Shown here piece by piece: positions 1 through 29,996 of a stretch of DNA of 29,996 nucleotides (position 1 is the first letter of the stretch; each line of letters opens with the position of its first letter). Both the position numbers and the translations under genes were made by a program. Source of the DNA: a virus. Lineage: Duplodnaviria; Caudoviricetes. Below the pieces are notes generated by a model, which did not search any database, was not told where the DNA came from, and saw only the letters and a program-made list of their open reading frames with translations. The stretch covers positions 1 to 29,996 of the IMG/VR virus record IMGVR_UViG_3300025018_000424; one strand, given 5' to 3'.

Positions 1-249
1 CAGATCGTCGCGATCGTGCGCCCGACAACTGCGCGTCAGATCCAGCTACTACCCGAGGGCTACCACGGGATCGAGACGAAAGCGATCTACACAACGACGG
101 CGCTGATTGCGATCAGCGCGGCGAACGAACCTGATGAGATCGCGATCGACGGCGAGGATTGGAAGGTCGTCAGCGCGAAAAAGGTCGACGCGTTCGACGA
201 AGAGTATTACTACGTCGCGATCGCCTCGCGCGTTGTGGTGAGTTCGTAA
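1..249 (+). CDS. Head closure / head-tail joining protein (5' truncated by window edge)
   Basis: Frame is open from base 1 (QIVAIVRPTTARQIQLLPEGYHG...AIYTT...DEIAIDGEDWKV...YYVAIA). The 'P....LPEG......IYT....D.I..DG..W.V' pattern is typical of phage head-closure proteins, and it lies just upstream of the tail genes. The TAA stop overlaps the next ATG (TAATG). Confidence 0.65.
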   Translation, partial: QIVAIVRPTTARQIQLLPEGYHGIETKAIYTTTALIAISAANEPDEIAIDGEDWKVVSAKKVDAFDEEYYYVAIASRVVVSS

Positions 250-1607
250 TGTACGGCTTCGTAAACCCGTACGTGCTCGAGCCTGTCGAGGTATTTCGTA
301 ACCAGCCTAACCTGCTTGCGTTCGTCGAAAAAGATGCGCTCGTACAGTCTGGGCGGTGGTCCGTGCCTCGATCCAGCGATGGCACGACTTACGGCGAATC
401 AGATCTGATCACCGACGCGTCCAAGATCGTGGCAAACGCTTGGTGGGTTGTACAGAGCACGTCGGGGCAGTCCTGGTGCTTACAGGCGATCAACCTAGGC
501 GGCACTACTGCGACCTGGCGAGTCAAGCATTCACGGGCCGCCGGATTCACTGGCGGGGCTCCGAGTTCAACTGTAACTCCAAGCGCAGCCGACGAGCTCG
601 TTGTGCGCGGCGGTGGTACGGATGCCGCGCCGACCGGGGAGATCGTTTTCGCCGATGCCGGCGCGGGCCTGTCTGCCATCGCAAAGATCGTCTTCGGCGT
701 GGTCGATCGCGACAGCGACGCTTTCTACCTCACGTACAAGGATCGCGGCGTGGGCGGCGGCGCCGCGCAGTCGTTACACCAGTTCTTCTGCGATCCGTTC
801 GCCGACGCGCATGTCGATGACGCATATCCGTACTGGTTCAGCTGCGCGCCCGGTTCGACGACTGTATCGCTGGGCTATGGCGATCAGTCGTTCTCATCAG
901 GTGAGACGCAATCAACGCAGTGGGCCTACTACAGCGACGGCGCCGGCACGTGGACGGCGCGCAAGACGATCGCTGAGAAGCCGTGGAACGCCATCCCCAA
1001 TACATCGAGTGTAAACCCGATCACTGGCGCGATCGAGCTGCACGCGATGTTGATTGGCAGACCGACAAGCTTCACTGGCGCGACCGACGAGTACACCCGG
1101 GGAATCAGTTCACTGTTCCTGTGGGTTGGTTCACAGGTTGCCAATCCGCAGTTGAAGACGTACGCCGAGAGCGATTATATCCACGTCGGCGAAGACATTG
1201 TCGGTGGTTGGACGGGCGTACTCCCTGCAACTATAGCGTCGATCGGCACGTGGACGGACCTAGGTGCTGTGACGGTGTACTTGCTCGGCGCCACGGGCGT
1301 CGACACGACCGCGCCGACGCTGACGCCGACGAAGGCGAGCGGCACGATCCGGCGACATGAGGCGCTAACGTTCGTTGCCGCAGATAATGTTCAGATCACA
1401 AACCTGACGATCTCAATCCGTTACGAAGGCGACGACTCGCCGACGGTCGTTTATGACGGCTCGAGTTTCTGGGGCGCGTTCCGCGGCGTATCAACAATCG
1501 TTGGCGACGAAACCGCAAAGACGATCACGTTACTACCACACGGCGGGTGGCGACGGCGTATCGCGTCGCTGCAATTCAAAATCAACGACGGCAACTTTGC
1601 GGTATAG
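249..1607 (+). CDS. Putative virion-associated protein of unknown function (452 aa, beta-rich, C-terminal Ig-like-looking segment)
   Basis: ATG at 249 overlaps the upstream TAA, so it is preferred over the ORF-track start at 159. The protein is G/S/T/W-rich, with a 'VDTTAPTLTP' linker before a ~95-aa C-terminal domain. It sits between the head closure and tail terminator genes. Function is inferred from position only. Confidence 0.6.
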   Translation: MYGFVNPYVLEPVEVFRNQPNLLAFVEKDALVQSGRWSVPRSSDGTTYGESDLITDASKIVANAWWVVQSTSGQSWCLQAINLGGTTATWRVKHSRAAGFTGGAPSSTVTPSAADELVVRGGGTDAAPTGEIVFADAGAGLSAIAKIVFGVVDRDSDAFYLTYKDRGVGGGAAQSLHQFFCDPFADAHVDDAYPYWFSCAPGSTTVSLGYGDQSFSSGETQSTQWAYYSDGAGTWTARKTIAEKPWNAIPNTSSVNPITGAIELHAMLIGRPTSFTGATDEYTRGISSLFLWVGSQVANPQLKTYAESDYIHVGEDIVGGWTGVLPATIASIGTWTDLGAVTVYLLGATGVDTTAPTLTPTKASGTIRRHEALTFVAADNVQITNLTISIRYEGDDSPTVVYDGSSFWGAFRGVSTIVGDETAKTITLLPHGGWRRRIASLQFKINDGNFAV

Positions 1608-1616
1608 GGATCTTAC

Positions 1617-2153
1617 ATGAGCTTCGGAGGAACCACAGTAGAGAACGCGATCCAGGCGTGGATCGTTGCGGCGTCAGGTCTCGCGGGCGCCAAGGTGATC
1701 TGGGCAGAGCAAGGTGGCAACAGACCAGCGCCGCCGTACATCGCGATCAACGCGATCACGCTTAGCCGGTTTGGCGAGGACTGGAAGCGCATCGTCGACC
1801 TAACGGGCGACATACCCCCGCCGCCGGTCGGAGAGGAGATCGAAGTGCACCTAGAGGGACCGCGCGAGATCGCGCTATCGATTCAGTGCTTCGCGGACTC
1901 GCCGCTTGGCACAGCTAGCGCGATGGCGATCCTAAACGATGTGCAGGCGAGGGTTAGGATCGCATCGATAGCCTCCGCGTTGCGCACAGGCGGTGTCACG
2001 GTGCGCAGGTTCGACGCGATCAACAGCCTAGGCGCGATCGTTGGCGCAACGGACTGGGAGCCTCGCGCCACGATGACCGCCTATATAGGCGTCGCGTCCG
2101 ACGTCAGCGAGACCGCGACGTATATCGAGACCGTGAAAATCACCGAAGTGTAG
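1617..2153 (+). CDS. Tail terminator / neck (tail completion) protein
   Basis: 178 aa directly before the sheath. The 'VIWAEQ...RPAPPYIAI...G.R...LSIQCF....WEPRA' pattern is typical of myophage neck/terminator proteins. Confidence 0.7.
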   Translation: MSFGGTTVENAIQAWIVAASGLAGAKVIWAEQGGNRPAPPYIAINAITLSRFGEDWKRIVDLTGDIPPPPVGEEIEVHLEGPREIALSIQCFADSPLGTASAMAILNDVQARVRIASIASALRTGGVTVRRFDAINSLGAIVGATDWEPRATMTAYIGVASDVSETATYIETVKITEV

Positions 2154-2208
2154 CCAGGCGGGCGCAATTTCGCGCAAAACAAGTCACGTGCTAGCGTAGG
2201 AGTTACTT

Positions 2209-3528
2209 ATGGCGCTTTCAGACATCGTCGACATCACAATCACGAGCGATTCCGTCGGCGTCGCGCGTACGGCATTTGGCACGCCTCTGATCGTGTCGAA
2301 CACCGCCGCCTGGGTCGAGCGCGTGCGATCGTATACCGATCTGGCCGGCGTGTTGACCGACTTCGCCGCCGATTCGCCAGAGGCACTGGCGGCGACCGCC
2401 ATCTTCTCGCAAAATCCGCACCCGAAGACAATCAAGATCGGTCGCGCGGAGCTGCCCGCGACGCAGGTCTACAAACTAACTCCTGTGGTTCTCAATTCAA
2501 CGCTGTATAGCTTCCGCGTGAGCGGCGAGGGCGTGACCGAGAAGACTTGCAACTTCACGTCAGACGCCACTGCGACCGACGCCGAGATCACCGCGGGCAT
2601 CGTCGACGCGCTAAACGCCACGGTTGGCAAGAATTTTACCGCCGTCGCGACAGACACTAATACGACCGTGACCGTCACCGCGACCGCTGCGGGCGATTGG
2701 TTTTCGATCGAGCAGATCAGCCCGCCGTCGGCATGTAAGATCGAACAGACTCACGTTGACCCGGGCATCGCGACGGACCTCGATGCGGTTACGCTCGAGG
2801 ATGCCGACTGGGGGATCCTGCTCACGCACTTTAACAGTAACGCGATGGTGCTCGCCGCCGCGGCGTGGGTCGAGACGCAGGCGAAAATCTACGTCTTAGA
2901 CGTGAACGAATCCGACGCACGGGCGACAGCCGCCGGCAACAGCGACACGCTCGACGATATTAAGACGCTCGCGCGCGTTCGCACGATGGGTTTCTACCAC
3001 CACAAGCCCGATCAGTTTGCTGCAGCGGCGGAGGTCGGGCGCTGCTCGCACGCCGACCCGGGGTCGATCACGTGGTTCGGTAAGACCCTGAGTGGCATCA
3101 GCCCAACCACGCTGACGTCGACCGAGCGCGCGCGGCTCGTCGCGCGTAATGCTAACTTCTACACCACCGTTGCCGGCGTGAACATCACGCAGATGGGCAC
3201 GATGGCGAGTGGTGAATATGTCGACGTCGTGCGCGGCGACGACTGGGTCGAGGATGACATGGCGAAGCGTATTTTCGCGACGCTCGCCGCGAACGACAAA
3301 ATCCCCTACGATGACGATGGCGTTGCACTGATCGAAAACGACATGCGGGCAACGCTGACGATCGCGGTGCAGCGTAAGATCTACGCGAGTTTCACGATTA
3401 GCGTGCCGCTCGTCGCAGACATCGACGTCTCCGACAAGATCGCGCGGCTCCTGCCTGACATGAAGTTCTCGGCGGTGCGCTCGGGCGCCGTACATAAGGT
3501 CAACGTTACGGGCGTTGTTTCACTGTAA
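2209..3528 (+). CDS. Contractile tail sheath protein (DUF3383-like)
   Basis: 439 aa with an AGGAG RBS. Motifs: N-terminal 'LSDIVDITI...FGTPLI...RVRSY...AIFSQNPHP...IGR', 'PGSITWFGKTLSG', 'GEYVDVVRGDDW', 'KIPYDDDG' and C-terminal 'GAVHKVNVTGVV'. Confidence 0.9.
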   Translation: MALSDIVDITITSDSVGVARTAFGTPLIVSNTAAWVERVRSYTDLAGVLTDFAADSPEALAATAIFSQNPHPKTIKIGRAELPATQVYKLTPVVLNSTLYSFRVSGEGVTEKTCNFTSDATATDAEITAGIVDALNATVGKNFTAVATDTNTTVTVTATAAGDWFSIEQISPPSACKIEQTHVDPGIATDLDAVTLEDADWGILLTHFNSNAMVLAAAAWVETQAKIYVLDVNESDARATAAGNSDTLDDIKTLARVRTMGFYHHKPDQFAAAAEVGRCSHADPGSITWFGKTLSGISPTTLTSTERARLVARNANFYTTVAGVNITQMGTMASGEYVDVVRGDDWVEDDMAKRIFATLAANDKIPYDDDGVALIENDMRATLTIAVQRKIYASFTISVPLVADIDVSDKIARLLPDMKFSAVRSGAVHKVNVTGVVSL

Positions 3529-3537
3529 GAAGGAATC

Positions 3538-3966
3538 ATGTTTCATAACTACGATCCTGCTAAAGTCGTCGCGATCTTTCGTGGCATCCCTATTCTGGGA
3601 TTCGCGGAGGGTACGTTCATTGCGGGCGAGCGTGAGGTTGACGCGTTCTCCAAGGTGGCAGGCGCGCGCGGCGAGATCACGCGCGTTAGATCGCGCAATC
3701 GATCGGGCACGGTGACGATCACGCTGATGGCTGAGAGCCCGAGCAACGATAGCCTGAGCGCGGTGGCCGTACTAGACGAAGCTAGCGGCCTGGGATTCGG
3801 TCCGCTAATGGTCAAAGATCTGAACGGCAATACAGTGCTCAGCGCGCCGATTGCCTGGATCCAAAAGGTACCGAATGTTGAGCATGCGACCGATGCCAGC
3901 ACACGCGAATGGGTTATCGCCGTCGCTCAGTTCGACGTGCACGTCGGCGGCGCGCTGTTTTTCTAG
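3538..3966 (+). CDS. Tail tube protein (DUF3277-like)
   Basis: 142 aa immediately after the sheath, with 'YDPAKV...GFAEGTFI...GARGE...SGTVTITL...SPSN...KDLNG...AWIQK.P.....REW'. Confidence 0.88.
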   Translation: MFHNYDPAKVVAIFRGIPILGFAEGTFIAGEREVDAFSKVAGARGEITRVRSRNRSGTVTITLMAESPSNDSLSAVAVLDEASGLGFGPLMVKDLNGNTVLSAPIAWIQKVPNVEHATDASTREWVIAVAQFDVHVGGALFF

Positions 3967-3970
3967 CATC

Positions 3971-3990
3971 GGGCGCGCACGTGCGCGCTC
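3971..3990. promoter_or_regulatory. Perfect 16-bp palindrome GCGCGCACGTGCGCGC (3973-3988) after the tube gene; possible mRNA hairpin
   Basis: Seen directly in the tube-chaperone intergenic gap. There is no U-tract, so an attenuator or stability role is only inferred. Confidence 0.4.
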
Positions 3991-4016
3991 GAGCAACCTG
4001 ACACGGAGGTATCTAG

Positions 4017-4463
4017 GTGCTCAAAACTGAAACACGCGACTGCAGCGGCGTCAGCGTGACGTCGACACAGCTGCCCGCTCTAACAAGCTTCAAGCTGATG
4101 ACGAAGCTGGGCAAAATCCTGGCTCCGGTGTTGGCGATCAAAGACGTTCGCGCAACCATGAACGTGCAGCTCGAGGACATCGTACCGGCGATCACTCAGT
4201 TGCTAGTCAACATCGACGGTGAGAACATCGACGACCTGTGCGCGCGCCTGTTTGCGTCGTCGACGGCACTCGTTACAAACGAAGTTGGCGCACGTCAGCG
4301 AGTCGAGCTGCGTGAGGCGACCGGCATCAACGCCGCATTCGAGGGCAACATGCCGGCGATGTTAGGCGCGATGCAGCTCGCAATCGAGGTCAACTTCGGG
4401 GATTTTTTGCGAGGCGTTGCAGCCGCAGGCAGCGCCGCTGGGGATCAGACGGCGACGGCGTAG
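4017..4463 (+). CDS. Tail assembly chaperone (lambda gpG analogue)
   Basis: 148 aa with a GTG start and GGAGG RBS, located between tube and tape measure genes. It contains 'EVNFGDFL' with a T-run near its end. Confidence 0.8.
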   Translation: MLKTETRDCSGVSVTSTQLPALTSFKLMTKLGKILAPVLAIKDVRATMNVQLEDIVPAITQLLVNIDGENIDDLCARLFASSTALVTNEVGARQRVELREATGINAAFEGNMPAMLGAMQLAIEVNFGDFLRGVAAAGSAAGDQTATA

Positions 4464-4645
4464 CGGTTGAGACCGACCCGGACGTAGCAGACGCGCTGAT
4501 GTTCTGGCAGCTCGTCGACGCCGACAAAATCAAGCTTGGAGATCACGACAACATTTCGATCGACGAGGTCGAGCAGGCACACGAAGCGCTGACAGCATTC
4601 GCATACGCACGGCACAAAGACCGACTGAAACGCAGTAAGAAGTGA
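4403..4645 (+). CDS. -1 frameshift extension of the tail assembly chaperone (gpGT analogue)
   Basis: Slippery site GAT TTT TTG (T_TTT_TTG, 4403-4409). The -1 frame reads FARRCSRRQRRWGSDGDGVAVETDPDVADALMFWQLVDADKIKLGDHDNISIDEVEQAHEALTAFAYARHKDRLKRSKK to TGA at 4643-4645, which overlaps the tape-measure GTG (GTGA). Confidence 0.75.
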   Translation, partial: FFARRCSRRQRRWGSDGDGVAVETDPDVADALMFWQLVDADKIKLGDHDNISIDEVEQAHEALTAFAYARHKDRLKRSKK

Positions 4646-6420
4646 GCAAGGTAGCCGACATATTCGCGCGTCTCGGTTTGCATGTTGATAAAGCCGAGTT
4701 CCAGAAGGGGCGAGCTGAACTCGGGCGTTTCGCCCAAGGGGCTGAGACTAGCGGGCAGCGAGTAGGGCAGGCTCTTGCCGGTATACAGAAGCGCATAGTC
4801 GGGCTTGCGCTCGGAGTCGGCGCGGCGATGCAGGTCCGCGATGCGTTCGCATTTCAGCAGGGGCTCGAGAATCTTGACATTGCGTCGCGCGGGTCTGTCG
4901 GTGCCCTTGAAGACGTGCGATCGAAGATCCTGGCTGTGTCTGACGCGACAGGCGTTGCTAAGGACGTAATCCTTGCTGGTACCGCCAACTTTGTAGCTCT
5001 GACCGGTGACGGCAAGGCGGCGTCGGCTGCTATGGAGACGTTCGCGCGAGTCACCGCCGCAACTGGGTCGGAAATGTCCGACGTAACAGGGGCGAGCGCG
5101 GCACTAATTCAGAACCTCGGCATCATGCCCGATCAGTTCGAGAAGGCGTTTTCTGTACTGATCAGTTCGGGCAAGGCTGGGGCGATCGAGTTGAAAGAGA
5201 TGTCTTCGCTGTTCGCGGCGCTCACGCCAGCCGCTTCCAAGTTTGCCGGCGGAGCGGGCGTCGGTGGGCTCGCTAAGATCAGCGCCGCGCTGCAGCTGTC
5301 GCGACAGGGCGCTGGATCGGCTGCAGAAGCCGCAACGCAACTAGAGGCGCTCCTAGGCGCAGTGTCGGGCACCGCGGCCAAGCGTCTCAAGAAGGAAGGC
5401 GTTGAGGTCTTCAACAAGGACGGCACGCTAAAGGAGTTCGACGCAATCGTCGACGCAATTCAGCAAAAAGACTTCAGACGAGACAAGCTAATCGAAATCT
5501 TCGGGCGCAAGGAAGCGGTCGCAGCATTCGAGTCGCTCACGAAGGTTGAAGGCGCGTGGAAGGGTCTGACCGATCAGTCGCTACAGGCTAATGATCTCGC
5601 CGAGGACTATGCAAAACGGCAGGCGACTGCGTCTTTTAAGATTACGAAGGCGTGGAACAAGTTCAAAAACGCCATGACTAAGGTGTTTACCGTCGTCGTC
5701 AAGGGGGCGGCGTTCTTGATCGAGCACCTGCGTATCATCGCGTGGTCGCTCGGCGTGGCAACCGTTGCGTTGATCGCTTGGAAGGCTGCGGCGATCGGCG
5801 CGGCAATCGCTAGTGCCGCTTCCGGCGCGCTCGCGATCCTGCCGTGGATTTTGCTAGCCGCGATCTTCGTGGCGCTGGCGTTCGCGCTAGAGGATCTATA
5901 CAACAGCTTTGCCAACGGCGAAGGGTTTTTCAAGCAGCTGTATGATGCCGCGTCGAAGTGGCTTGGTGATAGACTGAAGAGCGTAATCCTAAGCACGCTA
6001 GAGTTGATGGAGAAGATCCCGGGATTCGGTCGTCTGGCAGAAGCACGCAGGAAAGCCGAAGCAAACAACGCGCGCTTTGCAGCATCAGAAAACAACCCCC
6101 GCCGCGTTGACCCAAAGGAAGCACAGCTTGCTGCAGATGTTCTCGCACAAGAAGATAAAAGCGGCGCACTGAACGATCTTACTGTGTCTGAAGTTATAAC
6201 ACGGCGAATCATAGCTTTTAACGAAGCCGCGAAAAATCGTGACTTTGCTACGACCGCGGGCATAGCGGGACACCTAAACGCAACCGGCGCGGGTAATGTT
6301 TTTGATACAGTAATAAACGTGACCGACGCGAACGCCAGTGCCGAAGACATTAAGCGAGCCGTCGACGAAGCAATGGGCGTGTCGGCTCGCAAGATCGAAG
6401 CCGCCGCGGGGAGGCGTTAG
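4642..6420 (+). CDS. Tail tape measure protein
   Basis: 592 aa, Ala/Gly-rich and helical, with an N-terminal 'IFARLGLHVDK' motif, a TP901-like core ('GKAGAIELKEM', 'AAEAATQLEAL') and a hydrophobic stretch at about aa 345-415. It is in the canonical position. Confidence 0.9.
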   Translation: MSKVADIFARLGLHVDKAEFQKGRAELGRFAQGAETSGQRVGQALAGIQKRIVGLALGVGAAMQVRDAFAFQQGLENLDIASRGSVGALEDVRSKILAVSDATGVAKDVILAGTANFVALTGDGKAASAAMETFARVTAATGSEMSDVTGASAALIQNLGIMPDQFEKAFSVLISSGKAGAIELKEMSSLFAALTPAASKFAGGAGVGGLAKISAALQLSRQGAGSAAEAATQLEALLGAVSGTAAKRLKKEGVEVFNKDGTLKEFDAIVDAIQQKDFRRDKLIEIFGRKEAVAAFESLTKVEGAWKGLTDQSLQANDLAEDYAKRQATASFKITKAWNKFKNAMTKVFTVVVKGAAFLIEHLRIIAWSLGVATVALIAWKAAAIGAAIASAASGALAILPWILLAAIFVALAFALEDLYNSFANGEGFFKQLYDAASKWLGDRLKSVILSTLELMEKIPGFGRLAEARRKAEANNARFAASENNPRRVDPKEAQLAADVLAQEDKSGALNDLTVSEVITRRIIAFNEAAKNRDFATTAGIAGHLNATGAGNVFDTVINVTDANASAEDIKRAVDEAMGVSARKIEAAAGRR

Positions 6421-6421
6421 C

Positions 6422-6988
6422 GTGGTAGTCATCGACGGATACACGATCGACGTTGCAGTGGCGATCGACGCTTCGATCGTAAACGACGTAACCGCACACC
6501 CTGTCGAGGATGGCGCCGACATTGCCGACCACGTGCGCGCTAATCCCATCAAGTTGGTAGTCGAGGGCGTTGTCAGTGATACGCCGATCGGCGAGATAGC
6601 GTCCGCGCGCGGCGGTGATGCGCTGCCGTCGCAGGAAGCATATTCACGGCTGATCGAAATGAGCCGCGCGCGTGAGCCCGTAGTAATTGAGACGGATGAT
6701 CGCGGAACGTTCGACAACATGGTGTTAGCGACGCTCAGCGCCCCGGTGAGTGCTGAGACAGGCGATGCACTGCGATTCACCGCGACGTTTATTCAGGTCA
6801 CGCTGGTTGAAAATGCTCGTGCGACGGTGCTCGTCGCGGTGCCACTCGCAAAAAAGAAGGTCAACAAAGGCGCGAAGCCGACGAAGACCGGACCGCCGCC
6901 ACCGCTGGACATCGAGGCGAAGGTTAAGGCGCTGAAGGAGTCACGCCGCGCCCCTAAATCTGAGTTGCAGAAACTGTTTGGGGACTGA
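6422..6988 (+). CDS. Dit-like tail tube initiator / baseplate-associated protein
   Basis: GTG at 6422, right after the TMP stop and downstream of GGAGG. Motifs 'VTAHPVEDGADIADH...P..L...G.VSDTP' and 'NMVL..L......GDALRFTATF.QV' are typical of post-TMP Dit-like proteins. Confidence 0.75.
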   Translation: MVVIDGYTIDVAVAIDASIVNDVTAHPVEDGADIADHVRANPIKLVVEGVVSDTPIGEIASARGGDALPSQEAYSRLIEMSRAREPVVIETDDRGTFDNMVLATLSAPVSAETGDALRFTATFIQVTLVENARATVLVAVPLAKKKVNKGAKPTKTGPPPPLDIEAKVKALKESRRAPKSELQKLFGD

Positions 6989-7311
6989 TGCCGCGCGTAC
7001 TACCCCTCATCCCGTCGACGCCTAATTACCGCGTCAGCACCACACTCGACGGCGTTCAATATATATTGGATATTCGGTGGAACGGTCGCGCGGGCGTGTG
7101 GTATCTAGACGTGCTCGACATCGACGAGGATCCAATCGCTGCTGGGATCGCCGTCGTGCTGGGCTCTGCGCTCGGCATCCGCACAACTGACGCGCGGTTT
7201 CCACCCGGTATGTTGATCGCTGTCGACATGAGCGACGAGGGACACGACGCAGGCTTCGATGATCTAGGTGATCGCGTCGCGGTTCTATACTACGAAGAAG
7301 ACGAGTTATGA
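6988..7311 (+). CDS. Small baseplate protein (hub plug-like)
   Basis: 107 aa, coupled by TGATG. The 'TLDG..Y....RWN.R...WYLD' motif is common in myophage baseplate clusters. Confidence 0.7.
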   Translation: MPRVLPLIPSTPNYRVSTTLDGVQYILDIRWNGRAGVWYLDVLDIDEDPIAAGIAVVLGSALGIRTTDARFPPGMLIAVDMSDEGHDAGFDDLGDRVAVLYYEEDEL

Positions 7312-8162
7312 CGGCGCGACTGTATAAGCGCGAAGTCGAGATCACGCTGTCGCGATCGACGGGATTCTTCGAGCAGGATCCGTCGAATCAGATCATCATC
7401 TCGGATATGCGTGTACAGTTCAACGTTACTAAGAACCTTCGCGACGAGCCGAACACGTGCGAGCTAACGATCACGAACCTTGCGTCCGAGACGCGCGCGG
7501 CACTGCAGGTGTTGCCGCTACACGTGCGCATCGCCGCCGGCTATGACGGCGAGACACAGGAGCTGTTCGCGGGTGATATGTTCTGGGCGGGCTCGAGCCG
7601 CGAAGGCGTTGACTGGCTAACGAAAATCCAGGTCGGCGACGGTACGCGCGCGCGAGCCAACGCGCGCATCAGTCGCACGTTCAAATCAGGCGCCGACCCG
7701 CGCCAAGTAATCGGCGACGTCGCGAAATCGATGGGACTAAAGATCCCGAGGAGCCTGGCGGAAGGCACTGACTTTTTGCACAGCCTATCTTCTGGCGTAA
7801 CGGTCGACGGACCGTCGCACGAGCAGATGACTAAGCTACTTGCGCCAAAGGGCTATGGCTGGTCAGTGCAGGGGGGCAAGTTGCAGGTACTCAAGGATGG
7901 CGAGACGCTCGGTGGAGAAGCGATCGTGATCAACAAAGACGCTGGCATGGTGGGATCGCCTGATTTCGGCGCGCCGTCAGACGATAAGCAGCCGCCTGTG
8001 CTTACCGTCAAAACGCTACTCAAGCCTGAACTTCGTTGCGGCGGTCGCATCGCGCTCGAGTCGCGCGCAATTAACGGGCTGTTTCGTGTCAACAAGCTAA
8101 CCCACGCGGGTGACACTGCCGGATCGGCGTGGCACTCGACGATCGAGGGGGTAGCGGCGTGA
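7308..8162 (+). CDS. Baseplate hub protein
   Basis: 284 aa with ATGA coupling. Motifs: 'F.VTK.....PN..ELTITNL', 'AGY.....LF.G', 'GDG', 'WSVQGG.LQ', 'GMVGSP', 'H.GDT....W'. Confidence 0.8.
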   Translation: MTARLYKREVEITLSRSTGFFEQDPSNQIIISDMRVQFNVTKNLRDEPNTCELTITNLASETRAALQVLPLHVRIAAGYDGETQELFAGDMFWAGSSREGVDWLTKIQVGDGTRARANARISRTFKSGADPRQVIGDVAKSMGLKIPRSLAEGTDFLHSLSSGVTVDGPSHEQMTKLLAPKGYGWSVQGGKLQVLKDGETLGGEAIVINKDAGMVGSPDFGAPSDDKQPPVLTVKTLLKPELRCGGRIALESRAINGLFRVNKLTHAGDTAGSAWHSTIEGVAA

Positions 8163-8785
8163 GCGATCGTAGCCCGTCGCAGTACCGCGCAATCCGCGCC
8201 GTCGTCGAGCAAGTGCTGGGCGGCGTCAGCGTGGCTATGCCGGGTGAGATCCTCGAATACGATCCCGGCGATCAGCGTGCGATCGTGCAGCCGTTAATCA
8301 AGCGCGCGTTTATCGACGCGGCGGGCGTGCGACAGGTCGTTCGCCGCGCGGCGATCCCTGACGTGCCTGTGCTGTTCCAGGGTGGGGGCGGCTCGCGCCA
8401 GACGTTCCCGCTCACGAAGGGCGACACCGTGTTGCTCGTCTTCTGCGACGCGTCGCTCGACGTTTGGCTCGCGCTCGGGCGTGAGGTTGATCCCGGCGAC
8501 GATCGATCGCATGACGTTACCGACGCGATTGCAATCGCCGGCTTGCTATCGTTCGCCGACGCCACACCAACGCACCCGACGGCGACGGTTACGTATGGCG
8601 ATGACGTGCGTTTGGGCGGCGAGAACGGCGGGTCACTCGCTCTCGCGTCAGCACTGCAAGCTGTGATCGATGCGCTGACCAACTCGGCAGTAGGCGTCAG
8701 CGACGGCGGCGCCACGTATAAGGCTAACATCGCGCTAGCACTCGCCGGCTTAACTGTAGGAACTACTAAGGTAACAGCAGAATGA
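8159..8785 (+). CDS. Baseplate central spike (Gp138/gpV-like N-terminal OB fold)
   Basis: GTG at 8159 overlaps the upstream TGA. Motifs: 'AMPGEI..YD......VQP', 'VPV.F.GGG....TFP...GD.VLLVFCD..LD.W', 'R.HD.TDA.AI.G'. Confidence 0.85.
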   Translation: MSDRSPSQYRAIRAVVEQVLGGVSVAMPGEILEYDPGDQRAIVQPLIKRAFIDAAGVRQVVRRAAIPDVPVLFQGGGGSRQTFPLTKGDTVLLVFCDASLDVWLALGREVDPGDDRSHDVTDAIAIAGLLSFADATPTHPTATVTYGDDVRLGGENGGSLALASALQAVIDALTNSAVGVSDGGATYKANIALALAGLTVGTTKVTAE

Positions 8786-9165
8786 AAACCGGCGAGCCTG
8801 TTGATCTATACCTAGATCCCGTGACCGGCGACCTGCCCGATCTAGCGGTCGATGGTCTGCTGTTCTCGACGAACAGCGCATCCATCGCGCAAGGCGTTTA
8901 TACGCGACTGTCGCTCGTCAAAGGCGAGTGGTTCGCTGACCTGTCTGCGGGATTCCCGCACTACGAAATACTAGGGCGCAAGGACATCGTCGCGAAGGCG
9001 CGCGCGGCGTACCGGTCTACGATCCTCGGGTCGCCCGGTATCGTGTCGCTCGACTCACTGATACTTGACATGAATAAAACCACCCGCATTCTGACCGTTA
9101 CGTGGTCGGCGCGGGGTAAATTGGACGATACGCCGATCGCTGGTACGTTACCGGTTAGCTTCTGA
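8782..9165 (+). CDS. Baseplate wedge / sheath initiator (gp25/gpW-like)
   Basis: 127 aa with 'IAQ....RL...KGEWF.D...G.P...ILG'. It lies between the spike and baseplate J genes. Confidence 0.8.
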   Translation: MKTGEPVDLYLDPVTGDLPDLAVDGLLFSTNSASIAQGVYTRLSLVKGEWFADLSAGFPHYEILGRKDIVAKARAAYRSTILGSPGIVSLDSLILDMNKTTRILTVTWSARGKLDDTPIAGTLPVSF

Positions 9166-10517
9166 TGTCTTACGGGCTTACATCGGCGGGGTTTGTCCCG
9201 AAAACTCTAGCGGTCATTCGCGAAGAGATCAACGATTCGCTGAAGGTCGCATTCGGCGTGTCGCTGGATGTTAGCGATCTGTCGGCGCTCGGGCAGTTCG
9301 TTGCGATCTTCGCCGAGCGCGAAGCTCTGCTGTGGGAGCTGATTGAAGCGATCGTTTCGTCGCAGGATCCCGACTCGGCTACTGATACACTACTTGACGC
9401 GCTCGCGGTGCTCACGGGAACGACCCGCCGCCCGGCTGATAGTTCGGCGGTGACTATGACTCTGACGGGCACGCCGACCACAGCCGTTAGCGCAGGCAGC
9501 AAGGCGAGTGTCGTAATTGCTGGTGACGTGTTCTCAACAGTCAACGATGCGACGATCGCCGCCACCGCGGCGTGGGCGATCAGCACGGCGTACGCACTGG
9601 GCGATCGTGTAACCAACGCGAGCCGCGTATATCAGTGCATCACGGCGGGCACGTCAGCCGGATCGGGCGGTCCGACGACGACGAGCAGCGATGAGACAGA
9701 TAACACCGCGCACTGGCGTTATCTCGGCGAAGGTACCGGCGACGTCGACGCGATTGCCGTCGCCGACAATACCGGACCAATCGCCGCCGCGAGCGGATCG
9801 CTGACCGTGATCGAGACGCCTGTTAGCGGCTGGAACTCCGTCGTCAACGTTCTGGACGCTGCGCCTGGCGCCGACGTCGAGACCGACGAAGATCTACGCG
9901 TGCGTCGCGAGGTCGAGCTAGCTGACGCGGGCAATACAACAGCCGATGCGATTCGCGCGACGCTGCTTGATGTCGCCGACGTGACCGCTGTCAAGTTGTA
10001 TGTAAACGACACTGACGCCGCCGCAGTGCTGGATGGCGTTAGCGTTGCGGCGCACTCGATCGACGCGCTCGTACAGGGCGGCACCGATCAAGATATCTGG
10101 AATGCGCTGCTCGTTACCGTAGGCGCGGGCATCGCAACTAACGGCACGGAGGTTGGCACAGCGGAAGACTCCGAGGGCAACGCCGTGACGTTTAGATTCA
10201 ACCGCCCGACTGCGGTCGACATCTACGTTGACGTCGAGCTGGGTTATGATGCCGCCGCATACCCCGCCGACGGAGATGCACAGATCAAAGCCGCGATCGT
10301 GGCGCGTGGCAACGCTCGCGGGCTCGGTTATGACGCTGTCGCGTCGGTAATCAGCTCGTGGTGCTTTGACGTTTCCGGCATCAACGACGTTACTCTGATC
10401 GAAATAGGGACCGCGCCTGCACCGGGCGCGAGCACGACCATTGCGATCAGTGGTCGGCAGATCGCTGTTTACGATACGAGTCGCATCACGGTTGTTTCAA
10501 CGCCGGGGACGCCGTAA
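9165..10517 (+). CDS. Baseplate J / gp47 family protein with an inserted CBM-like module
   Basis: 450 aa. Motifs: 'YGLT..GF..K', 'DPD.A....LD.L....G..R', 'G.DVETDE.LR.R', 'AGI.T.G', 'F.RPT.V.IYV'. An extra ~52-aa insert lies at 9573-9728. Confidence 0.9.
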   Translation: MSYGLTSAGFVPKTLAVIREEINDSLKVAFGVSLDVSDLSALGQFVAIFAEREALLWELIEAIVSSQDPDSATDTLLDALAVLTGTTRRPADSSAVTMTLTGTPTTAVSAGSKASVVIAGDVFSTVNDATIAATAAWAISTAYALGDRVTNASRVYQCITAGTSAGSGGPTTTSSDETDNTAHWRYLGEGTGDVDAIAVADNTGPIAAASGSLTVIETPVSGWNSVVNVLDAAPGADVETDEDLRVRREVELADAGNTTADAIRATLLDVADVTAVKLYVNDTDAAAVLDGVSVAAHSIDALVQGGTDQDIWNALLVTVGAGIATNGTEVGTAEDSEGNAVTFRFNRPTAVDIYVDVELGYDAAAYPADGDAQIKAAIVARGNARGLGYDAVASVISSWCFDVSGINDVTLIEIGTAPAPGASTTIAISGRQIAVYDTSRITVVSTPGTP

Positions 10518-10520
10518 GCG

Positions 10521-11156
10521 ATGGCGACCGAATTTTCATACGACGTACTCGATGATTCCGTTGCTTTAGCTCCCGGCGAAACCGTTAGCGGTATTCAGCG
10601 CATATCTGATCACGAGGGCGCCGCGCTCGCGCGCCGACCCGAGTATCTGAAGGAGAAGCCGAACTTCGAGGCGCTACTGACGGCGATCGTCGCGCCGATG
10701 CAGGGCATTGAAAACGCAGCCTTCGCCGTGCTGACTGAGCGTACGATCGATCTGGCGGCGGGTACGCAGCTCGATGTCATCGGCGTAATCGTTGGTCGTG
10801 TTCGAGCAGGTCTCACCGACGATCTTTACCGCAGGCATCTGCGCGCGCAAATCGCCACGAATAACAGTGAGGGAACGCTCCCCGAGATCTTGAACATCGC
10901 GCGCTTGATTATCAACGATGACGCGGTGTCATTGATCGTCGTGCCGTACGTACCAGCTGCGTTCGCGCTTATTGTGGGCGGTGCTGCAGTGTCGGCTGAA
11001 GTCGCAGCGGTGGTCGCCGATTTTATTGCATCAGCAAGGTCCGCTGGCGTTCGCGTAGATGTTGAGTACGCTACAGTAACGCCCGATGCGGCGTTCTCTT
11101 TTGCAAACGGTCCGGGGCTCGGATTTGGCGCTGGCGCATTTGCGAGCGTTGTATAA
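10521..11156 (+). CDS. Baseplate wedge protein (DUF2612 / P2 gpI-like)
   Basis: 211 aa following baseplate J, with 'ID.A.G.QLD.IG.IVG..R....DD.YR..L.A.I..N.S.GT' and 'AGVRV'. Confidence 0.82.
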   Translation: MATEFSYDVLDDSVALAPGETVSGIQRISDHEGAALARRPEYLKEKPNFEALLTAIVAPMQGIENAAFAVLTERTIDLAAGTQLDVIGVIVGRVRAGLTDDLYRRHLRAQIATNNSEGTLPEILNIARLIINDDAVSLIVVPYVPAAFALIVGGAAVSAEVAAVVADFIASARSAGVRVDVEYATVTPDAAFSFANGPGLGFGAGAFASVV

Positions 11157-11165
11157 GGAGGATGT

Positions 11166-11762
11166 ATGGCGAAACCAACAACACTGCCCGAGTGGGCGAC
11201 CGGGGCGACAGGTATCGCGGAGACGACTGAGCCGAGCGCCGGGAAAAAAGCCGACGGCTGGGCCGACGCCGAACTACCGCCTCATAACTTTTTCAACTGG
11301 CTATTCAACGTCATATATACGTGGTTCGTGTGGCTGAGCGCGCAGCTTCGCGAAGAAGAACAGCTGATCGTCGACGTTATGGGGGGGTTCGCCAGCGTAG
11401 CTACACCGGTACTACAGTGGGACGCGGTGCTTGGCGTGGTTGATGTTGTTGCGGCAGGCGCCGGTAACGAATGGCAGTTCGGATTACCGCTTAATGCGGG
11501 TAACTACGTTACCGCTGTCGACTTTTTCTACAAGCGGGCTGGGGGAACGCTGACATTCTCTCTATTGAGTATGGTCAACGGCGCACCCGCGGTCGTGGCG
11601 AGCGGTACAATCAGCACCGGCACGGCGGCGACCACGTTTACCCTGCCCGTGAACGCTGCACTAGCCCCCAGCAAACTGTATAGGCTAGCGTTTTTATCAG
11701 GCGCGGCCGGTGATATTTTGATCGGCGCTGTGGTGCGCTACAACCGATCCGAGCCTACTTAA
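11166..11762 (+). CDS. Short tail fibre / baseplate-attached protein
   Basis: AGGAGG RBS. The N-terminal 'P.WA.........K..GW.....P....FNWLF' resembles myophage tail-fibre attachment domains, followed by a ~130-aa beta-rich C-terminal domain. Confidence 0.65.
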   Translation: MAKPTTLPEWATGATGIAETTEPSAGKKADGWADAELPPHNFFNWLFNVIYTWFVWLSAQLREEEQLIVDVMGGFASVATPVLQWDAVLGVVDVVAAGAGNEWQFGLPLNAGNYVTAVDFFYKRAGGTLTFSLLSMVNGAPAVVASGTISTGTAATTFTLPVNAALAPSKLYRLAFLSGAAGDILIGAVVRYNRSEPT

Positions 11763-11763
11763 A

Positions 11764-11964
11764 GTGACCGACCGTAATGAATCGGGCGGCGGCGATCACA
11801 AGGGGCGGGTCTACCTCCGGTCCGCGTACCGTCCGATCGCCGCCGCCATTTTAGGAGCTCTGCTCGGAGCAATCTGCGCGCACCTACCTGCGCGCTATCA
11901 GACCCCTTGCGACGTTGTGTCGCGCATTTTACCGGGCGCGTGTGCGCCCACGGAGACACCATGA
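11764..11964 (+). CDS. Small single-pass membrane protein (possible lysis accessory)
   Basis: 66 aa with a hydrophobic 'IAAAILGALLGAIC' segment. Its stop overlaps the next ATG (ATGA). Confidence 0.55.
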   Translation: MTDRNESGGGDHKGRVYLRSAYRPIAAAILGALLGAICAHLPARYQTPCDVVSRILPGACAPTETP

Positions 11965-12515
11965 ATCGAATCATCTCAACGTTTGCTCTTGTGACATGCT
12001 TCCTCTTAGGGTTCGCTGGTATGGCGTTCGCCGCACAGGGCGCGACCGGCGAAGAGACGCTGATCGCCGACGCGCTAAACGCCGTCGTTAGCGCGTTCCA
12101 GGGGGGGCACGCGAAGGAAGCCGCGTTTCTGGCGATCGTTCTCGCCGTAGCCCTGATCAAAAAGTTCGCCGCGCCGCGTGTCGTGTGGCTGCGCTCACCA
12201 GAGGCGTCTGCGCTACTCGTGCTAGCCGCGTCGTTTGCAGGCGTCATGGGCACCGGCGGATCGTGGCGTAACGCTCTCGAGCTTGCCGCGGTTGCCGCTG
12301 GTGGTTATCGACTGATCAAGTTGCTTGGTGGCGCGCTGCTCGGCTCGAGGCTCGGGCAGATGTTGCCGCAGTGGCTCCGTGCTGCCCTGTACGCCTCGCT
12401 ATGGCTGTTCGACCGACCCGGGCAGGCTGCTGTCGCGCGTGCCGAGGTAGCCGGGGACGACGCCGTTAAGGCGAGCCCCCCGACCGGCGTGGGCCCGACC
12501 ACTACGATCAAGTAG
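11961..12515 (+). CDS. Multi-pass membrane protein, holin candidate
   Basis: ATG at 11961 with GGAG upstream and ATGA coupling. It has a signal-like N-terminus plus several hydrophobic segments and sits after the tail genes. Confidence 0.55.
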   Translation: MNRIISTFALVTCFLLGFAGMAFAAQGATGEETLIADALNAVVSAFQGGHAKEAAFLAIVLAVALIKKFAAPRVVWLRSPEASALLVLAASFAGVMGTGGSWRNALELAAVAAGGYRLIKLLGGALLGSRLGQMLPQWLRAALYASLWLFDRPGQAAVARAEVAGDDAVKASPPTGVGPTTTIK

Positions 12516-12548
12516 ATCCCAGAGCGCACTCGTGCGTCAAAGGTTTCT

Positions 12549-12923
12549 ATGCGAAAAATCGTCGCCGCTATGGCAGTCGTCGCAACGCTATCGGTGTACT
12601 CTCGTGCCGCAGGCGAGCCGCCCCCTGACATCCCGTCGCAGCTCGAGACCGGTGGTATACTTACGACGCCTGGCGGGTCGACGATCGAGTTGCCGCCGAA
12701 ATGGTGGCTCGTGCCACCCGACACGTGGTCGTCGCTCGACGCCGAGCTGAGGCGCCTGCAGGAAGCCGAGACGCGCCTGACCGCGCAGAATACGTCGTTG
12801 CGCTCGTCAGCCGCAGACTTCGATCGCAAATGGATCTGGGTTGGCGGGTCGGCGCTAGTAGCGGGATTTCTCGCGGGCGCCGCGGGTCGTGACGCGATCA
12901 ATAGTGCACGAGGGTGGTTCTAG
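12549..12923 (+). CDS. Exported/membrane protein with coiled coil (spanin-like candidate)
   Basis: 124 aa with an N-terminal signal/TM segment, a coiled coil 'LDAELRRLQEAETRLTAQNTSL' and a C-terminal hydrophobic segment. No lipobox Cys is present. Confidence 0.5.
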   Translation: MRKIVAAMAVVATLSVYSRAAGEPPPDIPSQLETGGILTTPGGSTIELPPKWWLVPPDTWSSLDAELRRLQEAETRLTAQNTSLRSSAADFDRKWIWVGGSALVAGFLAGAAGRDAINSARGWF

Positions 12924-12927
12924 GCGT

Positions 12928-14628
12928 ATGGCGGCGCCTAGATTCCTGTGGAACGAGATCCTGACCGATCACAACCTGCGGCTAGCTGGCGAGGATGCGC
13001 GCACGGGCGAGGCCTTCGCGGCAAAGTTATCTGAGATCGTCGATCAAGATATCAGCTGCGGCACGCTGCACATGGCCTACAAGCGTCGCGCGAGATCGTT
13101 CGGCTTACCCGAGTCGATGACCTCATATTTTGCGTCCGCCAAGTCGGCTAACGCCCCCCGCCTTGAAGACATCAGGTTTCCGCTATCGTCCGATCGCCGC
13201 GCAAAGATACGATCGGCGTCGCGCTGGGTTATCACTGCGGCTGTCAACGACACGCCGATCGACACTAGTGCGTGGACTGCCATCACGCGCTACGCGAAGA
13301 TCCACAACGCACCAATCCTAGTGATCCCGCTGCGCTACAAAAATCCAACTACGCGGCGCGACGATAACGTATTTGACGAACAAAATAGATGGGCGCCCGA
13401 GGTCGAGCCGTATCTGTGCGACGAGCTCGTGAAGCTAAGGGGATGCTGGGTTGTCGCAGGAAACGTGCGTGTTCAAGCGACTGCGACTAACCCACTTCAA
13501 GGGCTGCACACGCTGACGCGTGGTGCGTCTGCTGTGTTTGGACATCCTCAGCTCGCGATGGATACAGTGCCGACGCCCCAAAGTGATGCAGCCAAGATCG
13601 TAACGACATCGATGGCAATCACGCAACCGGTATACTCGACGACAAAAGTGGGCGTGCGCGGCGAGTTTCATCACTCGACGGGCGCCGTCGTCGTCGAGCA
13701 CGATCGATCCGGCGCGTATATGCGGCACCTGATCTGCAGCGAAGGCGGCGAGTTTTACGACGTCGTGGGCGGTCGGTTACGTCTGTATAGCCCGACGGGC
13801 GATCACGCATCGCCTGCTGAATATCTTGTGGTGTCCGACGAGCACGCGCCGTTCACACACCGCCAACTCGAGAAGGGTACATATCACGGCGTCGACTCGA
13901 TTAGTGGTGTGTGTCGTCCGACATTTACCATCCGTCACGACGCCGTCGACATGTATGCGATCAATCCACACGATCGTAATAGCGCGATCAAACGTGTCGC
14001 GGCTGCTAAGCTGGGGCTCGACGATCTGCGTGTTGAGATGGATGCGGGAGCCGCGTACGTGAATCGCACCACGGCGTCGTGGACAACAAACATATTTCCG
14101 TGGTCGAACCACCCAAACGAGCACCTAGATCGCTGGTTGTCGTCAGTCATGGCGCCGCGCGAAGAGCCCCATAACGCTGAAATCTGGCTCGAGCTGTGGA
14201 CAGCGATCGTCAAGAGTATGCGTAAGACGCCCGATGGATACGCGTACGATGATCCGTTTTCGTGGTACGTGCGCGCGCGCCTAAAAAAGCCCGCGCGCTT
14301 TCTCGCGGCCGATGAATCGTTTGTAATCGGTGGCGTCGAGCTAGGACAGCACGGGCATTTGGGCCCCAACGGAACGCGTGGTACGCGGCGTAACATGAGC
14401 CGCATCGGAATCCGAAGCGTGATCGGTCACGGGCATTCACCAGGTATCTACCACGGCTGCTGGCAGGTCGGCGTAACCGCGCCGACACTTGGCTACGCGC
14501 GCGGACCGTCTTCATGGGCGTGTTGCCACGTGCTCGGCTACCCGGGTGGCAAGCGTCAGGCGATCTTTGTTAGCGCGTCGGGGCGCTGGTACGCAAAAAC
14601 GAAAACCAAACGGAAGGCATCGAAGTGA
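12928..14628 (+). CDS. T5 A1-like protein (calcineurin-like metallophosphoesterase / putative nuclease)
   Basis: ATG at 12928 after the upstream stop. Metallophosphoesterase motifs SDEH, HDAVD, SNH, HGH and GHGHS are present, and the C-terminal 'QHGH.GPNG.RG...GH.H.PGI..G..QVG.....Y..GPSSW...H...YP.GKR' matches my recollection of the T5 A1 family. Confidence 0.75.
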   Translation: MAAPRFLWNEILTDHNLRLAGEDARTGEAFAAKLSEIVDQDISCGTLHMAYKRRARSFGLPESMTSYFASAKSANAPRLEDIRFPLSSDRRAKIRSASRWVITAAVNDTPIDTSAWTAITRYAKIHNAPILVIPLRYKNPTTRRDDNVFDEQNRWAPEVEPYLCDELVKLRGCWVVAGNVRVQATATNPLQGLHTLTRGASAVFGHPQLAMDTVPTPQSDAAKIVTTSMAITQPVYSTTKVGVRGEFHHSTGAVVVEHDRSGAYMRHLICSEGGEFYDVVGGRLRLYSPTGDHASPAEYLVVSDEHAPFTHRQLEKGTYHGVDSISGVCRPTFTIRHDAVDMYAINPHDRNSAIKRVAAAKLGLDDLRVEMDAGAAYVNRTTASWTTNIFPWSNHPNEHLDRWLSSVMAPREEPHNAEIWLELWTAIVKSMRKTPDGYAYDDPFSWYVRARLKKPARFLAADESFVIGGVELGQHGHLGPNGTRGTRRNMSRIGIRSVIGHGHSPGIYHGCWQVGVTAPTLGYARGPSSWACCHVLGYPGGKRQAIFVSASGRWYAKTKTKRKASK

Positions 14629-15428
14629 AGGATCTAAAAGCGGCACTCAACAGCGGCGTAAAGCCGGACCTGACACACTGTCGAAAATCCGGGATGGTGT
14701 ACGCCGCGCGCGCGAATGAATACGGAAGTGACAAGTACGAGCGTGCCAACTACCTCAGACCGGCGGATGGCGATCCGTTCGACGTGCGCGCCAACTTCGA
14801 GCGTTATCGCGGCTACCTGCGCGCGACCCTGAGTCATGTCGTCGAAACTCTCGATGCGATGGAGCTGCATCAAGCCGGCGATCCGCTGCTCGAGGATGTT
14901 GACGGCATGCGCGCGGCGGCGTACGCACCCGATACCGACGCAACACCCGGCGCGAAAGTCGGGGCGTCATTCCTACCACACGTAGCGCACGCAATCGCGT
15001 CGCTGACGATGGCGATCGAGCAAGCTACGCGTTTCGGTTTAACACCGAAGGATCCCGGGCAGCCGTGGAAGCGCGACGCGAGCGCCCCCGGATTCGTCGA
15101 CTCGCTGTCTGGCAAGCGGCACACGGTGCCGAAAGAATGGATCCGAAAGCAGCTAGGCGGCACCCCGGAATCGCGCGAGATCGTCGACGCTGCTGTAGTT
15201 GTCGCGGCGAAGACGCCTGAGACGATCGGCGCCGAGCGCGTCACGCGCTACGGCGTCGACGAGCTTGTCGACGCGCCGCCGGTCGCGCTCGGCGGTCTCG
15301 ATGCGCGCTGCGGCGATCAGCGTTGCGGATATACGTGCGAGCTTCCGCCCCACGCTGACGATCATCATCGCGGCACTGACCCGTACGACCATCGTATCGT
15401 ACGCTGGCGCGATCGGAGCGGAGACTAG
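14625..15428 (+). CDS. dATP/dGTP diphosphohydrolase N-terminal domain (DUF5664-like) protein with C-terminal Cys/His-rich extension
   Basis: 'KPDL...A.A..YG..KY.R.NY...R...H......D.....S.LPH.AHA...L' pattern, with GTGA coupling to the A1-like gene. The C-terminus contains 'CGDQRCGYTCELPPHADDHH'. Confidence 0.7.
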   Translation: MKDLKAALNSGVKPDLTHCRKSGMVYAARANEYGSDKYERANYLRPADGDPFDVRANFERYRGYLRATLSHVVETLDAMELHQAGDPLLEDVDGMRAAAYAPDTDATPGAKVGASFLPHVAHAIASLTMAIEQATRFGLTPKDPGQPWKRDASAPGFVDSLSGKRHTVPKEWIRKQLGGTPESREIVDAAVVVAAKTPETIGAERVTRYGVDELVDAPPVALGGLDARCGDQRCGYTCELPPHADDHHRGTDPYDHRIVRWRDRSGD

Positions 15429-15820
15429 TGCAGCTCCTGCACACACGCACCGGGGCGGTCGACGCAGCTATGCGCGCGAAGCTGATCGATCTGACTGTGT
15501 CAGGTTACTGGGCAATGTCGAGATGGGCCTGTTACGACGGGTCGACGTGGGCGCTTATTGCGCTCGACGCCGACTGCGAGCCCTACGCATGGTCGTGCGT
15601 GACGTTCGAAGAACTGCTCGACCGGCGACCCGTCGTCGGAGTGTACGTGCGCGAGGATGCGCGCGGGGTTGGCGTTGCGATCCAGCTCGTGCGCGCGCTG
15701 ATTGCACTGCACCGCGAGCGCATTTGCGCAGCGGGTGAGCTGATGGCTGCGGCGAGTCTTTGGCCGCGCTACCGCCAGATCGCAGCTGAGTTCGGGTTGA
15801 CGTTCGCCGAATACGAATAG
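15428..15820 (+). CDS. GNAT family acetyltransferase
   Basis: 130 aa with the acetyl-CoA binding motif A 'VYVREDARGVGVAIQLV' and TAGTG coupling. Confidence 0.75.
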   Translation: MQLLHTRTGAVDAAMRAKLIDLTVSGYWAMSRWACYDGSTWALIALDADCEPYAWSCVTFEELLDRRPVVGVYVREDARGVGVAIQLVRALIALHRERICAAGELMAAASLWPRYRQIAAEFGLTFAEYE

Positions 15821-15821
15821 C

Positions 15822-15891
15822 GTAAGCCGGCTTACAAGTCACGACGCCCCGTCAGACGCGCTAGGATGCGCTCAGCGGGGCGTTTCGCTTT
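15822..15891. terminator. Convergent-junction hairpins, probable terminator region
   Basis: Perfect 14-bp palindrome GTAAGCCGGCTTAC (15822-15835), and a stem ACGCCCCG (15844-15851)/CGGGGCGT (15876-15883) followed by TTCGCTTT. This is where the two transcription units converge. Confidence 0.5.
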
Positions 15892-16300
15892 GGAGCAATT
15901 CCCATGCGAGGATCGCCGCCTCAACGTCTGGTAGGGCGGTACGCCACGCGGGCGCCTCATGGGTCCCGTCGCTGTCGCCGTATTGGTCGAGTACCCAATG
16001 CAGCATCTCGTGTGCCAGCAGGGTATCTGCGATAGCGGGGCGCGCGGCGAGGTAGATCGCGCCGCCTGCGTACCAGCCCCGCACGCACGCGTATCCCGGG
16101 GCGTCCACATCCAGACAATCCCCAGCGAGCCACTCGATCGGCGGCGGCGGCGCGGGCAGATCAACGCCGAACTCATCGGACCACAGATCGCGTGCGACCT
16201 CGGCGGCATCGTCTAGGTGCGCGGGGCGCGGGGCGCGCGGGTTGCCGGGCACGGCATCACAGGCGGCGAGCGCGATGGCGATCAGGGCGGTGCGCGTCAT
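15872..16300 (-). CDS. Lipoprotein with HEXXH zinc-metallopeptidase-like motif
   Basis: From ATG 16300: MTRTALIAIALAA-C (lipobox LAAC), then 'LLAHEMLHW' and a later 'DSDGTH'. Confidence 0.7.
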   Translation of the reverse strand: MTRTALIAIALAACDAVPGNPRAPRPAHLDDAAEVARDLWSDEFGVDLPAPPPPIEWLAGDCLDVDAPGYACVRGWYAGGAIYLAARPAIADTLLAHEMLHWVLDQYGDSDGTHEAPAWRTALPDVEAAILAWELLQSETPR

Positions 16301-16307
16301 TGGGCGG

Positions 16308-16337
16308 ATCATACTCGCGCCCTGTGATCCGAGTCAA
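16308..16337 (-). promoter_or_regulatory. Sigma70-type promoter TTGACT-N18-TATGAT for the lipoprotein gene
   Basis: On the minus strand, -35 TTGACT is at 16337-16332 and -10 TATGAT at 16313-16308. Each matches 5/6 of consensus, and the promoter lies in an intergenic gap 7 nt before the ATG at 16300. Confidence 0.65.
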
Positions 16338-16364
16338 CGATTTTGACGAAAGGCGCATCCGCGT

Positions 16365-16847
16365 CTAGTCGTCAGAAGCTCCGTGAAACACCCGTTTGCG
16401 CTCGAAACGTCCGAGCCCCCATAGCCCAAGCGCGATCGCGTCCCAGCCGTCGTGCGCCAGCCGGGGCGGTATCACGGCGAGCTCGGCGGCGCTCAGGCGC
16501 CGCTCGGACATTGCGCGCGTGGTTTCCTTTTTCGCCTGACCCTTCCACGTCGCGGGCTCGACCTCGATTAGTTCGGTGCCGCGGTACGCGTGCGCGAGGT
16601 AGCCGATCAACTGCAGTAGCGGTCGCAGTCCGTTGGGGTCGCCTTTGGTGATGCCCGCGCCGCGGTTGTATATGCGCGGCTTCTCGATCACGAGCTGCGC
16701 GGGCACAGCCGGGAACGCCTTGATGATCATGTCGCCGCACGCACGATAGTCACCTCGAGTACGGCACGTCATCGCGACCGTTAGCAGCCCGTCGACATAC
16801 CACGCGATACCCGAGCAGCGACCCGGGTCGACGGCTAGTAGCGTCAC
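16365..16847 (-). CDS. RuvC-like Holliday junction resolvase
   Basis: RNase H-fold catalytic pattern: 'LLAVDPG...G.A', 'LVIEKP', 'P.TWKG...K', 'HD..DAIALG'. Confidence 0.8.
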   Translation of the reverse strand: MTLLAVDPGRCSGIAWYVDGLLTVAMTCRTRGDYRACGDMIIKAFPAVPAQLVIEKPRIYNRGAGITKGDPNGLRPLLQLIGYLAHAYRGTELIEVEPATWKGQAKKETTRAMSERRLSAAELAVIPPRLAHDGWDAIALGLWGLGRFERKRVFHGASDD

Positions 16848-17107
16848 CGATCTATCCGATCGCTAGGATGCAGATCGCGCGCGAGCTTGCCGCGTCCGCC
16901 ATTGTGCTCGATGTCGTGTATCCCGCAATACATAGATAGCCACTTACCCGTGTACTGCTTGACGCAGTATCGCGCACGATTCAAACAGCCACCGATCCGA
17001 CAGCTATCCGAGATACGATCACACGTACACATAAGCCCAGACGATATGCGCGCCGGTAGCATCGGCGGCAAGTGGCGAGGGCGCCCGCATCGTTTGCATG
17101 GCGGCAC
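16844..17107 (-). CDS. Hypothetical Cys-rich protein
   Basis: 87 aa with CxxC and several further Cys. Its stop overlaps the resolvase start (GTGA) and it fills the gap after the MazG-like gene. Confidence 0.5.
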   Translation of the reverse strand: MPPCKRCGRPRHLPPMLPARISSGLMCTCDRISDSCRIGGCLNRARYCVKQYTGKWLSMYCGIHDIEHNGGRGKLARDLHPSDRIDR

Positions 17108-17110
17108 GAT

Positions 17111-17536
17111 CTATCGCCGCTTCCTGCGAATGCTGCGACGGTGCGCGATCGTCTCGCTGTAAGTCGGCGACTCGGGATCGCAAAAACGAGCCTCTAGCTT
17201 CGCGATGTTGTGACGCGCCACCTCGTCAGGGGTTGCAGCGATCGAATATACGAGACGGCACCACGCCCATAGCGAGTCACCGGCTTCGTCAACTAGCTGC
17301 AGGCGACGCGAAGGCGTGAGCGCGCGTCCTTCCTTGCCGAAATGATCATCACGGATCGCTTTCTTCAGCGCGTTGGCGATCTCGCCGACCTCGCCCGCAA
17401 GCTCGAGCCCGCAGTAGGCAACCTCCGCGGCGTTGCGTGTGTTCGCGTTAGGGTAGATTGCGAAGTCGCCGACATCTTCGGCGTGCTGCGACAGGATGAT
17501 CGCCGCGTTAGGATCTGTTTTTGGTTTTCTGCCCAT
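17111..17536 (-). CDS. mazG: MazG-like nucleotide pyrophosphohydrolase
   Basis: 'LAGEVGEIANALKKAIRD...DEAGD.LW...NIAKL..R' is the all-alpha NTP-PPase ExxE...ExxD signature. Confidence 0.85.
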   Translation of the reverse strand: MGRKPKTDPNAAIILSQHAEDVGDFAIYPNANTRNAAEVAYCGLELAGEVGEIANALKKAIRDDHFGKEGRALTPSRRLQLVDEAGDSLWAWCRLVYSIAATPDEVARHNIAKLEARFCDPESPTYSETIAHRRSIRRKRR

Positions 17537-17544
17537 TGGTGTTC

Positions 17545-17823
17545 CTAGTGGAGCGTGACCGGCGGGTGCTTAACGCCGCGCCGGATGCCTTCCGATTCGC
17601 AAACCGCGTTCATTTCTTCGTGATAGTAGCGCGACCAGATGTCACCGGCTTCTACCGGTGAGTCTGGGCGGCCGTGCTCGCTGATGTACTCGAGCATGCG
17701 ATCGTCAGCTGCGCGCATCGCGATCGGGATTTGTTTGTTGACGCGCTCGACGTATGCGCACGAGTGTTTGTTGCCGTCGTCGTGGTGACAGTGCTTCACG
17801 TATTGATCGTTTTTCGATGCCAT
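17545..17823 (-). CDS. Hypothetical protein
   Basis: 92 aa with an AAGGAA RBS-like sequence before the ATG. It fits the gap in the operon. Confidence 0.6.
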   Translation of the reverse strand: MASKNDQYVKHCHHDDGNKHSCAYVERVNKQIPIAMRAADDRMLEYISEHGRPDSPVEAGDIWSRYYHEEMNAVCESEGIRRGVKHPPVTLH

Positions 17824-17831
17824 GGTTTCCT

Positions 17832-20165
17832 TCAGCGGTTGGGGTTCAGCAGCGAGTTTAGTTCGTCGACGAGCGCGGGATCGGGTGCCGGCTCAGGCTT
17901 CATCGCGTGCTCGAGCCGCGCCTTCGCGATCGCGATATGGCGCGCGCCGTCGTCGCCATCCCCCAGCTCGACGCCGACGAAACGAAACCCGCTGAGCAGC
18001 GCGGCGACGCCGGTCGAGCCCGAGCCCGCGAACGGGTCGAGCACAACACCGCCCGGCGGTGTGATCAGTTTGATCAGCCACGTCATGAGCGCGATTGACT
18101 TCACGGTCGGATGGGAGTTGCGCGCGCCGCCGGTTCGACCTGCGCCCGCGCGCGGGTTCTTCGTGCCGGCGCTGTCATCCTTGCGCCCGGTCGCCTCGCC
18201 GCCGGTCTTAGGCTCGAGCCCGGCTTCGGCGAGCCCGGCGTCTTTCTCGCGTCGGCTCGGCTTCGCTACGTAATAGAAGCGCGACGGAACTCCGCTGTCT
18301 TCGTATGACGTCGACCCGTCTGTCATAGCGAAACCGCCCTTCACGTTTTCGTTTGACATCGATCGCGCACGCGATCCCGTTTGCGTCCTTTTCGTCGACT
18401 TGCTCGGCGGCACGGACGCGTCAAGCATCGCGGCGGTGGCTTCGTCAAACGTGACGTTTGCGGGCCAGCGCCCAACGTTCGGATCGAAGCCGACTTCTTT
18501 CGACGTGCCAATCCGACACGCGTCAATGTTCAGCCCGCCGGTACCGTGCGTTAGAACATTCGCCGCGACCGTGCCCTTGAAAGGCTTTCTGACGAGCCAC
18601 CAATCCTCACAGGCTGGCTTCAGTGCCGTTCCCCAGCCGTCCCATGCGGCGGCTTCGGGTGAGCCTGCGGTTGTGCCCGGCGTGTGGATCGTCTGTCCAG
18701 CTTGTGACGTCTCTTCGCCGTGTCCGCGGCACGCCACGCCCGAGCGAATATACGCGCAGTTCGTGTTAGACGATCCGCCGGGGATCCGATCGGCGCCCAG
18801 TGCTTTGTCGATCGCCTTCGACACGGACATCGATTTGGGGAATCCAGTATTTCCGGTGACGAACACAGATCCGCGGTAGCGCGCGACCCATCGCCCGCTC
18901 GGAACAGTCGGACACCAGACCGCGCCGTCACTCGGCACGGTTGACGCCCATCGCTTACGATGCGATCCGCGCTGCACTTCGGTCGAGTCGACCATACACC
19001 AGCTGATCGCGCTTTTGCTGACGTTTTCGGACGTGCGAAACCCGAGACGGAAGCACAGTGTCTGAAACCACGCGCGCACCGCCGGCCGCTTCTGATACCA
19101 CGCGCCTGACGTATCGCTGTGCCGTGATCCGTCGCCGTCGACGAGTGCCTCGAACAGCGCGCGCGCTTCGTCAATCGGGAGCCACGCGAGCCACTCGGGC
19201 GGCGTCGGCTTGTCGCCGGCTAGCAGCGTGCGCAGCCACGTCGACCACGCACCGACTTTCAGGTACCACTGCACAGAATCGCGCGGCGTGCCGTCGTAGT
19301 TGTCGCGCGTTCGTCGGTATTCGGAAAACGCGATCCCGAGGCGCGCTAGCAGCGCGCGAATACGATCGGCATCGACGCCTTCGTTCTGATAGATCGACAC
19401 AGCTTCGACGTCTCGGTGGAAGTGCCCCTCTGTAACAACCCATCCAATCAGCGATGCAAGATCGACGCTACCGAGCGATGCGCGCACTTCGGCGCCGCGC
19501 GCAGCTAGCGGCAGAACCCATCCGACCGTGCCGGGCGTGTTCTCGATCAGAACGTCGGCAGGCATCGACGACAGCGCGCTATCTGTTACCGTGTGCTTCC
19601 AGCGCCCGCGTTTGGCGTATGCGTGTACCGTGTGCCCAGGCGTCAGTACCTGCTCGGTCGATCGCGTCTTTACGCGGATCATATCACCAGCGTAGGGATA
19701 GACGGATACGCCCTGCAGCGGCGCGAGCGACGCGCGCCCAACGGCGTCAACCTCGACGACGGGATCGCCCGTTCTGATTTCATTGCACTTGCGCCAGCCG
19801 TTGGCTGTTAGGATCTCGGTCCCGAGCGGAACGCAGCCGAACAGATGCGAGACTCGATCGCGAATCTCGAATCCCGCATGCTCGAGCGCCATCGCGGTCC
19901 AATGCGACGTGCGAGGTAGCGCCCACACGAGCGCGTGACCGCCGGGCTTCAGCACGCGGAACGCGCCCGCGAGCTGATCGGCGAGCCACGCGATCCACGC
20001 ATCGCGCCCGCCCTTGTCCGAATCCCACGACTTGCCCATGAAACCGATCCCGGCGGGCGGGTCGGTAATGATTGCGTCGACGGACTCGGGCGGCAGCTTG
20101 TCGGCGATCGCTTTCGCTTCGCCCTGGAATAGCACCGCGCGCGGCGTGAGTAGGATCGGCTTCAT
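17832..20165 (-). CDS. Amino (N6A/N4C) DNA methyltransferase, beta class, interrupted by an intein
   Basis: N-terminal 'IITDPPAG' (motif IV variant) and 'RVLKPGG', then 'GFPKS', 'GWGTALKPA.E', 'GRWPAN', 'HPTVK...L..LI.L.TPPGG.VLDPFAGSGSTG' (motif I at the C-terminus). Confidence 0.9.
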   Translation of the reverse strand: MKPILLTPRAVLFQGEAKAIADKLPPESVDAIITDPPAGIGFMGKSWDSDKGGRDAWIAWLADQLAGAFRVLKPGGHALVWALPRTSHWTAMALEHAGFEIRDRVSHLFGCVPLGTEILTANGWRKCNEIRTGDPVVEVDAVGRASLAPLQGVSVYPYAGDMIRVKTRSTEQVLTPGHTVHAYAKRGRWKHTVTDSALSSMPADVLIENTPGTVGWVLPLAARGAEVRASLGSVDLASLIGWVVTEGHFHRDVEAVSIYQNEGVDADRIRALLARLGIAFSEYRRTRDNYDGTPRDSVQWYLKVGAWSTWLRTLLAGDKPTPPEWLAWLPIDEARALFEALVDGDGSRHSDTSGAWYQKRPAVRAWFQTLCFRLGFRTSENVSKSAISWCMVDSTEVQRGSHRKRWASTVPSDGAVWCPTVPSGRWVARYRGSVFVTGNTGFPKSMSVSKAIDKALGADRIPGGSSNTNCAYIRSGVACRGHGEETSQAGQTIHTPGTTAGSPEAAAWDGWGTALKPACEDWWLVRKPFKGTVAANVLTHGTGGLNIDACRIGTSKEVGFDPNVGRWPANVTFDEATAAMLDASVPPSKSTKRTQTGSRARSMSNENVKGGFAMTDGSTSYEDSGVPSRFYYVAKPSRREKDAGLAEAGLEPKTGGEATGRKDDSAGTKNPRAGAGRTGGARNSHPTVKSIALMTWLIKLITPPGGVVLDPFAGSGSTGVAALLSGFRFVGVELGDGDDGARHIAIAKARLEHAMKPEPAPDPALVDELNSLLNPNR
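18849..19835 (-). mobile_element. Intein (329 aa) with LAGLIDADG homing endonuclease domain
   Basis: Begins HLFG|CVPLGTEILTANGW (block A) and has block B 'LTPGHTV', LAGLIDADG-like 'LIGWVVTEG' and 'ALVDGDG', and block F 'VWCPTVP'. It ends VFVTGN|T. Removing it restores the methylase motif HLFG-TGFPKS. Confidence 0.92.
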
Positions 20166-20210
20166 GACTTGGATTTCAACGCGTGAGACCGTCGACGCGG
20201 TCTATCGATA

Positions 20211-21020
20211 TCAGAAGCACTTCTTACACACACCGCACCGAATCGACGCCGACTTGGATACCAGATCGACCGGGCAAACCATGCGCTTGTGATCGGGGCT
20301 CAGGCTATCGAACCACGATCCCTTACCGATGCCGCGCAGCGAGTAGTCAGGGAAAATAACCGATCCCGAAGGTAGGTCGGCGGGCACGTAGCCCGAGACC
20401 GTCATGTAGCACAGGCGCAGATCCTTTAACGACGCGTGTACCAGGCGTTCAAACTTCGCATCACCGTAGTTGTCCGCGTCGCACGACAGGTTGACTGCTA
20501 GGTTTGCTGTCTGCGTCAGCAGCCACACGTGATCAAACGATCGCGTGTACAGCCAATGATTGACCATAGGAGACGCGTCGCACACCGTGACAATCCACGC
20601 CGCGTAATGCGCGTTGAATATGTCGCCCGACACGTGCCAGCGGAAGCCGCCGATCGCGTGGTTGCGAATCCAGTCACCGACGACATGCGCCCAGGCGAGC
20701 TGTTCGTCGCCACTTAGCGCGAGGATCTCACGGATCGTCGTCGAGTTATGCCGGTACATAGCAGCCAGATCGCGCTCAGCCTTCTCGAGTTCATGAACGT
20801 AGCACGACGCGCGACACGTCGGCGTCGACCCCGGGCAGTCTTCGACGTGCACGAGTGAAAACGCGTTCGGCTTCGGTCTGTCAAAGGTACCGTTGCCAGC
20901 CGTGATCTTCTGGTTTCCGTCGAAGTACAGAGCGCGTCCGGCGTGCTCGAGCTTCGTGGTCACGAACGCCGTCGACGCCGCGGTTGACTTGCGGCCTAGT
21001 TGGATTGGTTTGCGGGTCAT
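20211..21020 (-). CDS. GP88-like protein (Cys cluster, radical-SAM-like fold suspected)
   Basis: ATG at 21020 overlaps the upstream TGA. Motifs: 'CPGSTPTCRASCY', 'FRWHVSGDIF', 'WLYTRS', 'NL..NLSCD', and C-terminal 'CP.......C..C..C'. Confidence 0.7.
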   Translation of the reverse strand: MTRKPIQLGRKSTAASTAFVTTKLEHAGRALYFDGNQKITAGNGTFDRPKPNAFSLVHVEDCPGSTPTCRASCYVHELEKAERDLAAMYRHNSTTIREILALSGDEQLAWAHVVGDWIRNHAIGGFRWHVSGDIFNAHYAAWIVTVCDASPMVNHWLYTRSFDHVWLLTQTANLAVNLSCDADNYGDAKFERLVHASLKDLRLCYMTVSGYVPADLPSGSVIFPDYSLRGIGKGSWFDSLSPDHKRMVCPVDLVSKSASIRCGVCKKCF

Positions 21021-21301
21021 ACGTCCGCCGCCCACGCGAGATCGAACGACCGCACGAGCGCCGCGCGCAAGCCGCCCGCGGGAACCGCGAGCGCGAGCGC
21101 CTCGATATATGCGAGGTCTTCGCCGACCAGCTCGGCGTACGTTTCGACCACGTCTTCGGTTCCCGCCTCGTGCGCGTTGCGCAGGGCGATCACGTTCGTA
21201 ACGAAGTGATCGCGCCGCCGGATGCGCTCGGCTTCGACGTCGCGCTTGCGTTCAGCCTCGGTGAAGTCAAGAGCCGCACGGCGCGTTGATAAATCGTCCA
21301 T
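21017..21301 (-). CDS. Hypothetical protein
   Basis: 94 aa with a GGAGG RBS at 21317-21313 and ATGA coupling to the downstream gene. Confidence 0.65.
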   Translation of the reverse strand: MDDLSTRRAALDFTEAERKRDVEAERIRRRDHFVTNVIALRNAHEAGTEDVVETYAELVGEDLAYIEALALAVPAGGLRAALVRSFDLAWAADV

Positions 21302-21307
21302 TGTTTT

Positions 21308-21376
21308 TTAATCCTCCGAAGGTTCCCAGGGAATAAGGTTGCCCGCGCTGTCGTAAACAGGAGACGCGCCTTTATA
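21308..21376 (-). repeat. Orphan second copy of the DNA polymerase 3' end (YKGASPVYDSAGNLIPWEPSED*)
   Basis: Diverged direct repeat of 21997-21926 (YKDAKPVYDSAGNLVPWEPGSDD*). Over the first 19 codons, 44/57 nt and 16/19 aa are identical. It has no start codon of its own and ends in its own TAA. Confidence 0.9.
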
Positions 21377-21378
21377 CC

Positions 21379-21933
21379 CTATAACGCACGATCGATCGGG
21401 CACGGTCTACGAAGATACTCAAGTATCGCGTTTGCGTGGGCGACAACGTCTGCCGCGTTATCCCCCATCTGACCGATTCGCACGTTGCACGGGTGGCACA
21501 GCACACCGCGAACGGCGCCGGTGACGTGATCGTGGTCTGTAGACCATCCGATCGCGCTGCCGGGATCAGAGGCGCTGCACAGCGCACAGCACCTGCCCTG
21601 CTGATCGAACATGGCGTCCCACTGCTCTGGCGTGATACCGAACTTCCGCATGAGGCCGTACCGCCGCATATACTCACGGTTCCGCTGCCTCTGATCGTCA
21701 GTCATCTTATTAGCGCGCCACTCGCGCGCCATTTTGTTTTTGTGCGCGCGCTGCTCCGGCGACCACGCCCTTCGGATGGCGCGCTGAGCTGCGAGATCGC
21801 GTGCTTTCTTCTCGGGGTCGGATCGGCGACGGCGCTTCGATGCGATCTTAGCAGCCTGCTGATCCTTCGTCCGCCGCGCATAAGCCTCGCGAGCCCTCGC
21901 GTTTTTCGCGAGTCGACGATCGTCGTCAGTCAT
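21379..21933 (-). CDS. Endonuclease VII family (His-Me finger) endonuclease, probable free-standing homing endonuclease
   Basis: Basic helical N-terminus, then 'KFGIT...W..M...Q.G.C.ALC', 'DHDHVTGAVRGVLCHPCN..IG...DN...AILEYL'. The start overlaps the polymerase stop by 8 nt. Confidence 0.9.
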   Translation of the reverse strand: MTDDDRRLAKNARAREAYARRTKDQQAAKIASKRRRRSDPEKKARDLAAQRAIRRAWSPEQRAHKNKMAREWRANKMTDDQRQRNREYMRRYGLMRKFGITPEQWDAMFDQQGRCCALCSASDPGSAIGWSTDHDHVTGAVRGVLCHPCNVRIGQMGDNAADVVAHANAILEYLRRPCPIDRAL

Positions 21934-24187
21934 CCGATCCCGGCTCCCACGGAACTAGGTTCCCGGCGCTGTCGTACACAGGCTTAGCGTCTTTATACAG
22001 ACGGCGGATCAGAGCAGGTTCAGCCTTGATCGTGACGTCGGGCGTCACCTTCTGCATCTCGCTGAGCATTATCTCCGTTACACGCATGGCGGCGGCGTGC
22101 GATCTATCGACCGGGTGCTCGCAAACCGCTTCGTCATGAATGAACCCGATCGGGCGCGATCCGTACAGCGCGTCGCCGGGGCGGGCTAGGTAGCACTCGC
22201 GCGTGACGGCGTAAAATGCGCGCTTCGCGCCGATGGCGGCGAGGCTCGAGAAATAACCGTTCGCTGCTTGCGTAACTGAGTCAACCTGCCGCACGACGCC
22301 GCTGACAAAGTGTGTGATCGTGCCGTAGTTCTCGACCTGATGTTTGATGAAGTCGAAATACGCCTTCATCTCGGACCAGCGACAGAACCACGCTTCACGG
22401 ATCGTGATCGCGGCTTCAACGCACGCCTTACATACCGGCGACTGCGGGCGATCGTACCACTCGGTGATTTTCTCTTCGCCGCACGCGGGGCGCCCGCCGA
22501 TCAGCAAGCAGAACCGAACGCCTTTGTACGCCTTGCCGTTCGGCGCCTTCGTCGTCATGCCGGGTGCCTTGCGGTTCGTAATGACGAACTTGGGCGGTCC
22601 CATCATGCCGCCGAATCCGAAGTTGCCCCACTTCGCAGCCTGCCGATAGTCGGCTAGCTGCTTGTCGCCGCCGAGCAGGAGCGCGCGGAATTCGTCATAG
22701 GTGCGACCACACAGATCGGCGCCCAACACGGCGTGCGGATCCATCGGTACGCCGGTTGAGTCTTTTGAGTTCAGCACGTCGGCTAGCTTCGAGTAACCGA
22801 TCTGCCAGATACAGATCTGCCCAAGTGTACAAAGCTCGACCTGCCCAAAATCGACCGAGCTAAGAACGGTACCTGGGCGCGCAACAACGCAGTCGCGCAC
22901 CGCGCCTTTACGCGGCATAGTCTGCACAATGCCCGCGTAGCTGGCGCGCTCGTTTACCAGCGGCACGTTCGGGCGCAGCGGTAAGCCGTCGCGTAAAGCG
23001 GGGATGTATGTGCTGACGATCTTAGCTTGCTCGCCCCATTCGCCGAAGTCGTAAAGCACGTCATCACCCGAGTCAATCAGCACGTCGCGCGCGGTCGCAA
23101 TGCCGCCCTTGTCGGTGCGCGGTAGTACCGGACCGATCGCCGCGAGATCGTATCCCGTGCCGCCGCAGGCGGGATCGTTGACTGGGCTGCCGCTCTTCGG
23201 GCTCAGCACCTTGCCGATCAAGTGCTCGCCGGTCTTCGGGTGTTTGGTGTGCTGACAGTACGGGCACGGCGCGAGCTTGCCGACGCCGTACGCCTCGACG
23301 ACGCGCTTTTTAAGCGCGGCTAGATCCTTCGTTCCAGCTTTTTTGTCATCTGGGCCGCGGATCAGTCCAACATCCTCGAACGCCTTCGCGCCAGCTGCGA
23401 TTGTTGGCTCGACGATGCCGGCGAGCGCCTCGACGGCTTCTTGATCGATACCGAATCCCCAGCACGCGCCAAGGTGCAGCGCGATCGACGCGCGCGCGAT
23501 GTCCGCCATTGCGTGTAAGTTATGTGCACGGCGTCGCTCGGCGGTTTGCAGCCCGGCGATCCCCGCGTTGCGCCCCAGGTGACCGCACTGCACGAGCGCG
23601 GCGATCAGCGTGTGGTTGGAGTCGTCGACCGGGTACTTGCGCGCTTCTTCGGGCCACTGCGCGATCGGCACGCCGTCAAGCAGCGCGTATGACTTCCGCC
23701 ACGCGTCGGCATCCTTGCTGCCCTGATAGTTAAACGTCGTATCGCAAACAGAGTACAGCGAGTAGTAGCCGGTCTGTTTGCCTTCGGCGTTGCGTAGCTT
23801 CTGACCCGTGCGCGGATCGTACCCGAGACACCCGAGCTGAATCGCGTCGAGCGCCTCGGCGATCAAGACGTCGAAGACCTCGCCGCGATCGTACTTCGCG
23901 AAGATCAGCTCGAGGATCTCGACCGGGTCGTGACCGTTGCGCGCGAGATCGTGCGCCATCACGAACATATCGAAAGCGCCGTTCGCCGTCACGATGACGG
24001 GACCGGGATTCATCAGGCGAATGAACTCTTCGCGCGCCTCGGCTTTGTCGAGCAGCCGACCTTTGAGCGCGAGGCTAGAGACCGACGCGCACACGAGCGG
24101 CGGCACGAACTTCGGGCGAGTCAGCCACGTCTCGGTATCGAACGCGAAACCGATCGCAGGTAAGCGATCCAGTAGTTCAGTCTTCAT
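21926..24187 (-). CDS. polA: Family A DNA polymerase with 3'-5' exonuclease domain
   Basis: ExoI 'FDTET', ExoII 'NGAFD', ExoIII 'YPVDD', motif A 'DFGQVEL', motif B 'RQAAKWGNFG' and motif C 'FIHDEA'. Confidence 0.93.
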   Translation of the reverse strand: MKTELLDRLPAIGFAFDTETWLTRPKFVPPLVCASVSSLALKGRLLDKAEAREEFIRLMNPGPVIVTANGAFDMFVMAHDLARNGHDPVEILELIFAKYDRGEVFDVLIAEALDAIQLGCLGYDPRTGQKLRNAEGKQTGYYSLYSVCDTTFNYQGSKDADAWRKSYALLDGVPIAQWPEEARKYPVDDSNHTLIAALVQCGHLGRNAGIAGLQTAERRRAHNLHAMADIARASIALHLGACWGFGIDQEAVEALAGIVEPTIAAGAKAFEDVGLIRGPDDKKAGTKDLAALKKRVVEAYGVGKLAPCPYCQHTKHPKTGEHLIGKVLSPKSGSPVNDPACGGTGYDLAAIGPVLPRTDKGGIATARDVLIDSGDDVLYDFGEWGEQAKIVSTYIPALRDGLPLRPNVPLVNERASYAGIVQTMPRKGAVRDCVVARPGTVLSSVDFGQVELCTLGQICIWQIGYSKLADVLNSKDSTGVPMDPHAVLGADLCGRTYDEFRALLLGGDKQLADYRQAAKWGNFGFGGMMGPPKFVITNRKAPGMTTKAPNGKAYKGVRFCLLIGGRPACGEEKITEWYDRPQSPVCKACVEAAITIREAWFCRWSEMKAYFDFIKHQVENYGTITHFVSGVVRQVDSVTQAANGYFSSLAAIGAKRAFYAVTRECYLARPGDALYGSRPIGFIHDEAVCEHPVDRSHAAAMRVTEIMLSEMQKVTPDVTIKAEPALIRRLYKDAKPVYDSAGNLVPWEPGSDD

Positions 24188-24960
24188 GGCACCCCTAGGA
24201 TGCGATCGAGTTGCGCGTCGATCGTTTCGCCGTTCGTCCAGATCCCTTCAGACGAATGCTGGTTAGAACCGTTGCCGCCATTCGCCTGAATGTTTGCCAG
24301 GTGTTTGAACGGCAACCATGTTGCGTCCGATGCCTCACACACGATAACCTGACCGCGACGCGATCGACACCACGCACCGAGGTGCGCGAAGTCAATCTTC
24401 TTTGAAGAACAGATGTACGCATGGCCTGCGCGCTGATATGGCGGGTCGACGTACCACGTCGCAGTGATTGGCGGCGCGCTGGCGTAGGACCCTTCGACGA
24501 TCGTCCAGTGCCTGATGAACTGCATTTGATAAACGATTCGATCGCGCACTCGATCTGTCCAGCCAACAAACATACCATCATTGCGTTTGCGTAACTGTGC
24601 CTGGGATATTCCGCGCGTCATGTTCGGTCGTGGTGCTACACGATCGAACCAGAATCCGACAAGCCATCGCGCTTCCTGTGGAACCCATGACGGCAGCTCG
24701 TCGACGTGCTCGATGTCGACGGGAATGCAGGCGACCTCAGCGGGGGGCGCGGTGATTAGGTAGTGCCAGATTCCTGCCACCACGGGGTATTTGTCGTAAA
24801 GTACAACGTTGCGATCGTAGTGTCGAAGCGAGTATCCCGCGGCTCCTGCGAACGGCTCGATAATCGTGTCGTGCGTCGGTGCAGGATACAGCGGCGCCGC
24901 GCGCCACTTCGCGCCGTAGTAGTGCCAGAATGGGCGCAGAAAAGGCGGCCTAGTTTGCAT
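24184..24960 (-). CDS. Dam-like (alpha class) N6-adenine DNA methyltransferase
   Basis: 'YYGAKW', 'EPFAGAAG' (motif I) and 'YVDPPY' (motif IV) occur in alpha-class order. The stop overlaps the polymerase ATG. Confidence 0.85.
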   Translation of the reverse strand: MQTRPPFLRPFWHYYGAKWRAAPLYPAPTHDTIIEPFAGAAGYSLRHYDRNVVLYDKYPVVAGIWHYLITAPPAEVACIPVDIEHVDELPSWVPQEARWLVGFWFDRVAPRPNMTRGISQAQLRKRNDGMFVGWTDRVRDRIVYQMQFIRHWTIVEGSYASAPPITATWYVDPPYQRAGHAYICSSKKIDFAHLGAWCRSRRGQVIVCEASDATWLPFKHLANIQANGGNGSNQHSSEGIWTNGETIDAQLDRILGVP

Positions 24961-25189
24961 CGCTGCCGCCCGTCAACTTCGCGCGAACGCGCTCGACGAT
25001 CTCGACCGCGTGCGGGTCGAGCTCGACGTCGACGACCGGTTCAAGCTGTTCGGGCTCGGCGACTGGCTGCGCGTGCTCGAGCCGTAGTGGACCGGTCCAT
25101 CCACACCGACGACACTGACCCATGCGCCCGAGCCCGCCGAACACGGGCACAAGAACAGACAGCAGACAGCCGGGACACGGTCGAGTCAT
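24950..25189 (-). CDS. Small zinc-ribbon protein
   Basis: From ATG 25189: MTRPCPGC...CRRCGW (two CxxC), 79 aa, with ATGA coupling to an upstream mini-ORF. Confidence 0.55.
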   Translation of the reverse strand: MTRPCPGCLLSVLVPVFGGLGRMGQCRRCGWTGPLRLEHAQPVAEPEQLEPVVDVELDPHAVEIVERVRAKLTGGSDAN

Positions 25190-25293
25190 GCGCGCCACTC
25201 GTCTCGTGGCTCGGCACCGCCTAACCACTGCTGGATCGCGTCGACGATGCTCAGCCAGAACAGCCGAAGGAACTCGGCGACGGAGGCGATCAC
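25186..25293 (-). CDS. 35-aa amphipathic peptide (not in ORF track)
   Basis: The GTG-started ORF MIASVAEFLRLFWLSIVDAIQQWLGGAEPRDEWRA* overlaps the upstream stop (GTGA) and the downstream start (ATGA), filling the gap exactly. Confidence 0.55.
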   Translation of the reverse strand: MIASVAEFLRLFWLSIVDAIQQWLGGAEPRDEWRA

Positions 25294-25889
25294 GCCGGAT
25301 CCCTGCGCGGCATAACAATCATAGATAGCGTGCCAACGCCAGCGCCAGCATCGATCGTGAATAGAGATCCCGCATCGCAGCCCTGAAAGCGCGCAACTAA
25401 ACCAGTGTCGCGCTTATTATAATCAAACTCCAGAGCCGCCCGGGCCGCGCGCAACAAGTATTTTGGATTGAACGCCACGGGCGTGTCTTCAGCAGATCCA
25501 CACCAGTCGATTAACGCTCTCCACGCTGGGAAGTCGTGATCCACAATTGATGCGTAGATGGCATCAGACCCGATCGTGATGCGACCGCTACGCAGATTCA
25601 GATCAACAAGTTCGGATTGCTGGATGCGCGTCGCCTTGACTGTAGTCATCACTCGCTTCAGGTCGCACGCTGCAAACAGCACCGACGCACCCCGATCGGA
25701 GTCGGGGATCTCAGCGGCAACGTGCGCATGCGCTAGCGTGTGACCGTCCGTGGCAACAATATTGATCGCTTGCTTGTCTGCGTCGGATTCGAACCAAACA
25801 CTCATCAGGTGCTGTCTGGTTTGATCGCACGAAGCAAAAGGCAGCACAGCCTTGAGCGATGCGTATAGATTTGATCTAGTGATATACAC
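25290..25889 (-). CDS. DNA polymerase III beta (sliding clamp)-like protein, truncated
   Basis: 'FAS.D.TR..L..V', 'VATDGH.LA', 'FP.WR.LI', 'AFNPKYL' and 'MIVMP.R' mirror DnaN central and C-terminal motifs. It is only 199 aa and has a GGAGG RBS. Confidence 0.75.
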   Translation of the reverse strand: MYITRSNLYASLKAVLPFASCDQTRQHLMSVWFESDADKQAINIVATDGHTLAHAHVAAEIPDSDRGASVLFAACDLKRVMTTVKATRIQQSELVDLNLRSGRITIGSDAIYASIVDHDFPAWRALIDWCGSAEDTPVAFNPKYLLRAARAALEFDYNKRDTGLVARFQGCDAGSLFTIDAGAGVGTLSMIVMPRRDPA

Positions 25890-26083
25890 TATTGACCTCC
25901 CCGCAACCTGCGTTCTATGCGGCGACGCTTCGCCTGGTTACTGCGCCGGTTATATGCCGGCGCGGGCGGGCCAACCTGCCATCGGCGCTTGGACATCTGC
26001 GCGCGGGCGAACATCATTGCTATCGCGGTCGACATCGCGACCGCTGCGCGCGCCTTCTTCGGGATATGCGTGTTTGTGCTCAT
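25889..26083 (-). CDS. Small basic hypothetical protein
   Basis: 64 aa, Arg-rich, with TAGTG coupling to the clamp-like gene. Confidence 0.55.
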   Translation of the reverse strand: MSTNTHIPKKARAAVAMSTAIAMMFARAQMSKRRWQVGPPAPAYNRRSNQAKRRRIERRLRGGQ

Positions 26084-26092
26084 GACAAATAC

Positions 26093-26734
26093 TTAAACGC
26101 TCGATCCGGTCGGACGGTCTCCGAACAGATCGTAAAATCGTTCGAGCCACAAATCGCGCGCCGGGCGCCACTCTAGCCCGCGCGGCGTGACGTCGGCGGT
26201 CGCGTGCTCCGGGAATCCAGCAAGCTCGGGGTTTGCAAGCAGCCGCGTTTCCGCGTTGGCGACCTCGCGATCCGCCTGCTTAACCAGCGCCCGCACAAGC
26301 GGGTTTTCCGACGACTTGCGCAGCCCGAAAGCGGCGAAGATCGCGCGGCTGACGGACTGCTCGATTGGAATCCACGCGTCGTGGATCTCCGGTATGTCGT
26401 GCTTGATTGGCGTTGGCAGATCGGTCAGAGGTCCGTCGCTCGCGTCGTGCAGGAGCCCAACCTTCGCGACGATCAGTGCAAACGCGCGGCTTTCATGCGT
26501 GTCTAACGCTAGGTGATGCGCCCAAACGCTAACCAAGTAGCAGTGCTCGGCGTTGCCGTAGAAGACGTTAGGCGTCGCGCCCGAGTAGCGCGGTTTTTTC
26601 GCGAGCTGCTCGGCGATCATGCGCTGACGCCCGGCGAAGTCTTCAGGGCGCGGGTCGAGCGGAAAAAACCGTTCGCCGTCTAGTGTCTGCGTCCACGCGC
26701 CACGGCGACCGTGAATCGAGATGTGGTGCGGCAC
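26093..26734 (-). CDS. HD-domain 5'-deoxynucleotidase (YfdR/YfbR-like)
   Basis: 'F.PLDP.PED', 'RY.G....FY..AEH...VS', 'LLHDAS....D.PTP.K' and 'VK.AD....AE'. Confidence 0.8.
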   Translation of the reverse strand: MPHHISIHGRRGAWTQTLDGERFFPLDPRPEDFAGRQRMIAEQLAKKPRYSGATPNVFYGNAEHCYLVSVWAHHLALDTHESRAFALIVAKVGLLHDASDGPLTDLPTPIKHDIPEIHDAWIPIEQSVSRAIFAAFGLRKSSENPLVRALVKQADREVANAETRLLANPELAGFPEHATADVTPRGLEWRPARDLWLERFYDLFGDRPTGSSV

Positions 26735-26735
26735 T

Positions 26736-27170
26736 TTAGTTTAACATCCGTTCCGGGTCGGGCACGCTGCCCGCCTCGTGCTGCGCTTCGATCACCCGTA
26801 GCAGCGCGCGGGCGTCGCTCAGCGTGTTGACCCGATGCACGCGACCGAATGCCTCGAACACCGTGCAGGGCTTCCGGCTGATGATGATCACGACGCCACG
26901 CGTACCGCTGGCAACGTTACAGCCGAGCAAAAATCCCGCCTCGAACCACGTGCCGATCTCACGACCGGTGCTCGGTCTGACGATGATCGCGTGAGCGTTC
27001 CAAACGCCCTGCATATCGTTGAAGGCTTGCCGGCGCTGCTCGTCGAGATCGTCTGAATTCTCGTGCGACGTCCAATCGTACGTGATCGTGTGACCGTCGA
27101 TCTCGAGCGCGCGCATAGTCTTGCGGGCTAGGTTCTTGCGCTCGAATTTGCAAGCGACGTATACCTTCAC
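26736..27170 (-). CDS. Nucleoside 2-deoxyribosyltransferase-like protein
   Basis: 'KVYVA..F', 'GH.IT.DW', 'D..GV..A..II', 'G..FEAG' and 'VF' form the NDT/NDT-like pattern. Confidence 0.7.
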   Translation of the reverse strand: MKVYVACKFERKNLARKTMRALEIDGHTITYDWTSHENSDDLDEQRRQAFNDMQGVWNAHAIIVRPSTGREIGTWFEAGFLLGCNVASGTRGVVIIISRKPCTVFEAFGRVHRVNTLSDARALLRVIEAQHEAGSVPDPERMLN

Positions 27171-27240
27171 GATTCTGACCTCATGGTTTAGTTCTGTGGT
27201 GAAGTGATCGATGTTCGTCTTCGGTTGTCGATCGCTTCAG

Positions 27241-27302
27241 TGGGGCGTTCGGATTTGCACCGATGTAACGTGGTTGTGATCCCCGCGCAAACTAGCCGCC
27301 CC
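27241..27302 (-). ncRNA. tRNA-like element lacking a D arm
   Basis: Minus strand: acceptor-like stem GGGGCG/CGCCCC+A, an imperfect anticodon-like arm GCGGGG-ATCACAA-CCACGT, and a T-arm TCGG-TGCAAAT-CCGA. It has no D stem and no encoded CCA. Confidence 0.4.
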
Positions 27303-27357
27303 TAAAAAATTATCGACCGCCCTGAGACCCGGGATCCTGTTGGAACAGGGCGGTCGA
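27303..27357 (-). terminator. Intrinsic terminator after the SSB-like gene
   Basis: 12-bp perfect stem TCGACCGCCCTG/CAGGGCGGTCGA (27313-27324 and 27346-27357) with a 21-nt loop, followed on the minus strand by TAATTTTTT. Confidence 0.7.
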
Positions 27358-27371
27358 CGATTAGTCTAGTG

Positions 27372-28097
27372 CTACATGAGCCCGTTCAGGAAGTCGCCGC
27401 CGAGGTCCGCAGCGGGCGCGGGCGGCGGTTGGACCGGGGGCGGCGGTGCCGCGGGTGGTGCCGCGGGTGGTGCCGCGGGTGGTGCCGCGACCGGCGTCGT
27501 CGCGTCGAGTCGCGCACGGTTCGCCGCAACCGCGTCGGGTGTATTCGCACCCGGCATCGGCTTGAAGTTCAACACGCAAAGCCACTCGCTGCGCGGCTTG
27601 CCTTTGGACTTCTCGGTCTCGATCTGCGCCGTCGATGCGCGCACCTTCGATCCGCGCATCGGCTGCACAGCCAAGCCTTCTTGCTCACCGAGGTTCGACG
27701 CCTTCGCGATCCACCTGCCGAGCAGTGAGAACGGCTCGCTACCTTCGGCGGCGCACTTGGCGTTGAGCGCGACTTGCTGCTTGACGAGCTGATCTTCGGT
27801 CAGGTTCGTGAGCGCGAGCGCGAGCGACTTAGCGTTCGCCAGCGCCATATCACGATTCTTCGTGATGTTCCACACGACCGATACGATCGATCCGACCGGG
27901 TTCGGCGTCACGTCCGGCTCACACGCTTCCGCCTTGTCGACCCGCAGATCGACGACGATCGAATCCCCCTTGTATCCACCCGTCTTAATCTGGAACTTCT
28001 CGAGCGAATACTCGTAAATTCCCGAACGAACACGCTCGCCCTTCTCGAACGTCTTCGCACCTGCGATTGCATTCGCGATATCTGCCTTGCTACTCAT
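27372..28097 (-). CDS. Probable single-stranded DNA-binding protein
   Basis: 241 aa next to the helicase, with an AAGGAG RBS and its own terminator. It has a beta-rich core, a Pro/Ala linker and a short acidic/hydrophobic tail (DLGGDFLNGLM). The call rests on architecture and context. Confidence 0.55.
   Translation of the reverse strand: MSSKADIANAIAGAKTFEKGERVRSGIYEYSLEKFQIKTGGYKGDSIVVDLRVDKAEACEPDVTPNPVGSIVSVVWNITKNRDMALANAKSLALALTNLTEDQLVKQQVALNAKCAAEGSEPFSLLGRWIAKASNLGEQEGLAVQPMRGSKVRASTAQIETEKSKGKPRSEWLCVLNFKPMPGANTPDAVAANRARLDATTPVAAPPAAPPAAPPAAPPPPVQPPPAPAADLGGDFLNGLM
27445..27489. repeat. 12-bp tandem repeat GGTGCCGCGGGT x3.75, encoding (AAPP)n linker
   Basis: Three exact copies plus a 9-nt partial copy, in frame within the SSB-like gene. 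Confidence 0.9.
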
Positions 28098-28208
28098 ACT
28101 CTGATCTTCTCCTTACGCTTGTTCTGTCCTGACATCGGCGACCGCGGAATTGCGCCCCGCCGATCTGAAGATAACAACGCGCGATCGTGTCACGCGATCT
28201 ATCCGTCG

Positions 28209-29969
28209 CTACCACGTTTCGTCGCTCGCCAGAATCTTCTGAAACGAACCAACCGTATCGGTTACGTATAGTGCTAGCTGGCGCGCACGGTCCCACGCGT
28301 CGCACAATTCCTGTGTATGCCTGTACACGTACGTGTTGATAACCGGTGCCTCCTGCCCTTCGCGATGCAGCCGACCGATTAGTTGCTCCCACTTCGCCGC
28401 GCCGCCGGTACGTTTACTCTCAGGAGGATTCGCGACTAGCTGCGTGTCATAAATCCGTTGTAGTCCGTCGCGCCCTTCACCGTGCGAATTAATAGACGCG
28501 ATAATCGTCCGGTCGCCACGCTCCTTTAGTATCTCGACGGCATCCTTGCCGCCACCGAAGCGTGGCATACCAGATCGCTCGGCGAGCTTGGCGCCAAACG
28601 CACGATACTGGTACCAGACGATCCCGATGTTCTTAGCGCCCCATTTCGCCGCGTCGTCAACAAGGTACGTCGAGATCCATTCGGCTTCGGTCTTAGGCTT
28701 GACCAGCGAACGCAAGTCGCGCCATCGCGTCCACGTCGTTCCCACGTTCCACGTGGGCGCCGGTCCCTTGTAGCCCTGCGCGTGGCGCTCTGCCGCCATC
28801 GCGAGCAGCAAGGGCGAGTCAAGGTGCTCGACGCGATCGGTCAGCTTCGCTCGTACGGCGGCGTGCCAGTGCTTGCGCGCTTCAAGCCACGACTCGATCA
28901 GCGACTTGGGCTCGCCGTTCGGGAACGTCCAGTAGTAATAGAATCCCGATGCCATCTCTCGAGCGCAGCGAGATACCGCGAGCGCGTCGAGCAGCTCTTC
29001 GCCGTCGGGGCGCATCCCGGTCGACCGGATTGTGTTGATCGCGTTGATAACCTCCTGCGGCACCTTGCCCGGATCGCGGGCATGCATATACAGCGACGAC
29101 GGACAACCTGAATCAGACGTAGCGATCACACCGAGTGTATCTAGCAAACGGCGCTGATACGCACTGTGTAGTGATTCGTCGCCGCGAATCATCGCGGACA
29201 GTGCGCCGGGCGCCGCGGGATCTTGGTCTGGCGGGGGCGGATCGATCGCGTTCGACCATTCGATCGCGACCTCAGGATCGAGCGGCAGCGGCGAGCGGTC
29301 GCCGAGCGCGAGAGACGCAAAGTGATTATAGTCTAGGATCGTCCGATCGGTGAGCCCGCCGGACCACGCGCACAATCCGGTATCGGGCTTGCGCCTGTAC
29401 AGGTTCAGAAAGCGGGCGCCGCGGGCGGTATCAATATTGCGTAGATGATGCGCTTCGTCGCCGATGACGAGATCGGGATCGAGTTGTAACAACAATTCCG
29501 TCGCTTCGTGGCGCGATAGCCGCGAGTAAGGCACGATGTACAACGACGGTCGACCGGGTCGCGTCTTATCGATCCAAGCCTGTTTTTTGTGAACTAGTGT
29601 CGGCGTGTGCCAGTGCTGATCCCACAGCTCGTATTCACGGATAAACTGATCAACAAGCTTTGGCGGCAGTAACAACACAGCTGATTTACAGCCGGGCGAT
29701 ACGGTCGGAGCTAGGATGTTAAGCCCCGCTTTTCCGGCTCCGACCCCGATCGCTCCGAGAATACCCCCGACCCGGGCAAGCTCGTAAAGCGCCCACGCTT
29801 GCACTGGTTTTAGTCGCAGGATGCAGCGTCGACCGCGACTCTGGCAGGAGCACGGCGTTGCGCGTTCGCGCCGAAGCCTCGACGTCATCAGCTCGGTTAC
29901 CGCCTCGAGATCGACCTTCGATCGATCGCGGTACGGTAGGCTCAGGACGCGATGCAGGTCGGGCGACAT
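28209..29969 (-). CDS. Superfamily 2 (SNF2-like) helicase; true start may lie beyond the window
   Basis: Q motif 'LKPVQ', Walker A 'GVGAGKA', 'DEAHH' and motif VI 'EQLIGRLHREGQ'. The frame is open from the window edge to ATG 29969. Confidence 0.85.
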   Translation of the reverse strand: MSPDLHRVLSLPYRDRSKVDLEAVTELMTSRLRRERATPCSCQSRGRRCILRLKPVQAWALYELARVGGILGAIGVGAGKAGLNILAPTVSPGCKSAVLLLPPKLVDQFIREYELWDQHWHTPTLVHKKQAWIDKTRPGRPSLYIVPYSRLSRHEATELLLQLDPDLVIGDEAHHLRNIDTARGARFLNLYRRKPDTGLCAWSGGLTDRTILDYNHFASLALGDRSPLPLDPEVAIEWSNAIDPPPPDQDPAAPGALSAMIRGDESLHSAYQRRLLDTLGVIATSDSGCPSSLYMHARDPGKVPQEVINAINTIRSTGMRPDGEELLDALAVSRCAREMASGFYYYWTFPNGEPKSLIESWLEARKHWHAAVRAKLTDRVEHLDSPLLLAMAAERHAQGYKGPAPTWNVGTTWTRWRDLRSLVKPKTEAEWISTYLVDDAAKWGAKNIGIVWYQYRAFGAKLAERSGMPRFGGGKDAVEILKERGDRTIIASINSHGEGRDGLQRIYDTQLVANPPESKRTGGAAKWEQLIGRLHREGQEAPVINTYVYRHTQELCDAWDRARQLALYVTDTVGSFQKILASDETW

Positions 29970-29996
29970 GCGCGGCGAGCGCCGGCCCCACTCGCC

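Follow-up and report, generated by a model that had tools for sequence, protein, structure and literature searches.

The family A DNA polymerase gene of an uncultured groundwater phage appears to have exchanged its own 3' end for a diverged copy, which is followed immediately by an Endo VII-motif nuclease gene. Judged against a nuclease-free relative, the two together make up a net insertion of 621 bp, and the native polymerase end has been displaced to the far side of the nuclease gene, where it lies as an orphan of 23 codons. The observed basis is fourfold: an empty allele exists, the orphan is its native end, the new tail shows excess divergence, and the nuclease motif is intact. Our preferred reading, to which we assign a probability of roughly 0.7, is a splice-free homing unit of foreign origin in the polymerase 3' end, with homing and cutting by the nuclease as predicted activities.

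A polymerase gene followed by a second copy of its end

The window, that is, the whole stretch of DNA that was analysed, is an entire 29,996-nt contig of a tailed phage (Caudoviricetes), with tape measure, baseplate J and DUF3383 genes on the plus strand and a replication block on the minus strand; sheath-like genes are present as well (Table 1). The runs listed for it are aquifer and groundwater metagenomes, with no RNA run among them. In a collection of cultured phages the best relative of the polymerase reached 36% and the nuclease had no match above 60%; neither a scan of viral contigs with a single protein, nor two DNA-pattern scans, nor the genome collection yielded a close relative.

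Table 1. Features of the polymerase 3' region, in positions of the window.
Feature	Coordinates	Strand	Remarks
94-aa gene, function unassigned	21017..21301	-	88% identical in L093
Orphan, the displaced native polymerase tail, 23 codons with stop	21308..21376	-	No start codon, and no stops or indels within it
Right junction	21370..21378	-	GG after the nuclease stop, then 8-nt GTATAAAG
Endo VII-motif (DHHRN-type) endonuclease, 184 aa	21379..21933	-	Basic N-terminal half, C-terminal nuclease domain
Replacement polymerase tail, 23 aa plus stop (24 codons)	21926..21997	-	In frame; nuclease start codon within its last 8 nt
5' edge of diverged tract	21998..22010	-	L-I-R-R-L versus L-M-R-R-L in the empty allele; predicted nuclease target region
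Family A DNA polymerase, 753 aa	21926..24187	-	Host gene, intact ORF, replacement tail at its end

The polymerase (PHROG 17, E 1e-21) yields an AlphaFold model with a mean pLDDT of 89 that matches Pol I structures (E 1.7e-16). Its tail is kept across 119 homologues (K in 119, L in 113, W in 104, G in 103 and P in 96), and residues 731-750 are ordered in the model at a pLDDT of 85-87. Loss of the tail would presumably harm the enzyme, so that an insertion here would need to bring a replacement.

The upstream tail and the orphan form the top direct repeat in 19000-26000, at a spacing of 621, and their peptide alignment scores 102, whereas 30 shuffles averaged 39 and reached at most 50. A recount returned exactly the figures of an earlier, sequence-only reading of this DNA, namely 44/57 nt and 16/19 aa in common, with 8 of the 13 mismatches at synonymous third positions, and the coordinates that it gave for both copies were correct. 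The nuclease ORF overlaps the polymerase stop by 8 nt. Inside the orphan, 11 nt before the 94-aa gene, lies a GGAGG (21317-21313) that had been proposed as the ribosome-binding site of that gene; since the same GGAGG occurs in the nuclease-free relative, 8 nt before the next start, it can be taken as the native site. Searches of Pfam and PHROG assigned the 94-aa gene to no family, and no sigma-70 promoter or minus-strand terminator was detected in 21000-22300.

The sequence-only reading had raised the possibility that two strains were joined into one chimeric assembly. We compared the window with four of the ten listed runs (X1-X4, all from one year and one habitat) at the level of contigs. 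A single 11.6-kb contig of X1, which may be the source of the window, spans everything with 0 differences; the left junction is crossed by pieces of X2 (21422-22073) and X4 (21566-22354) and the right junction by a piece of X3 (20883-21472), again with 0 differences, and no assembly joint is listed in any of the four. The contigs L091 and L092 match the window exactly. It is true that X1 alone covers both junctions in a single listed contig and that X1 and L092 may stem from the same material as the window. The nuclease is nevertheless joined to both tail copies in contigs of other runs, and we reject a chimera as a practically negligible explanation, largely refuted by X1-X4.

The orphan resembles the polymerase end of a nuclease-free relative

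One contig, L093, provides the only empty allele seen as DNA. Compared in blocks, it shares 81-93% identity with the window; its polymerase (P0135, 746 aa, a member of the same cluster) is 92% identical to that of the window, and the nuclease is missing from the 10.6 kb of it that were searched, which makes the nuclease gene optional between close relatives. At this locus the polymerase ends in an orphan-type tail, down to the last three residues, and the 94-aa gene starts 3 nt after the stop. This is the arrangement foreseen for a cassette-free relative, with a YKGA-type tail that runs directly into the 94-aa gene and lies closer to the orphan.

The tail of L093 agrees with the orphan at 59/69 nt and encodes the same residue in 21/23 codons, including the final S-E-D-stop, compared with 48/69 nt and 16/23 codons for the upstream copy. 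Taking as background the 195 codons that precede the tail (56/585 mismatches between window and L093), the orphan, with 10/69 mismatches, is no different from the rest of the gene (p=0.2). The upstream copy together with the five codons before it carries 20/72 mismatches (p=4e-5), and synonymous codon differences occur in 11/18 codons there versus 39/177 in the background, a significant excess in keeping with the foreign-like upstream tail that had been predicted. Moreover, a second related polymerase (P0002, 88% identical) shares the orphan residues G, S and I. Because the L093 tail is nearer to the orphan, the upstream copy is excessively diverged and P0002 has the orphan residues, we take the orphan to be the native end and the upstream copy to be the newcomer. 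A simple target-site duplication, against which the sequence-only reading had already argued, followed by neutral decay in the orphan is ruled out, as the orphan is the better conserved of the two copies relative to L093. Among the three-way sites over 57 nt, 8 unite the orphan with the empty allele, 3 unite the upstream copy with it, and 4 set both copies against it; these last would fit either a duplication origin or conversion between the copies.

The 8-nt GTATAAAG is common to the left junction (21998-21991), the right junction and the empty allele. Upstream of the duplicated part, 6 mismatches fall within 22010-22000 (5 codons; Fisher p=0.002 against 56/585); the codons there appear to have been replaced, not displaced, and we predict that this cluster marks the likely target region of the nuclease. 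The unit of about 620 bp first proposed thus stands as a net gain of 621 bp, but its diverged tract starts about four codons earlier than supposed, at 22010. An ancestral insertion site reading TGG-TAT-AAA (W-Y-K) is ruled out: the empty allele has TTG TAT AAA (L-Y-K), and the closest homologues have W in 0/12 and L in 6/12, W being the consensus of the wider family (76/119). Of the GG behind the nuclease stop, one G fits the last base of the Leu codon and belongs to GTATAAAG. Compared as decayed polymerase DNA, the 30 nt before the orphan, which encode the nuclease tail P-C-P-I-D-R-A-L, gave p=0.049 in one of six tests.

The nuclease carries an intact motif in its C-terminal part

The nuclease matches PF02945 over residues 96-163 of 184 (E 3.5e-19), which places the motif in its C-terminal part, and C116, C119, D133, H134, H136, R142, C146, C149 and N150 are invariant among 11 aligned homologues. 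The C-D, D-R and R-N spacings of 17, 9 and 8 equal those of C84, D101, R110 and N118 in the homing endonuclease F-CphI, whose essential residues are thus present at the same spacing, and two CxxC pairs are found as well. The C-terminal position fits the layout of the endonuclease clade in PMC6083498, which describes one characterised homing member of the DHHRN family. With 86,164 representatives at E 0.001 the motif family is large, yet this nuclease forms a cluster of 1 member with no close relative, the next-best representative being about 51% identical, and no donor lineage was found for the new tail and nuclease.

Only the motif region aligns to T4 gp49 (residues 10-73). A Holliday junction resolvase of the T4 Endo VII type was rejected on the grounds that the motif is not N-terminal, that there is no full-length likeness and that the L093 locus lacks the gene. 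A separate RuvC-like candidate, a lead only, is common to the window phage and L093. Upstream of the polymerase, at 24960-24184, the window also holds a 258-aa methylase-like gene that L093 does not have.

Mosaic alleles suggest movement, and a second phage shares the layout

Four related sequences are known here as proteins only: the outgroup P0002, two polymerase fragments (P0132 and P0133) and a variant of the 94-aa protein (P0137). Both fragments are empty-like at 4 upstream sites and, from -4 on, window-like at 4 sites of the tail (Fisher p=0.029 and 0.048); the Ile at -4 goes along with the new tail in each. One site of P0133, at -38, is discordant in being window-like, and the tail of P0132 is of a third kind. 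This joining of the new tail to upstream residues of the empty allele suggests that the unit has moved, while mosaics also arise by ordinary phage recombination. P0137, for its part, sides with the window at 4/4 two-way sites through residue 11 and is empty-like at 4/6 beyond that point. If P0133 and P0137 share a contig, to which their equal source and length point, the pair would outline a conversion tract centred on the insert.

The layout itself is rare. From 107 polymerase loci fetched (a few contigs twice), 67 gave a tail match; both loci with a double tail belong to this phage, and it was absent from all 61 others that had a tail match and at least 800 nt downstream. A complementary screen started from Endo VII genes and took the best 80 of the 588 loci that a search of one eighth of the viral collection had confirmed; of these 80, 76 were scored and 4 were left out for short flanks. 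Judged on the best 25 of 77 rows, at least one clear further case exists among the 76 loci: in L181 the same layout occurs on a DUF3310 gene with a different Endo VII gene, and the stranded tail is fused in frame to the nuclease. L133 was ambiguous, L176 and L162 were discarded as psbA/psbD paralogue matches, and the remaining high rows of those 25 were low-complexity off-frame matches. Another locus (L069) carries a further Endo VII gene inside a related polymerase, which it splits at about residue 427.

A model for the inserted unit and its alternatives

Under the preferred reading, a related phage would have carried the nuclease gene just behind its polymerase, and recombination would have brought the donor's tail and nuclease into this lineage, the left exchange being homologous, between codons -25 and -4, and the right one probably running through the 8-nt repeat. 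During a mixed infection the nuclease would cut an empty allele near the M-R-R-L-Y-K-G-A-S codons; repair would then rely on upstream polymerase sequence for homology on the left and on the orphan together with the 94-aa gene for homology on the right, and the unit would be copied in. Translation of the nuclease would be coupled to the polymerase stop. We propose that the occupied allele escapes cutting because the left half of the target is recoded and the native right half is severed from its 5' context, and that the orphan has likely been retained on account of its recent origin, of the ribosome-binding site of the next gene that lies in it and of its use as a homology arm. The mosaic alleles and the L181 layout suggest recurrence and favour homing; the split polymerase of L069 and the Endo VII-motif genes published from phage polymerase introns (PMC6083498) count on the same side. 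According to Barth et al. (PMC10448857), active homing can often not be demonstrated from sequence alone.

The same homing unit might instead be of local origin, if insertion of the nuclease had duplicated the native tail locally and rapid recoding had then let the upstream copy escape cutting, with no foreign donor involved. The four sites at which both copies differ from the empty allele, including Tyr at +8 (Phe in L093 and P0002), speak for such an origin, as does the new tail being nearer to the orphan than to more distant family members. Against this, the working copy is further than the dead one from the empty allele (14 versus 9 mismatches over 57 nt), the excess includes 5 synonymous sites over codons 12-19 while the orphan shows no decay, and an acceleration of about threefold over 72 nt would be needed; we consider a local origin quite unlikely. 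It is likewise unlikely, in our estimate, that the locus records a one-off recombination accident in which the nuclease does not home here, being a passenger that cuts elsewhere, a restriction-type (Hpy99I-like) enzyme or a resolvase. Resolvases and restriction enzymes share the Endo VII motif (PMC6083498), and the best solved-structure match of the nuclease is indeed Hpy99I; the methylase-like gene is, like the nuclease, absent from L093, and the double tail is rare among polymerase loci. Yet the motif is C-terminal, unlike that of T4 Endo VII, the methylase-like gene nearest to the nuclease lies 2.25 kb away, beyond the polymerase, and the phage has its separate RuvC-like candidate, also present in L093 (a lead only). 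Mismatches cluster at the junction, moreover, and the mosaic alleles and L181 suggest that the event is a recurrent one.

An intron is a further alternative: Endo VII-motif genes do reside in polymerase introns of LUZ24, Berlin and YpP-G (PMC6083498), and a register exists in which U precedes the insert and G closes it. However, an Rfam search over 20500-24500 at E up to 5 returned no intron family and one chance miRNA match, and the conserved in-frame tail would be superfluous in an intron. With 619/621 nt coding, the insert leaves no space for a ribozyme core. A group I intron was rejected on the Rfam and coding results, and an intron of any kind is very improbable.

Relation to known mobile nucleases

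The nucleases of fungal mitochondrial mobile ORFs are of the LAGLIDADG or GIY-YIG type. The Allomyces atp6 element that the sequence-only reading named as an analogue proved to be a real one: PMC3630166 describes fungal mitochondrial genes in which a mobile endonuclease ORF brings in a foreign C-terminus, for example atp6 of Allomyces macrogynus, atp6, atp9, cox2 and nad3 of Glomus sp., atp9 of Rhizopus and cox2 of Mortierella. As in these hybrids, the phage locus combines an in-frame inserted C-terminus, an endonuclease ORF and a displaced native C-terminus without splicing, and the downstream copy is the one nearer to a relative's uninterrupted gene (PMC3630166). It differs from them in its tailed-phage host, its DNA polymerase target gene and its Endo VII-motif nuclease, and mobility of the Allomyces element was shown biochemically (same source), while the phage unit is known from its sequence. 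Because host and nuclease lineage differ, we regard the unit as working like the fungal hybrids without being a member of them.

Among phage elements, gene 5.3 of phage T3 offers a counterpart, a free-standing nuclease gene that comes right after a family A polymerase gene. According to work by Bonocora and Shub in 2009, this HNH-family nuclease reportedly lies behind a T7-like polymerase gene and cuts that gene in related phages, and is said to come with no duplicated polymerase tail.

The unit is also like the DHHRN homing endonucleases, which include F-CphI of cyanophage S-PM2 and members borne by polymerase introns, in its catalytic residues, their spacing and the motif in the C-terminal half, in being an optional gene in or beside a conserved core gene, and in having the polymerase as target gene (PMC6083498). 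In those cases F-CphI relies on an intron for the protection of its own target, and introns house the polymerase members, whereas here a recoded tail would protect the target without any intron (same source). The seg and mob nucleases of T4-like phages offer a further parallel through intronless homing (mobE, for instance, splits nrdA of Aeh1): they cut the neighbouring gene of nuclease-free phages and co-convert its flanks, and here too an optional nuclease overlaps the upstream stop (PMC2988022). They sit between genes or split one; the text of PMC2988022 contains no word with the stem 'duplicat', and no displaced native tail is described in it. Searches of open-access literature, limited to main texts, gave no phage case of the tail-duplication layout, and neither did the consulted parts of PMC7468147, PMC3984707 and PMC10448857.

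By this comparison the locus is no new class of system; it is a case unusually well supported by a matched empty allele, with activity predicted. A mechanism described from fungal mitochondria would extend through it to phages, and to the DHHRN nucleases, a family that has received little study. Since an empty and an occupied allele are available as a matched pair, the mechanism can be tested using synthetic DNA and a single small protein, which could also yield a new sequence-specific nuclease. Gene callers do not see the layout, since the host gene appears complete and the orphan lacks a start codon, and it is therefore probably under-counted. The locus also means that phage marker genes can have 3' ends whose history differs from that of the remaining gene.

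In the broadest interpretation, which we hold at even odds, Endo VII-motif phage nucleases would time and again invade conserved genes at their last codons, bringing along a recoded ending that the nuclease does not cut; this route would need no splicing and would stand next to introns, inteins and intergenic homing. The present unit would be actively homing among groundwater phages and swapping polymerase tails across lineages, and L093 would offer a ready substrate in which the target region spans about 30 bp.

Endo VII genes beside gene ends and within a related polymerase

The layout found in the window, a replacement gene tail joined to an Endo VII-motif nuclease gene with the native tail stranded downstream, recurs on a different gene in another phage, at L181, a locus from our Endo VII screen. 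Here the final ~30 residues of the Endo VII gene form a second, in-frame copy of the tail of the preceding DUF3310 protein. At L133, from the same screen, the downstream small-protein copy seems more intact than the upstream one, and the two may represent paralogues or a replacement on the 5' side. The polymerase fragment P0132, which mixes upstream residues of the empty allele with window-type tail residues, has a tail that begins as window-type and finishes in a third kind of ending; it may be a hybrid, or it may represent the donor state (upstream-type tail and nuclease, no orphan tail).

At L069, another phage locus, a different Endo VII gene divides a related family A polymerase into two ORFs; on the window's protein the break would fall close to residue 427. 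Rfam gave no intron match there at gathering score, and the arrangement resembles the split of Aeh1 nrdA by mobE.

Comparison with the empty-allele relative

In L093, the related contig lacking the nuclease, the methylase frame stays open throughout the nested HNH ORF, whereas the window's methylase has an intein-like insert in its place, at nearly the same position. L093 also lacks the window's 258-aa gene, which we label methylase-like from its motifs; it had no match in Pfam, and its opening codons (ATG CAA ACT) echo those of the polymerase (ATG AAA ACT). The shared 160-aa gene has an Atlas lead, to a cluster in which 12% of the members carry RuvC, and may encode a resolvase of the window phage.

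Positions of the features compared
Feature	Location	Remarks
DUF3310 gene, then Endo VII gene	L181:1212-1839	
Two similar small-protein copies flanking an Endo VII gene	L133:~1050-2020	
Endo VII gene	L069:4410-4958	different from window's; within related family A polymerase
DNA methylase ORF	L093:6702-8939	
HNH ORF, 208 aa	L093:7345-7971	entirely within methylase ORF, other frame
Counterpart of L093 methylase	window 20165-17832	intein-like insert, LAGLIDADG_3 match
Methylase-like gene, 258 aa	window 24960-24184	precisely at polymerase start
160-aa gene	window 16847-16365	common to window and L093, 86%
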